DNA of 64,000 bases from Candidatus Krumholzibacteriia bacterium (GCA_963836185.1 CAWIIQ010000001.1:288001-352000); one strand, 5' to 3'. Shown: positions 1-64,000, counted from the stretch's first letter. Notes: generated by a model from the sequence alone, not told the origin. Made by a program: numbers and translations.

Positions 1-4
1 GACA

Positions 5-664
5 TCACTCATTCCTCCCCTGGATCCTTTGTACCTGTTCCGGCGAGACGGGGCCGGCCTCGAACCATTCGCTTCTGCTCGCCGCGTCGCGGCTGCGCGA
101 GAAGAGATGCGATATCAGGTCGTTTACGTTGAGCACCTGTTCCCTCCATGACGATCCCTGCCTGACACCGGCGCCTTCCTCTATCCAGCCTTCGACCTGT
201 TCGCCCTCCGATCCGGAGAACGGATTGACCGCTATGCTGAACTTCACCGTGAATCTCTTTCCTTCGGTCAGCCTGGAGAAAGGGATGAGAGAAATGCCCT
301 TGAGCCGGCTGATCATATTTTCCATGGCTTCTATCGATTCGATAGTGACAGTCGTGTCACCGTCAGAGACGGAGTAGATATCTTCCCAGACATCGTAGCG
401 GAGCGACCATGAGTGAATTCCCTCGACCTTTACTCCCCGGCCCTTCGTCGAAAGCTGGTAGAAGAGTTCGACGACGGCGGGGAGCCCGCTTTTCACCGTT
501 CCGGTGATCCTGTCGCTGAGCATCCCGCTGCTCGTGATATCACAGAAGAGGGTGCTGCCGTCAGTATAAATACGGGCATCTTTTATGACGGGGCGGTCCG
601 ATGACGGGGCACGGGCGGACGCCGGCATTGCGGCAAGGATCAGCCCCGCCGTCATGACCGTCAT
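5..664 (-). CDS. DUF4390-like periplasmic protein
   Basis: Signal-peptide-like N-terminus; 'SGLPAVVEL...LRYDVWEDIYSV' resembles DUF4390. Its stop overlaps an ATG (TGATG, positions 7-3) of a next gene running off the left edge. True start may be the ATG at 686 (GGAAGGA SD), separated by a 1-nt indel. Confidence 0.6.
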   Translation of the reverse strand: MTVMTAGLILAAMPASARAPSSDRPVIKDARIYTDGSTLFCDITSSGMLSDRITGTVKSGLPAVVELFYQLSTKGRGVKVEGIHSWSLRYDVWEDIYSVSDGDTTVTIESIEAMENMISRLKGISLIPFSRLTEGKRFTVKFSIAVNPFSGSEGEQVEGWIEEGAGVRQGSSWREQVLNVNDLISHLFSRSRDAASRSEWFEAGPVSPEQVQRIQGRNE

Positions 665-705
665 GAATGTGCGCCCAGTCTCTCATCGTTCCTTCCAACG
701 CCCGA

Positions 706-2136
706 TCAGTATGAGAATCCGATCGATCCATGTATCCTGTACGAGTCGCCCGTGGTCCCTTCACTCAGCGGAACGCCGACATCGACACCGAGCATCCCCA
801 GCCAGGGGAGGCGCAGTCTGAATCCATATCCGAGAGAGGATTGAATGGTCGAAGTCGTCAGCGGCTCGTCACGCAGCCAGCCCTGCCCCGCATCGAAGAA
901 GAGCAGACCGGTAAGTCTCGGAGGTTTCTGTCCCGACGGGATCAGCGGCACGCGCCATTCGAGCCCGGCTAGCCAGAATCCGTCGTTTCCGCCCGGGGGA
1001 GAGAGGCTCAGTTCCTGAAAGCCTCGTATCGAGTAGATGCCGCCTATCAAGAACTTGTCGAAGTAGGGTGTCCCGGACGAGGTGATCCCCGCCTTAAGCC
1101 GTCCGTTAATCGAACGCCAGCCGCCCGCCCCTAGATAGAACCTCGTTTCGAGAACTGCCTTCGAGAATATCTCGTCGCCGCCGAGCATCTCGGTGTTTGC
1201 CTGGAGGGAGAGGTTTGTGTATGAACCAGATCTCGGGAATGCCTGGGAGTCGCGAGTGTCGCGGATCATCCTGAACTGCAGGCCGGTGATGACGGTCTCT
1301 TTCAGATCCTGCTGCATCGACGGGGGGAGGTCGCTGCCCGTGTATTCATCGTCCGAATCGGCATCCCTGAAGGTGCTGTCCGGATCGACCTTTTCGGCAC
1401 GGAAGCCGAATGTGAATCTTGTCGTCCGTTCCTGCTTGTAGAGGAGATAGAGCTCGGTGCCGGCCCGTCCGATATTCTGCCTGAACTCCTGCTGCGCCGG
1501 CCTGTCTTCATGCGGCGGGTCACCCGGCCCGTAGAAGAGATGCTCCTGGTTGTAGATCCAGAAGCGGGCTCCCACTCCGGCGCCGTTGTCGAGAAGGCCC
1601 GGCTTCTCCCAGTCGGCGTCGATTCCGGTCAGGTGGAACCCGATCCTCACCCCGGCCCGCCACATCGAGTCGTTCCCTTTTACCGGCTGCCACCTGATGC
1701 CGGCTACGGTGAGGAACCATCCATAGATATCGTGATATCCGAATCCGGTCTCGAATGCGACCCGGCTGCGTTCATCTATTTCCATTTCCACGGCGACATA
1801 TCCGAGGCGTGAGCCGGGGCTTGTCGAGACGCGGACGTCGCGGATGAGGTGATGCGAGTGGAGAACATCGAGCCTTGCGCGGGCCAGCGCTCCGACCGTT
1901 ATTGTATCGCCCGGCCGCATCGTGAGAGCGCCGCGAAGGATCTCGTCGGGTATATGATCGTTGCCCGTGAATGTGACTCCGTCGAGCAGAAGCGCCCTGC
2001 CCGCTGGCATCGCCTGGTTCGCGGCAGAGGTCGTGTCATGCGCGGCGGCATTTCCCGATGCGGGCCAGACACAGGCCAGGAACACCGCAAAAAGCAGGAG
2101 GGGAGCGATATGCTTATTTTTCACAGGTCGTTTCAT
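706..2136 (-). CDS. Omp85 (BamA/TamA-family) outer membrane protein with one POTRA domain
   Basis: Signal peptide, POTRA ('VTFTGNDH'), 'RDTRD...FPRSG', L6 loop 'SIRGF', 'FFDAG', C-terminal 'IGFSY'. Start placed at MKRPVK (2136), downstream of a sigma54 promoter. Confidence 0.85.
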   Translation of the reverse strand: MKRPVKNKHIAPLLLFAVFLACVWPASGNAAAHDTTSAANQAMPAGRALLLDGVTFTGNDHIPDEILRGALTMRPGDTITVGALARARLDVLHSHHLIRDVRVSTSPGSRLGYVAVEMEIDERSRVAFETGFGYHDIYGWFLTVAGIRWQPVKGNDSMWRAGVRIGFHLTGIDADWEKPGLLDNGAGVGARFWIYNQEHLFYGPGDPPHEDRPAQQEFRQNIGRAGTELYLLYKQERTTRFTFGFRAEKVDPDSTFRDADSDDEYTGSDLPPSMQQDLKETVITGLQFRMIRDTRDSQAFPRSGSYTNLSLQANTEMLGGDEIFSKAVLETRFYLGAGGWRSINGRLKAGITSSGTPYFDKFLIGGIYSIRGFQELSLSPPGGNDGFWLAGLEWRVPLIPSGQKPPRLTGLLFFDAGQGWLRDEPLTTSTIQSSLGYGFRLRLPWLGMLGVDVGVPLSEGTTGDSYRIHGSIGFSY

Positions 2137-2150
2137 TACAAGTGTATAAC

Positions 2151-2165
2151 GCAATAGGCGTGCCA
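2151..2165 (-). promoter_or_regulatory. sigma54 (-24/-12) promoter of the Omp85-DUF4390 operon
   Basis: Minus strand reads TGGCACGCCTATTGC, a perfect TGGCAC-N5-TTGC; an IHF-like ATACAACAGGTTA lies at 2203-2191. Confidence 0.75.
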
Positions 2166-2382
2166 TGCCCCGGATCTGGCGACCATTCTGTAACCTGTTG
2201 TATAATAACAAGTAAGTGCGACCGTAGTTGCTGATTCAATGTGATGTTATGGCCAGATGTGTGAATATTTTATACACCATTGTGCCGATGACTCAAAGAA
2301 GAAACTGGAATCACATGAGCGGGTTTTGCGTAATACATCTTAGTACAGGTGTCCAGGTGGTGACTTAAAGGGAAGGGGCAGG

Positions 2383-3399
2383 ATGAACTCCAGCAGAATG
2401 CGCATCGCGGTTACAGCAGTATTGATCCTAATATCACTCACAGGCGGCCAGGTGTTCTCCGAAGAGAAGACAGCAGGGCTAGGCCCCCCGCCGGGCAGCT
2501 ATAAAATCACCGGCTCTGAGCCTGTAAGGATCCCGTTCACGATGCATGGAAGCGACATCATGATGGAATGCGAAGTCAACGGCGTGAAGTGCCAGATGCT
2601 GATAGACAACGGCGTGCTCTGGGACGAACTGATGTTCTTCGGTAACGAGACCTGCGATTCTCTCGGTTTCGTGCTCGAAGGCGGTGGGATAAATGTCGGC
2701 GGCGCCGGTGAGGGGGAGCCCCTTATGGCCGATGGGGCCTCGGGCGTAAAGCTGAGTTTTCCCGGGATCGAATTCACCGATCAGCCTGCTGTCGTCATGC
2801 GCAAGGATGCGGGGATGGGCAACTGGTGGCCAGGCGTCGAAGGGCAGGTCAGCGCCGTATTCTTCAAGCACTTTGTGACCGAAATAGATTTCGATGAATC
2901 AGTGATAGTCCTTCACAGGCCGGAGACTTTTAAATATTCGGGAGAGGGGAAAGTGATCCCTTTGAAGCAACTGCCCGACGGCTCGTGGATGTTCCCCGCG
3001 TCGGTGCAGGTGACAAAGGAGGGCGAAACGGTTGACGGCAACCTTATCCTCGACCTCGGCCAGGGGAATGCTGTCGATCTCTATTTGGGCTCACACACGG
3101 GCATCTCGCTTCCGGCGAACGTGAAGGAAAAGATCCTTGGTTACGGGGTCCAGGGCCCGATCACGGGGCACGTAGGAGTTGCGCACAGCATCATGATTGA
3201 CGGTTATGAGCTGAGCGATGTATATGCCGGATTCACAGAACCGGACGGCCGTACAGACAACGGTCAGGTCGGGATGATCGGGATGTCCATGTTTCAGAGG
3301 TTCAAGGTCATCTTCGACTATCCCCGCGCCAGGATGATACTCGAGCCGAGTCGAAGATTCACCGAACCGTTCGACGATCCTTTCAAGCGTGTGGACTAA
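2383..3399 (+). CDS. Secreted two-lobed retropepsin-like aspartyl protease family protein
   Basis: Signal peptide; two catalytic-like motifs 'MLIDNG' and 'LILDLG'; 'GMIGMSMFQRFKVIFDY' typical of this family; SD upstream. Confidence 0.7.
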   Translation: MNSSRMRIAVTAVLILISLTGGQVFSEEKTAGLGPPPGSYKITGSEPVRIPFTMHGSDIMMECEVNGVKCQMLIDNGVLWDELMFFGNETCDSLGFVLEGGGINVGGAGEGEPLMADGASGVKLSFPGIEFTDQPAVVMRKDAGMGNWWPGVEGQVSAVFFKHFVTEIDFDESVIVLHRPETFKYSGEGKVIPLKQLPDGSWMFPASVQVTKEGETVDGNLILDLGQGNAVDLYLGSHTGISLPANVKEKILGYGVQGPITGHVGVAHSIMIDGYELSDVYAGFTEPDGRTDNGQVGMIGMSMFQRFKVIFDYPRARMILEPSRRFTEPFDDPFKRVD

Positions 3400-3423
3400 T
3401 CGTCTAAGGGCCGTGCGCGACGA

Positions 3424-6123
3424 CTACCTCAGAAGGATCATCTTCTTCGTCTGCTCGAACTTTTCTGCTGTCAGCCGGTAGAAATAGACGCCGCTCGCAG
3501 CGGTTCTTCCCGATGAGTCGCTGCCGTTCCATTCCACTGTATGGCTGCCTCCGGATCGGATCCCGTCTGTCAGCGTCGTGACCAGTCTTCCCGTCACATC
3601 GTAGACGTCGATGCGGACGTGCGATCTCTCCGGCAGATAGAAGGCGATCGACGTCGACGGGTTGAACGGGTTCGGAACATTCTGGTAAAGTGTGAGGGGC
3701 ATCGCCGGCGCCTCGATCTCATCACTCTCGAAGAGGATCCTCCGGCCGCCCGATTCCTCTACCTCTATCCGGTAGAGATAGGTCACTCCCGGCTCGCATG
3801 TGCGATCCTTGACCGTAAAAGACATCCCGTCCCTCTCGAGATGAGCATCGTCGATCTCTTCGAAATCCCCCCCGGGATTCTCCGCACGCAGCACATGGAA
3901 CTCGGTCCCGTCGTCAGCCTGGGAGAGGGTCCAGTTGAGCTCTACCCATGAATCGGTCCACGACGCAGACCAGCTCTGCAGCAGGGTACCGACGTATATA
4001 TTCTCGGGCCTGAGCGTGGCAGCCGGCCCCCTGTTCCCATGAACGTCGACTGCGATGAGCTTGAAGAAATCCTGGTCGGCCGGCGTCCAGCCGGCGTCGA
4101 GAAATTCCGTATCGAATATGCTGCCCACGAAGTTCAGTCCGCCGGGAACAAAGTCCTCGGTCGCTCCCTTGTAGACCTCGTATAGCGAGAGGTCGGCCTC
4201 GGTTCCAGCGTCCCAGTACAGGTTCAGCCCGGGAGGTGCGAGGCTCTGGATGCCGCCGAAAGCGACCGGCTGCGCCGGAGACAGGTTGTCGACCGAGTAG
4301 CCGCTGTCGACCGGCGAGTCGAAGTAGAGGATCGAACCCTCCATATGGGCGGTCACGACAAAGTACTGCCACCCTGGATCGGTACCCATCGAGTCGAACA
4401 GGCTCTCAACCATCAGCGCGTACTCTTCAGCCTGACGTGCGGGGATATAGCCGACCAGTTCCCACGCCTCCCCGGCAGCGGTCTCGAGGTGTCTTACCGC
4501 GCCCACGCTGAGATCCTCGACCGGGCCGGCCTCCGCGAGCGGCATGGCCCGGCTGCTCGCTGCCATCTGGCCGGGTAGGAGCCTCCACGCCGAATAGCTG
4601 TCTATCCAGGCCTCGGGGAACGTATCGGCCTCGCTGGCCATCCACCTGAGCATCAGCCTTCCGCCCTGGTCGTTAGGTACGTCACTGACCGATGAGATCA
4701 CGGGCGGTTCGCTCAGAGGCCCGATCCCGCCATACATATTGATGCGGGAACCGAAGAGATCGAAATCGGCATTCCTGTCATCGGACCAGACGCAGTACGC
4801 GCCGCCCAGCAGGTCACTGGTCATATAAGTTCTGTCGACATCGCTGTCCTCGAAACCCGAAGTGACCTTCCGTCCCCCCGCGGTCCAGCGTGGGGTCCCG
4901 TCGTGGTCGATCTTCTGGGCATACAGTGCCATTGTGCCCTGGTCCGTGTCCCGGAAGTCATACATCAATACAATGGCGCCGCCTTCGCCGTCGGGGCATA
5001 TACATTCAGAGTAGGTCGGCCAGGAGCCGGTGCTGGCCAGGATGCCTCCGGGCCACCACAGGATGTCGCCGTCAGCATCGATTCTCTGTACAGTGGTGTG
5101 GATATCCATCCCTGCACCAAGGGTTCCGGCCACAAATCCGATTATCGCTCCCCCCTCGGTGTCTGTAGTTATTGTAGGTGGCCCTAATGTCGGTATTCCG
5201 TCAGCTATAGCCACTCCATCGGCAGCCCAGTCGCCATTGCCCCACTGATCGACCTTCTGGACGAACACTTCCTCGTCACCCGTCCTGTAATCCGTCCATA
5301 CGATTATGGCCCCCCCCGCACCGTCAGCAACCAGGGCGATGTTTCCCGGCGACGAAGGATCGGTGCACATGGCCGCTCCGGTCGCGCCCCAGGCGACGGC
5401 GCCGGTCAGATCGAACTTCTGGGCGTAGAGGTCGTTATTGCCGGACCTGTTGTCCCGGTAAGCAAGGATGAATTCTCCGCCGCCCGCCGGGATGACCGCC
5501 TGGGGGAACTGGGAGTCGGTGAGATTCGTCATCGGCTGCCCCGTTGCGCCCCAGAGACGATCGCCGTTTTCATCGATGCGCTGTCCTATTATGTCGTATG
5601 AACCGAAACGGTAATCGGACCACAGGACGATCGCTCCGCCGGCGCCGTCGGAGGTCATCAGGAGACTTTGCAGGCCGTTTATCTCGGTGAAGAGGCTGTC
5701 TCCGTTAACGGCCCAGAGAGGATTGCCATCGGGATCAAGCCTCTGGGCGAAGATCGCCATAGCCGGGCCCCGCTCATCCTGCCAGGCGACAATTGCTCCG
5801 CCCGCGCCGTCGGGCACGACCATCTGATAGCTCTGCGTACCAGTGGCGGTACAGACAGGGACGCCTCCCGCCGTCCAGGGAAGGTTCCCATCGGGATCGA
5901 GTCTTGCCGCGTAGATGTCAGGCGGGCCTCCTGTCCGCTCGTCCCTCCATGCTACGATGATCCCTCCGTCTCCGATCGTCTCCGTGATTGCCATATCATA
6001 CTCATCACCGGGCACTCCGGTTATCAGCACCCCGTTCTCCTCCCATACGGCATGGAGCGCGGTGATTCCTGTGATGACGGCGAAAAGCACAAGGACTGAA
6101 GCGACATTTGCGCGGCGTGTCAT
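3424..6123 (-). CDS. Secreted beta-propeller repeat protein with T9SS type-A/FlgD-Ig C-terminal domain (paralog 1)
   Basis: Start reassigned to MTRRANV (AAGGGAGG SD). Repeats 'DG.GGAI..W.D.R...D.YAQ..D..G...W'; 'DSGYSVDNL.P'; C-terminus 'QNVPNPFNP...SGVYFYRL...KKMILLR'. Confidence 0.85.
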   Translation of the reverse strand: MTRRANVASVLVLFAVITGITALHAVWEENGVLITGVPGDEYDMAITETIGDGGIIVAWRDERTGGPPDIYAARLDPDGNLPWTAGGVPVCTATGTQSYQMVVPDGAGGAIVAWQDERGPAMAIFAQRLDPDGNPLWAVNGDSLFTEINGLQSLLMTSDGAGGAIVLWSDYRFGSYDIIGQRIDENGDRLWGATGQPMTNLTDSQFPQAVIPAGGGEFILAYRDNRSGNNDLYAQKFDLTGAVAWGATGAAMCTDPSSPGNIALVADGAGGAIIVWTDYRTGDEEVFVQKVDQWGNGDWAADGVAIADGIPTLGPPTITTDTEGGAIIGFVAGTLGAGMDIHTTVQRIDADGDILWWPGGILASTGSWPTYSECICPDGEGGAIVLMYDFRDTDQGTMALYAQKIDHDGTPRWTAGGRKVTSGFEDSDVDRTYMTSDLLGGAYCVWSDDRNADFDLFGSRINMYGGIGPLSEPPVISSVSDVPNDQGGRLMLRWMASEADTFPEAWIDSYSAWRLLPGQMAASSRAMPLAEAGPVEDLSVGAVRHLETAAGEAWELVGYIPARQAEEYALMVESLFDSMGTDPGWQYFVVTAHMEGSILYFDSPVDSGYSVDNLSPAQPVAFGGIQSLAPPGLNLYWDAGTEADLSLYEVYKGATEDFVPGGLNFVGSIFDTEFLDAGWTPADQDFFKLIAVDVHGNRGPAATLRPENIYVGTLLQSWSASWTDSWVELNWTLSQADDGTEFHVLRAENPGGDFEEIDDAHLERDGMSFTVKDRTCEPGVTYLYRIEVEESGGRRILFESDEIEAPAMPLTLYQNVPNPFNPSTSIAFYLPERSHVRIDVYDVTGRLVTTLTDGIRSGGSHTVEWNGSDSSGRTAASGVYFYRLTAEKFEQTKKMILLR

Positions 6124-6279
6124 GGCACGGCCTCCCTTGAATGTGGAACTGGTTTTGCCTTTTGTGAGAGCGGATGCAGTATAGCATAAGGCGCAGAAAG
6201 GTGAAAACAATTCTGTCTTGTCCGCCAGTGCCGAATAAACATTCCTGTTATATCCTCTGAAAATGCTAGAATATAGAGG

Positions 6280-9200
6280 ATGCACTCGCCGACCGATCAT
6301 AAGATAAAAAGGGCCCGTTCCCTGTGGCTCTCTCTGGCCGCCTTCTGCATACCGGCGGTCATCGCCGTCAGCATATTGCCCGGCAGGGGCGGCACGAGCA
6401 GTTCGCCTCCATCCGCTGCACCTGACTCCCTTTGCAGGATTCTTCCCGCCGGCCCGCGCCCGGTGAGGAACTGGCCTATAAATCTGAGCAACTCGATTAT
6501 ATTTGCTCCCGCAGTGGCTGATATCGACGGCGACGGCACAGATGAGCTTGCCGTCGGGGTCAAGGACTGCCGCGTCTATCTTCTCGAAGGAAACGGGAGG
6601 ATCCTTCCCGGCTGGCCCTGTGAGACGGCTGCATTCATATCCCGCGGTACGATGATGGAAGATATCGATGGGGACGGAGAGTACGAGATCGCGGCCGGAA
6701 GCAACGATGGTCTGCTGCATATGTGGCGCGAGGACGGCAGCATCGTGGAAGGATGGCCGGTCGATCTGGGAGGCAGCGCCGCATCCGCTCCCATACCGAT
6801 TCGCTCTGAGCGGCTGGAGGGCACATCGATACTTGTCTGCAACTCGCCCGGAACCGTTCATCTTCTCTCACCCGCGGGGATCGATCGCGATGGGTGGCCG
6901 AAGAGACTGCCGCAGAGTATTCAAGCGACCCATTCTGACAGGCGGCCCGCCTGGGCAGTGGACCTTGACGGCGACGGCACGGCAGAAGTCATCTGCCAGA
7001 CAACAAGACCTCCAGTGATTCACGCCTGGTACCTCAGCGGCGATGAATATCCCGGATTTCCGATCGAACTGGGAGAAGACCCGGTCATCGGCATGGCGGT
7101 CAATGATAATTCAGATCCCGGGCGTATCGCCTCTCTGACAGCATTCGAGGTCTTCCTCCGGAACCTCGATAACGGGAATGTGATATCTCTTTCCCCGGTG
7201 AGTGAGAAGGATGTTTTCTTCGCCGGCCCCTGGTTTGTTTCGTCTGGAGAGGGGGGAGACGCGAAACCGGATCTCATCCTCGCTTCGACAATGAAGGGCC
7301 GGGTATATATGTGGGATCTCGATGGCCGGCTGAAGACGGGCTGGCCGGTCGACACAGACGGATTTATCTACGGTCTCCGCGAGGATCAGGAAAACCACGA
7401 GATCTTCGGGCCGCCGATAATGGCCGATGTAGATGGAGATGGCAGGAACGAGATAATACTGGGAAGCCGAGACCACCACCTTTACTGCTTCGAGCTCGAT
7501 GGTGCTCCTGTCCCGGGCTGGCCGGTCGTCCTTGACGATTTCATCTTCAACGCGTTGACCCTCGCGCAGCTGGACGGCAAAGGTGCTGAAGAACTGGTCG
7601 TCGGCCAGGCCGGAGAGACCCTCTTCGCCTGGCATCTTGATCCGTTCCGGCCTGTAAGAGAGGCGGGCGGCAGCCCTGAACCCCGCGCGTATTCAGAATG
7701 GCCGCCTGTATACTATACTGTTGCTCTTTTTATCCTGCTCATGCTGCTTCTCCTTATGCATCTGCTCAGGATGGAACTGACAGGTCATTTCGATTCCACG
7801 GGAAGAAGACTGCGTGGTGCGCTGATCTTCTTCAGCCTCTTCCTGGTGATCAGGGCGCTCTTCTTCGCCGGCGATCTCTACAGGTACAGGACTGTGATCG
7901 ACAGGCTCGAAAAAGCTGAGACAGCTGTGAGGACAAAACTTGAAACCGAACGTGTCGAGGCGCAGAAGCTGACGGATAAGCTCGCTGTAGATCTCCGGGC
8001 CTGCAGGCCTGAGAATCTCCTGGACCCGCACAGGGCCCTGCGCTGCCTCGAGCGGCTTGCTGACCGCAATCGTCTCGAATACAGGTTCAGCGGGATTCTT
8101 ATGGCTGATCGTTCGGGGCGTGTCATCAGGGGAGTGGGCCTGGGAAGAGGATGGTTCCATCTTTCAGAGATGGGACTGGAGGAAGGCGGCGCCGAAGATC
8201 CCGTGCTCCTCGGTGATATCCCCGTCTTTGCGACCGAGAGCGGCGTCGGCCTCTCCGGCGGACAGGATACATTGCGGGTTTTTCTTCTTACGAGTCTGCT
8301 CAACAAGGTCCCGAACTCGTTGGCTGACGCGACGGGATTTTCCGCCCATATCCTTGTCGACGGGATGCCGATGGCCTGGGGAGGCGCGGGTCCGCGGCCG
8401 TTCAGGAGCCTTCGCCCCTGGCTCGGCATCGTTCAGCCTTCGAGAGAGATGTCGATCGCTCGTTCACAGGACCAGCATGAGGTTACGGTCCTTCTCGCAA
8501 AAGAGGATTTCGACCGGCCTTTCTCGCAGTGGCTCGACCTCATGGCGGTCCTGATCATGCCCTGCATCTACCTTTTTGTCGCGAGATGGCAGGGGAGCAA
8601 GGGCAAGGTCAGGTTGAAGTACTGGTGGATAATCTCGTTCGCCCTGCTATATGTCATCGCCTCTGTTCTGCTTCATCGAGGCAGACTCGATGCAGGGCCC
8701 GTTCCGGCAGCGGGACGTGTACTCGAGGTGCTGCTGCACATGGCAGGGGTCACCGGAGTCGTTGTCGCGCTGCATCGGATAGTGACCTCGCGCAGGAGCC
8801 GGCGTCTCAATTTCGCCCTGCTGGGATCTTACCTCTTCGTGAGCCTGATACCCCTGACGGTGATAATGATCGTCGGGGGGAATCTCTTTCTCGGCGTTCA
8901 GCGCGGTGTTGTCGAAAAGACGATCGAGGGGCTGGAGAAACGGGCCGACAATATGGTCCTTGCCTATGTAGGAAACATGGGATTCAACAATCTGCTCGGC
9001 AAGGCCGGACCGGAGCTTTTCGAACTTTCCACAGAGACGAGCTGGCTCAACTTTGTCGCGGAGAACCAGTACCTGTTCACCTACGACCTGCCGAGTGCCT
9101 ACATCACACTCTGGGCCAGTGACAGGAATGATCCTGACAGATTCTTCACAGGCTATTCATACACGGCTCCCCGGACCGGGAAGCTCTACTACAAAAGGCC

Positions 9201-10527
9201 AGGCTGGACAAGGGGGCAGAATGTAAAGGGCCTGTTCCTCGACAACGGCACCGCGGTGGTCAGGGCGATTCGGATGTACCGGTTCAGAGAGTATGAGATG
9301 GACCTCGTCAGCCATATCACGATAGACGACAGGATAATCAGCGAGATGGAGGACCGGCTCAGGGTGGTGCCGTTCATGCCCCGCATCCATCTCGAACCGG
9401 CCTGGCTCGAGTCGACGACCGAGAGAAGCAGGCCGGAGGGCTGGTACATCCCGTATGCCAGTGAACTGGTCCTGCAGGCGAGGGGATGGTATTCCGGCAA
9501 ACCCCGCTGGGCCATATACAGGGCGAGCATGTATATACCCGCCGGCAAAGATATGCTCAACGTCCTTGTTCCCCTGATCCTGCTGATCCTTCTTCCTCTC
9601 GGGCTCTCGTTCTGGGGGGCTTACACGACATTCAAGAGGACGGCCAGGCCTCTGACACGCCTGCTGACAGGTATCAGGCGCGTGGGGCAGGGCGACCTCG
9701 AGTACCGACTCGGGGAGTCGGGACAGTCGGAGATAGGGCTCGCGGCCCGCTCGTTCGATACGATGGCGGCGAGTCTAGAGGAGACGATCGATGAGCTCGC
9801 CGCGAAGAAGAAGGTCGAGGAGGTAAGCGAGCTGAAGAGCCACTTCATCTCGATGGTGAGCCACGATCTGAAGACGCCGCTCTCATCGATAAAGGGAGCG
9901 ACCGAGAATATCCTCGAGGAAGTCGCCGGGCCGGTGACGGACCGCCAGCGCCGGTACCTGGAGATGATAATAAAAAGCAGCGGTGACCTTCAGAGGATGA
10001 TCACCGATCTGCTCGATCTGTCCCGTATCGAGAGCGGACGGCTGACACTCGATATAGAGCCGCTCGATATACGGCGCGAGGCGGAGGACCTGCTGCGCTC
10101 AATCGCTCCCCTGCTCGAGAGGGAGGAAATGACCGGTCTGCTGAAAATCACCGCGGAAGAGACGATCGTGCAGGGAGACAGGACGAGAGTATGGCAGATC
10201 CTCAACAATGTCGTCTCGAACGCCATCCGTCATTCGCCCGAGGGAGGGAGTGTCGAGATAAGGATAGATGATATCCAGGTCGATGAGACTGACGGCCGGC
10301 GAATGCTGCGGGTATCGGTCAGAGATGAGGGACCCGGTATCGATGATGAGGATGCGGCGAAGCTGTTCGAACCATTCTTCTACCGGTCGTCGGGAAGGGC
10401 AGGTGCCCACGGTGCCGGGCTAGGCCTCGCTATCGTCAAGCAGCTCGTCGAACTTCATGGTGGGTCAGTATCGCTGAAAAGCGCCATGGCAGGTGGCGCT
10501 GTCTTCTCCTTCACCCTTCCTGTCTGA
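6280..10527 (+). CDS. Sensor histidine kinase with extracytoplasmic FG-GAP/VCBS propeller, multiple TM segments, HAMP, HisKA and HATPase
   Basis: DIDGDG/DLDGDG/DVDGDG and GWP repeats (aa ~60-455); several hydrophobic TMs; HAMP ('RPLTRL...GDL..RL...EIGLAARSFDTM'); H-box SHDLKTPL; N-box NVVSNAIRHS; DEGPG; GAGLGL. Confidence 0.92.
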   Translation: MHSPTDHKIKRARSLWLSLAAFCIPAVIAVSILPGRGGTSSSPPSAAPDSLCRILPAGPRPVRNWPINLSNSIIFAPAVADIDGDGTDELAVGVKDCRVYLLEGNGRILPGWPCETAAFISRGTMMEDIDGDGEYEIAAGSNDGLLHMWREDGSIVEGWPVDLGGSAASAPIPIRSERLEGTSILVCNSPGTVHLLSPAGIDRDGWPKRLPQSIQATHSDRRPAWAVDLDGDGTAEVICQTTRPPVIHAWYLSGDEYPGFPIELGEDPVIGMAVNDNSDPGRIASLTAFEVFLRNLDNGNVISLSPVSEKDVFFAGPWFVSSGEGGDAKPDLILASTMKGRVYMWDLDGRLKTGWPVDTDGFIYGLREDQENHEIFGPPIMADVDGDGRNEIILGSRDHHLYCFELDGAPVPGWPVVLDDFIFNALTLAQLDGKGAEELVVGQAGETLFAWHLDPFRPVREAGGSPEPRAYSEWPPVYYTVALFILLMLLLLMHLLRMELTGHFDSTGRRLRGALIFFSLFLVIRALFFAGDLYRYRTVIDRLEKAETAVRTKLETERVEAQKLTDKLAVDLRACRPENLLDPHRALRCLERLADRNRLEYRFSGILMADRSGRVIRGVGLGRGWFHLSEMGLEEGGAEDPVLLGDIPVFATESGVGLSGGQDTLRVFLLTSLLNKVPNSLADATGFSAHILVDGMPMAWGGAGPRPFRSLRPWLGIVQPSREMSIARSQDQHEVTVLLAKEDFDRPFSQWLDLMAVLIMPCIYLFVARWQGSKGKVRLKYWWIISFALLYVIASVLLHRGRLDAGPVPAAGRVLEVLLHMAGVTGVVVALHRIVTSRRSRRLNFALLGSYLFVSLIPLTVIMIVGGNLFLGVQRGVVEKTIEGLEKRADNMVLAYVGNMGFNNLLGKAGPELFELSTETSWLNFVAENQYLFTYDLPSAYITLWASDRNDPDRFFTGYSYTAPRTGKLYYKRPGWTRGQNVKGLFLDNGTAVVRAIRMYRFREYEMDLVSHITIDDRIISEMEDRLRVVPFMPRIHLEPAWLESTTERSRPEGWYIPYASELVLQARGWYSGKPRWAIYRASMYIPAGKDMLNVLVPLILLILLPLGLSFWGAYTTFKRTARPLTRLLTGIRRVGQGDLEYRLGESGQSEIGLAARSFDTMAASLEETIDELAAKKKVEEVSELKSHFISMVSHDLKTPLSSIKGATENILEEVAGPVTDRQRRYLEMIIKSSGDLQRMITDLLDLSRIESGRLTLDIEPLDIRREAEDLLRSIAPLLEREEMTGLLKITAEETIVQGDRTRVWQILNNVVSNAIRHSPEGGSVEIRIDDIQVDETDGRRMLRVSVRDEGPGIDDEDAAKLFEPFFYRSSGRAGAHGAGLGLAIVKQLVELHGGSVSLKSAMAGGAVFSFTLPV

Positions 10528-10584
10528 ACAGGGCTTTTCCCTAAAAAAAGGTGTACATCCGGGTTGCGATAGAGGCATAATCGC

Positions 10585-10722
10585 TGCGCATAAATTGCGC
10601 GGCAAGTGGATGGAAGATTGCCGTAAAATCGCGATACGTGAAATACCTTGGATGACAACTGACTTATTGACAGCATGTTATAAAAGCAGTCCGGCTGATG
10701 TCGTGATGGTATGCTATGTGCA
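10585..10722 (+). promoter_or_regulatory. Putative enhancer site plus sigma54 promoter of the response regulator
   Basis: TGCGCA-TAAAT-TGCGCG at 10585-10601; TGGTATGCTATGTGCA at 10707-10722 (GG-N10-GC). Confidence 0.65.
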
Positions 10723-10774
10723 GTATATGTGAGTTCGATTCCATGGAAATCATGACGGAACGGATGTCAGCAAG

Positions 10775-12148
10775 ATGCCTGAAAAAGGGATAAACGGAGC
10801 GGCACGGATACTCGTCGTCGAGGACGATGAGAGTCTGCGGATGATCATAACCGACCGCCTCGCCGATATGGGATACCGGGTAAGCCAGGCCTCGAGTCTC
10901 AGGGAGGCTTTCGAGGAACTCGACAGGGAGAGCTGCCAGCTTGTTCTGCTCGATATTTTCCTGCCCGATCAGAGCGGGCTCGAGGGGCTGAAAGAGATGC
11001 GCGGCATATTCCCGTCAATGCCGGTGCTCGTCATGACCGCTCACGGAACGATCGACATGGCGGTCGAGGCTATGAGGGAAGGCGCCTACGAGTTCGTCAC
11101 AAAGCCGCTCGATTTCAAGCGCCTCGGGGTCCTCGTTCAGAGGGCGATCGAGAGCTTCCAGCTCAGGACAGAGGTAGATTATCTCAGGCGCGCGGCCGAT
11201 GAGCCTTTTACCCTGATAGTCGGCGAGAGGACAGGGTTGAGAAGCGTCATGGAACTTGTCCGGCAGGTTGCTGATTCCGACTCGACAGTACTTCTGCGTG
11301 GAGAGACCGGGACGGGGAAGGAAGTGGTCGCCAGAAAGATATGCAGGCTCTCCAAAAGGGGGAAAAAGCCGTTTGTCGTGGCGAACAGCGCGGCGATTCC
11401 GAGGGACCTGATGGAGAGCGAGATGTTCGGCCACGTCAAGGGTTCCTTCACCGGCGCTATCGCAGACAGGGCCGGGGTCTTTGAGACTGCCGGCGACGGT
11501 ACCCTTCTACTCGACGAGATAGGCGATCTCGATTACAACCTGCAGGCAAAGATCCTCAGGGTCCTCGAGGATGGTTCATTCAGGAGGATCGGGGCGAAGG
11601 CGCCGCAGAGCAGCCGGGCCCGGATACTTGCTTCGACCCATCAGAACCTTGAAAGACTGATCGAGGAGAAACGTTTCAGGGAGGACCTTTACTATCGTCT
11701 CAATGTATTTCCGATCACGATCCCACCTCTGCGCCACAGGCGTGAGGACATCCCCGATTTCGCGAAATTCTTCCTGCAGCTCGCTACGAGGGGCGGCCGT
11801 GGCGGATTGACGGAGATCAGCGATGACGCGATCGACGTGCTGGTCGATTATCCATGGCCGGGAAATGTGCGCGAGTTGAAGAACCTGATGGAACGGCTCG
11901 CGATTACGATGTCGGGGCGCACGATAAAAGCCGATGATGCCAGGACGTATCTCGGGCAGGCGAGGATCGCAAAGCCGGAGATCGTGGTGCGGCCCATGGT
12001 AGAACTAGAAAAACAGGCGATCATCGAGGCGCTCGACAAGTACAACGGCAATCGTACCATAGCCGCCGCAGCTCTCGGAATCAGCAGGCGCACACTTCAG
12101 AACAAGCTCAAGTCGTACGGCATGCCCGATTACGGAAACACCGGTTGA
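10775..12148 (+). CDS. sigma54-dependent NtrC/AtoC-family response regulator (REC-AAA+-Fis HTH)
   Basis: Receiver 'VVEDD...LLDIFLP'; Walker A GETGTGKE; GSFTGA loop; Walker B LLDEIG; RFREDLYYRL; WPGNVREL; HTH 'AAAALGISRRTLQNKL'. Confidence 0.95.
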   Translation: MPEKGINGAARILVVEDDESLRMIITDRLADMGYRVSQASSLREAFEELDRESCQLVLLDIFLPDQSGLEGLKEMRGIFPSMPVLVMTAHGTIDMAVEAMREGAYEFVTKPLDFKRLGVLVQRAIESFQLRTEVDYLRRAADEPFTLIVGERTGLRSVMELVRQVADSDSTVLLRGETGTGKEVVARKICRLSKRGKKPFVVANSAAIPRDLMESEMFGHVKGSFTGAIADRAGVFETAGDGTLLLDEIGDLDYNLQAKILRVLEDGSFRRIGAKAPQSSRARILASTHQNLERLIEEKRFREDLYYRLNVFPITIPPLRHRREDIPDFAKFFLQLATRGGRGGLTEISDDAIDVLVDYPWPGNVRELKNLMERLAITMSGRTIKADDARTYLGQARIAKPEIVVRPMVELEKQAIIEALDKYNGNRTIAAAALGISRRTLQNKLKSYGMPDYGNTG

Positions 12149-12180
12149 CATATATCACAGCTCTGTAAACAGGCGTTAAC

Positions 12181-12218
12181 TGCGCAGATGTTGCGCATTA
12201 GTGCGTATATTCTGCGCA
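12181..12218. promoter_or_regulatory. Tandem palindromic enhancer-binding-protein sites (UAS)
   Basis: TGCGCA-GATGT-TGCGCA (12181-97) and TGCGTA-TATTC-TGCGCA (12202-18), 21 bp apart. Confidence 0.7.
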
Positions 12219-12252
12219 CCATTTCACCCCTCCAGCCGGATGCCCATATAGT

Positions 12253-12265
12253 TAATACATTGATA
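12253..12265 (-). promoter_or_regulatory. IHF binding site
   Basis: Minus strand TATCAATGTATTA is an exact WATCAA-N4-TTR match, located between the UAS and the sigma54 promoter. Confidence 0.65.
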
Positions 12266-12303
12266 ACAAATCGGTTAACATCTTGTGAAACTCTTGCTGT
12301 TTT

Positions 12304-12319
12304 TGGAACGAAGGATGCA
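12304..12319 (+). promoter_or_regulatory. sigma54 (-24/-12) promoter
   Basis: TGGAACGAAGGATGCA: GG at 12305-06, GC at 12317-18, exact N10 spacing. Confidence 0.65.
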
Positions 12320-12329
12320 TATACAGTAT

Positions 12330-12458
12330 TGCCAGCAAAGTGCGAACCGGGGGGGATACTTGGTTTGCAATATACTCTTGCTAAGATAAGCGGAAGAGGT
12401 GAGCACCGGGGTTGTTGTGGAATGGCCGGGTACCTGCAATGGGACCCGGCCTTTCTTT
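12330..12458 (+). ncRNA. Putative sigma54-dependent small RNA (~130 nt)
   Basis: Lies between the sigma54 promoter and an intrinsic terminator with no credible ORF. Hairpins GCGAACCGG/TTGGTTTGC (loop GGGGGATAC) and CTCTTGCT/AGC-GG-AAGAG. Confidence 0.55.
12424..12458 (+). terminator. Rho-independent terminator
   Basis: GGCCGGGT-ACCTGCAATGGG-ACCCGGCC followed by TTTCTTT; U-tract only on the + strand. Confidence 0.75.
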
Positions 12459-12507
12459 GTCTCATCGCCGGCATTGCCGGTCGACCCGTCATCTGATCAT
12501 TTCACGA

Positions 12508-14934
12508 TCACCTCAACAGGATCATCTTCTTCGTCTCTTCGAAATCACCCGCACGCAGCCTGTAGAAGTAGACGCCGCTGGCCGTGTCTGTCCCGTTCCG
12601 GTCCTTTCCGTTCCATGCGGCGGCGTACTTACCGGCAGACCTCGATCCGTCGATAAGTGTCGCGACGAGTCTTCCCGCCGCATCGTAAATGCTCAGCCTC
12701 ACATGTCCCTTCTTTTTGAGACCGAACGTGATAATCGTGTTCGGGTTGAACGGGTTGGGATAGTTTTGCGCGAGGAATGTCGCTTCGGGCACGGGCATCG
12801 GGTCGCCGCCGGTGACATCGGAAGGTCCTGTCATGGCGAAAGGTCCCTCGTTGCCATGGATATCGACGGCATTGATCTTGTACCAGTACCCTGCTTCCCA
12901 TGTCCAGTCATCGTCGAACAGTTCCTCTTCTTTGGTCGATGTAAGATAGTTTCCCGGTGCGGGGACGAAATCGCTCGAGGTCCCCCGGTAGATGCTGTAG
13001 GCGATGACATCTTCTTCTTCGTTCGGATCCCAGGTCAGCGCCATTCCTTCCGGCGAAAATGACTGTGTGCCGGCCAGGCCTGTCGGCGCGAGTGGGGCGA
13101 GGTTGTCGACCGAGTACCCACTGTCCGGATCTGATATCCAGAAGAGATAAGGATCGGCAGTGTGCGCTATCACCTGGAAATAATGCAGGTCCCAGGCAAC
13201 GGCGGTTGAGTCGAAAAGGGTCTCGGCTGCGTAGGAATACTGCTCCAGGTAATAGGCGGGAGCGATGCCGACAAGCTGCCAGTAGAATTCGTCGTCGTAA
13301 AGTGTCGAAGATCTGAGCACGGGGCGGTCGATCTCCCCCGGATTAAGCCCGGACAGTTCAGCCGGGCTGCCGAGAAGATGCGCTCCTTTCTCGATCATAG
13401 TCAGCGCGGGCGGCAGTTCGATGGCTCGCCATATAGTGTATTCAGTTATCATGTGTGCGAGTACATCGGCTGGTGACGCGTCCCAGGCTACGACTACGCG
13501 GCCGCCTTCATCACCCGGAACATCGGTCACTGAGTGGATGGCGGGCGGCCGGTTCGCGGTCCTTCCGGATGCATCTATCTGCTGGATGTAGAGATCTTCA
13601 TTGCCGTTTCTTTCATCCACCCACAGTATTATCGCACCGCCTCCGCCGTCACCGGTCAGCTTCGGAATCTTCTGATTCCCGACCGACGTGCATACAGCGA
13701 CACCGTTCATGGTCCAGCGAACAGTTCCCGAAGCGTCGATCCGCTGAGCATAGATGTCATCATCGCTGTTTCTCTCATCGTGCCATGTCAGGATGGCTCC
13801 CCCGGCATCGTCCGATATGATCTGGATGGTATTCTGGGTGCCTGGATCCGTACATACGGGGACTCCATCGGCGGTCCACAGGGACGTTCCCGAAGAATTG
13901 ATCCGCTGTACATAAACGTCATTGTTCCCGTTTCGGTAGTCCTGCCATGTCACGATCGCTCCGTTTGCTCCATCGGAAACGAGATATGTGATCGACTGGT
14001 GAAGTGGTGCTCCGGACACCAGGACTCCATCAGTTGCCCAGAGCACGGTGCCTGCCGCATCGAATCGTTGAGCATAGACGTCATAGGTATAGGAACGATA
14101 ATCATGCCAAACGACGATCGCTCCATCGACTCCATCCGATATTACCTGAGGGGAGAACTGGTTATGATTTGCCGTGCATACGGGGACGCCGGCAGCTCCC
14201 CACTGGATGGTCCCGTTGAAATCGATCCGTTGAATATAGAGATCCTGGTACGATGCCGGGCGCTGGTCCTCCCAGACGATAAATGCACCTCCAGCGCCAT
14301 CAGGCCCTATCTGTATTTTAAACTGTCCCGAGGGGTCAGAGCATATTTGAACGCCGTTCAATGTCCATTGAGGTGCACCGGATTCGTTTAACCTCTGTGC
14401 ATACGCTCTGTAATATCCGTTTCTCCAGTCATGCCATACTATGATCGCCCCGCCCTGCGTATCTGAGATGATCAAAGGCGTTTTCTGGTTCCCGGTGATA
14501 GTACACACAGGAAGCCCGACAGCGGTCCACAGCATGTTACCCTGGCCGTCGATTCTCTGGGCGTATATGTCGATATCACTGTTCCTGGTGTCCTCCCATG
14601 TGACGATCGCTCCGTCAACTCCATCCCTGATGACCTGGGGGTAATTCTGGCTCAGGCTCGCTGTGCTGAGTATGATGCCGTCAGCCGTCCACAGGGCATT
14701 TCCCCCGGCATCGATCCGTTGGATATATACATCGTTGTTGACCCCGGCCCTTTCGTCGTACCAGACAGCGAACGCTCCCGCTGCCCCGTCAGGGGCCACT
14801 TGCTGGGTATTCTGGTCATTGATCGCTGTACAGACCGGTGTTCCCTGGTCGGTCCAGAATGCATGCAGCGACGGCATGGCGACCAGTGATGAAAAGAGAA
14901 TGACAAGGAACAGAGTCCTGGATGTCCTGCTCAT
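12508..14934 (-). CDS. Secreted beta-propeller repeat protein with T9SS/FlgD-Ig CTD (paralog 2)
   Basis: Start MSRTSR (GAAGGAGG SD); same repeats, DVPGDEGG/DSGYSVDNLAP module and 'QNYPNPFNP...KKMILLR'. Confidence 0.88.
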   Translation of the reverse strand: MSRTSRTLFLVILFSSLVAMPSLHAFWTDQGTPVCTAINDQNTQQVAPDGAAGAFAVWYDERAGVNNDVYIQRIDAGGNALWTADGIILSTASLSQNYPQVIRDGVDGAIVTWEDTRNSDIDIYAQRIDGQGNMLWTAVGLPVCTITGNQKTPLIISDTQGGAIIVWHDWRNGYYRAYAQRLNESGAPQWTLNGVQICSDPSGQFKIQIGPDGAGGAFIVWEDQRPASYQDLYIQRIDFNGTIQWGAAGVPVCTANHNQFSPQVISDGVDGAIVVWHDYRSYTYDVYAQRFDAAGTVLWATDGVLVSGAPLHQSITYLVSDGANGAIVTWQDYRNGNNDVYVQRINSSGTSLWTADGVPVCTDPGTQNTIQIISDDAGGAILTWHDERNSDDDIYAQRIDASGTVRWTMNGVAVCTSVGNQKIPKLTGDGGGGAIILWVDERNGNEDLYIQQIDASGRTANRPPAIHSVTDVPGDEGGRVVVAWDASPADVLAHMITEYTIWRAIELPPALTMIEKGAHLLGSPAELSGLNPGEIDRPVLRSSTLYDDEFYWQLVGIAPAYYLEQYSYAAETLFDSTAVAWDLHYFQVIAHTADPYLFWISDPDSGYSVDNLAPLAPTGLAGTQSFSPEGMALTWDPNEEEDVIAYSIYRGTSSDFVPAPGNYLTSTKEEELFDDDWTWEAGYWYKINAVDIHGNEGPFAMTGPSDVTGGDPMPVPEATFLAQNYPNPFNPNTIITFGLKKKGHVRLSIYDAAGRLVATLIDGSRSAGKYAAAWNGKDRNGTDTASGVYFYRLRAGDFEETKKMILLR

Positions 14935-15068
14935 GACAGTTCCTCCTTCAGAAGATGGATATAAGAGATCCCTGAGCGGGTAAAACGACAAAAGACAGCC
15001 GATTCACAGCCGGACCTCCTTGAGAAGAACGAGTTATTTTTGAAATTTGTCCCGTAGTATTCAACTGG

Positions 15069-15097
15069 ATTATATCACAGATCTTTACAGAATTCAA
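15069..15097 (-). promoter_or_regulatory. sigma70-type promoter
   Basis: TTGAAT-N17-TATAAT with extended -10 TG. Confidence 0.6.
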
Positions 15098-15133
15098 AGA
15101 ATCGCCGGGACCCTTGAGCAGGATCCCGGCGAT
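15095..15133 (-). terminator. Rho-independent terminator
   Basis: ATCGCCGGGA...TCCCGGCGAT stem followed by TCTTT on the minus strand, just after the 15165 gene. Confidence 0.65.
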
Positions 15134-15164
15134 ATGGTTATTCAGCCTTTTCTTTCCGCCGTGA

Positions 15165-17450
15165 TCATCTCAACAGGATCATCTTCGCCGACGAGCGGGT
15201 GTCATCCGCCAAGAACCTGCAGAAGTAGACCCCGCTCGAGACGCTGCTGCCCTTGTCGTCGAGGCCGTCCCACGAGATCGTGTGAGTGCCTGCTTCTGTC
15301 ATCTTTGCGTTGAGCAGCGTCCGGATCCGCCGGCCGGCTGCGTCATACACGGCAAGGGTGACCGGTCCGTCCTTTTCGATCGAGTAGACGATCGTCGTCG
15401 CCGGGTTGAACGGGTTGGGGTAGGTCCCCCGCAGGCCGGTTTTCACTTTCGGAGTCGCGGGATCCGTATCCGTGGTCGGATCGGTCAGCAGGACCATCCT
15501 CAGGTCGCGGCACGTGATGCCCTGGTGGTTCGTCGTGATGACCTCCATCAGGTACAGACCGGGCATGAATCCGTGCGTATCCCAGTGCAAGGTGTCAACG
15601 AGGCCGTTGCCGCGGACCGGGCCTGCATCTACGGGCGTCCAGTGAGGATCGAGCGAAGGAGCGCCGGGAGCGCGGCTGATGCCGGAGCTGCCGCTGCTTC
15701 CTCCCTCGGGTGGCGATACCTTGATGTACCCGGCGATAACAGCGTCGCCGCCGGCGCCGTCGAGATCGTATCCCTTGGTAGTAGGATTCCCGTTGGCGTC
15801 TTCACCGACTTCATACTTGTTGTCGGCGGTGCTTCCGCCTCCCCAGGGATCCATGAAATCGATATGCTGCTTGGTGCTGTCGCCTACTCCGTATGTCGTC
15901 TGCTCCCTCGATCCGAGCGTTACCCAGTGTCCGATCGTATCTCCCGCTCCAGGGCCGGATGTCGTCGTGTCCTGCAGCAGCACGAGCACGTCCTCGCTGT
16001 CCGCCTCGAATTCGCGGAACATCTCACCGAGGTCGGTATCGCTCTCGACGGGATGGCTGCTGACTCCCCAGCCGCTCTGTCCATGGCCCTCGAGGTATTT
16101 CTCTATACCGGATACCATGCCGTCGCTGGAGGTGCCCGTATCCTTGTCCGTGCCCATCGCTCCCTGGAGCTCCTTGGCGATGTCTTCGCCGCTCTGCTCG
16201 GGCTTGGACTCGTCTCCGCCGGGATTGTCCAACCCGGGGTATCCGTTGTCGGCGAAATATTTCAGGCAGGACGCCGCTGAAGCGGGACCGCACGAGGTCG
16301 AATCCTTGTCTGTCCCGAGCCCGAGCTGATCTACGGGCGTCAGGGTTCTCTGGAACGATGTGGTGAGTGTGAATACCTGCAGCTCGGCCGATCCGGGCTC
16401 CGGGAGCTCGTCATCGAGCTTGAATGTGATATCGAAGAACGAATCGACGCTGTATGCCCAGATCGTATCCTCCGGGCCGGTGAAGGCCGGGATCGGTGGG
16501 GTGGGATCGATCCATACGACGATGGTATCCCTGAAGAATCCACCATGAAAAGGCGCGTTGAACTCCACCCTGCACTCGGCGACCTGGCCCTCGAAGGGCT
16601 CTGAGCCCGGCTCGAAGTATCCGCACCAGCCGTCGCCCTCGCCGACCGGATTGATCGTGGAGGCATCTGTTCCCTCGCCGCTGTAGTCCATGTAGAACAC
16701 CGTGAACGGGTCCAGGCTCCCGAGGGGCCTGTAACCGAACTCGGCGTATTCGATATCCTCGTCGTCTATGCCGTTGAGCGAGGCGGGGAACTCGATCAGC
16801 CCGTCTTCGTTTATCAGCGCGACCTCTGATTTATACGCCATCGGACAGGTAATGTGTGCCTCAGGAGGGTAGTACGGGAGAAAATCCACATGCCATTCAA
16901 GGATAGCGGCGACCTCGATCCCGCCTTCGTTGTAAAGGAGGATGGGCGGCCCCATGTATTCGTACCTGGAGAAATAGGGCGGGAACTGTTCGATGATGCT
17001 CGTCAAATGCATCGGTTCGTAATTTATCAGTAGCTGACCCGGCAAGTGCTCAGGCAGCTCGATCTCGTACATCACGTCGAAGAAAGATTCGGCGGGGAAG
17101 TCGATACCGGGCGTGATGCCTCGAACAGAGCCGGGTGAAGCGGGGCCGGGATTCCTGCGGACGGCTATGTTGCCGTCTACCAGGTCCATCGCTATTATCT
17201 CGGTGTCGATCATGACGTGTCCGTCGGGATCGAGATAGGGAGGGGAATAGTCGATCACGCAAGGCCCCAGGACGTCCGAGAATTCGACGGGGCCGTACCC
17301 GTACACTTCGACAACGACGGTCCGCAGACCTTTCTGTATGAGGATCGGTTCGGCGAATGCCGAGGTGGCCGAAAGCAGGCTGATCAGAATAACAGCGGTG
17401 ATCAGGCCGACGGCCACCTTTGATGGCGGGGCGGATTTAAGGTGTGACAA
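15165..17450 (-). CDS. Secreted papain/C39-like cysteine peptidase with T9SS/FlgD-Ig CTD
   Basis: TTG start with AGGAGG SD; 'DQL...SCGPASAASCLKYF' (Cys), 'GHWVTL' (His), 'FMDPW' (Asp); 'PNPFNP...SGVYF...KMILLR'. Confidence 0.7.
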   Translation of the reverse strand: MSHLKSAPPSKVAVGLITAVILISLLSATSAFAEPILIQKGLRTVVVEVYGYGPVEFSDVLGPCVIDYSPPYLDPDGHVMIDTEIIAMDLVDGNIAVRRNPGPASPGSVRGITPGIDFPAESFFDVMYEIELPEHLPGQLLINYEPMHLTSIIEQFPPYFSRYEYMGPPILLYNEGGIEVAAILEWHVDFLPYYPPEAHITCPMAYKSEVALINEDGLIEFPASLNGIDDEDIEYAEFGYRPLGSLDPFTVFYMDYSGEGTDASTINPVGEGDGWCGYFEPGSEPFEGQVAECRVEFNAPFHGGFFRDTIVVWIDPTPPIPAFTGPEDTIWAYSVDSFFDITFKLDDELPEPGSAELQVFTLTTSFQRTLTPVDQLGLGTDKDSTSCGPASAASCLKYFADNGYPGLDNPGGDESKPEQSGEDIAKELQGAMGTDKDTGTSSDGMVSGIEKYLEGHGQSGWGVSSHPVESDTDLGEMFREFEADSEDVLVLLQDTTTSGPGAGDTIGHWVTLGSREQTTYGVGDSTKQHIDFMDPWGGGSTADNKYEVGEDANGNPTTKGYDLDGAGGDAVIAGYIKVSPPEGGSSGSSGISRAPGAPSLDPHWTPVDAGPVRGNGLVDTLHWDTHGFMPGLYLMEVITTNHQGITCRDLRMVLLTDPTTDTDPATPKVKTGLRGTYPNPFNPATTIVYSIEKDGPVTLAVYDAAGRRIRTLLNAKMTEAGTHTISWDGLDDKGSSVSSGVYFCRFLADDTRSSAKMILLR

Positions 17451-17728
17451 GGGAACACCTCCTGTTTCAAGACACGAACCAGGGGCGCCGCCATAGATAA
17501 ACGGGCGAGAATAGACGGACCGCTATACGGTCAATCATTACAATATTAAGACAGCGAATTTTCCCCTGAGTCCTCTAGTGACGGAAATAGTAACACAGAA
17601 GGGGCTGGTTTTCAAGGAATCAGTCCACCGCCAGGCCCGGAGATCCTCTCCGGCAGACATTGTTGGTGAAAGACGGGTGCGCTTCTGGTATAATAAATGG
17701 ACTACTCACAACTAGGGGGAGGGTTCTC

Positions 17729-20700
17729 ATGAAACGTATCGTCATGCTGGCGATTCTGTCGCTTGCTCTGGCTACGTCTGTGTCGGCTCAGGTCTATCCG
17801 ACTGTAGACAGTGTTTATCCGAATCAGAACGGGACTCGAGCATATGCGACAACGGACATCCGGGTCGCATTCAGCCATGTCATGGACCTGGCTACCCTGA
17901 ATGGAACGACAATCGTAGTATACGGCAGTTTTACCGGGTACCATTCAGGCGCCATCTCGTGGATAAGCGCGAGAAGTTCGGCCCTGTTCAATCCTGACGA
18001 CGACTTCGCGTACGGCGAACTCGTTACCGTTACAGTTACGACGGGAGTGAAGATCGAGGGCGGCAACTATATGCAGGAGCCCTTCGTCTGGAACTTCATG
18101 ATAGGCCCGATAGGCGGGTCGGGTACGTTCGCGACGGCTGTGACCCAGTCTACGAGCGGTTCGGCGCCGGGGTTCATCAGCGCCGCCGACTTCGACAATG
18201 ATCTGGATATCGATCTTGTGACCAGGAGGAACTATCCTTATTACAACGTCCTTACGACCTGGGACAATAACGGAAGCGGGACCTTCACCGGCGCAAATCA
18301 TGAGACCGATGACGAATTTGATAACTTTGACGACGTTATACCGGTCGATATCGACTGGGACGGCGACATGGATATCATGGTCGAATGGCTTAACTGGTCC
18401 AACGGACAGAGTTTCGGGTTCGCGGTCGTACGCAATCCGTTCAGCCCGACTGCATCCCCGAGCGGTCTTGCCGGCGCGGACCACACCAATTCCGGGTATG
18501 CCTTCACCGATTTCAATGGAGATGGATACCGGGATGTAGTGCAGTCTTTTTATGATCTCTCTTTTGACTACAATGTCCGTGTCCTGACATACAGCGATTT
18601 TTTCAGCTCCTTCGTTCAGGACTGGTACGAGGAAACAGCCGCCATCCACAACTATCCCTGCGTAGCCGACTTCAACAATGATGGAAAGATAGATTTCGCG
18701 ACGCTGAGCGAATCGTCCAGCTTTGTCGAGGTATGGATGAATGATGGAGGTTCATCCTTCACTTCCAACGGAACATTCTTTCTCGGCAGGCCTCCGACTG
18801 CTGTTTATGCCGCGGACCTGGACGGCGACGGGGACGCCGATATCGTCACTGTCAACAGGGGTACCGATGATATTTCGGTACTGCTCAACAGCGGAATCGG
18901 CTCATTCGAGCCGGTTTCGGTGTACGGCGTCGATGATGAACCGAATTCGATGGTCCTCGCCGACCTCGACGATGACGGCGATCTCGATGTCGCGACGGCC
19001 AATCCGGTTCAGTTTACTGTCACGGTGCTGCTGAACGATGGGACCGGTGGTTTCGGCAGTTCGCGCACTGAATTTGCGTCGGGACAGACCAACCGTCCGC
19101 CGGGTCATATAGCGGCCGCCGATTTTGACGGTGACGGGGATATCGATCTGGCGACCTCCAACGGCGGATTGTATTCCACATACATATATATCCTGTCCAA
19201 CATGGCGCAGCCTCAGATCGTCTCGACATCGCCCGGGATGAACGAGATCGATGTCGATCCATCGGCCGATATCACGGTGACCTTCGACATGGATATGGAC
19301 GGAGCTTCGATTAACTCCTCCTCGTTCGTAGTGAGTACGAGGACGGACGGTTTCACCGCAGGAAGTGTCAGCTACGACAATCCGTCGAGGACCGCGACAT
19401 TTAACCCGGCTGGAACGTTCGATGACGGGGAACTTGTTGCTGTGTCTCTTACCTCTGATATCGAATCGGCAGACGGGGCGCCGCTGAGAAGCCATGTCTG
19501 GAGCTTCACCGTCACAGCGGACGCCGGCTCAGCCGGATTCAATGCGGATGTAGAGTACGGAACGGGCGACTTCCCGAGGTACGTCTATGCCGCCGACCTG
19601 AACGGAGACGGGTACCCCGATCTCGCCGTGGCAAACCGGAACTCACATTATATGTCGATACTGCTCAACAACGGCGACGGCACGTATGGATCACAGATCA
19701 CGTATACGACAGGTGGCTACCCTCTATATCTCTTCGCCGCCGATCTCGATGATGACGGTGACGTTGACATCGCTGTCGCGAACAGCGGTGACGACGACAT
19801 CTCCATATTCAAGAACAACGGATCCGGGGGCTTCTTCGCCAAGGCGGATTATCCTTCAGCGAACTATCCATCCAATATCCACGGCGGCGACATGGATGGA
19901 GACGGGGACATCGATCTGGTCGCCGGGTGCAGCGGAGACGTCGCAGTACTCCTGAACAATGGAACCGGCGCCTTCCCGTCGTATGAGGCCTATGACACGG
20001 GAAGCCCGGTTACGCGGGCATACGTCCTCGATTGCGACAACGACGGGGACCTCGACGTTGCGGCGGTCCATGTCAACCTCGATGAGGTCGTCCTTATGAT
20101 CAACGGCGGATACGGCGCCCTTTCGGTCGGTTCGTCCGTTCCTACAGGCGATAGTCCGGGGTATATGTGCGCCGCCGATTTTGACGGCGACGGTGATATG
20201 GATATGGCTGTGACCAATCGTAGCGACGACAACATCTCGTATTTAAGGGGAGGCGGGAACGGCTATTTCACCGACGAGGCGTTATATGCTACAGGTGAGG
20301 GACCGGTGGAGATCTTCGCTGCCGATTTCGACGCTGACGGGGACATGGACATGGCGACGGCGAATTATGATGACAATAACGTCTCCATCCTGATAAACAA
20401 CGGGGCTGCCGTATTTTCACCCGGGGGAACGTACGGCGCGGGCAACGGGGCTTTCGGCCTCTTCTCTGCCGATCTCGACAATAACGGCACGATGGACCTC
20501 GCCGTTTCGAATCTTCTCGGGAGCACGGTATCGGTCCTTCTTAACATCAACGCATCATGCGTCACGATGCCGATAACCGCGACAGGTGTCGATATTCCAT
20601 TTGTCGCCGGGGATGATACGATCGCTGTCCTGAACTTCGTCTCCGAGACCCTGGACAGCGTCAATATCTGCGTGCACCCGGGTCAGATTCCTCCGTATAT

Positions 20701-21280
20701 CCTTACCTGGACCGACTGGGTCGAGAGATACTACGTGATCACGCCGTATCCCGTGTCGGCGACATTCGAGGTCGATATGACCCTTTTCTACGACCAGTCG
20801 GAGTTCGACGCTTCGGGGCTCGCCGAGGAATGGGCCCTTCATCCGTACAGATACGATGTTGGCGATCACCACTGGCAGATGGCGGAAGGGATCGTCGGCG
20901 AAGATGCGAACGAGGTTTTCTGCACCGGGGTCACTGAATTTTCCGTCTGGGGATTCTCCGATTCGGAGGCCCTGGTCGATGACGAGGTCGAAGAACTTCC
21001 TGCGGCCACTGCCCTCTACCAGAATTACCCGAATCCCTTCAACCCCGCGACCCAGATAAGGTATTACCTCAGCCGGGATGAGATCGTGAACCTGTCGGTC
21101 TACGATGTGCTCGGCCGTGTAGTGGCGGTGCTGGTCGACGGAAAACAGGATGCGGGGTTCAGGACGGTGACCTGGGACGGCAAGGACCATGCGGGCAGGC
21201 AGGCGGCGAGCGGGGTCTACTTCTACAAGCTCGCGGCAGGCGACTTTGTGCAGACGCGCAAGATGGTGCTGCTGAGGTGA
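17729..21280 (+). CDS. FG-GAP/VCBS repeat and SbsA Ig-like (Big_5) protein with T9SS/FlgD-Ig CTD
   Basis: Start MKRIVML (GGGGGAGG SD); architecture Ig-propeller-Ig-propeller; many 'ADFDGDGD.DLA..N' motifs; 'QNYPNPFNP...KMVLLR'. Confidence 0.88.
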   Translation: MKRIVMLAILSLALATSVSAQVYPTVDSVYPNQNGTRAYATTDIRVAFSHVMDLATLNGTTIVVYGSFTGYHSGAISWISARSSALFNPDDDFAYGELVTVTVTTGVKIEGGNYMQEPFVWNFMIGPIGGSGTFATAVTQSTSGSAPGFISAADFDNDLDIDLVTRRNYPYYNVLTTWDNNGSGTFTGANHETDDEFDNFDDVIPVDIDWDGDMDIMVEWLNWSNGQSFGFAVVRNPFSPTASPSGLAGADHTNSGYAFTDFNGDGYRDVVQSFYDLSFDYNVRVLTYSDFFSSFVQDWYEETAAIHNYPCVADFNNDGKIDFATLSESSSFVEVWMNDGGSSFTSNGTFFLGRPPTAVYAADLDGDGDADIVTVNRGTDDISVLLNSGIGSFEPVSVYGVDDEPNSMVLADLDDDGDLDVATANPVQFTVTVLLNDGTGGFGSSRTEFASGQTNRPPGHIAAADFDGDGDIDLATSNGGLYSTYIYILSNMAQPQIVSTSPGMNEIDVDPSADITVTFDMDMDGASINSSSFVVSTRTDGFTAGSVSYDNPSRTATFNPAGTFDDGELVAVSLTSDIESADGAPLRSHVWSFTVTADAGSAGFNADVEYGTGDFPRYVYAADLNGDGYPDLAVANRNSHYMSILLNNGDGTYGSQITYTTGGYPLYLFAADLDDDGDVDIAVANSGDDDISIFKNNGSGGFFAKADYPSANYPSNIHGGDMDGDGDIDLVAGCSGDVAVLLNNGTGAFPSYEAYDTGSPVTRAYVLDCDNDGDLDVAAVHVNLDEVVLMINGGYGALSVGSSVPTGDSPGYMCAADFDGDGDMDMAVTNRSDDNISYLRGGGNGYFTDEALYATGEGPVEIFAADFDADGDMDMATANYDDNNVSILINNGAAVFSPGGTYGAGNGAFGLFSADLDNNGTMDLAVSNLLGSTVSVLLNINASCVTMPITATGVDIPFVAGDDTIAVLNFVSETLDSVNICVHPGQIPPYILTWTDWVERYYVITPYPVSATFEVDMTLFYDQSEFDASGLAEEWALHPYRYDVGDHHWQMAEGIVGEDANEVFCTGVTEFSVWGFSDSEALVDDEVEELPAATALYQNYPNPFNPATQIRYYLSRDEIVNLSVYDVLGRVVAVLVDGKQDAGFRTVTWDGKDHAGRQAASGVYFYKLAAGDFVQTRKMVLLR

Positions 21281-21312
21281 GTTCCAGGCCGCGGATCGGA
21301 ATATGAAAAGAA

Positions 21313-21340
21313 CAAGGGCCGGGATAAACCCGGCCCTTTC
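21313..21340. terminator. Bidirectional intrinsic terminator
   Basis: AAGGGCCGGG-ATAAA-CCCGGCCCTTT between convergent genes. Confidence 0.75.
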
Positions 21341-21376
21341 TATCAAGAGCTCGCTCTTCGACAATATCTGAAGATC

Positions 21377-23809
21377 TTATCTCAGCAGGATCATCTTCTT
21401 TGTCTCCTTGAACTCTCCAGCATTCAACATGTAGAAATAGACTCCGCTCGCTGCGGAAGATCCGTCAGCGCTTTTGCCTTTCCACTCAGTGGTATATCTA
21501 CCTGCGGATCTTGATTCATCGATAAGAGTAGTTACGAGTCGTCCGGCAGCGTCATATATCCGGAGCGATACATGCCCGGACACTTTTAATCCGAACCCGA
21601 TGGTCGTAACTGGGTTGAACGGGTTGGGGAAGTTCTGCGCAAGGAATGTAGCGTCGGGCAGCGGCATCGGATCGTCGCCGGTGACCATGTCCGGCCCGAT
21701 GACGGAGAAGATGCTTTCGTTGCCGTGTATGTCGACCGCCGCGATCTTGTACCAGTACCCGGCATCCCACGACCAGTAACCATCGACAGAGAAGGTATCG
21801 GGGGTCGAGGCCACGAAGTTCCCCGGGCCCGGCTCGAACGTCTCGCTCGTCCCTCGGTAGATCTTGTATCCTGCGAGGTCAGCCTCGCTGTTCGGATCCC
21901 ACGTCAGCTGCAGGCCGTTCGGCGTGAAGAGCTGCTCGCCCGCGAGTCCGAGCGGAGCGGCGGGGGCGAGGTTGTCGACAGAGTATCCGCTGTCGGGGAG
22001 CGATTCCCAGAAGACCGTGCGGTCACCGGTGTGCGCTATCACCTGGAAGTAGTGCCAGGCGCTGTGCACACCGGTAGAATCGAAGAGTGTCGAGATGACA
22101 TCTGCGTAATTTTCCTGCGCGTATGCCTCATCGTACGAGACGAGCTGCCAGTAGTAGGGCTCGCCTGCAAGCATCCCGCGGCGGATTACATCTGTGCCGA
22201 GCCTGGAATCGAGGTCACCGGCGCTGGTCAGCACGGTCGCGCCGTTTGTCTCGAACATCATCGCGGCAGGCTGGTCTATCGCCCGCCAGACCGAGTACTC
22301 GGAGATCGCATATCCGGGCCACGCGTCGAGATAGCTCGCGTCCCACGCTACACTGACGCCGCCTCCCTGGTCACCCGGTATGTCGATGATCGAGGTTATC
22401 TCGGGCGCGGGGAATCCCCAGTTGCCGGTCCTGTCCATCCGGCCGGCGTATACGTCGTAATTAGAGTTGCGGTAGTCTTTCCACGCCGCGATCGCGCCTC
22501 CGCGGCCGTCATGTGTGATGTCTATTTCGCTCTGAAGTTTCGTAGCTTCAGTGAGCTTCACCCCGTCCGTCCCCCAGAGGAGGGAGCCGGAGGCGTCGAC
22601 GCGCTGCATAAAGATATCGCCGTCGTACCGCCCGTCTTGCCAGGCCGTGATTGCGCCGCCATCGCCGTCCGTGGCAACCGCCGGGTTGTAGCAGCCTGCC
22701 GATGTGCCGCACAGGAGGACGCCGTCGGCGGTCCACGCCACGGTGCCATTCATCTCTACCTTCTGAGCGTAAGCTTTATTCGTCCCGCTCCGGCCGTCCT
22801 CCCAGACAACCATGAAGCCACCCTGTGGATCGGCGCAGACATCCAGGTCTTCTGCAGAGTCCGCGTTGGCGCCATAGAGCACGACGCCTCCGGCGGTCCA
22901 TCCCTCGTTGCCGCTGACGTCGAACGACTGCGCGTATATCGAGTAATGGCTCATGTTGCGGCCATCCCGCCAGCAGGCAATGAACCGGTAATTTCTGTCC
23001 ATGATCAGCTGGACGTTTCTCTGGGAGTCAGTGGCGTTATTGAGGACTATTCCGTTGACGGGCCATCCCCGTGAGCCGGACAACGAGTATCGGTGCCCGT
23101 AGATGTCGGAATAGGTCCCGCTGCCCCTGTAGTCCGCCCATGCAAAATATACGTAGTTGCTCAGGACGTCCACGGTCACATCCGGGTCGATCTGGTTGTA
23201 TGCCGATTCAGTGCAGACCGGCTCTCCGTTGGCCGTCCAGAGTGCGGTGCCGCCGGCGTCGATGCGCTGGGCGTATATGTCGTATGTCGCGCCCATGACG
23301 CCGGCATAGCTTTCCCAGACTATAACGGCGCCTCCGGACCCGTCGCAGGCGATTTCCGCGTCTCCCTGGGTGCCTGTCGCTGTAGTCACCGCGACTCCCC
23401 ACGCCGTCCACAGTTCGTTCCCGTCGGCGTCGAGACGCTGCGCGTATATGTCAGTGTCGCTTCCGCGGCTGTCCTGCCAGGCGACGATCAGGCCGCCCTC
23501 GCCGTCCTGTTCTATCACCGGCCACGTCTGGTTGCTGCCGGAAGGTGTGATCTGGATACCTCCCGGGGTCCACATCTCCTGGCCGTATCCGTTGAGGCGC
23601 TGGGCGAATATCTCGCCGAGATTCGAGTCAGTCCAGACGACGAACGCCCCGCCCTCCCCGTCGTTGATGACGAGAGGCATAGACTGGGTACCTGATGCGG
23701 TCGAGACGGGGTTGCCGTCCTCGATCCACTGAGCAGCTGCGCCTGTCGTAAGAAGAACCGAGAAAAGTAAAAGTAAAGTGATCGATGCGAAGACCCTGGA
23801 GAACATCAT
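21377..23809 (-). CDS. Secreted beta-propeller repeat protein with T9SS/FlgD-Ig CTD (paralog 3)
   Basis: Start MMFSRV (GGAAGGAG SD); same architecture as paralogs 1-2. Confidence 0.88.
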   Translation of the reverse strand: MMFSRVFASITLLLLFSVLLTTGAAAQWIEDGNPVSTASGTQSMPLVINDGEGGAFVVWTDSNLGEIFAQRLNGYGQEMWTPGGIQITPSGSNQTWPVIEQDGEGGLIVAWQDSRGSDTDIYAQRLDADGNELWTAWGVAVTTATGTQGDAEIACDGSGGAVIVWESYAGVMGATYDIYAQRIDAGGTALWTANGEPVCTESAYNQIDPDVTVDVLSNYVYFAWADYRGSGTYSDIYGHRYSLSGSRGWPVNGIVLNNATDSQRNVQLIMDRNYRFIACWRDGRNMSHYSIYAQSFDVSGNEGWTAGGVVLYGANADSAEDLDVCADPQGGFMVVWEDGRSGTNKAYAQKVEMNGTVAWTADGVLLCGTSAGCYNPAVATDGDGGAITAWQDGRYDGDIFMQRVDASGSLLWGTDGVKLTEATKLQSEIDITHDGRGGAIAAWKDYRNSNYDVYAGRMDRTGNWGFPAPEITSIIDIPGDQGGGVSVAWDASYLDAWPGYAISEYSVWRAIDQPAAMMFETNGATVLTSAGDLDSRLGTDVIRRGMLAGEPYYWQLVSYDEAYAQENYADVISTLFDSTGVHSAWHYFQVIAHTGDRTVFWESLPDSGYSVDNLAPAAPLGLAGEQLFTPNGLQLTWDPNSEADLAGYKIYRGTSETFEPGPGNFVASTPDTFSVDGYWSWDAGYWYKIAAVDIHGNESIFSVIGPDMVTGDDPMPLPDATFLAQNFPNPFNPVTTIGFGLKVSGHVSLRIYDAAGRLVTTLIDESRSAGRYTTEWKGKSADGSSAASGVYFYMLNAGEFKETKKMILLR
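21459..21595 (-). repeat. 137-bp near-identical CTD cassette, copy 1
   Basis: 6 mismatches versus the 50434-50570 copy by manual alignment. Confidence 0.85.
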
Positions 23810-23970
23810 CGCTCCTTCCGGCAAAGGTCGTGAATTCCGTGCCGCCACGGTATGGAAATCCACGAAACAGGGGAATCCATAAAGCGGATATGAAGCGAGG
23901 CACCTCGTGATGCCTGATTATGATGTCGTGCAGAAGTACCCCTCATCTTTATCCGCCGCTTACGGGACGC

Positions 23971-24000
23971 ATTATACCACAGGAGCGGGTGAAACATCAA
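23971..24000 (-). promoter_or_regulatory. sigma70-type promoter
   Basis: TTGATG-N18-TATAAT with extended -10 TG. Confidence 0.55.
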
Positions 24001-24079
24001 GCAGTTAAACGAATTGCGGGACTACGACATGCACGCGGTCGTATTAAGACTGTTTGAAGTTGTGACGACGTTTTAAGGT

Positions 24080-26527
24080 TCAACGGAGCAGGATCATCTT
24101 CCTGGTCTCCTCGAACTCTTTCGATATAAGCCTGTAGAAATAGACGCCGCTCGCTGCGGATGATCCGTCAGCGCTTTTGCCGTTCCACTCAGTGGAATAT
24201 CTGCCTGCGGATCTTGATTCATCAACGAGAGTAGTTACGAGTCGTCCGGCAGCGTCATATATCCGGAGTGACACATGTCCGGACTCTTTTAACCCGAACC
24301 CGATGGTCGTGACCGGGTTGAACGGGTTGGGATAGTTCTGTGCGAGGAATGTCACTTCCGGGACAGGCATCGGGTCGTCGCCAGTGATCACGTCCGGCGC
24401 GAGCACGGCGAACTGGCTCTCGTTCCCGTTGATATCGATCGCCGATACCTTGTACCAGTACCCGGCCTCCCACGACCATTCGCTGTCGAAAATCTCTTCT
24501 TCGTCGGTCGACACGACGAGATTCCCCGGCCCCGGCGTGAATCCGCTGCTCGTGCCACGGTAGACATTGTATCCGGCAAGATCGCTCTCGCTGTTCGGCT
24601 CCCATGTCAGACGCATTCCTACAGGCGTGAAGAACTGCTCACCGGCCAGTCCCAGGGGAGTGTCGGGTGCGAGGTTGTCGACCGAGTACCCGCTGTCAGG
24701 AGCGGATATCCAGTAGTGCGTTGATTCGTATCCATGAGCGACGACCTGGAAGTAGTGGCGTTCGAACCCTGCTGAAGATGAGTCGAACAGTGTGGGGACG
24801 AGCTCGGCGTAGAAGTCGGTGATATCCGAAGAGTACACCGTTGCGATCTCCGTCCAGTAATATGGCTCACCCGCTTCCAGCGTGCGCCTTAGTAGCGGGG
24901 AGGAGGGATCTGATTCCAGCTCATCGTCGGCTACACGCAATGCCGAACTGCCGTCGAGCATCGCCGCACCATCGTTCAGCATGGCCATCGCCAGTTCCTC
25001 GTCGATCGATCGCCAGATCGTGTAGTAGAAGATCTCGCTGTTCGGGAATACGTCCAGCCTGCTGGCGTTCCACGAGATGTTGACCTGTCCGCCCTCGTCG
25101 CCGGGGACATCCCGGACCGAGGCGATGTGCGGAGCGGGAAATCCCCACTTGCCGAACCGGTCGATCCGCTGTGCGTATATGTCGCCGTCAAAGAGGTTGC
25201 GGTCATCGTTCCATACGAAGATAGCATTGCCCATGTCATCGACCGCGATCGATGAGACGATCTGGTCGAACGGGCTGGTACAGACGGGAAGACCGCTCTC
25301 GGGCCAGAGGATATTGGCGTTCAAGTCTATCCGGGTCGCGTAAACATCCGCGCCGCTTCCGCTGCGATTGTCCTGCCAGGAGATGATCGCCCCTCCGTTT
25401 CCATCAGATTCGGCGACAGGAAAGTACTTGAGTCCCTCGGCGGCGCAGACAGGGATCCCGTCACCGGTCCACTGCGGTGTTCCGACACCGTTCAGTTTCT
25501 GGGTATATATGTCGTAGTCGCTGTTTCGGCCGTCGAGCCATACGAGGATAGCACCCGCAGCTCCGTCACTGACTATTGCCACGCTGCCCTGAGCGCCCGG
25601 GTCCGTGCATACGGGAACTCCGGATGACCACATCGGAGAGCCGAACCCGGGTTCAAGCTTCTGCGCGTAGATGTCGCCGAACGGATCCGATCGGAAATCG
25701 TCCCAGCATACGATGGCGCCGCCGGCTCCATCGGCGATTATCGACGGGTATTCCTGGCTGTTGATCTCTCCACAGACGGGTACGCCGTTGGTGCCGCCCC
25801 ATGCGATATAGCCGCCAAGCTGTACCCATTCTGCGTAGATATCTTCATTGGTGTAATCCACCCACGTTAGAAAAGCGCCTCCATAGCCGTCCGAAGCGAT
25901 CTGCAATTCTGACTTGAGAACGGGTGACGAGGTTATCTGATGGCCGCCGTCTGTCCAGAGAGCCGTACCTTCGGCGTCCAGCCTCTGGGCGTAGACCTGG
26001 TAACCGCCTCCCCGGCTGTCGAGCCACGCGAAGACGGCGCCTCCAGCATGATCGGGGCAGATCCTGATATTATCCAGCACTCCCGAAAGTGAGGTGATCT
26101 GGATTCCGTCCAGGGTCCACAGCAGGTTTCCATCTCTGTCGATCTTCTGTGCGGAGACTGTGTAGACCGGGCCGTCCTGCGAGATCCAGGCGATCATGAC
26201 GGTGCCGTCACCGGCGTATGCCGCTACAGGCTGCAGCTGGATCGTATCGACTGCGCAGACCTGTATTCCGTCGGGGTCCCACGCGGGGAAACCGCCCTCA
26301 TCGATACGCTGCGCGGTGATCATGACCCAGGGAAATTGCCTTCCATCGGTCCATACGATGAAGGCGCCGCCCCCGCCGTCCGTCACGGCGACCTCCTGGG
26401 CCTGGTAGCCGATAGCAGTGCAGACGGGTGTGCCGTTCTCGAACCACTCGGCTCGCAAAGAAGCCGGTATGCATATGGAGATGACGACGAAAAGAGCAAT
26501 CAGTGACAAGCTTCGCCTGAACATCAA
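24080..26527 (-). CDS. Secreted beta-propeller repeat protein with T9SS/FlgD-Ig CTD (paralog 4)
   Basis: Signal peptide, propeller repeats, DVPGDEGG/DSGYSVDNLAP module, 'QNYPNPFNP...KMILLR'. Start TTG 26527 or ATG 26524. Confidence 0.88.
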   Translation of the reverse strand: MMFRRSLSLIALFVVISICIPASLRAEWFENGTPVCTAIGYQAQEVAVTDGGGGAFIVWTDGRQFPWVMITAQRIDEGGFPAWDPDGIQVCAVDTIQLQPVAAYAGDGTVMIAWISQDGPVYTVSAQKIDRDGNLLWTLDGIQITSLSGVLDNIRICPDHAGGAVFAWLDSRGGGYQVYAQRLDAEGTALWTDGGHQITSSPVLKSELQIASDGYGGAFLTWVDYTNEDIYAEWVQLGGYIAWGGTNGVPVCGEINSQEYPSIIADGAGGAIVCWDDFRSDPFGDIYAQKLEPGFGSPMWSSGVPVCTDPGAQGSVAIVSDGAAGAILVWLDGRNSDYDIYTQKLNGVGTPQWTGDGIPVCAAEGLKYFPVAESDGNGGAIISWQDNRSGSGADVYATRIDLNANILWPESGLPVCTSPFDQIVSSIAVDDMGNAIFVWNDDRNLFDGDIYAQRIDRFGKWGFPAPHIASVRDVPGDEGGQVNISWNASRLDVFPNSEIFYYTIWRSIDEELAMAMLNDGAAMLDGSSALRVADDELESDPSSPLLRRTLEAGEPYYWTEIATVYSSDITDFYAELVPTLFDSSSAGFERHYFQVVAHGYESTHYWISAPDSGYSVDNLAPDTPLGLAGEQFFTPVGMRLTWEPNSESDLAGYNVYRGTSSGFTPGPGNLVVSTDEEEIFDSEWSWEAGYWYKVSAIDINGNESQFAVLAPDVITGDDPMPVPEVTFLAQNYPNPFNPVTTIGFGLKESGHVSLRIYDAAGRLVTTLVDESRSAGRYSTEWNGKSADGSSAASGVYFYRLISKEFEETRKMILLR
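24162..24298 (-). repeat. 137-bp near-identical CTD cassette, copy 2
   Basis: 9 mismatches versus the 50434-50570 copy by manual alignment. Confidence 0.85.
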
Positions 26528-26634
26528 GACCCCCCTGTGATATGTTTCTTGAGCAGTTAAAAGTCCCCGTTAGCTATGCGAGTGTATCATATTCCGAATG
26601 ATTCGCAAATATACTGTCTCAGTCAGGAAATACG

Positions 26635-26666
26635 AAAGCCACTCCCGGCGCCGGGAGTGGCCTTTT
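26635..26666 (-). terminator. Intrinsic terminator after sodN
   Basis: Perfect palindrome GCCACTCCCGGCGCCGGGAGTGGC flanked by A/T tracts on both sides. Confidence 0.65.
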
Positions 26667-26751
26667 GAAACGGCTGTCGCATCTTAAAAAGTGGTAGATT
26701 TTCCACCGCCACCGGTGGCGGTAAATATCCTGTCATGGCGGGATCACGGCG

Positions 26752-27213
26752 CTATTCCTTCTTGAAATAGAGTCCTTCGAACTTGTCGACGAGCGCCCGC
26801 ATCTCATCGATCTGTTCCTGCTCGAGTGTCTGCTTCGACTTCATCGCCTTGATAAGGAGCTCGTGAAGCAGTGTGATCTTCGCGATGTACTCGTCGTATT
26901 CGGCGCCCGGGCCGGTGGCAGGCTTGATCCTCTGCGTCATGAAGTACTGGTAGACGATATGCTGGATCTCTTCGGCGTGCTTTTCCTTGTTGTTGACCCA
27001 TCTGATTAGCTGGTTATAGTTCACTTCGTCTTCGGCGCTCAGCGTGCGGATCATCTTCATCGATTTCTCGACAGTAATGATATGTTCGCGAAGCAGAGCG
27101 ATCCTTGTCTCGTCCCCGTAAATCCCGCACGGGACCTCGCAGTGGGCCAGCACTCCGCGTGCCGACAGGGCCACGATTGATATTACTGCGAATACGATCA
27201 ATCTCGATCTCAT
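26752..27213 (-). CDS. sodN: Nickel superoxide dismutase with Sec signal peptide
   Basis: Ni-hook HCEVPCGIY immediately after 'ARGVLA'; 'NQLIRWVNNKEKHAEEIQ..YFMTQRIKP' typical of SodN. Confidence 0.93.
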   Translation of the reverse strand: MRSRLIVFAVISIVALSARGVLAHCEVPCGIYGDETRIALLREHIITVEKSMKMIRTLSAEDEVNYNQLIRWVNNKEKHAEEIQHIVYQYFMTQRIKPATGPGAEYDEYIAKITLLHELLIKAMKSKQTLEQEQIDEMRALVDKFEGLYFKKE

Positions 27214-27269
27214 GATTTCCTCCTTCTGTGAATTAAATCTGTGATCTGCCGCCTGATCAGTCTACCACA

Positions 27270-29261
27270 TCAATCGGCCGGAGTGGTGACGATCTCTTTC
27301 CTGATATCGTCGAGAAGGCTCTCGGGAAGGCCGGGATCGATGCTTCGCGCCGCGTCGACATGCCTTCTCGCGCTGTCGATGTCGCCGAAGGCTACAAATG
27401 CCTTCGCCAGGTTGACGTGCAGTACGGGATTCGCCGGTTCCAGCTCGACGGCTTGAAGGTAGCTGCCGACCGCTTCACGTGCCCTTCCCGTGACGAGGTA
27501 GATATATCCGAGGTTCTGCAACACCTTGACGGAAGAGGGATCGACTTCAAGAGCCCTTTTGAAATACGGCTCAGCTTCAGCGGGTCGTCCGAGATAGAGA
27601 TACGAGACTCCTGAATTGTAAAGGGCCTCAAAATGCCCGCCCTGCCTTTCGAGGACCTTGAAGTACTGTTCGAGCGCCGCGCCGTGCTTGCCGAGGCCCG
27701 AATACATCTCGCCGGCATAGTAGCTGTACTTCACGTTCCCCGGATCGTATACGGCGGCCCGGCCGTAGAACTGGATCGCCTGCAGAGTCTTTCCGTGGTG
27801 ACGGTAATACTGGCCGAGAGTGCTGTGCCCGTAACCTTTCGCCCGGTTGCTCCAGTAACCGTTGTCGCACATGTCGACGAACCGTTCCTCAGATTTGACG
27901 AGGTCGGAGTTGAGGATGATCCATGGCGCCGTATGCGTGATGATGACCGCAGCGATCAGGATGGTGAATTCACCGCGCCTTTTCGGGAATACGTCCCGGA
28001 TCAGGATCGCGATCCACAGGACCATCGGGATCGCGAGTGGAGAGAAGAGGTCCCAGTCCCTGCTCGTCCCGATGATCTTGTTGAAGGCGATGAAAGCGAG
28101 GAAATAGAAAAGGGCGCAGGTCGCCAGAAAGATGCGCTCGCGGGATCCTCCTTTGTGGCCCCTGACAAGCAGGACAGGCAGCAGGACCGCAAGCGGAACG
28201 ATCAGGAGGAGCTCATTGACATTGTCAAATAACGCGCGCAGCGAGAAGATCGGATATGCGACGTCCTGATTCGAATGCGAGCCGAACAGGGGGAGGAAAT
28301 GCTCGCTGAAGAATCCGCCGAACGCTCCCGTTGCCTGAAGTGCCCAGAGAGCGCCGAATCCCGCCGCGATGACTGCGATGAGGAAAATCTTCAACTGCTT
28401 TCTGTCGATATCCTTACCAGCGTGGTAATGCAGCAGGATCAGCAGCCCGGGCAGAAGCGCGATGGCCGAGAGGTGCAGGATGACAGTTGCGAGGAAAGCC
28501 ATTACAGCCGCAATGATCGATCCGCCGCGCCGCATCCACCTGAGCGCGAAAAAGATGAATGCCATCACGCCCGCCGCTAAAGGCGGGTATGTCTCGACGT
28601 ATCCGAAGAAGAGCATGATCGTTCCGCAGGAGAACAGGGATGCGATCAGCAGGATATAATCCCCTCGCTTCTCCGCGAGGAGCTTGGCAGTCTTGTGGGC
28701 GAAGACGATAAAGACCAGTCCCGCGAGGATGCTCGTTATCGCCGATGACATGACGGGATTGATCTCGCCGAAGATCCGCGCGTCATTCAGCCCGCGATAG
28801 ATGCCCCTATACAGCCAGGTCGACACCGGTTCGCGGAATACGATGTCACCCATAAGATGGTTGGCCCAGAGGAAACCGTCGCCGAGGAAGTGTGTGGCGT
28901 TACTGAATCTCCAGAAGATCGCGGCGGCGGATGCTAGACAGACGAGGGACAGCAGGGCCGCTCTTCCCCACGGCCTCTCTTTCGTCGCGAATCCATCGAT
29001 CCACTCGGCCGGCCGCGCGAGGATCCTGCTGACCGGGACCTGCAGCAGAAGGATGCCCGCTACGAGAAGTGTCCGTGCCAGCCATTCCGGGATGTACTGC
29101 CACTGGTCCAGCCCCCATGGATGAAGGTCCTTGAACAGAAAGGGCAGGCCGTGAAGGATTATGAGCAGTCCCAGGACAAGCCTGACAGTAAGCAGCCCCC
29201 CCGTAAACAGTTTCGGCCTGCTGTGGTTCAGTTCTGGCTGCTTGTCTGCTATGACGTTCAT
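27270..29261 (-). CDS. Polytopic membrane protein (putative GT-C glycosyltransferase) with C-terminal TPR repeats
   Basis: About 12 TM segments with loop motifs 'HFLGDG', 'GYVETYP', 'RDWDLF'; C-terminal TPRs ('A...Y.RA...DP.N', 'YFKRALEVDP'). Confidence 0.65.
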   Translation of the reverse strand: MNVIADKQPELNHSRPKLFTGGLLTVRLVLGLLIILHGLPFLFKDLHPWGLDQWQYIPEWLARTLLVAGILLLQVPVSRILARPAEWIDGFATKERPWGRAALLSLVCLASAAAIFWRFSNATHFLGDGFLWANHLMGDIVFREPVSTWLYRGIYRGLNDARIFGEINPVMSSAITSILAGLVFIVFAHKTAKLLAEKRGDYILLIASLFSCGTIMLFFGYVETYPPLAAGVMAFIFFALRWMRRGGSIIAAVMAFLATVILHLSAIALLPGLLILLHYHAGKDIDRKQLKIFLIAVIAAGFGALWALQATGAFGGFFSEHFLPLFGSHSNQDVAYPIFSLRALFDNVNELLLIVPLAVLLPVLLVRGHKGGSRERIFLATCALFYFLAFIAFNKIIGTSRDWDLFSPLAIPMVLWIAILIRDVFPKRRGEFTILIAAVIITHTAPWIILNSDLVKSEERFVDMCDNGYWSNRAKGYGHSTLGQYYRHHGKTLQAIQFYGRAAVYDPGNVKYSYYAGEMYSGLGKHGAALEQYFKVLERQGGHFEALYNSGVSYLYLGRPAEAEPYFKRALEVDPSSVKVLQNLGYIYLVTGRAREAVGSYLQAVELEPANPVLHVNLAKAFVAFGDIDSARRHVDAARSIDPGLPESLLDDIRKEIVTTPAD

Positions 29262-29441
29262 CCTCCCGTGAATTTGTCGATAATCCTAAATGCACAGGGA
29301 CTTTTCGTCAACATCGATGAGGTGCGGCTGCATGCATCATGGAAAAGTACCCTAAGTGTTTCGATAAAGTGGGGGATTATCCTCAAAAAATATCCGCCTC
29401 GAAATTCGGATCGGGATTGGTGTTCGAAAACACGCCTTACG

Positions 29442-29499
29442 AATCAACAGGTTAAAATGAAGTGTAAATTAGATGTGTAGGATTGGCATGATACTTCCT
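29442..29499 (+). promoter_or_regulatory. IHF site plus sigma54-like promoter upstream of the giant Ig-repeat gene
   Basis: AATCAACAGGTTA (exact IHF consensus); TGGCATGATACTTCCT has a good -24 element but CC instead of GC at -12. Confidence 0.4.
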
Positions 29500-29731
29500 G
29501 CTGCCCGGGAGGGGGGATATCTATTTACGGATTATCCTTTAAATAGCTTCACGACTGTCGGCCGGTATCGGCCTGACTTTGGAGGTAATTTGAAACAGCT
29601 GTTACAGCACGGGCTGGAGTGTGACCTGTAGATAACAAGCAACCTTGATCCGCATACCGGCCAGGCACACAACGCAGATAAAAGCATCAGAAGGGAGGTA
29701 GGTATGTAAACGCTTCAGGAGGGGTCCTGCC

Positions 29732-32700
29732 ATGAGAAAATCTGTCGTTCTTCTCGTATTGTTTGGTCTTCTTTCAATCCCATTTTCACTCTCTGCCCAG
29801 ACCGGTGGCTACTCCACGATGGGTCTGTACACCGACGCGTCGGGCAATACGTCTGTTACATTCGTCGATCAATACGAACAATTTACCGTCTATCTCTTTG
29901 TCCAGCCAGGAGATAACGGCATGACCTGCACGGAATTCGCACTGGAGCACGATCCGGGCCTTACAATATCCGGGTATCAGGCGAATCCCGATGTCGCGTT
30001 GGAACTCGGGAGCTTCGAGACCGGCCTGAGCTCATGCATGGATGACTGCAGGGAAGACTGGACCCTGATGCACACGATAACCTTTCTCAGCATGACTTCG
30101 GAGCAGGCGGGAATAAGGATCGTCAGGCATCCGGATGCCGGTTACCACCAGGTAGCCAACTGTCTCTTCGACAGGGACATCGAGCCGGCGTTCGTCTATC
30201 CTGATGTCTGCATCAATCAGGTATGTATGCCGGACGAAGAACCTCCATCCGTGACGGATGTCGCTATTCTTTCCGAAACGGAGATCCAGCTGCGGATGAG
30301 TGAGCGGATCTTTCTTCCAGATGCAGTTAATCGTTTGAATTACCTGATATATAAACAGAGCGACAGCTCGGAGATCCTTCCTGTACTCGATGCTGGACTA
30401 AGCGGGGACGACGACCATATCTGGATACGTTTCGGATCTCCCCTCGACAGCGAGGCCTGCGAACTCAGGCTGTCCGGACTGCGCGACATGGCCGGTAATG
30501 CGATCCCCTCGGGTACGACCGTGGTCTTCAACGAGACCGACATGATTCCTCCGTGGATTCAAAGCGCCCGGGCGGCCGACGACTCGACCGTGGTGGTCGT
30601 ATTCAATGAGCAGGTAGCGCCTGCTTCGGCCTCCGACTCCGGTAATTACAGCGTGGTGTCTCTGCTCACGGGCGAGACGGTGCCTGTCGACTCGGCGCAG
30701 CTTCAGGCTGACGGCGTCACGGCCGTCCTGCGTCTCAGCAGGCCCATGGAGCGTGGAGTCGTTCATGAAGTAACCGCGGGCGGGATCCAGGACCTCTCGG
30801 GAAATATACTTGCTGCCGGCTCGAAGAGCTTCATGTCTATCGACGATGTTCCACCTCTTCTGAGCGGTGTCTTTGTGGACGCGGAAAGTTATCTGAGGAT
30901 CGTCTATAACGAGGCGATGGACCCTGTCTCTTCAGCCTCCATCGGGAACTACGCGATCTTCAGGGCCGGAGACCCGGACTCCGGCATCACGATAGAGGCA
31001 GCTACGGCCTCCAATGATTCATCGGTCATCCTCCATCTTGCAGAAGGGCTCGAGAGCGAGACACTCTATTCTCTCGCCGTAAATGGAGCGATGGACAGTT
31101 CCCTGAACATGATCGTGCCGGATACCTTCGAGTTTTCATATCCCGATACGATTCCGCCGCTATTTCTTTCGGCGGTCTCTGTCGGTGGAATGACTGTCGA
31201 GCTTGGTTTCAGCGAGGAACTGGACGCTGATGCGGCGACAAACGCAGCTGCCTACAGGCTGTATGCCGATAACACTCCTTCCGTCCTCCTGCCGGTCGAC
31301 TCCATCGAACTGATGTCCGGCGCATCGTTGGTACGTCTCCACCTGGGAGTGGAGATGGTCTTGAACGGAAGATACACCGTGTTCGCCAACAGTCTTGCCG
31401 ACCGGCACGGCAATATCATGCAGGCGGAGCAGGGCCGGCATTTCACTCATGTCGAGAGAGTGCCTCCCGTGGTGACTGGAGTCGCCGTGAAGAGCCCCGG
31501 CCTGCTGAGGGTCGAGTTCAACGAACCTCTCTATAATGCGACTGTGGGCGACCTCGCCAATTATGTGATCTTCGAAGAGGGTGATACGGCAGCAAGGATG
31601 AATGTCGTATCGGCGGATCAGAGCTACGCTGCCGGCACGATCACCCTGGGCGTCTATCCGTCTTTCTCCGACAATATCTTCTACGAACTGTGTGTTTCCG
31701 GGATCAGCGATCTGGCGAGAAACGGTATAGACCCCGATACATCATACGTCTTCTACGGACGCGACGCGGTGCAGCCGGAGCTTGAAGATTACCTGGTTGA
31801 AAATGAGAACGCGGTGATCCTGACCTTCGATGAGGCGATGGATCCCCAGTCGCTAGTCGATCCCGATCTATACTCATTTTACAGGTCCGGTGATCCTTCC
31901 GCCGTACTGGCGACAGGGACCGTTACGATCCAGGGCGACAGGTCTGTGAGAGTCGAAACCGCCGAAATGCCTGTACCACAGGAGATGTACACTCTGCATA
32001 TCGTCAATGTAATGGACGCTGCCCTCAATGTCATCGTGCCGATAACGATCGACATCTCATTCAGCGACGACATTCCGCCGGTATTGACCGGCGCAGAGCC
32101 ACTGTCGGTTCAGACCGTTCGGCTGGAGTTCAGTGAGGTCCTGCACCCGGAATCAGCCGCCGATGCCGGCAACTACAGGGTCTGCCTCGCCGGGTCCGCT
32201 TCCATGGCCGTTCCAGTCATCACAGCGGAAAGGTCAGAAGACGGGAGCATAGTGATCCTTCGACTTGGCGGGTCACTCGAGCCTGGCAGAACATACAGGG
32301 TTGATGTGATCGGCATATTCGACATGTACGGCAACGTGCTATCCATAACGCAAATGGCAGAGTTTTTTATGGATGATGACGAACTGCCCTATGTTACGGA
32401 TGTGTCCGTAGTGCACATGCTCGAGATTCTTGTAACCTTCAACGAGGCACTTGCAACGGTAGGAGCGGAGGACGCCGCGAGCTACACATTATTTATTGCC
32501 GGTGACACCGCGAATGCCCTCGATGTCGAAGAGGCCCGTATCAGAGGCGATCTGAGGGCCGTATCGCTAAAGCCGATGCAGCTTATGATTCCCGGGACCG
32601 CCTATCTGCTGCGCGTCTCGGGTGTGAGCGATCTGTCGGGTAACCAGACTGACCCGGATACACTTTACGAATTCCTGGCTGCGGACGACGCGCCGCCGGA

Positions 32701-34996
32701 GCTTGCCGGTCTTGTGACATCGGGTGACAGTGTGGTCACCCTGACATTCTCGGAACCCCTCGAACCTGCCTCCGTGGCGGGACCGGGCAACATCACGATA
32801 ACGGACTCCAGGGATCATCTGGTGACGCTGGCGATAGATTCGATCGGACAAGCAGGTGAGGGAAAGGTAGTCACTCTCGTGCTGGTCGATCACGCGGTGG
32901 TGGGCCTGCCTTACATCCTTGGCATCGCCGGCATCATGGATCTCGCCGGGAATCCGATAGTTCCTGTGCAGGAGGAGTTTTCCTTCATCGGGGGAACCGA
33001 CGACCCCCCGCGCGCAGTCTTTGCCGAGGCCACGGGGAACAACGATGTGATAGTGCATTTCGACAAGCAGCTGGAAAGGGCGTCAGCTGAAATCGATTCG
33101 AACTACTATCTCTACCAGGCAGTGGACCCCATGACCAGAAGGCGCGTCGATGATTCGCGGCTTCTCGCCGACGGATCCTCAGTGCAGCTCACACTGGAGA
33201 AGGGACTGCTCGATAACATATATTTCACCATTGTCATCAGCGACGTTCGGGATATTTACGGTAACAGCATCGAGCCGGGAAGCGAGACAGGGCTATTGTA
33301 TGTCGACCAGTACCTCCCGGAATTCAAGGCGGCCTACTATCGTTCGGACAGGCAGATAAAGTTGATGTTCGACGAGATCGTCGCCCCGACCTCTTCGATT
33401 GTCCCGGACAATTATACCATCTGCCGGATGGACGATCCCGATTCAAGGATCGCCGTGGACAATATCCAGTGCTTTGGCGCGTATGTATTGATCAATACTG
33501 CTGAAGCGCTTTCCTATCGTTCCTGGAGCCCGAGTTCAATACCGGCCGGCATCGATTCACTCGCCGCGGGTGAAGAAAGGGAGATGCTTACGTGTTACCA
33601 GTCCTGGTACACGATCACCGGACGCAATATCGAGGACACGGCCGGCAACGTCATGCAGCCGGAAAGCTCTGTCGATCTGAGATTTCAGGACATTTATCCG
33701 CCTGAACTGCTCTCCATACGTGTCCTCCCGGAGAGGGACATCTACCTGACCTTCGGCGAGGCGCTGGCGAGCTACAGTGCGACCAACCCCGGGCGGTACT
33801 CTGTCGGCCAGGTCGATCACCCTGAGCCGGTGATCGAGGTCGAGTCCGTCGAATATCTCGGCCGGTTCGTCATACTTCGGCTTGCCGGGTCCCTGGCTGC
33901 CGGAGAGTACGAGATGCGGATCACAGGTCTCAATGACTATGCCGGCAATTACCTTCCCGATTCGAGTTGGAGCTTCACGGCGGGAGGCGGCGCTGCAGGC
34001 GCCATGATCGGACTCTATGTGGACGACCAGCGGTCGGAAGGCGCGTTGAATGTCACCGGCCCTTACAAGACCTTCAGCTACTATGTGTGGTGCAGGGGAG
34101 GCGAGAACGGGATGTCGGAGGTCAGGTACGCTATCCGGGATCCTTATCTCTATGACGTGACGGCTGTCACCGTGAATGACGCGGCAGTTGCAGTCGCGAC
34201 AGGATTTCCGATCGATCTCGGAAGCGTTGTAAGCCTGGACGGCTGCCAGGAAGGCTGGGTCTGGACGCACCGCATCGACTGCATCTCCGTCGCAGAGGGA
34301 GAGGAGTTCATCAGCGTGGTTCCGCTCTACGGATCGGGGGAACTTGGGATCACCAACTGCCTCTACGGCGATCCCTCCGAGAGCGCGATTGCCGGAGACA
34401 GCATATATCTCTTTATCGACTCGCCGCTTGCCACACTGCTCGAGCAGTGGGACGCCGGGTACAGGCAGGGAGCGATCGAGCTCACGTGGTCGATTGCCGA
34501 GACGGACGAAGTTCCAGCCTTCAAGGTAATGCGCGGAGCGGAAGGCACGGAAGAATTCGTTGAACTTCCTCCGGACATAATCCGGCGCGACTGGCTTGAC
34601 TTCAAGGTGACGGATACGGGATTCAGGCATGGGGATTCATACCGGTACAGAGTCACAATGAGTGAAGACGGAGGGGATGTGATTCTGTTCGAGACAGGCG
34701 TTATATCGACACCCGAGCTTCCGCTGACCCTGCGCCAGAATGTGCCGAACCCGTTCAATCCGTCGACCACGATCTTCTATCATCTGCCCGAGATGTGCGC
34801 CGTCTCGCTCGATGTCTACGATGTGGCGGGAAGGCATATCGTAAGCCTCGCCAGCGGGACACAGGCAGCAGGGGATCACGCAGTCACATGGAACGGGGCC
34901 GATGGAAAGGGCAGCTCGGTCGGCAGCGGCGTCTATTTCTACGCGCTGCGGGCCGGGAAAGATGAGTTGACCAGGAAGATGATCCTATTGAGGTGA
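29732..34996 (+). CDS. Large surface protein: 12 tandem Ig-like (Big_5-like) repeats between two homologous Cys-containing domains, with T9SS/FlgD-Ig CTD
   Basis: AGGAGG SD; signal peptide; 12 'F.E.....A....NY...D..GN' repeats; 'GLY.D' domains at both ends; 'QNVPNPFNP...KMILLR'. Confidence 0.88.
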   Translation: MRKSVVLLVLFGLLSIPFSLSAQTGGYSTMGLYTDASGNTSVTFVDQYEQFTVYLFVQPGDNGMTCTEFALEHDPGLTISGYQANPDVALELGSFETGLSSCMDDCREDWTLMHTITFLSMTSEQAGIRIVRHPDAGYHQVANCLFDRDIEPAFVYPDVCINQVCMPDEEPPSVTDVAILSETEIQLRMSERIFLPDAVNRLNYLIYKQSDSSEILPVLDAGLSGDDDHIWIRFGSPLDSEACELRLSGLRDMAGNAIPSGTTVVFNETDMIPPWIQSARAADDSTVVVVFNEQVAPASASDSGNYSVVSLLTGETVPVDSAQLQADGVTAVLRLSRPMERGVVHEVTAGGIQDLSGNILAAGSKSFMSIDDVPPLLSGVFVDAESYLRIVYNEAMDPVSSASIGNYAIFRAGDPDSGITIEAATASNDSSVILHLAEGLESETLYSLAVNGAMDSSLNMIVPDTFEFSYPDTIPPLFLSAVSVGGMTVELGFSEELDADAATNAAAYRLYADNTPSVLLPVDSIELMSGASLVRLHLGVEMVLNGRYTVFANSLADRHGNIMQAEQGRHFTHVERVPPVVTGVAVKSPGLLRVEFNEPLYNATVGDLANYVIFEEGDTAARMNVVSADQSYAAGTITLGVYPSFSDNIFYELCVSGISDLARNGIDPDTSYVFYGRDAVQPELEDYLVENENAVILTFDEAMDPQSLVDPDLYSFYRSGDPSAVLATGTVTIQGDRSVRVETAEMPVPQEMYTLHIVNVMDAALNVIVPITIDISFSDDIPPVLTGAEPLSVQTVRLEFSEVLHPESAADAGNYRVCLAGSASMAVPVITAERSEDGSIVILRLGGSLEPGRTYRVDVIGIFDMYGNVLSITQMAEFFMDDDELPYVTDVSVVHMLEILVTFNEALATVGAEDAASYTLFIAGDTANALDVEEARIRGDLRAVSLKPMQLMIPGTAYLLRVSGVSDLSGNQTDPDTLYEFLAADDAPPELAGLVTSGDSVVTLTFSEPLEPASVAGPGNITITDSRDHLVTLAIDSIGQAGEGKVVTLVLVDHAVVGLPYILGIAGIMDLAGNPIVPVQEEFSFIGGTDDPPRAVFAEATGNNDVIVHFDKQLERASAEIDSNYYLYQAVDPMTRRRVDDSRLLADGSSVQLTLEKGLLDNIYFTIVISDVRDIYGNSIEPGSETGLLYVDQYLPEFKAAYYRSDRQIKLMFDEIVAPTSSIVPDNYTICRMDDPDSRIAVDNIQCFGAYVLINTAEALSYRSWSPSSIPAGIDSLAAGEEREMLTCYQSWYTITGRNIEDTAGNVMQPESSVDLRFQDIYPPELLSIRVLPERDIYLTFGEALASYSATNPGRYSVGQVDHPEPVIEVESVEYLGRFVILRLAGSLAAGEYEMRITGLNDYAGNYLPDSSWSFTAGGGAAGAMIGLYVDDQRSEGALNVTGPYKTFSYYVWCRGGENGMSEVRYAIRDPYLYDVTAVTVNDAAVAVATGFPIDLGSVVSLDGCQEGWVWTHRIDCISVAEGEEFISVVPLYGSGELGITNCLYGDPSESAIAGDSIYLFIDSPLATLLEQWDAGYRQGAIELTWSIAETDEVPAFKVMRGAEGTEEFVELPPDIIRRDWLDFKVTDTGFRHGDSYRYRVTMSEDGGDVILFETGVISTPELPLTLRQNVPNPFNPSTTIFYHLPEMCAVSLDVYDVAGRHIVSLASGTQAAGDHAVTWNGADGKGSSVGSGVYFYALRAGKDELTRKMILLR

Positions 34997-35058
34997 TCCT
35001 CGGCCGGTTGTTTAGGGTAGAGCTCAATCGAGGTCCAGCCGCATGGTGATTGAGTCTG

Positions 35059-36201
35059 TTATCTGGAGAAAATCGAAAGAAGCACTCCGGCCGCTACGGC
35101 GGAGCCGATGACTCCGGCGACGTTCGGACCCATCGCGTGCATGAGCAGGAAGCTGTCCGGTCTCGATTCGAGCCCCACCTTGTTGACGACGCGGGCCGCC
35201 ATGGGGACGGCCGAAACTCCTGCGGCACCGATCAGGGGATTTATCGGCTCCCTGGAGATCCGGTTCATCAACTTGCCGAGCAGGACTCCCGAAGCCGTTC
35301 CGACGGAAAAGGCGAACAATCCGAGGAACAGTATCCCGATCGTCTCGATATTGAGGAACTTGTCCGCCGCGAGCTTCGTGCCGATCGCGAGGCCGAGGAG
35401 TATTGTTACGATGTTGATCAGCGAACCCTGCATCGTCTTGGACAGGCGGTTGATGACCTTCGATTCCCGGGCCAGGTTGCCGAACATAAGCGATCCGATA
35501 AGCGGTGTCGCTGCCGGAATGAGCAGGATGCAGATCCCAAGGGTGACGAGGGGGAACACGATCTTCTCCCGCTGGCTGACGGGGCGAAGCTGTTTCATCT
35601 CGATCGATCGCTCTTTTTTCGATGTGAGAAGGCGCATGATCGGAGGTTGTATGACCGGGACCAGCGCCATGTATGAATAGGCCGCGACCGCTATCGATCC
35701 GAGAAGATGCGGAGAGAGACGTGATGACAGGAAGATGGCCGTCGGTCCGTCGGCCCCTCCGATGATAGCTATGGAGGCGGCATCCTCCATGCTGAAGTTG
35801 AGGCCGAGGTGCTGGTTCAGCGCGATCGCTCCGAGAAGGGAGGTGAAGATTCCGAACTGCGCGGCTGCTCCGAGGAGGGCCGTCTTCGGATTGGCGAGCA
35901 GAGGGCCGAAATCGGTCATTGCGCCGACCCCCATGAATATGAGCAGGGGGAAGACTCCGGTAGTGATACCGAAGGAATATATCATCCCGAGAAAACCTCC
36001 GGCTTCTGCGATGCCGGCGGCCGGTATGTTCGAAAGGATCCCTCCGAAGCCGATCGGAAGGAGGAGAAGGGGCTCGAATTTTCGGTACATCGCGAGATAG
36101 ATCAGCACGAGGCTGATCAGTATCATCGCAGCCTGGCCCCAGGTGAAGTTCGCAATGCCGGTCGAGGTCCACAGCTGATGAAAAGAGTCCAGGTAGATCA
36201 T
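35059..36201 (-). CDS. oadB: Na+-translocating decarboxylase beta subunit
   Basis: '[12 protein letters not shown]', 'GAMTDFGPL', '[11 protein letters not shown]', '[10 protein letters not shown]', '[14 protein letters not shown]'. Confidence 0.96.
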
Positions 36202-36226
36202 GCCGTCGTCCCCTGTCTGTGAACGC

Positions 36227-38062
36227 TCATTCGCTCAACCTCATGATTGTCTGCCCGGTCGCCAGGTGGTCGCCCCGGGATACTTCTATCGACGATACGA
36301 TCCCGTTGGCGGGCGACTTTATCTCGGTCTCCATCTTCATGACCTCGACGATCGCCAGTATCTCTCCGTATATGACGCTGTCGCCCATCTCGACGTTTAT
36401 CTTTATGATGATGCCCGGTATCGGGGAAGGCACCGAGATTGTCCCGGCACTGCTGTGCGATGGCGATTCGGCAGCAGCGGAAGAAGGCTCTGGCATCGAG
36501 CGGCCGGAGGGGCCTGCGCCCGCTCTTCCTGTTTTCCCCGCTCCTTCCTTCACGCCTATCGAGTACGGCTTTCCGTCCACAAGTGCCTTATCGCCATCCA
36601 GTGTGACCGAGTAGTCGTCCCCGTCGACGGTCACGGTGTAGCTGCGGTCCTTCTTCGTTTGGATCTTCCTTATGTTCTCCCGGGCCTCACCTTTCAGGAA
36701 AGCGATGCCCTTTTCCTCGCAGGTCGCCGCGATAAATATGTTTTCGTCCGACACGGGCAGTCCGGCCGCACCGAGCATCTTTTCAGCGGCGGCGACCCCT
36801 TTTTCGGGATCTTCATCGTTGATCAGCCGGGGGCTCCTGGTTGTCGGCTCCAGCCCAAGCTGCTCGACCGCAAGCCGCACGATCTCCGGGTCGGGTGGTA
36901 CCGGTGTTCTGCCGAAATAACCGAGCACCATCTTGCCGTACCCCTCCGCTATCTTCTTCCACGGGCCGAACATCACGTTGTCGAAGGCCTGTTGGAAGTA
37001 AAACTGGGAGACCGGGGTGACGGAGGTGCCGAAGCCGCCCCGGGCCACGACCTCTTCCATCGCGGTGATCACCTCGGGGAATCTGTCGAGCACGTCGTTG
37101 TCCCTCATCATCTGTGTGTTCGCAGTGAAGGCGCCGCCCGGCATCGGCGAAAACGGGATCACCGGCTCGACCCTTCTCGCCTCTGGAGGGAGGAAGTACT
37201 CTTTCATGCAGTCCTTGAAGACCCTCTCGGCCTCGAGCACCTTGTGGATATCGACATCGAGGGTGTAGTCCGAATCCCGCAGCGCCTGCCACATCGCGAC
37301 GACATCGGGCTGGCATGTCCCGCCGGAGACCGGGGCGAGAGAGAGGTCGATCGCGTCTGCGCCTCCCTCGATCGCGGCCAGGTAACAGGCGATGCTAGTT
37401 CCGGCAGTCTCGTGTGTGTGGAACCGCAGGGGCGTCCCCTCGGGGAGAACGGTCCTGGCCTTTCTGACAGTCTCGTATACGTTCCGCGGCGTCGCGGTGC
37501 CGGAGGCGTCCTTGAAACAGAGCGAGTCAAAGGGGATCCCCGCATCGAGGATATCCCTGAGGACCTTCATGTAAAACTCGGGGGTGTGGGCGCCCGTCAA
37601 TCCGGGCGGCAGCCCCATCAGGGATACACATATCTCGTGCCTGAGGCCCTCCTCGACGATGCAGCGGCCGGAGAAATCGAGATTGTCGACATCGTTGAGT
37701 GCATCGAAATTCCTTATTGTCGTGATCCCGTGTTTTTTGAACAGTTTCGCGTGAAGCCTTATGATGTCGCTGCTCTGCGATTCCAGGCCGACCACGTTGA
37801 TACCCCTCGCGAGGGTCTGCAGGTCGGCCCCGGGGCCGGCCGCCTCTCTGAAGGCATCCATCATCTCAAAGGCATCTTCGTTGCAGTAGAAGTAGAGGGA
37901 CTGGAACCGGGCCCCTCCGCCCGCCTCTAGATGAAGAAGCCCTGCGTCGACGGCGGCCTCGACAGCGGGCATGAAATCGGGGGTCAGGACCCTGCCGCCA
38001 TAGACGGACTGGAACCCGTCCCTGAATGCGGTCACCATCAATTCTATACGTTTCTTACCCAT
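36227..38062 (-). CDS. oadA: Oxaloacetate decarboxylase alpha / pyruvate carboxylase B-type carboxyltransferase with biotinyl domain
   Basis: 'RDGFQS', 'EAGGGARF', 'KDASG', 'HTHET', 'VTPVSQ', biotinylation site EVMKME; sits between gamma and beta subunit genes. Confidence 0.88.
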
Positions 38063-38067
38063 TGCTG

Positions 38068-38313
38068 TCAGCCGCCTTCACGGAGATTTCCCTGGGAACG
38101 GTCGATTACTGAGGCCACGATCGCGGCGATAGCGGCCTTGTCTTTTTTTGCGGGAACAGATGCCCGGGCTGCCGGAGGGTTCTCTTCTGGCCCGTTGCCG
38201 ATGAATTTCCGCAGGACGAACGAGGTCGCTTTTATCGTGAGTACAAGCAGGCCGAGGAATAGAAAGACCACGGACATGCCGAGAACCATCAGCATCAGGC
38301 CTTCAGCGAACAT
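38068..38313 (-). CDS. oadG: OadG-family decarboxylase gamma subunit
   Basis: 'GLMLMVLGMSVVFLFLGLLV' TM, Pro/Ala linker, 'AAIAAIVA'; start placed at MFAEG. Confidence 0.85.
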   Translation of the reverse strand: MFAEGLMLMVLGMSVVFLFLGLLVLTIKATSFVLRKFIGNGPEENPPAARASVPAKKDKAAIAAIVASVIDRSQGNLREGG

Positions 38314-38564
38314 AACCGGTTCCTCGCGGGGCAGTTGACGCCACTGCCATATCGAAAAAGTGAAAATCGGGAGCCGCACCGTTATTCACAGCCCGCGGGC
38401 CGATTCCTGCAGAGACCCGGAAAACATAATAGAACAGCACATCATTATAAAGCGGAATTATGAGCGCTGGAACCATTCCTGATTATGCGGTATAATGCCT
38501 TCGGGTTTTGATGGGTTATTCCGCAAAGATCTTTATAGCAGGCAGCTTCACGAGGAGTTCTATC

Positions 38565-38849
38565 ATGTACGAACAAAAATGCGAGCATCTGGAAGAGGGG
38601 CCGCCCCCCGAGCCCGGCTCTATCGGCTGCGAGGAATGCATGGAGATCAGCCAGGCGTGGGTGCAACTGCGCATATGCAGGTCGTGCGGCCATGTCGGCT
38701 GCTGCGACAGCTCGATCGGTAAGCACGCTACGGCCCATTACCAGGCGACGGGACACCCGGTGATGCAGTCGTTTGAGCCCGGTGATACCTGGGGATGGTG
38801 CTACGTCGAAGAGAAGATGCTGGGGCCTTTACCACCGGCGAGAAAGTAA
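38565..38849 (+). CDS. UBP-type zinc finger protein
   Basis: 'CEH...CEEC...WVQLRICRSCGHVGCCDSS..KHATAH...HPV..SFEPG..WGWCY'; GAGGAG SD before MYEQ. Confidence 0.9.
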   Translation: MYEQKCEHLEEGPPPEPGSIGCEECMEISQAWVQLRICRSCGHVGCCDSSIGKHATAHYQATGHPVMQSFEPGDTWGWCYVEEKMLGPLPPARK

Positions 38850-38871
38850 ACGATCGAGGGCGGAAGGCTGA

Positions 38872-39483
38872 ATGAAACTGACAGGAATAGTACTGGCGGG
38901 AGGGAAGAGCTCGAGGATGGGGCGGGACAAGGCTCTGCTCGAGTGGGGCGGGTTGCGCCTGATCGAGAGGGCGGTATCGATAATCTCAGGCTTGTGCGAC
39001 GACATCCTGATCAGTACGAGCAATCCAGCTCTCGCATATCTCGGATTTCCCCTCGTCAGTGACATACACCGCGGCATCGGGCCGATAGCGGGGCTGTGCG
39101 CTGCGCTCAGATACTCACGGGCTGCGCACCATATCGTGATCCCCTGCGATACGCCACTGGTCACCGTCGATGTCTTCGAGAGGCTCTTCGCTGTTGCCAG
39201 CGCGGCGCATCCTCCTGCGTGTGTCGCGGGAACAGAAGACGGTTTCATCGAACCTCTCATAGGCTGCTACCACAGATCGGCACTGCCGCTCCTCGAAGAA
39301 CAGATTCAAAGACACGATTTCAAACTTCATAATGCGCTCACCCGGATGGGCGCCAATGTTGAGATATTTCCCGACAGGCGGATCTTCCGGAACATCAATA
39401 CGAAAAAGGATCTCCATGAGGTCTCACTATCCGGTAATGCAGTGAGGAGCATTCATGTCACTATCCCGATCCAGGCAGGCTGA
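38872..39483 (+). CDS. mobA: Molybdenum cofactor guanylyltransferase
   Basis: 'LAGGKSSRMGRDK', 'GPIAG', 'PCDTP', 'NINT'. Confidence 0.92.
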   Translation: MKLTGIVLAGGKSSRMGRDKALLEWGGLRLIERAVSIISGLCDDILISTSNPALAYLGFPLVSDIHRGIGPIAGLCAALRYSRAAHHIVIPCDTPLVTVDVFERLFAVASAAHPPACVAGTEDGFIEPLIGCYHRSALPLLEEQIQRHDFKLHNALTRMGANVEIFPDRRIFRNINTKKDLHEVSLSGNAVRSIHVTIPIQAG

Positions 39484-40453
39484 GAAGACAACAGCGGGGG
39501 CCGGGACGGCATCAACCTGGTCGTTTGCCGGTGACGTCGGGCGGGGGCTCGGCGACTGCCCGAAGCATCTCGACTGCAGGTATTTTTATGACTACGAGGG
39601 ATCGCTTCTCTTCGAGGAGATATGCGGGCTGCCAGAGTATTACCAGACAAGGACCGAGAGCAGGATCCTGGAAAGGAATGCCGGGGAGATTGTCGGCGGC
39701 CTGCCTGAGGATGTCGTTCTGGTCGAACTTGGAAGTGGCAGTTCGTCCAAGACGACGATCATCATCGAGGCTCTTTTGGGAAAGTACGGCTCTGCCTCCT
39801 ATACCCCGATAGATATCTCCCGCGCAATGCTTGAGGAATCAGCGGCTCAGCTGCGGGCAAAATACGATGGGCTCGAGATAGTCTCGATCGCCGCCGAATA
39901 CAGGGAGGGCCTCGCGCGGTTGAGGGAATTCGATAAACGCCCCGAGCTGATACTCTGGCTCGGATCGAGCATCGGCAATTTCGAACGTACAGGAGCCGTT
40001 GCGTTTCTAAAGGGTATCACCACGGGCCTGACGGAGCACGACCGGCTCCTGATAGGATTCGACCTGGTCAAGGATCTCGATGTGCTGAAAAAAGCATACA
40101 ACGACTCGCGCGGAGTCACCGCGGCGTTCGATCTCAACCTCCTCGCGAGGATAAACCGCGAGCTCGGAGGTGGATTCGATATCGATTCGTTCGAGCACAT
40201 CGCCGAGTACAATACGGATAAGGACAGGATCGAGATGTACCTGTGCAGCACAAAGGATCAGGATGTGCGTATCGAGAGCCTCGGCCGCACCTTCCATTTC
40301 GAAAAAGGTGAGAGGATCCACACGGAGAACTCGCACAAGTACACTCACGAGGCTATAAAAGAGATCTCCGGCGAAGTCGGCCTCGATATTATACGGCAGT
40401 GGAATGATTCCAGGGACTGGTTCAACCTGACCTTGTTCTCACTGGTACGATAA
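39455..40453 (+). CDS. egtD: L-histidine N-alpha-methyltransferase (hercynine synthase)
   Basis: 'YFYDYEGSLLFEEICGLPEYYQTRTE', 'ELGSG', 'GSSIGN', 'AYND..GVTAAF', 'IHTENSHKY'. Confidence 0.93.
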   Translation: MSLSRSRQAEKTTAGAGTASTWSFAGDVGRGLGDCPKHLDCRYFYDYEGSLLFEEICGLPEYYQTRTESRILERNAGEIVGGLPEDVVLVELGSGSSSKTTIIIEALLGKYGSASYTPIDISRAMLEESAAQLRAKYDGLEIVSIAAEYREGLARLREFDKRPELILWLGSSIGNFERTGAVAFLKGITTGLTEHDRLLIGFDLVKDLDVLKKAYNDSRGVTAAFDLNLLARINRELGGGFDIDSFEHIAEYNTDKDRIEMYLCSTKDQDVRIESLGRTFHFEKGERIHTENSHKYTHEAIKEISGEVGLDIIRQWNDSRDWFNLTLFSLVR

Positions 40454-40456
40454 TTC

Positions 40457-43400
40457 ATGGCGAAGAAGAACGGGCATACGGAGAAACGGGCGATGTGCGG
40501 GATCTGCAGCGCCGGCTGCTGGATCGTCGCAACGCTCGATGCAGAGGGCAGGCTTGTCTCGGTCAGGCCCGACGAGGGTACGCCGATGGGGATTATCTGC
40601 CGGCTCGGCGAGCATTCTGCCGAGATCGTCTACTCGAAGGACCGGCTCCTCTACCCGATGAAGCGCAAGGGGCCGAAAGGGACGTACGATTTCGAGCGGA
40701 TATCATGGGACGAGGCATACGAGACGATCACCGAGCGCCTTCAGGCCATTAAGAACGAGCATGGCGCGGAAGCGACGGCGATATACACAGGCGTTGGTTC
40801 GTTCGAGCTTTCGATGTGCGACGTATATCAGCCCAAAGGTGTCGCGATTTCATCGGCGAGCAGCGTCCTCTTCCCGTTCGGTTCCCCAAACACGATGGGA
40901 GTCGGCGCACTCTGCTATGTGGCCTACGGGATGATCGCGCCCCACGTGACGATGGGGCGGATGTTCATGAACACATTCTCCGACATCGAGAGCTCCGAGC
41001 TGATCGTCGTCTGGGGAACGAATCCTGCGACCGACCTTCCGCCGATAGACATGCAGCGGATCATGCAGGCGCGCGAGAAGGGCGCGGAGGTCGTAGTGAT
41101 CGACCCTCGCAGAACGGCGACGGTGAAGATGACAGGCGGCGAGTGGGTTCCGATCCGGCCAGGCACCGACGGCGCACTGGCGCTCGGCATGATAAACGTG
41201 CTTATGCGAAGAGGAACTCTACGATGAGGATTTCGTCCGCGACTGGACGGTCGGCTTCGACAGCCTCGCGAAATACACACAGCACTACCGCCCCGAGGTG
41301 GTCGAGCATATCACCGGCATCCCCGCGGAGACAGTTGTCTCACTGGCACACAGGATCGCCGCTGCGAAGGGCGTCTCACAGCTGATGTACACCGGCCTCG
41401 AGTACGCCAACAGCGGCGTCCAGAACATACGCGCGACGCTGATCCTCTGGGCCCTCGCCGGACAGCTCGATGTTCCCGGCGGGCTCTGCTTCACGATGGA
41501 CTCGAACCACTTCCCGATAAACCGAGAAGGGTTGATAGAGAATCCCGATGTCGGCCCCAGGCTCGGGCGCGACAAGTTCCCTGTCTACATCAAGTACCGC
41601 GATGAGGCGCACGCGATCGCCCTCCCGGAGTCGGTGCTGGGCGGCAATCCGTACAAGATAAGGTCACTGATAATCCTCGGAAGCTCGATTACGACCTCAT
41701 GGCCGAACTCGGCTATATGGAAGAAGACGCTGAACAATCTCGATTTCCTCGTCACGATAGACAGGCAGCTGACCGCCGACTCGGCCTACGCCGATATCGT
41801 TCTTCCGGCGACGACGTACTACGAGAATATCTCGTACATGACATACAGCGGGACCTTCCGCATTCGTGACAGGGTCATCGAGCCACTCGGTGAGGCGCGC
41901 AGCGACTTCTTCATCATCTCCGAACTGGCCAAAAGACTCGGGTACGGGCATCTATACCCGCAGACTGAGGACGAGATGCTGAACTACGTCCTGAAGGGCT
42001 CGCCCTTCACCCTCGAAGATGTGAGGGAGGCCGGCGGCACAGTGTCGATCAAGACGAAGATGATGGAATACAGGAAGTGGGAGAAGGGACTGCTGCGCAG
42101 CGATGGGAAGCCGGGATTCGAAACCCCTTCGGGTAAATTCGAGATCGCGTCCTCGGTCCTGGAGGAGTACGGGTACGAGCCGCTTCCAAAGTACACCGAG
42201 CCGAAGGAAGGACCGATTGCCCAGCCTGAACTCCTGAAAGATTATCCACTGGTATTCAATTCTGGCGGCCGCGTTCGCACGAGTTTCCACACTCAGCACC
42301 ACGGGATAGAGGGCCTGAACAAAGAACGCCCCGAGCCGACCGTTATGCTGAATGACGAGGATGCCGGGGACAGAGGGATAGAAAATGGCGACAGGGTGAT
42401 CATAAGGACTCAGCGTGGCGAAGTCACAATGCGCGCGATCGTAACCGACGGGATCGTGAAAGGGGCGATCGACGCGAACCACGCCTGCGGCAGCCCAGTC
42501 GGCCCCGAGGCATGGCGCGATGCGAACATCAACGACCTGACCGACCTCGACAACTACGATCCGATATCGGGGTTCCCTGTCTACAAGTCGCTCCTCTGTC
42601 AGGTGCTGAGGGAAAAGGACGCCGGCGAACGCCTGGTCCTCGGCACAGGCGAGATGGAAGGAGACGAGATAGCAGTCACGGACAACACCCCGCAAGAGAC
42701 GATATACCTCGACAACAATGCCACTACAGCACTCGCTCCCGATGTCATCGAGTACATGCAGGAAGTGATGACCACGTACGGTAATCCCTCGAGCATCCAC
42801 CGCGAGGGAAAGAAATCGAGAAAGATCATCGATGAGGCCCGCCGCCGTGTGGCAAGGCAGATCGGCTGCACGGCAAAGCGGATCGTATTCACAGGCTCCG
42901 GCTCCGAAGCGAACAACCTCGCGATCAAGGGTATCGCATTCGCCAGCCGTGATGAAAAGAATCACATCATCACATCATCCATAGAACATCCCGCTGTGCT
43001 GAATACATGCAGATGGCTCGAAGGCTACGGATTCGAGGTGACATATCTCGATGTCGATGAAACAGGAATGATCAGACCGGAAGATCTCAAGGAAGCGATT
43101 ACGGACAAGACCTGTCTCGTATCGATAATGCTGGCTAACAACGAAACGGGCACGATCCAGCCGTTAAAGGAGCTCGCGCAGATAGCGCATTCAGGAAGCG
43201 CCATCTTCCATACTGACGCGGTCCAGGCGATAGGCAAGATACCCGTCGATGTCGATGAACTTGGAGTGGATCTGCTCACCATCTCCGCCCACAAGCTCCA
43301 CGGTCCGAAGGGAGTCGGTGCGCTCTATATCCGTAAAGGCATAGAACTCGAGAACCTGATCCACGGTGGAGGGCAGGAGGGAGGCATCCGTTCAGGCACC

Positions 43401-43850
43401 GAGAACGTTATCGAGATAGCTGGATTCGGAAAAGCGATGGATAGCGTTCCCCGCTACCTGGAAAGCATGAAGAAGATAGAGAAACTCCGCGACCACCTCG
43501 AAGAAGGTATTACGAAGATCGTCAAGGACGCACGCCTCAACGGCAACAGGAAACAAAGGCTCCCCAACACACTAAACATGACCCTGCCTGAGCTGCGCGG
43601 CGAATCGCTCGTCCTCGAGATGGACCGCCGCGGCGTCTGCTTTTCGTCCGGGTCCGCCTGCCATTCCGGCTCTCCCGATCCGTCCCACGCTCTCCTCGCT
43701 CTGGGCCTCACCGAAGAACAGGTTCATTGCGCCCTGCGATTCTCCCTCGGACACGATACTACAGATCAGGAAATCGATCGCACGATCGAACTCCTGAAAG
43801 AAGTGATCGAACGTTCGAAGAAGATCGTCAGGTTCGTCTCGTGTAAGTAG
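40457..43850 (+). CDS. Molybdopterin oxidoreductase-cysteine desulfurase fusion (MES-type ergothioneine synthase), split by a +1 frameshift near 41206
   Basis: N-terminal CGICSAGC..C [4Fe-4S] motif, 'WGTNP', 'PGTDGALALG', 'ADIVLPA', 'FETPSGK'; C-terminal IscS 'YLDNNATT', 'SAHKLHGPKG', 'SSGSAC'. Removing one base in CTTATGCGAA restores 'VLIEEELYDEDFV' and a single ~1130-aa ORF. Confidence 0.88.
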
Positions 43851-43974
43851 GATGCTGTCTTTTAAAGAAAGAATTTGCCATCAAACATTGACCTTGAGTG
43901 AATATTCTGTCTGTATCTATACTACTCTCGGTAGATGACCCAGGGGGCCCCGGATACAGCGAAAGCGGATAATA

Positions 43975-44724
43975 ATGGACGAGCCTGAAAAGAAATCAGG
44001 AGAAAAAAGTTTTATAAAGGAATTCATCGCCGATGCGTTTGATATCGATCACGGCCTCTTCAAGACATTTGTGATGCTTTTCAAGTCTCCCCGCAGAGTC
44101 ATTGACGCATATATCCGGGACGAAAAGACAAACTATTATTCACCCTTCAAGTATGTCATCCTCACGACTACTATTCTCACTTTCGTTTTTCTGCTGGCGA
44201 TCGATTTGGGCACTCTTATCGAGAATCGAATGGACTCTGCCCAGCAATCGATGCAGGGGGAAACTCAGCAGGAAGAAGCAGCGGTCAAGATTTCGAAAAA
44301 TGGCACATTTGTCTTTCTCTTTCTGACCCGCCGGTTCAGCACGCTGTTGATGTTGTTTCTCATGATGCCGTCATTCGCGATATTCAGCAGAATTCTGTTT
44401 AAAGATGTAATGCCGAAGTTCTCGAATCACTTCGCTCTGAGCGCGTACCTGGTGGGTCAGATCAACTGCGTCCAGCTGCTGATGTGTGTGCCGTTGTTTT
44501 TTCTAGATCCCGCTACAAAAGAGACGAGTAGATATCTGCTGGCATTCGATCTGTCAGCTGTGGCGATCATGTTCTATGGTTATCTGCGCGTCTTTTCTTT
44601 CAGAAAGGCCGGTTTTGTCCTGCGGGCAGTGTTCGCGACTGTTCTTGGATCTATAATGTATTTACTTCTCCTTACACTGGTAACAACCTCTGCAGCGATC
44701 GTTATGTATCTGTACGGAAGATAA
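43975..44724 (+). CDS. DUF3667-like membrane protein
   Basis: 'FDIDHGLFKTF..LF..P..VI..YI......YYSPFKY' followed by several TM segments. Confidence 0.7.
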   Translation: MDEPEKKSGEKSFIKEFIADAFDIDHGLFKTFVMLFKSPRRVIDAYIRDEKTNYYSPFKYVILTTTILTFVFLLAIDLGTLIENRMDSAQQSMQGETQQEEAAVKISKNGTFVFLFLTRRFSTLLMLFLMMPSFAIFSRILFKDVMPKFSNHFALSAYLVGQINCVQLLMCVPLFFLDPATKETSRYLLAFDLSAVAIMFYGYLRVFSFRKAGFVLRAVFATVLGSIMYLLLLTLVTTSAAIVMYLYGR

Positions 44725-44778
44725 TACCAGCTCTTACCATTAAAGATGCGTAAGTCTGAAAGCATTCAGCGTTGCTGA

Positions 44779-46419
44779 TCAGCCGCGTTCAATCTGTCGC
44801 CGCCGCCCGAGTACGGCAAGAACCAGCAGCCCGGCAGTCAGCAGCAGAAAAAGCAGTGGTGTCCCTGCGGCCACGGACCTGGAGCCGACCCCCTTGAAAT
44901 CGAACCACCTGAACGCGCCCGAGAGCCCGAGGTAGCAGAGGACTGGGTAGAGTATCTGGAACGCCCGGCTCCCGTTTGTCCAGACGCCGCATACAAGGGC
45001 CAGCGCCGCAACAAACATCGCTCCGACTATCAGGGCAGCGAACATCCCGATGCGTCCCGCGATAAGGAGCCTCAGCCCGTAACCTGATCCCATCACAAGC
45101 GCCAATATCATGCCCGCGGCCCAGGCTGCCGGGAGCTGGCGCCTGATGGACCGCGCGGCGGGGAAGACCAGGGCCTCGGTCCGGTTCTGACACTCGCGGT
45201 TTCCCATCAGTGACCAGACCATAGTGGGCCAGGCCCAGGCGATTGCCAGCAGCAGTATCCTGATCGGCTCTTTCGGCACGACTGCGGAGGCGATGATCAG
45301 TCCGAGGGCCCCGGCGTACCACCACCAGGCCATGCCGGCCAGCATCATCCGCAGCTCGATAAGTGTCAATGTCCAGAGCCTTGCTCTGGCAGGCGTTTCA
45401 TCGAGTGGAGTAAGCCGGGTGAAAGCGATTCCTCCGGTAGATTCTATTTCAGGAACAGCAGCAGACTCTTCTTTCGTATCTTTTTTCTTTTTCCTTTTCG
45501 ATTTCCTGCGGATCCTCGCGCCGAGTCTTCGCCTGGCCGGATCGAAACGGTCGAACGGGAGAGCGGTCAGCAGGACAACACCCAGTGATCCCAAAAGCCA
45601 CAGCAGCCGTCCGAGTATCTCTCTGAATCCCCAGCCGGTACCGTCCCACTTGAAATGCTCCACGGTATTCCCGGAGGTAGGCTGATAGATATCGGTCGTA
45701 CCGGTTGTTGTATCGAGGCCCTGGTCGACCATGCTCCTGGACATCGAGGAGATGCTCGAAGCGGCTCCTATGAAGTCGTTGTGCGGGACCGTATCGACAG
45801 GCGAGTCAAACATCGCCCCGAGAGATATCGCCATCAGTATCCATCCCCACAAGGCGATGTAGGCGATATATCCCAGCGTGCCGCGAAGCAGGGGCACGGT
45901 CTCGAACATAATCGCCAGGGCCGCTACCCATGCCATCACGGGCAGGCTCATTCCCCAGATCGGTGCCAGAAGCTGCCACAGATTCACAGCCCTGTCCTCA
46001 CCGCGGACGAGCTGCATTATGATGGCGATGATGCTGAGGATCGCTATTATCGCGGCGAATACCGCCAGGTTGCTGAGCCATTTCCCGATCATGTATTCGA
46101 ATCTCGATATCGGGGTGGAAGCGATGATCTGTCCGACTCGGGTACGGTAGTCACGGGTCACCGCGTCCTTGACCATGTAGAAGCCGATGAGACTCAGCAG
46201 TGACGCTACGCTCAGTCCGATCACAGTGCCTATCCATGCAGAATTGTAGAAACCCCTGCTCCCGTATATTACAAAACCGTTGTAGGAAGCGCCTGCCGAC
46301 GGGACAAGCGAATATCCGAAGTAGATGGTTATGCCGAGGACGACGAGAAAACTGAACCGGCGTATACGTTCGAGGAAATCGGCCCGCGCTAGATGATAAA
46401 TCGCGTTGAATCCCGTCAT
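44779..46419 (-). CDS. ABC-2-type transporter permease (double membrane domain)
   Basis: Start reassigned to MTGFN; 'RD......IIASTPISR..Y..GK..SN'; many TMs; follows the ATPase gene. Confidence 0.8.
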   Translation of the reverse strand: MTGFNAIYHLARADFLERIRRFSFLVVLGITIYFGYSLVPSAGASYNGFVIYGSRGFYNSAWIGTVIGLSVASLLSLIGFYMVKDAVTRDYRTRVGQIIASTPISRFEYMIGKWLSNLAVFAAIIAILSIIAIIMQLVRGEDRAVNLWQLLAPIWGMSLPVMAWVAALAIMFETVPLLRGTLGYIAYIALWGWILMAISLGAMFDSPVDTVPHNDFIGAASSISSMSRSMVDQGLDTTTGTTDIYQPTSGNTVEHFKWDGTGWGFREILGRLLWLLGSLGVVLLTALPFDRFDPARRRLGARIRRKSKRKKKKDTKEESAAVPEIESTGGIAFTRLTPLDETPARARLWTLTLIELRMMLAGMAWWWYAGALGLIIASAVVPKEPIRILLLAIAWAWPTMVWSLMGNRECQNRTEALVFPAARSIRRQLPAAWAAGMILALVMGSGYGLRLLIAGRIGMFAALIVGAMFVAALALVCGVWTNGSRAFQILYPVLCYLGLSGAFRWFDFKGVGSRSVAAGTPLLFLLLTAGLLVLAVLGRRRQIERG

Positions 46420-47314
46420 GCAGTTACCTCTTCCAACGGCGCTTCGCCGTTGGCCGACGAGATGCAGTAGAGGTATGCGTCTTCGAGCGAGGGAGGTGCC
46501 GATTCGGCGCCGGCGGTGGGGGGGCGTCGGATACCACGCGTATGTGGACGCCGTCACTTCGCCTCAACGCCCCGCTGATCACGTGGTGCTCTCGAAAGTC
46601 GTTCAACTCGGAGCTGGAGACTACGCACGACCAGACCTTGTCGTCAACGAGCGAAAGAAGATCCTCGGGTGATGAATGACGAAGGAGCCTTCCGCGGTTT
46701 ATCAACGCGATATCAGTGGCCGCCGCTTCGACGTCAGAAACGATATGTGTCGAGAGTATGACGATGCGGTCGCCGGAAAGATCTGAGATCAGGTTGCGGA
46801 AACGGACCCGTTCCTCCGGATCGAGTCCCACGGTCGGTTCATCAACGATGAGGAGCTTCGGATCGTTAAGGAGGGCCTGGGCGATCCCGACCCTCTGCTT
46901 CATGCCACCGGAATAGCTGCCGAGCGGCCGCCTGCTGAGATCGGTGATATTCACCAGTTGAAGCAGCTCGTCGATTCGTCTTCGCGCAGCCGCACCCCCT
47001 ATGCCCCTCAGGGCCGCGAGGTACTGCAGGAACTCGACCGCTGTCAGGTTGGGATATATCCCGAAATTCTGGGGCAGATAGCCTAGCACTGAACGGACGG
47101 CATCAGGAGAACGGACTATGTCAGTCCCGTTCCAGGTCACCGCGCCCTGTGTCGGTTTTGTGACGGTGGCCAGGATGTTCATCAGCGTGGTTTTACCCGC
47201 ACCATTCGGCCCGAGGAGCCCGAGTACGCCGGTACCCGTCCTCAGGGTGAAATCCCGCAGCCCCCACACATCTCCCTTGTATCTCTTGCCGGCTCCATCT
47301 ATGAGAATCTCCAT
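46416..47314 (-). CDS. ABC transporter ATP-binding protein (3' homopolymer frameshift)
   Basis: GPNGAGKT, YSGGMKQR, VDEPT, STH. One extra C in the C7 run (46518-24) restores 'PSLEDAYL...EEVTA*' with an ATGA overlap into the permease. Confidence 0.92.
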
Positions 47315-47473
47315 CGAGGTAATACCGTTCCTTCCTGAAGTGCTTTTTAATAAATCGGTAGCGGTTATGTACAGGATTAGACAAGCCGGGCCTGGAAAAG
47401 TTTCAGATTGAAAAGTCAGACTGCCGTCTGAATTGCCGTGAAGGCTGTAAGAGAAAGGAGTGCAATGAAATAG

Positions 47474-47611
47474 AACCTTAAAGAAGTTCGATGGACAGTG
47501 GACGATAACAGTGGTAAACCTGTTTCAAGCAGCATCTACTTCTACAGCCTGACAGCGGGCGACTCCAAACGGGCGAAAAATATGGTGTTACTGCGGCAGG
47601 AGGCAGCATGA
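47474..47611 (+). pseudogene. Decayed remnant of a T9SS/FlgD-Ig C-terminal domain
   Basis: Translates to 'KEVRWTVDDNSGKPVSSSIYFYSLTAGDSKRAKNMVLLRQEAA*', matching the CTD tail of the ten cargo genes. Confidence 0.7.
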
Positions 47612-48117
47612 AGATGGGATTATTAGATTCAGGAGTAAAGATAGTATTGCTGGTTGTTCTTGTGATGTTCGCTGCAACCGGATGCGACGACGACAGCTGT
47701 ACTCCCACAAAATGCGATCCGCCTCCTCTTTCTGTGCTCTCTGTCGATGTGACCGAGTTTCGGATTCACGTGCTCTGGGGGATGCCGGGCCCCGACCATC
47801 TTTATAGTGACCTGACACTGAGGATAGAGAACACGAGCTCGAAATATTCCTATTCCGGTGTTTCGATCGCTTCGGCAGAGGTATACCGTGCCTCGGACAA
47901 CCAGCTGCTGGGTGAGATCATGTTCGAGACCGACTGGGACGGCATAATCGACGCAGGAGAAGTCGTTACAGTCGAATTCGACAAGATAATCGAGGCTGCC
48001 CAGATATTCCCCTACCCGTGCGATGAGTACCTCTACCTCGAGATCACGATCGCAGCACCGGAGTACGGAGAGATGAAGGCCGGTACGCCGACCTACCTCT
48101 GTTCGTGTCTTATCTGA
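47608..48117 (+). CDS. Hypothetical lipoprotein
   Basis: AGGAGG SD; lipobox 'AATGC'; acidic/Cys-rich N-terminus and C-terminal 'CSC'. Confidence 0.7.
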   Translation: MKMGLLDSGVKIVLLVVLVMFAATGCDDDSCTPTKCDPPPLSVLSVDVTEFRIHVLWGMPGPDHLYSDLTLRIENTSSKYSYSGVSIASAEVYRASDNQLLGEIMFETDWDGIIDAGEVVTVEFDKIIEAAQIFPYPCDEYLYLEITIAAPEYGEMKAGTPTYLCSCLI

Positions 48118-48144
48118 CGTACCGTCTTTTCGCCCCGCCACTCA

Positions 48145-48173
48145 TTGAAAATCCTTCCAGATTCTGCTACAAT
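48145..48173 (+). promoter_or_regulatory. sigma70-type promoter
   Basis: TTGAAA-N17-TACAAT with extended -10 TG. Confidence 0.6.
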
Positions 48174-48240
48174 AGTATGCGGCTGATCTCAATAAGGACA
48201 CAATCCAAATGCCAGTAAACCCTGATCCGGGAGGCTTGTC

Positions 48241-50652
48241 ATGAAAGCATTTCTGTTTTCAATCGCTGTGGTATGTCTCGTTCTCGTTCCAGCTGGCTCC
48301 TCGCTGCATGCCGAGTGGGTGGAGAATGGTATCGGATTGGGCGATGCGATCCTTGATCAGACCTATCAATCAATTATTCCCGATGGTGATGGCGGGTGCT
48401 ATATAGCCTGGACAGATTGGAGGTCCGGTACAGGCCTCGTGTATGTTCAACGGCTGGATAGCTATGGTGATGAGCTCTGGGCCCCCGGAGGAGTTCGGGC
48501 CTGTCTGCATAATACCTATCAGACCCGGCCTGTAATGGTCTCCGATGGAGGTGGCAATATCATTGTCGTCTGGATGGATACCAGGCCCAGTTGGAAGATG
48601 TACGCGCAGAAGATGAGCTCGGATGGAATCCTTCTCTGGGACACGGAAGGAGAGCTTATTTCGACTTACTTTGTGCCGGTTCTTGGCATCGAAATCTGTT
48701 CCGACGGTGCGGGCGGTGCGATCCTCGTCTGGGAGGACAACCGAAATGGTAATATTGACATTTACGCACAGAGAATATTGTCAGACGGTCGCTATGCCTG
48801 GGATGTTGAAGATGAGCCGATCGATACAGACACCTACAGCGATCGTAAGCCGGCAATAATTTCGGACGGTATCGGAGGGGCGATAATCACATGGCAGAAT
48901 GGAACCGGTGCACGGATTATGGCTCAAAGGCTCAGCGCTACAGGTTCGCCCCAATGGGCTGCCGGAGGCGAAGAAGCCTGCGGACATTTAAATTACTGCG
49001 GATTTCCCAAAATCGTTTCGGATGGTGCTGGAGGAGCAATAATAGCCTGGGATGATTCAAGAGGGGCCGATTACGATATTTATGCCCAGCGAGTCAAACA
49101 CGACGGGGCCATGCTGTGGACAGCGGACGGAGAGGTGATCTGTTCGTCGACAGGCGATCAATATATGAACGATATTGCTTCTGACGGCGATTGGGGAGCA
49201 GTAATCGTCTGGGAGGACAGCAGGAACTCGTCGCTTAGTGCCGATATATATGCCCAGGCAATCGATGGATGGGGAGATATCCAGTGGGCATCGAACGGCA
49301 TCGTGATGTACACAGGTAGTGGAGAGCAGAGCAGCGCCAGAATTGTATCAAACGGCGATGGCGGCTATTTTCTTGCATGGCTCGATATGAGATCCGGAGT
49401 CGACTACGATATTTTCTCAAAGAAGATCAATCAATCGGGATTGTCTCTGTGGAGTTCCCTGAGCGGTACTGTCTGTACTTCGAACTACACTCAGTCACAA
49501 CAGACCATTATTCACGATGGTGAGGGTAATCTTCTGGTCGCCTGGCTGGACGAGCGTAACGGATCCGACAAGGACATATACGCCCAGCGCATAGACAGGA
49601 ACGGATACTGGGGTAATCCGGCGCCCTCGATCGCATCGGTCCGTGATATCCCCGGCGATCAGGGAGGCTGGGTGAATATCTCCTTCGATGCAAGCCGCCT
49701 CGATATATGGCCCGAGGACGAGATCAGCTCATACACGGTCTGGCGCGCTATCGATGAGCAGCAGGCGATGCTGATGATGAAGAGCGGAGTGCCGTTATTG
49801 TCATCGGCGAGCGAGATGGGGTCCGACATGCAGGGTGCGCTCAGGTCCCAGATCATTGACGGAGAGATATATTACTGGACCCAGGTCGGCCTGGTCACCG
49901 CGCTGGATTACTTCGACGAATATTCCGATCAGGTCCAGACCCTTTTCGATTCGACGGCAGTAAGCATTGAGTATCACTACTTCCAGGTTATTGCTCACGG
50001 AAGCGGTCCCGATGCGTTCTGGGCATCGGCGCCGGACAGCGGCCGATCTGTCGACAACCTCGCTCCTTGTCCGCCGCTCGCACTGGCCGGGGAGCAGGCA
50101 TTCGATCCTGAAGGGCTGCAGCTCACATGGAGCGCGAATATAGAAGAGGATATGGATCACTATGTCATCCACCGTGGAACGAGCGAGAATTTCCTTCCCG
50201 GTCGTTTCACTCTCCTGGCCGAGCAGTGCGACACATTGCTCTTTGACGACGAATGGGACTGGTTGGCCGGTTACTGGTACAAGATCGCCGCGGTAGACAT
50301 CCACAACAATACAAGCGGGTACGCCGTCTTCGGCCCCGATATGGTCACAGGCGACGATCCGATGCCCGCGCCGGACGCGACATTCCTCGAGCAGAATTAC
50401 CCCAACCCGTTCAACCCGAACACGACGATCGCGTTCGGGTTAAAAGAGTCCGGGCATGTATCGCTCCGGATATATGACGCTGCCGGACGGCTCGTAACTA
50501 CTCTTGTTGATGAATCAAGATCCGCAGGTAGATATACCACTGAGTGGAAAGGTAAAAGCGCTGACGGATCAACCACAGCAAGTGGCGTCTACTTCTACAG
50601 GCTCATCACGAAGGAGTTTGAGGAAACGAAGAAGATGATCCTTTTGCGGTAA
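48241..50652 (+). CDS. Secreted beta-propeller repeat protein with T9SS/FlgD-Ig CTD (paralog 5)
   Basis: GGAGG SD; signal peptide; propeller repeats; DIPGDQGG/DSGRSVDNLAP; 'QNYPNPFNP...KKMILLR'. Confidence 0.9.
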   Translation: MKAFLFSIAVVCLVLVPAGSSLHAEWVENGIGLGDAILDQTYQSIIPDGDGGCYIAWTDWRSGTGLVYVQRLDSYGDELWAPGGVRACLHNTYQTRPVMVSDGGGNIIVVWMDTRPSWKMYAQKMSSDGILLWDTEGELISTYFVPVLGIEICSDGAGGAILVWEDNRNGNIDIYAQRILSDGRYAWDVEDEPIDTDTYSDRKPAIISDGIGGAIITWQNGTGARIMAQRLSATGSPQWAAGGEEACGHLNYCGFPKIVSDGAGGAIIAWDDSRGADYDIYAQRVKHDGAMLWTADGEVICSSTGDQYMNDIASDGDWGAVIVWEDSRNSSLSADIYAQAIDGWGDIQWASNGIVMYTGSGEQSSARIVSNGDGGYFLAWLDMRSGVDYDIFSKKINQSGLSLWSSLSGTVCTSNYTQSQQTIIHDGEGNLLVAWLDERNGSDKDIYAQRIDRNGYWGNPAPSIASVRDIPGDQGGWVNISFDASRLDIWPEDEISSYTVWRAIDEQQAMLMMKSGVPLLSSASEMGSDMQGALRSQIIDGEIYYWTQVGLVTALDYFDEYSDQVQTLFDSTAVSIEYHYFQVIAHGSGPDAFWASAPDSGRSVDNLAPCPPLALAGEQAFDPEGLQLTWSANIEEDMDHYVIHRGTSENFLPGRFTLLAEQCDTLLFDDEWDWLAGYWYKIAAVDIHNNTSGYAVFGPDMVTGDDPMPAPDATFLEQNYPNPFNPNTTIAFGLKESGHVSLRIYDAAGRLVTTLVDESRSAGRYTTEWKGKSADGSTTASGVYFYRLITKEFEETKKMILLR
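50434..50570 (+). repeat. 137-bp near-identical CTD cassette, copy 3
   Basis: Inverted relative to the copies at 21459 and 24162. Confidence 0.85.
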
Positions 50653-50691
50653 CATCGATACGATCGACCGGTGTTACCGTTATACAAAATG

Positions 50692-50720
50692 AAAGGGCGG
50701 CCTTAAGGGCCGCCCTTTTT
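50692..50720. terminator. Bidirectional intrinsic terminator
   Basis: AAAGGGCGGCC-TTAAG-GGCCGCCCTTTTT between convergent genes. Confidence 0.75.
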
Positions 50721-50744
50721 CGATGTTCCTCATTCAGATGGATT

Positions 50745-53196
50745 CTATTTCAGCAGGATCATCTTTTTCGTCTCGATGAAGTCCCCGCCGACAGGCGGTA
50801 GAAATAGACTCCGCTCGCGACTCTGGACCCGCTGTCGCTCATCCCGTTCCACCCTTCGTCGTACTGCCCGGCCGGCAGTGTGCCGCTGACCAGCTCGCGG
50901 ACCAGCCTTCCGGCGGAATCGTAGACGCTCAGCTTCACCGGGGATGCTTCCTTCAACCCGAACCGTATCGTAGTGACGGGATTGAATGGATTCGGGAAGT
51001 TCTGCGCGAGGAATGTCGCATCGGGCAGCAGGCATCGGGTCGTCCCCGGTCACCTGCTCGATGCAGAGCACCGCGTATTCGCTCTCGTTCCCGTGGATGT
51101 CGACCGCCGCTACCTTGTAGCAGAATCCCGAGTCCCACGACCAGCCGCCGTCGAACACCATCGGGTCGCAGCCCGTCGCGAGCAGGTTGTCCTCCGAAGG
51201 CTCGAATGACGGATCACTGCTCCGATATATATTGTAGCCGCCAAGATCCTCCTCGACGTTAGGCTCCCACGAAAGCGTCAGCCCCTCGGGTATGTACGAC
51301 TGCTCGCCGGCCAGCCCCATCGGGGTGCAGGGGGCGAGGTTGTCGACCGAGTATGCGCTGACAGGTTCCGAATTCCAGAATGTGTACGGATGTGCCGTGT
51401 TCGCGGTCACCACGAACCAGTGCATGCCGTTGTCGAGATCGCTTATGAAATTGCGCATCGTCGGGCACGCATATGCGTATTCATCCCAGTACTGGGCATC
51501 GACGCTCGCGACCCACTCCCATGCCGCTGCCGCTCCGAACGCGATATCGGTACGGTATGCTGTCCCCGCAAAGTCGAGGCCGACATCATTAGGTGAGGTC
51601 ACGATCATGCCGGCAATGTTCCCGGAATCGTTATCGAGATTCAGAGCCATCGCAGCGGGGGAGGAGACGCTCCGCCAGATCGTATAGTGGGTGATCAACT
51701 CCTCGGGGAACTCGTCCATACGTATCGGCGTCCACTCAAGCAGTACCTGGCCGCCCTGGTCGGAGGGGACGTCGGCAGCGCTCGTGATGACCGGCGCAGG
51801 ATCGCCCCAGTACCCGTACCTGTCGAACTTCTGTGCGTACAGCTTGAAGGTACTTGAGGATTCCCTTGCATCCCACCAGGCTGCTATTAATCCACCATCT
51901 TCCGTGGCCACTGCCCTGACGGCGTTCTGCTCGGCCGGCCAGTTGGAGAGGTTCTCGCCGTTGACGAACCAGTGAGTGCTCCCGCCGCCATCGATGTGCT
52001 GGCCGAAGATCTCGACATTCCCCGAGTACCTGTAATCGGTCCAGAGGACGTAGGCGCCGCCGGCACCGTCAGATACGATTGCCGGGTTATACTGGCCTCC
52101 GCCATCGTAGCAGACATCGTTTCCGTCATCCTGCCAGGTCGTTCCGCCCGCGAAATCGATACGCAATGCGTAAACGTTGCCAACCAGGTCGCGGTAGTCT
52201 ATCCAGGCAATGACAGCGCCGCCGGCACCGTCAGGGACCATGACCTGCTGCATCTGAATACCGTCTGCTCGCAGATCACCACCCCGAAGCCGGGGTTCCA
52301 GGCCTGCACTCCGTTGCTGAGCATCCTTTCAGCCTTGATATCCGGTGGCTGGTTACGCCCTCTATCCAGGAGATTATCGCTCCGCCGTTCATGTCGGAAA
52401 CGATGACGGGATTCGTCTGCGTCTCCACATTGTCGACTACGGCGTTGCCGTTGTTCGTCCATGCGTGGCTGCCGTTGAAGATGATCTTCTGCGCGAAGAT
52501 ATCATCGTTGCCATACCTGTAATCCGTCCATGCGATGATCGCGCCGCTGCTTCCATCTGCCGCCATCACGGGGAATCGCTGGTCGTCGCCGGATGTGCAG
52601 ACCGCGACACCGTTATATGTCCAGGGCATGTTTCCCGACGCATCGATCCTCGCCGCGTAGATGTCCCAGTTTGTTCCGGAACGGTAATCGGACCATGCGA
52701 TGATGGCGCCGCCCATGTCGTCAGAGATAATGTCGATATTTAGCTGGTCGTTTGACGCCCCGCATACAGTGATACCGCCGGTGGGCCAGGCGATGGTGCC
52801 GTTAGAAAGGACCCTCTGGGCGGTTACGTCGTAATTACCCGCACGGTCGTTGGCGTACGCGATGATCGCGCCGCCGTCTCCGTCGGATACCAGGTCGAGG
52901 TAGAGCTGGCTGCTGGTGAGCTGGGACACGTTTACTCCGCCGGCGTCCCACATGATGTTGCCGTCGCTGTCGACCCGCTGGGCGTAGACATCCCAGATGT
53001 TGTTCCCCTCACGCTCGTCCTGCCAGGCGATGATGGCGCCTCCCGCGCCGTCGGAGATGATCTGCTGGCCGGTCTGGGTCGCATTCCCGTTGCTCAGCAT
53101 CGTTCCGCCCTCGCTCCAGTCGGCATTGAGCGACGGGACGAGAAGGACGAGAACGAAAATCGCAGCGAGACACACTGGTAGCGCACGTATCCTCAT
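50745..53196 (-). pseudogene. Beta-propeller/T9SS CTD protein (paralog 6) interrupted by four single-base indels (pseudogene or assembly error)
   Basis: Paralog-like sequence hops frames near 52360, 52270, 51030 and 50786; start MRIRAL; ends KKMILLK. Confidence 0.75.
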
Positions 53197-53350
53197 GACG
53201 ATTCCCCTTTCAAATGGATGAATCTGGATAACAGATAATGATGCCTGCCCATAAAGCAGCCCCTGTTGCATCGGTGATTATAAATTGTGTAGTCCCGATT
53301 ACTATTATATCACAGCGGACATACGGGTTACAGGGATTTTGAATAGACGG

Positions 53351-54418
53351 TCAGTTGATTTTCTGCAGGAATGCCGGTTTGGATGCGTTTTCCAGGAGGA
53401 TTTCCTTTGTCCCCGTACTCATCTCGTACGTAAACATGGTGTCTCCCTGCGCAAACACGAATCGATCATTACCGATCCAGTTGAAATCGATCCCGCTGAT
53501 CTTGTGGATGTTGGACGGGTCGCCTGTTTCCAGCACAAGGGCCTCCGGCGAGAAGAACATCCCGATATACCGGCCGTCGAAAGACCAGGACACAGCCCTT
53601 ACGTTCCCGTCCTTCGCCTTTGCCGGCCCCCTGTAGAGTCTTTGCAGAGAGTCGCTCTCAAGATCGCAGACCCATAAGTTGTCGAATCCCTCTTTTTCGA
53701 CGTACTCCACCTCGATGAAAGCGACATGGGTCTTGTCGCAGGAGATCCCCGGGTCCAGGATGCTTTTCCTGGTGGCGACTATCCTGTCGTCACCCGAGGC
53801 TGAATCTCTAATAGTGAGGTTGTCCATGTATTTATCTTCAACCCTCACATTGTCGGTGTATGCCGTAAGAGTTCCGTCTGCGGTATAGTCAGCATCAATT
53901 GATTTCCGTGCCTGCTCGTAGGCGGTGTCTTTCCTGGCTCCCTCGCGGATATCGTATTCGAAGAATCCCCATACGTCATAGCCTGAAGCCGCATAGTACA
54001 TCAGCCTTTCGCCGGGCAGCCATCTTGCCGGGTATATCCAGTTGTCTTCCGGCGGCATGAGCTCCGTCACTATCCCCATATCCAGGAGCCGTACGATCAC
54101 TATCGAGCATACCGCTCTCTTGCCCGCTTCCTCGCCTTCCTCCAGCCACCCCGGCTCGTCGGCATATCCGATGATCATTGAGCATGCAAGGTGCTTCAGG
54201 TCGGGAGAGAATAGAAATTCCTCGACCGTCCCGTCGCTCGAGGTTACCTGCCTGACACCCTGGCCGTCCGTGCCGATGATCCAGACATCCCCGTCCCTGA
54301 GAAATGCGATGTGTCCGGCCACATCGACGCTCACTGGTCCGGCAGCAGATGCGGCACCGGACAGGACAAGGCAGGCAGACAGAATAACGAGAATGGATAT
54401 GATAGGTCGTGCAGACAT
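53351..54418 (-). CDS. Periplasmic TolB/PD40-like beta-propeller protein
   Basis: Signal peptide; 'IAFLRDGDVWI...G..VRQVT', 'FSPD.KHLA', 'WSFDGRYI'. Confidence 0.65.
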   Translation of the reverse strand: MSARPIISILVILSACLVLSGAASAAGPVSVDVAGHIAFLRDGDVWIIGTDGQGVRQVTSSDGTVEEFLFSPDLKHLACSMIIGYADEPGWLEEGEEAGKRAVCSIVIVRLLDMGIVTELMPPEDNWIYPARWLPGERLMYYAASGYDVWGFFEYDIREGARKDTAYEQARKSIDADYTADGTLTAYTDNVRVEDKYMDNLTIRDSASGDDRIVATRKSILDPGISCDKTHVAFIEVEYVEKEGFDNLWVCDLESDSLQRLYRGPAKAKDGNVRAVSWSFDGRYIGMFFSPEALVLETGDPSNIHKISGIDFNWIGNDRFVFAQGDTMFTYEMSTGTKEILLENASKPAFLQKIN

Positions 54419-54617
54419 GTTTTTACCCCCCGGAGATATTGTCTCGTTGACCCTAGCATTAGTTCTGACCTGATTGCAAAAGGATTAATCCGGCTCGGTA
54501 TAGGCGCGGAGAATCCTTAGGACCGGCACGTGAAAACAAAAATCGGCCCTGTACTATTTTTGAATCAGCGATATACTGTCTCAGAGTTGTAGCGGCGCTC
54601 AAAACAACAGAAAACCT

Positions 54618-55526
54618 ATGAAGCGGATATATCGAATAAGGAAAGATGCGTTTGTCGCGTTGATATTCAGCCTCCTGGTATGCTGTGCGGGGGGCACGAA
54701 GAGTGAAGAAAATAGCGGCGACCGCTACGGCCCCCTTGAGGTCGGCCTGGCCGCCGGAATATTCGACAACAGTTTTGTCGACGACGTGATCAGCCCCGTG
54801 GTCTATACCGCCTCCTCACCGATTTACGAGGCGCTCTATCGCTTCGTCGACGAAGAGGCCCGGGGTGCCGTGTCATTGAAGTATGTCTCGTATACCGCCG
54901 CAATGAGAGATGGGTTCCCCGGGGATGATTTCGAGTTGCTCGACTCAGATGGCGATCCTTATTCCTTCCCCAGAAGCATGCACGAGATGAAAGGGTCGCG
55001 TTTCGAGATGTATCTCGATATCTCGAAACGAGTAGCCGCGTTTCATGATGGAAAGACCGCTTTCTATCTTGGCGGTGAAATGAAGATATTCTTCGAGTCG
55101 ATGAAAAGTTATGACTACTGGAGCAGCACGATGGGGTGGGAGAAACAAAAATCCGAATTGTCGGGCTTCTCGATAATCATGACTGGAAAACTCGAGCGCC
55201 GCATCCGCAGGCTCGACCGGCTTGCCATCGACCTGGACTTCACACTTGCCTCTCTGGTGGAACGGCTGCCTTACTATGCGCCTCTTTCCAGGATGGAGGA
55301 TCTGGACGAGGATTCCAATATTTCCCCCAATACGTACGGGATGCTCTTTTATGACTATCTGGACTGGTCGGTCCAGTTTTCTTACATGTTCTGGATCTGG
55401 GAGTCGCTCGGCCTTGAAGCGAGCTACCGGTTCCGGCACCAGCATGTGACCGAGCCCCGTCCCTTGAGATATGTGTCAAACACCCTGAGCCTGGGAGTGA
55501 TCTTTGCGATCAAAGACGAGAAATAG
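54618..55526 (+). CDS. Hypothetical outer-membrane beta-barrel-like protein
   Basis: Alternating aromatic beta-strand pattern ending 'LSLGVIF'; overlaps the S41 peptidase gene. Confidence 0.5.
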   Translation: MKRIYRIRKDAFVALIFSLLVCCAGGTKSEENSGDRYGPLEVGLAAGIFDNSFVDDVISPVVYTASSPIYEALYRFVDEEARGAVSLKYVSYTAAMRDGFPGDDFELLDSDGDPYSFPRSMHEMKGSRFEMYLDISKRVAAFHDGKTAFYLGGEMKIFFESMKSYDYWSSTMGWEKQKSELSGFSIIMTGKLERRIRRLDRLAIDLDFTLASLVERLPYYAPLSRMEDLDEDSNISPNTYGMLFYDYLDWSVQFSYMFWIWESLGLEASYRFRHQHVTEPRPLRYVSNTLSLGVIFAIKDEK

Positions 55527-56625
55527 GCTGGGCGCACTCGGTTCTCTGGCGATGGCCGTCACTGTTCTTGTCACTGCCTGCGGTGAACGACTGCTCGAGG
55601 TCGAGTTCGAGAACGATCCCGTCGGCAACTTCGAAGCCCTCTGGAACGAATTCGATCGTTACTATGGCCTGTTCGACGTCCGCGATGTAGACTGGGATTC
55701 TCTTTATACGGTCTACAGGCCGCGCGTTAATGAGGGTTCAACGGATGCCGAGCTGTATGATGCGATGGCGGGGATTCTCTCGCACCTGCAGGATGCGCAT
55801 GTGTCATTATGTGCCCAGGGATTTCCGGTGTATTCCTCAGATTACGATGCTGATCCGCCCCTGTTCTCGGACTCGCAACCAGACAGTTTTCGCAGCGACA
55901 GGAACGCTCTGTGGAATACGGCTCTCAATGTCTACATGGATTCGGTCTACGTCAGCGCTGCCGAATTCGGCTATACCAGGGGATTTTCGGGGTACGGCAG
56001 GATCAGCTCCGATCACACGGATCTGGATCTGGGATATATGATCCTGTACCATTTCTCTCTCTCCGAACTCCCGAACGACTATTTTGACGCGGCGATTAAG
56101 TCGTTCCGTGATTGTGACGGAGTCATCATCGATCTTCGGGTAAACAGGGGCGGATCAAGCGGGGTCATGAGCGCACTGATCGACAGGTTTGCCGACATGG
56201 AACGCTCATATCACGTGAGCAGATACCGGGACGGGCCGGAACATGATGACTTTTCCGATCCGGAGACCTACTACCTCTATCCGACCGATAATGCCATCGG
56301 TGATACTCCTCTGGCAGTACTCACGGGCCGTCGTACATACAGCGCCGGCGAATACTTCACTCTCGGAGCGATGGTCCTGCCTCAGGCCACGATACTGGGT
56401 GATACTACCAACGGTGTTTTCGGATCGAACACTATGAAGGTACTGCCCAACGGCTGGGAAATCACCCTGTCACCGGAGCTGGTTACATCGGTCTATGGCG
56501 TCTGCTACGAGGGCATCGGCATCCCTCCGGATATCCGTGTGATGGCTTCCCGGGTCGAGGTCGACACAGGCTATGACGCCGTGATCGACAGGGCGATCGA
56601 ACTCCTTGAGTCCGCTAACCCGTAA
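55504..56625 (+). CDS. S41-family peptidase lipoprotein (tricorn C1 plus S41 domain)
   Basis: Lipobox 'VTAC'; 'NFEALW..FDRYY.LF....VDW', 'LQDAHV', 'IDLRVNRGG', 'TYSAGE', 'EGIGIPPD'. Confidence 0.88.
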   Translation: MRSKTRNRLGALGSLAMAVTVLVTACGERLLEVEFENDPVGNFEALWNEFDRYYGLFDVRDVDWDSLYTVYRPRVNEGSTDAELYDAMAGILSHLQDAHVSLCAQGFPVYSSDYDADPPLFSDSQPDSFRSDRNALWNTALNVYMDSVYVSAAEFGYTRGFSGYGRISSDHTDLDLGYMILYHFSLSELPNDYFDAAIKSFRDCDGVIIDLRVNRGGSSGVMSALIDRFADMERSYHVSRYRDGPEHDDFSDPETYYLYPTDNAIGDTPLAVLTGRRTYSAGEYFTLGAMVLPQATILGDTTNGVFGSNTMKVLPNGWEITLSPELVTSVYGVCYEGIGIPPDIRVMASRVEVDTGYDAVIDRAIELLESANP

Positions 56626-56654
56626 TGTTCATTGCGGTTCAACCGGAACGGGCG

Positions 56655-56683
56655 TTGAAATAGAACCGCGCTTATGGTATACT
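56655..56683 (+). promoter_or_regulatory. sigma70-type promoter
   Basis: TTGAAA-N17-TATACT with extended -10 TG; predicts a ~220-nt leader. Confidence 0.6.
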
Positions 56684-56907
56684 GCCGCGTGTAAAGCTGC
56701 TAGGTCAGCGATTCAGGGGAAAATCCTGAGGGGAACCAGCTTTTCATTACCGGATAACACATCGCCTTCCTCTCAGTGTTCTATTCAAAGGCAGTTCAAC
56801 CAACTTCACAGGGCGCGAGTTGTATTTCCAGTAGATGCAACAATCGTGTCGAGGTGTCACGAGTGGCGTCTCTTTAGCGTCCGTTTCTGCCAGAGAGAGG
56901 GGTAATC

Positions 56908-59900
56908 ATGAATCGCCTGGCAACCTTCGCGCTCGTGCTGGCGTTTGTCATCACAGCCGGCACGGCGCACTCGGCAATCATTTATGTAAATCACGCAGCA
57001 ACGGGAGCCAACGACGGAACGTCGTGGGGCGATGCATACACCGATCTCCAGGCCGCACTGGCGGCCATGTCGGCAAGCGATGAAGTCTGGGTCGCGGCGG
57101 GAACCTACTACCCGACAGCGACGACGGACCGGTATGCCTCGTTCGTAATGAGTTATAACAGGAAACTGTACGGCGGTTTCGCGGGAACAGAGACCAGTAC
57201 CGGTCAGCGGGATATCGACAGCAATCCCACCATTCTCAGTGGGAACATAGGCGATCCCGGATCAACCGCGGACAATTCATTCGCTGTCGTCAAGCTCAGC
57301 TATCCGGATTCCAATACCGTAGTCGACGGCTTCAATATTCAGGACGGAAATGCGGATGAGGGCCCCTCAGACGCCGAGGGATACGCGGGTGGAGGAATGC
57401 AGATCCTCGACTCGAGTATAATCGGAGGTGCGGTTAAGGTCCGAAACGTGATCTATCGCGATAACCAGGCCAGCCGGGGCGGCGCGGTATACGTTGAGGC
57501 GATGCTCGGCAGCGGAACAAACGGCGCTGCCGAATTTGAAAACGTGTCTTTCTATGACAACACTGCCACAGGTGAGCATATTCAGGGATGGGGCGGGGCC
57601 CTGTACTCCGTGGACTCTCACATCGAGATGAACAGGGTGCGGTTTTACGGCGGAAGCGCTGACTACGGCGGCGGAGCGTGTATAGAAGGTGGAGCGGTCT
57701 GGCTCTATAATGCCGTGTTCCACGACAACTCGGCCTTGTATGGCGGCGGCCTGAACACATATCTCAGCAGTGCCTTCATCGCCAACACGACTTTCACCGG
57801 AAACTCCGCGACAACAGGCGGCGGCGGGATCTTTAGCAACCAGACTTCCATGTCGCTGGTCAACGTCATCATGTGGGATGATTCCGCACCGACCGAGCCG
57901 GAGATCAGGTACGGCACGACTCCTCCGGGGATCTCTTACTCCCTGATCGAAGGGTGCTGGCCAGGGCTATTCTGGGACTCGTCGCTCGGGACCGACAACG
58001 GCAACAATCTCGACAGTGACCCTCTTTTCCTCGATCCGGCCAGCGATGATTTCAGTCTGGATGACTGCTCTCCTGCCGTGAACGCGGGTAACGTCACGAT
58101 GCCGGCTCTGCCGGCGACCGATCTTGATGGCGACAGCAGGATAGTCGGTGCGGAAATAGACATGGGCGCTCTCGAGAACCAGAACGCCGCGATAGCCACT
58201 GTCTTGTTCGTCGACGCATCGGCAACGGGCGCCGGAGACGGCTCGTCCTGGGCCGATGCCTTCAACGACCTGCAGGACGCGCTCGCTGCCTCAGATCTGT
58301 GCCCGGTGATAGACCAGATATGGGTAGCGGCGGGGACATATAAGCCGACGTCCGGATACGACAGGGACATCAGTTTCGAGGTCAGGGAAAAAGTTTCACT
58401 CTATGGCGGTTTCGCGGGGACCGAAGTGTCGCCTGCCGAGCGCAACCTGTCGGTGAATGAGACGATACTGAGCGGAGAGCTCGCAAGTGCAGGTCCGGAT
58501 GACAACAGTCAACATGTCGTTGATGCGAGAGACGCGGATTCGACGACCGCAATCGACGGTTTTACTATAAGTGATGGATGGGGTGAACAGGCTCTATGGT
58601 CAAAGAGTGGAGGGGGGATCTACATCGTTGATGGATCACCAGTGATCAGAAACGTCATCATCGAGAACAACGGAGCGACCACAGGAGGGGGAGCATCTGT
58701 TGGCTCTGGTGCGCCACGATTCGAAAATGTGATCTTTCGCGACAACCTGGCATTCGGCGTTGCGATTTCCCCGTATGGACTCGGGGGAGGCCTGTATGTT
58801 TCTACGAGCAGTCGAGTCGAGCTTTCAGGTGTCTCATTCGAGGGAAACAGTGCGGATAACGGTGGGGCGATATACCATGAATCGGGGGATCTGTATCTGA
58901 CCGACGGGATCATCACGGGGTGTACAAGTCAGCAGGCTGGGGGCGGCATATACGCGACTGGCGCTGGGGAGACGGTCCTGCAGCAGGTGACGTTCGACAG
59001 CTGCGGGTCAGAGAGTGCCGCAGGCGGGATCCGAAACTCGAACCACACAATGAGGATCATTGCCTGCCGTTTCATCGACTGCTATGCGGATTCGTATGGC
59101 GGGGCTGTTTTCTGTTCTGATTCCGATGTGGAAATGACAAATTCAGTATTTTTCCGAAACGGTTATGTCAGCCAGGGAGGAGCGCTCTTCAATCTGGATT
59201 GTTCCCCTGTCATCACAAATTGCTCGTTTTCAAAAAATTTCGCGTTTACAGGCGGAGCGATGTACAATGACGGCGTCAGCCTGCCTGTCATCGTCAATTC
59301 CATCTTCTGGGCCGACAGCGCGCTGATCCAGCCGGAGATCCTCAACAGGCCCGATGCAACCCCGTCGATCTCATACTCGATAATCGAGGGATCGGGAGGA
59401 AGCGGAGGCGGATGGAACACCTCGCTGGGGTCAGACGGCGGGCACAACCTTGACCTGGACCCTCTCTATTTCAACGAGACAGCGGGAGACCTTCACATCG
59501 GTCTCGACTCCCCTGCGTTCGATGCAGGAAATGATGCGGCCCCGAATCTTCCGTCCACTGATTTCGACGGGTACGCAAGGATCTGGGGCACATCGGTCGA
59601 TATGGGCGTCTATGAGGTCCAGGAGTCGGCATGCCCCGGGGCCATAGTCTATGTCGATTCCGCCGCGGCAGGGATGAACGACGGATCATCCTGGGCAGAT
59701 GCCTTCAACGACCTGCGGTCAGCACTGCAGGTCACCGCAGTGTGCTTGTCGGTGGAAGAGATCTGGGTAGCCGCCGGCACATACTTCCCGACGTCAGGGT
59801 CGGACCAAAATGCCAGATTCGAACTGCAGGGCGGCCTGGCGATCTGCGGCGGATTCGCGGGCTGGGAGAGCCTGCTTTCCGAGCGTGATATCGAGAACAA

Positions 59901-62880
59901 CGTTACGATCCTCAGCGGCGAGATAGGCATTCCGGGAACTTCCGATAACACGGGCAACATCGTCTGGGCTGCAGGAGCAGGTACCGATTCGACCGCCGTG
60001 CTGGACGGATTCACCGTGACAGCCGCCTCCTACAAGGGTGGGTGGAACAGGGGGGCCGTCTTCTGCTACGACGATTCGGAACCGATATTCCGCAACCTCA
60101 AAATCGTCGATAATGCTGGGACCGGATTAAATTCGTATGACGCCCGGCCGGAAGTATACGATTCCGAAATATCCGGCAGCGCGGCCTCAGGTATATATGC
60201 CCAGGAAAGCAGCGTAGCGCAGTTCTTCGACGTCCTGATAACGGGGAACGGCGATTCCGGCGTTCATATAGGATACGGCTGCACCGTATGGCTGAAAAAC
60301 GCGATCGTCTCGGACAACCAGGCCGTTGACGGCGGAGGATTCTTCGTCGAGAACGAAGCCCATCTCGTGATATACGGCGCTCTGATAACGGGAAATACCG
60401 CTTCCAACGAAGGCGGAGGGATCCACAGCGCATATAGCGGCGGAGCGGTCACTCTGGTCAACATCACAATGAGCGATAATGTCGCCGTTCGCGGCGGCGG
60501 TATCTACAACGGTCAGGGGTTCTATACGATTCCTCTCTACAACTCGATAATGTGGGGGGACAGCGCTACCTCTGAAGGTGACGAGTTCTATACCGAGCTG
60601 ACCTCTTATAACGCGTTCTGGAATTCGATCGTCGAGGGATGCGGCGGCAGCGGAGCGGGGTGGACCGATACACTGAACTTCGACGGCGGGGGAAATCTCG
60701 ACGAGGACCCGCTCTTTGTCGATGAGGATGGCGGAGACTTCCGCCTCACGTCTTGCTCGCCAGCTGTCGATGTGTTTGATACGACCGGGGGTTACTTCCA
60801 GAGCCTTCCCGCAACCGATCTCGACGGCAACGCGCGCATCACCAATTCCCTTCTGGACATGGGTGGTTACGAATACCAGGGCCGGGTCTACGGTCCAGTA
60901 CTATACGTGGACCAGTCCGCAGGCGGCGCCGGCGACGGTTATTCCTGGGCGGACGCCTGCCCGCAGCTCCGTGACGCCCTTGCATACGCGGGGACTTGCG
61001 ACAGGATATCCGAGATATGGGTGGCTGCCGGGACTTATACACCGACCGGAGACATCGACCGAACGGCAACGTTCACCCTTAGAAACGGCCTGGCTCTCTA
61101 CGGTGGCTTCGCCGGCACCGAGTCATTGCTCTCCGAACGCGACGCTGAGACGAATGTCACTGTACTGAGCGGAGAGATCGGCGCCGCGTCGCTGGATGAC
61201 AACTCGTACCATGTCATATGGGCCGACTCTGTCGACGCGACGGCAGTCCTCGATGGATTTACCGTCACACGGGGAAATGCCGACGGAACTATCCCGAATA
61301 ATGTCGGCGGGGGATTCATCGGATTATGGCAGTCCGGCCCGACCATCACGGGGATCCGGTTTGTAGATAATCATGCATGGGGCTACGGGGGCGGTATGTA
61401 TGTAAACGGGCTGATTGAACTGGCCGGCGTGGTATTCGAGAATAACAGCGCCGGAGAAGGCGGAGGCGCCACCATATATGACTCGGGGGTCGTAAAAGAG
61501 TCCGAGTTCATCGGCAACACAGCTACGGCTAATGGAGGTGCCCTGTTCACGGGATCGAGCAAGAAGAACTTTCTCGAAAATGTCACTTTCTCCGGAAATT
61601 CGGCCGTGAGCGGAGGGGCGGTATATATCCAGATGCAGGATACCCTGGTCATGACGAATGTCGTTTTCGATCGTAATACTGCCGCGAACGGCGGCGCGAT
61701 CTATAATAATTTCGGCGGATTCGACGCGACAAACGTCTCGTGGAGTGGTAACAGCGCGACAGGATCGGGCGGAGGCATCTACAATCATACGTACACTGCG
61801 ATCGCTCCGATTTCCATCATCAACTCGATCATGTGGGGAGACAGTGCCGCGACCGGGGATGAGATACACAACACATTAGAGGCTCCGTCGATCTCTTATT
61901 CGCTCGTTGCCGGCAGCGGCGGAAGCGGAGGGGGCTGGAATTCTTCAATCGGCAGCGATGGCGGCAACAACCTCGACACGGATCCCATGTATGTCGATCC
62001 CGTGACGGGAGATCTCAGCCTCAATACCGGATCTCCGGCAATAGACGCGGGGAATGCCCTGCTCGCCATTCTTCCGCCGACCGACATCGCCGGGAACCCG
62101 CGGGTAACCGGAGCGGATGTCGACATGGGGGCGTACGAGTACTATGTAGCCGGGAAATCGAAAACCGTGGTGATCGACAAAACGGGCGAAGCGATCTATT
62201 TCATCTCTGACCTCGATACCCTGGCCGTGATGAACTTCACGTCCGAGGAGCTCGACAGCGTGAAGGTCACAAAGGTCAAGGAGACGCCGCCGAACATCAA
62301 GGAGGGGAGCGACTGGGTCCCGATCCACTACATATTCGAGGCGTTTCCCTCCGAGGCAGCCTTCGTGGCCTGGATGAGGGTCTTCTACGACCAGGAAGAT
62401 TTCGACGACTCGGGACTGACCGATGAAACTCTCCTGAGCCTGTGGCGCTACGATGAGCCTGCCGCCAAGTGGGAATACAAGGAGAGTGTCGTTGACATCG
62501 ACAAGAATTTACTCACAGCTATAGACGTTACCGGTTTCTCCGTGTGGGGCATGACAAACTCGAAGAACGCCGTCGATGTGGAGGAAGACAATGTCATGCC
62601 GAAGGGGTACGCCCTCCACCAGAACAGGCCCAACCCGTTCAATCCTTCGACGACGATCGAGTACCAGCTGCCGGAGACAGGGCACGTGGAGCTGACGATA
62701 TACAACGCGCTCGGTCGGCGAATCGTCACGCTGGTTGACGGGCCGCAGACGGCCGGTTACAAATCGGTGAGGTGGAACGGAACTGATCGGAGCGGCGCCC
62801 AGGCGGCCAGCGGCGTATACTTCTACCGCCTGCGCGCCGGCTCTTTCGTAGAGTCAAAGAAGATGATTCTGCTGAGGTAA
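56908..62880 (+). CDS. Giant beta-helix (pectin-lyase-like / Pmp-repeat) protein: four tandem modules with choice-of-anchor-Q-like ends and T9SS/FlgD-Ig CTD
   Basis: Four 'V...A.G..DG.SW.DA' module starts (~56980, 58200, 59645, 60900); GG(A/G) and FxxN repeats; 'D..G..R......DMG..E'; 'QNRPNPFNP...KKMILLR'. Confidence 0.9.
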   Translation: MNRLATFALVLAFVITAGTAHSAIIYVNHAATGANDGTSWGDAYTDLQAALAAMSASDEVWVAAGTYYPTATTDRYASFVMSYNRKLYGGFAGTETSTGQRDIDSNPTILSGNIGDPGSTADNSFAVVKLSYPDSNTVVDGFNIQDGNADEGPSDAEGYAGGGMQILDSSIIGGAVKVRNVIYRDNQASRGGAVYVEAMLGSGTNGAAEFENVSFYDNTATGEHIQGWGGALYSVDSHIEMNRVRFYGGSADYGGGACIEGGAVWLYNAVFHDNSALYGGGLNTYLSSAFIANTTFTGNSATTGGGGIFSNQTSMSLVNVIMWDDSAPTEPEIRYGTTPPGISYSLIEGCWPGLFWDSSLGTDNGNNLDSDPLFLDPASDDFSLDDCSPAVNAGNVTMPALPATDLDGDSRIVGAEIDMGALENQNAAIATVLFVDASATGAGDGSSWADAFNDLQDALAASDLCPVIDQIWVAAGTYKPTSGYDRDISFEVREKVSLYGGFAGTEVSPAERNLSVNETILSGELASAGPDDNSQHVVDARDADSTTAIDGFTISDGWGEQALWSKSGGGIYIVDGSPVIRNVIIENNGATTGGGASVGSGAPRFENVIFRDNLAFGVAISPYGLGGGLYVSTSSRVELSGVSFEGNSADNGGAIYHESGDLYLTDGIITGCTSQQAGGGIYATGAGETVLQQVTFDSCGSESAAGGIRNSNHTMRIIACRFIDCYADSYGGAVFCSDSDVEMTNSVFFRNGYVSQGGALFNLDCSPVITNCSFSKNFAFTGGAMYNDGVSLPVIVNSIFWADSALIQPEILNRPDATPSISYSIIEGSGGSGGGWNTSLGSDGGHNLDLDPLYFNETAGDLHIGLDSPAFDAGNDAAPNLPSTDFDGYARIWGTSVDMGVYEVQESACPGAIVYVDSAAAGMNDGSSWADAFNDLRSALQVTAVCLSVEEIWVAAGTYFPTSGSDQNARFELQGGLAICGGFAGWESLLSERDIENNVTILSGEIGIPGTSDNTGNIVWAAGAGTDSTAVLDGFTVTAASYKGGWNRGAVFCYDDSEPIFRNLKIVDNAGTGLNSYDARPEVYDSEISGSAASGIYAQESSVAQFFDVLITGNGDSGVHIGYGCTVWLKNAIVSDNQAVDGGGFFVENEAHLVIYGALITGNTASNEGGGIHSAYSGGAVTLVNITMSDNVAVRGGGIYNGQGFYTIPLYNSIMWGDSATSEGDEFYTELTSYNAFWNSIVEGCGGSGAGWTDTLNFDGGGNLDEDPLFVDEDGGDFRLTSCSPAVDVFDTTGGYFQSLPATDLDGNARITNSLLDMGGYEYQGRVYGPVLYVDQSAGGAGDGYSWADACPQLRDALAYAGTCDRISEIWVAAGTYTPTGDIDRTATFTLRNGLALYGGFAGTESLLSERDAETNVTVLSGEIGAASLDDNSYHVIWADSVDATAVLDGFTVTRGNADGTIPNNVGGGFIGLWQSGPTITGIRFVDNHAWGYGGGMYVNGLIELAGVVFENNSAGEGGGATIYDSGVVKESEFIGNTATANGGALFTGSSKKNFLENVTFSGNSAVSGGAVYIQMQDTLVMTNVVFDRNTAANGGAIYNNFGGFDATNVSWSGNSATGSGGGIYNHTYTAIAPISIINSIMWGDSAATGDEIHNTLEAPSISYSLVAGSGGSGGGWNSSIGSDGGNNLDTDPMYVDPVTGDLSLNTGSPAIDAGNALLAILPPTDIAGNPRVTGADVDMGAYEYYVAGKSKTVVIDKTGEAIYFISDLDTLAVMNFTSEELDSVKVTKVKETPPNIKEGSDWVPIHYIFEAFPSEAAFVAWMRVFYDQEDFDDSGLTDETLLSLWRYDEPAAKWEYKESVVDIDKNLLTAIDVTGFSVWGMTNSKNAVDVEEDNVMPKGYALHQNRPNPFNPSTTIEYQLPETGHVELTIYNALGRRIVTLVDGPQTAGYKSVRWNGTDRSGAQAASGVYFYRLRAGSFVESKKMILLR

Positions 62881-62910
62881 AGACTCACCGGGTCCTCGAT
62901 TATAAAAGCA

Positions 62911-62939
62911 CAGGGCGGCCGTTACGGCCGCCCCTCTTC
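62911..62939 (+). terminator. Intrinsic terminator
   Basis: GGGCGGCCG-TTA-CGGCCGCCC followed by CTCTT. Confidence 0.55.
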
Positions 62940-63032
62940 AGTGCGACGAATAAGGTATGTGCGGATATATGCTGGTCAGGCAGCTGTTCTCCGGATATAT
63001 TTACGATGTCAGTCCGGCGGAATCGGGGTGTC

Positions 63033-64000
63033 ATGATACATTCATTCAAGATCGCACGGTTCACGGCGCTGGCTGCCGCGCTGCTTCTGCTTGTCCCGGG
63101 ATGCAGCGACGACCCTGTCGGCCCGGATGAAGACGGCTGGTCGCCCGCCTGCATCGACTACGGCAGCACTATGCAGTGGCGGGATGGATTCGGTATCAGC
63201 GGCGGATGGCTGACGGCGAAACTCCGCGGTGATCATGTTTTCACCGGAGGCATGGATTACCTGGTCCATATCTTTGACATCTCAGTGCCGGGCGATCCCC
63301 GCATAGTTGGTGAGATCGCACATTCCATGGACGCCAGGGGAATAGATATCCGGGGCGATCTCGCTTACATCCTTACCCAGAGCCATCTTCTCATAGTAAA
63401 TATCGCGGAGCTCTCTGCGCCATCGATCGTTGGATCTATCAGCATTCCGTCCACCTCGCTTCCGTCTTATCAGGGAGACGTGGCCGTCTCGGGAGACTAC
63501 GCCTTTGTCGCGGACGGCGTGGGCGGTTTTCACTCGGTCGACATCTCATCGTCTTCATCTCCCGCGATAGCGGGGTACATCGAAACGCCGGGAAGCGCCA
63601 TGGACCTCGACCTGGCCGGCATCTATGCCTATGTTGCTGACGGCGAAAGTGGCCTGCGGGTAATCGATATCTCTGATCCGGAAGCCCCGCGAATAGTCGG
63701 CGGTGCCAGGATGCCCGGCACCTGCTACGGATTCTCGGTCTCCGGCGCCTATGCATGCGCGGCGTGCGGTGAGGCAGGCGCCGTAGCCGTGGACCTGACG
63801 TCTCCCGCCTTGCCCAGGCTCCTCGGCACAGCCGATACGCCGGGTTATTCAAGGGACGTGCTGGTCGTCGATACATACGCCATGGTTGCGGATTTCCATG
63901 GGGGCCTTCGCGTTGTCGATCTGAGGTATCCGAGGCCACCGGTGATCGCGGGCAGCGTTACAGGTATCGGATATCCGGTAGATATCTCGGCCGATGGCGA
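63033..64000 (+). CDS. LVIVD-repeat lipoprotein (truncated by window end)
   Basis: Not in the ORF track because it has no stop. Translates MIHSFK...LVPGCSDD (lipobox), then repeats 'V.VSGDYAFVADG..G...VDIS', 'YAYVADGESGLRVIDISDP..P.IVG'. Confidence 0.85.
   Translation, partial: MIHSFKIARFTALAAALLLLVPGCSDDPVGPDEDGWSPACIDYGSTMQWRDGFGISGGWLTAKLRGDHVFTGGMDYLVHIFDISVPGDPRIVGEIAHSMDARGIDIRGDLAYILTQSHLLIVNIAELSAPSIVGSISIPSTSLPSYQGDVAVSGDYAFVADGVGGFHSVDISSSSSPAIAGYIETPGSAMDLDLAGIYAYVADGESGLRVIDISDPEAPRIVGGARMPGTCYGFSVSGAYACAACGEAGAVAVDLTSPALPRLLGTADTPGYSRDVLVVDTYAMVADFHGGLRVVDLRYPRPPVIAGSVTGIGYPVDISADG

Follow-up and report, generated by a model that had tools for sequence, protein, structure and literature searches.

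A sigma-54 two-component cassette in Candidatus Krumholzibacteriia with a predicted small RNA sponge

Introduction

In Myxococcus xanthus, the PxrK/PxrR/Pxr system is described as a kinase, an NtrC-like sigma-54 regulator and a small RNA (sRNA), with an enhancer and a sigma-54 promoter in the gap; Pxr has three stem-loops, the first loop being functional, and its host lacks Hfq (PMC5684412, PMC10217877). According to the published accounts, CbrAB/CrcZ of Pseudomonas likewise couples a two-component sigma-54 activator to an adjacent decoy RNA (PMC8871633, PMC6296734). Sigma-54 response regulators also drive sRNAs in GlrK/GlrR-GlmY and LuxO-Qrr, and GlmY acts on a second sRNA, as a mimic decoying the protein RapZ and not as an antisense partner (PMC4152352, PMC7073468). 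Another type of regulator is represented by RosA of Bacillus subtilis, a sponge of RoxS and FsrA, and RsaI of Staphylococcus aureus, which are reported as stand-alone RNAs whose G-rich regions pair with the C-rich anti-Shine-Dalgarno (anti-SD) regions of another sRNA independently of Hfq (PMC8216469).

The cassette described here follows the gene order of the Pxr system as reported, with kinase, sigma-54 regulator, enhancer and sRNA (PMC5684412, PMC10217877). Three stem-loops, with a predicted role for the first loop, and a host in which Hfq was not found are further points in common. It differs from that system by its phylum, by a beta-propeller, multi-membrane kinase, by a predicted partner that is another sRNA, and by an RNA left unmatched by the Pxr model of Rfam. 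With RosA and RsaI, as far as their description goes, the cassette RNA has in common a stand-alone gene, several G-rich regions, a predicted sRNA partner with a C-rich, anti-SD-like region and an apparent independence of Hfq. RosA is reported to be transcribed by sigma-A and repressed by CcpA (PMC8216469), whereas transcription of the cassette RNA is predicted to depend on a dedicated two-component system and on sigma-54. No similarity in sequence between the two was found, the host belongs to a Gram-negative uncultured phylum, and the sponge is predicted here from sequence. Our literature search found neither a description of RNA regulation for this phylum nor a two-component system with an anti-sRNA as its only visible output. 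A preliminary description of this DNA had proposed a cassette of kinase, sigma-54 activator and small RNA in an FCB candidate phylum; the analysis below supports such a cassette in Krumholzibacteria, with conserved enhancer geometry and an RNA outside the Rfam families.

Sensor kinase and response regulator

The cassette was identified in a Candidatus Krumholzibacteriia genome (G000; 3.5 Mb, 92.5% complete), within a stretch of 64,000 nucleotides (the window) from whose first letter positions are counted; features lie on the plus strand unless stated otherwise. Its first gene (6280..10527) encodes a sensor histidine kinase of 1415 aa, recognized by Pfam domains (FG-GAP, HAMP, HisKA and HATPase), alignment, a structure model and hydropathy. 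A hydrophobic N-terminal segment precedes an FG-GAP beta-propeller at about residues 50-460, the model of which has a pLDDT of 90.5 and matches beta-propellers, and hydropathy predicts seven more membrane segments around two large loops. His1195, in the HisKA domain, is invariant across 39 aligned homologues. The kinase family comprises 47 clusters whose source names are Krumholzibacteria, and a search of named genomes returned a single, unrelated match.

The second gene (10775..12148) encodes a sigma-54 enhancer-binding response regulator of 457 aa with a REC domain, a sigma-54 AAA+ domain and a Fis-type HTH (HTH_8 in Pfam). Its GSFTGA loop, at residue 223, is of the GAFTGA type, and this variant is presumably an active form. 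Orthologues of the regulator (60-79%) were found in 17 of 208 genomes. Among the NCBIfam matches listed, the protein scored below the curated cut-off of every named equivalog (NtrC, AtoC, ZraR, GlrR, LuxO and NtrX), its best score being 414 bits against a cut-off of 558.6 for ntrC, and it fell far below those of GlrR and LuxO. G000 also encodes RpoN and has three HU/IHF genes. Genes flanking the cassette vary from genome to genome.

Activator sites and promoters

Downstream of the regulator gene, the sequence and its comparison with relatives revealed two activator sites in tandem, with a period of 21 bp (12181..12218). The two TGCGCA-N5-TGCGCA sites previously placed at 12181 and 12202 are both present, the first in full (12181-12197) and the second with one mismatch (TGCGTA-N5-TGCGCA, 12202-12218), and the pair is kept in 16 of the 17 genomes. 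The IHF site that had been called exact does match the consensus in G000 (12253..12265, minus strand) but is degenerate in relatives: a downstream match with at most one mismatch occurred in only two of nine co-oriented relatives checked, in a stretch that stays AT-rich. A sigma-54 -24/-12 box, TGGAACG-N4-ATGCA (12304..12319; GG at 12305-06, GC at 12317-18), coincides with the GG-N10-GC promoter recognized earlier at 12305-18, and its distance from the first tandem site is conserved in 14 genomes (122-123 bp in 13 of them, 125 bp in an inverted copy); this falls within the roughly 80-150 bp expected of a sigma-54 enhancer.

A second enhancer and sigma-54 promoter, missed by the preliminary description together with the predicted RNA partner presented below, is located between kinase and regulator. 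An autoregulatory activator site, TGCGCA-N5-TGCGCG (10585..10601), lies 122 bp from the sigma-54 box of the regulator gene (10707..10721). Site and box are present in 15 of 17 regulator-bearing genomes, spaced by 122-126 bp in 12 genomes of the same family. A putative basal promoter of the regulator, of sigma-70 type (10552..10581), has its -10 box 3 bp upstream of the autoregulatory site, and a like-placed GGCATA(A/G)T box was found in six of six close relatives.

The strict site, YGCGCA-N5-TGCGCR, occurs only twice in the 3.5-Mb genome, both times at the cassette and followed after 122-123 bp by a sigma-54 box, and it is confined to the cassette in all four same-genus genomes. These two sites stand against the at least 61 genes reported to be controlled by CbrB (PMC6296734). 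Across orthologous loci, the tandem sites, the sigma-54 box and a terminated RNA of about 130 nt recur in 15 of the 17 genomes, mostly with the 122-123 bp spacing. Both sigma-54 promoters, the one of the regulator gene and the one of the RNA gene, are predicted to be activated by the regulator, and the RNA is likely the only output of the kinase/regulator pair besides the pair itself.

The cassette RNA

The predicted non-coding RNA of about 130 nt extends from 12329, a start placed from the promoter, to 12458. Folding of 12330-12460 gave hairpin 1 (12341-12369), hairpin 2 (12375-12398), then a GC-rich terminator with a U tail (z -2.3; 5 of 200 shuffles equally good). This agrees with the two hairpins and the terminator at 12424-58 noted previously. 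The intrinsic terminator (12424..12458), seen in the fold and with 4 of 16 pairs changed on both sides, was absent from the list of a simple terminator scan. Covariation was found in the RNA of both main groups, 6 of 35 and 8 of 38 pairs being changed on both sides, and none of 500 shuffles was as good. Models of these groups showed no significant match to each other; each strong match (E<1e-20) was the only one in its genome, and all the genomes concerned (7 and 5 of 52) carry the regulator. A motif variant in G176 was rejected, being no better than expected by chance (600 of 2000 shuffles).

Rfam searches of the window, of 11 loci and of the RNA-A/B region gave no match at gathering score, in keeping with the earlier view of an apparently undescribed cassette. 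The Pxr, CrcZ, Qrr and GlmY models did not match the cassette RNA, for which a search to E values up to 5 yielded only a chance-level match (sucA, E 1.9).

RNA-B and its complementarity to the cassette RNA

The exact complement of the cassette RNA seed was searched in four genomes with a procedure that did not presuppose a partner. Among 57 sites examined of 66 found, one non-coding site other than the cassette RNA recurred in all four genomes and in G000. This site is RNA-B (G000 C1:1229324-1229418), which comparative analysis indicates to be a structured, conserved and previously undescribed RNA of about 95 nt with its own sigma-70-type promoter. Of 52 genomes belonging to the order, 42 contain RNA-B; 16 of its 28 pairs covary, and none of 45 sequences departs from the loop GGA(C/U)AUCCCCUCCG. 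It displays CAUCCCC beside UCCGG, an anti-start/anti-SD-like stretch. Searches of the two outer families, with controls run, found it in none of 23 genomes of one and none of 12 of the other, and viral contigs did not contain its pattern either. For the GGUGGGGUCUC motif of RNA-A, no conserved partner emerged in five genomes.

Three blocks of the cassette RNA are complementary to RNA-B. Site 1, ACCGG(A/G)GGGGAU in hairpin 1 (12346..12357), matches RNA-B AUCCCCUCCGGU as a predicted loop-loop contact; site 2, AAGAG-GUGAGCACCGGGG (12394..12411), matches the RNA-B 3' arm over a 13-bp run with two G-U pairs; and a 5' block, UUGCCA (12329..12334; UCGCCA in four of seven close copies), matches RNA-B loop 1 (UGGCGA) over 5-7 bp and is weak on its own. 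All 13 order-level cassette RNAs pair with the RNA-B of their own genome over 9-16 ungapped bp. Once the cost of opening is allowed for, 12 of the 13 pairs are predicted to bind at -7 to -15 kcal/mol, and for 10 of the 13 no more than 1 of 60 shuffles did as well. Variation in the pairing blocks is mostly wobble-compatible (A/G opposite U, C/U opposite G), and one position covaries across the two RNAs, CAAG of G038 fitting the CUUG of its family where others have GAG/CUC. The duplex extends in different directions in different genera, and site 1 is present in two copies in G008. Where RNA-B was not found, complementarity is missing too, the cassette RNAs of G176 and G177 being without the complement. 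It is the conserved G-rich regions of the cassette RNA that match the C-rich region of this second sRNA.

The 13 pairs amount to about four independent lineages, since the genomes are related. Site 1 is broken in G004 (9 bp, 22 of 200 shuffles as good), as is site 2, and binding was within the shuffle range in G007 and G006 (7 and 4 of 60). When G000 was considered alone, site 2 ranked third among intergenic non-self matches, below several coding stretches, and site 1 fell outside the top 25. Whole-molecule cofolding, a model in which loop-loop contacts are impossible, brought essentially no gain (about 0 kcal/mol, to within 0.5) for nine of 13 pairs and -3 to -9 kcal/mol for the other four; the RNA-B hairpin is nonetheless stable.

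Taken together, we consider it probable that the two-component-induced cassette RNA binds and neutralises RNA-B as a sponge. The kinase would likely sense an extracytoplasmic signal and phosphorylate the regulator, whose positive autoregulation may produce a switch-like response. Contact would start as a loop-loop kiss between GGGGAU of the sponge and AUCCCC of RNA-B and then lengthen to 12-16 bp, with site 2 and the short 5' block added in close relatives of G000. RNA-B itself may act as a translational repressor of mRNAs whose ribosome-binding sites are G-rich, so that its neutralisation by the cassette RNA would de-repress its targets in response to the signal.

Target searches identified no conserved mRNA site for RNA-B. 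A G-rich site in the perR/fur leader was restricted to the same genus and absent in 10 other genomes. The start region of the adjacent TPR activator gave mostly -8 to -13 kcal/mol, like ordinary start regions, and this match was equally present where RNA-B was not found.

Alternative explanations

The cassette RNA might instead be a Shine-Dalgarno (SD) mimic, acting as a decoy of some SD-binding protein or of the ribosome, or opening anti-SD hairpins in mRNA leaders, the RNA-B match being a by-product. Its seed resembles strong local SDs, each copy carries three to seven GGA motifs, and there is one conserved loop motif, which reads GGGGG in G000. As the pairing core is itself SD-like, any such mimic would show some of this complementarity. 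Four RRM proteins and KhpB are encoded, and in this genus the leader of an IHF-like gene forms a hairpin with a GGAGGGA loop. That hairpin, however, is limited to the genus and also occurs in G001, which has no cassette; no conserved mRNA site emerged for the cassette RNA, whose top single-genome target lies in the predicted asnS promoter spacer and thus probably outside any mRNA. CrcZ sequesters the Hfq/Crc protein and Qrr RNAs need Hfq; the mode of CrcZ is unlike G000, where neither Hfq nor ProQ was found. CsrA, on which a protein sponge of the CsrB/RsmY type would act, was found in 21 of 61 genomes overall but in none of the 11 searched that have the cassette. Since pairing with RNA-B also runs well past the SD core in a lineage-specific manner, we regard such a mimic as unlikely.

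Alternatively, the two RNAs may pair with RNA-B not being neutralised, either because RNA-B buffers the cassette RNA or because the duplex stabilises, processes or activates RNA-B. Complementarity is directionless, RNA-B has no assigned function, and opening its hairpin could expose other parts. Against this, the RNA-B loop is just as invariant in those genomes of the order, about 29, that have RNA-B but no regulator orthologue, which argues that RNA-B has a job of its own, and the cassette RNA conserves little besides its hairpins and the RNA-B-pairing blocks, covering exactly the exposed loop. This reading seems quite unlikely to us, and neutralisation by a sponge is retained.

It is very improbable that the stretch is a leftover, be it the regulator 3' UTR or what remains of the leader of a secreted-protein gene since lost. 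In its favour, the gene of a secreted beta-propeller protein is driven directly from the same sites and the same promoter in G065, most genomes have convergent genes on either side of the stretch, and one metatranscriptome run (assembled contigs only) provided a 269-nt contig (10612-10880) across the predicted promoter with neither RNA covered. Yet the internal motif is invariant across genera with unrelated downstream genes, the hairpins covary and the spacing is conserved. Moreover, sites, promoter, RNA and terminator are inverted as one unit in G038, with the seed retained; as the module is inverted as a whole, it is not a 3' UTR. At the level of sequence, the RNA is a stand-alone gene with its own promoter and terminator.

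A small peptide has next to no likelihood: an SD-like GGAGG followed by UUG or GUG occurs in six of 16 copies, but these reading frames vary in start, length (4 to more than 25 codons) and sequence, are absent in the other 10 including G000, and are disrupted by out-of-frame indels, as with the 14-nt insertion of a metagenome copy, so that the earlier statement that the ~130 nt hold no credible ORF stands, no SD-led ORF being conserved.

Biological significance

The preliminary description had suggested post-transcriptional control of the surrounding secreted proteins. A direct form of this control was not upheld: flanking genes vary, and the leaders of 87 PNPFN-tail secreted proteins showed no excess complementarity to the cassette RNA. 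The cassette RNA might still affect them indirectly, through RNA-B, and in G065 a secreted protein of this kind is under direct control of the same promoter. G-rich SDs are enriched among secreted-protein genes, a statistic that carries a bias because the home-made gene caller takes SD strength into account.

More speculatively, and with considerable doubt, Krumholzibacteria might run an Hfq-free RNA network in which RNA-B is a broad translational brake on messages with G-rich ribosome-binding sites, many of these messages encoding secreted surface proteins. A beta-propeller kinase related to the propellers of secreted proteases would sense an extracellular substrate, and a whole two-component system would serve to make a multi-site kissing-loop sponge lifting that brake, G065 illustrating the wiring without an RNA relay.

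Cross-linking and pull-down experiments in model organisms account for most of the RNA sponges described. The sponge-partner pair proposed here was predicted from comparative sequence alone and comes with a built-in compensatory test. It would allow RNA-RNA recognition without a chaperone to be tested in a short, inexpensive in vitro experiment and would give a handle on RNA-B, an RNA that is nearly invariant across a whole order.

Organization of the cassette and its promoters

The cassette comprises a sensor kinase (6280..10527) with FG-GAP, HAMP, HisKA and HATPase domains, a regulator (10775..12148) with REC, sigma-54 AAA+ and HTH domains, and a putative RNA of ~130 nt (12329..12458), hereafter the cassette RNA. 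All the elements reported in the preliminary description were located in the window sequence, namely activator sites in tandem from 12181 and 12202, the latter carrying one mismatch, an IHF consensus matched exactly at 12253-12265, the sigma-54 box of the RNA gene at 12304-12319, and a folded stretch closed by a GC hairpin and U tail (12424-12458). Kinase and regulator both score below the cut-offs of the named NCBIfam families shown. The kinase family forms 47 clusters, whose taxon-named members belong to Candidatus Krumholzibacteria. Its N-terminal domain was modelled as a beta-propeller fold (pLDDT 90.5) and its nearest relatives outside kinases are FG-GAP regions in secreted proteins, proteases being frequent among them. 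An RpoN gene was found in the genome holding the window (G000).

A regulator orthologue (60-79% identity) was detected in 17 of the 208 genomes of the phylum, adjoined by the kinase in every case. The conservation on which the preliminary description had made its proposal depend was borne out, with a tandem site downstream of the regulator in 16/17 loci and a terminated RNA-like stretch in 15/17. In 13 genomes, 122-123 bp separate the first site from the sigma-54 box; an assembly gap spans the box position in G081, and the entire site-promoter-RNA unit is inverted in G038, pointing toward the regulator with a spacing of 125 bp. In G065 (L059 / L042), sites and box open directly onto a secreted beta-propeller gene of the family of window 12508-14934, with no RNA; the kinase and regulator genes abut there and the autoregulatory site is absent. 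Nothing of the RNA module was found downstream of the regulator in G071. Pattern scanning of metagenomes brought up a new copy, with a 14-nt insertion, and another identical to that of G083. Flanking genes differ between genomes, and the IHF site is exact in the window but the exact match is not kept in relatives.

The gap between kinase and regulator contains one activator site (10585), followed at 122 bp by a sigma-54 box (10707), and the two occur together there in 15 of the 17 genomes. A sigma-70-type -10 box stands 3 bp ahead of the site, an arrangement like that of glnAp1/glnAp2. The strict site predicted for the regulator (YGCGCA-N5-TGCGCR) occurs twice in G000, once per cassette promoter, and among 54 one-mismatch sites a properly spaced sigma-54 box accompanies those of the cassette only. 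Strict sites were likewise confined to the cassette in 4/4 same-genus genomes; the GC-rich G027 had 8, versus 13 control matches.

Features of the cassette RNA

Copies of the cassette RNA fall into sequence groups (g1, g2 and g3 among them) that are alike in location, in having a terminator and in the motif C(C/U)GG(A/G)GGG(G/A)A, the G-rich, SD-like seed; the remaining sequence is too diverged for RNA models of one group to detect another. The motif is rare in shuffled g2 and G038 copies (4-8 of 2000); the G176 variant, matched in 600 of 2000 shuffles, is not. Covariation, as proposed for examination at the outset, was present in the structure within groups, these being small sets of related sequences. 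Strong model matches occurred once per genome, in regulator-bearing genomes only, and no conserved ORF was found in the copies. A stand-alone cassette RNA is very probably real. No CsrA turned up in the 11 cassette genomes searched, and neither Hfq nor ProQ in G000, which encodes KhpB and four RRM proteins. G177 and G176 (L039, L040) have a longer cassette RNA of ~190 nt with GCCGGUGGGGG.

RNA-B, a predicted partner

Single-genome scans gave no convincing target of the cassette RNA. Exact seed complements were then listed in G003, G004, G007 and G027 (66 sites, 57 examined). Besides the cassette RNA, one non-coding site was common to all four genomes and G000, and a single coding site was shared by the two g2 genomes alone. 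The non-coding site falls within RNA-B (contig positions C1:1229324-1229418), a predicted ~95-nt RNA with a sigma-70-type promoter, a closing helix and a U tail, and with no match in Rfam. RNA-B was found in 42 of the 52 genomes of the order and a few outside. Its loops, UGGCGAGA and GGA(C/U)AUCCCCUCCG, are near-invariant, and 16 of 28 pairs covary. It was not found in G015, a family member with a one-contig genome that keeps the conserved start region of the TPR activator, nor, with a model that recovered four copies withheld from its training set, in the families of G176/G177 and G065/G071. Partial tandem duplicates of the 3' arm lie immediately behind RNA-B in G003 (L143), G005 and G008, and G037 and G198 carry an extra full copy elsewhere. 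An intergenic GAGCACC-C-GGAGGGGAUAU before a hairpin in G003 (L137, C2:26161), a near-perfect RNA-B complement, is possibly another partner.

In 13/13 order-level genomes, the cassette RNA is complementary to the RNA-B of the same genome. The complementary run measures 12-13 bp in the majority of g1 copies; in g2 it is 13 bp long and displaced by three bases, and it reaches 16 bp in G038 and 9 bp in G004. Most g1 and g3 copies have a second site on the RNA-B 3' arm, and g1 copies start with U(C/U)GCCA, the complement of RNA-B loop 1. Since site 1, the 3'-arm site and this 5' block are each complementary to RNA-B, all three conserved single blocks of g1 map to it. Substitutions in the duplex mostly preserve pairing via wobble, G038 pairs A-U at a position where G-C is found in the other family, and predicted binding with opening costs ranges from -7 to -15 kcal/mol in 12/13 pairs. 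In G176/G177, from one of the families in which RNA-B was not found, the cassette RNA has no RNA-B complement. Several observations count against pairing: whole-molecule cofolding brought little gain in 9/13 pairs, binding was weak relative to shuffles in G004, G006 and G007, the cassette RNA is not the top-ranked partner of RNA-B in G000 alone, the seed core is SD-like, and lineages are few. On balance, the cassette RNA probably pairs with RNA-B and, with somewhat less assurance, may well be its neutralising sponge.

Candidate targets and neighbouring elements

Among potential RNA-B targets, a perR/fur-like gene (C1:634204, L250), with a G-rich RNA-B complement ~22 nt ahead of its start in this genus only, is a candidate at genus level only, and the TPR activator neighbouring RNA-B did not rise above background. 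With home-made gene calls and several patterns tried, GGAGGGG SDs were enriched in PNPFN-tail secreted genes (7/87 vs 34/2746, p 2e-4); generic SDs were not enriched in these genes on the same calls. The PNPFN/FlgD-type tail occurs in 87 proteins of G000, including most members of a 16-copy secreted repeat protein family represented in the window at 3424-6123, 12508-14934 and 21377-23806.

Just upstream of RNA-B lies RNA-A (C1:1229081-1229255; L188:7082-7256), of ~145 nt and predicted to be sigma-54-driven, with a folding z of -4.9 and a conserved AGGUGGGGUCUC motif extending to outer families. In the family of G000, its 5' part is complementary to a conserved segment (AACCGAUGCC) at the start of the adjoining TPR activator. 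Elsewhere in G000, the leader of an IHF-beta-like gene contains a GGAGGGA-loop hairpin (C1:1611895-1611925, L102) kept in 7/7 same-genus genomes, a small acidic secreted protein bearing GDADD is encoded behind an NtrX-like regulator (C1:1225319-1225627), a similar gene coming after the regulator in locus L012, and a tRNA-Sec is present (C1:1400422).

Comparison with known systems and proposed mechanism

The cassette is built like PxrK/PxrR/Pxr (PMC5684412, PMC10217877), and the cassette RNA would work as RosA does on RoxS (PMC8216469), but it gave no match to any family in the Rfam search that the preliminary description had suggested. Titles and abstract starts on Krumholzibacteria small or non-coding RNA, sigma-54 sponges and FG-GAP kinases, with few subscription journals among them, described neither the RNAs nor the kinase; RNA-B could be listed in the large supplements of RNA-motif surveys. 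Judged at the sequence level, the cassette is real, conserved and apparently undescribed, with a specific predicted RNA partner. In the proposed mechanism, a signal would act through the kinase to yield phosphorylated regulator, which would produce more regulator together with the cassette RNA; the latter would sequester RNA-B, whose mRNA targets would thereby be freed.
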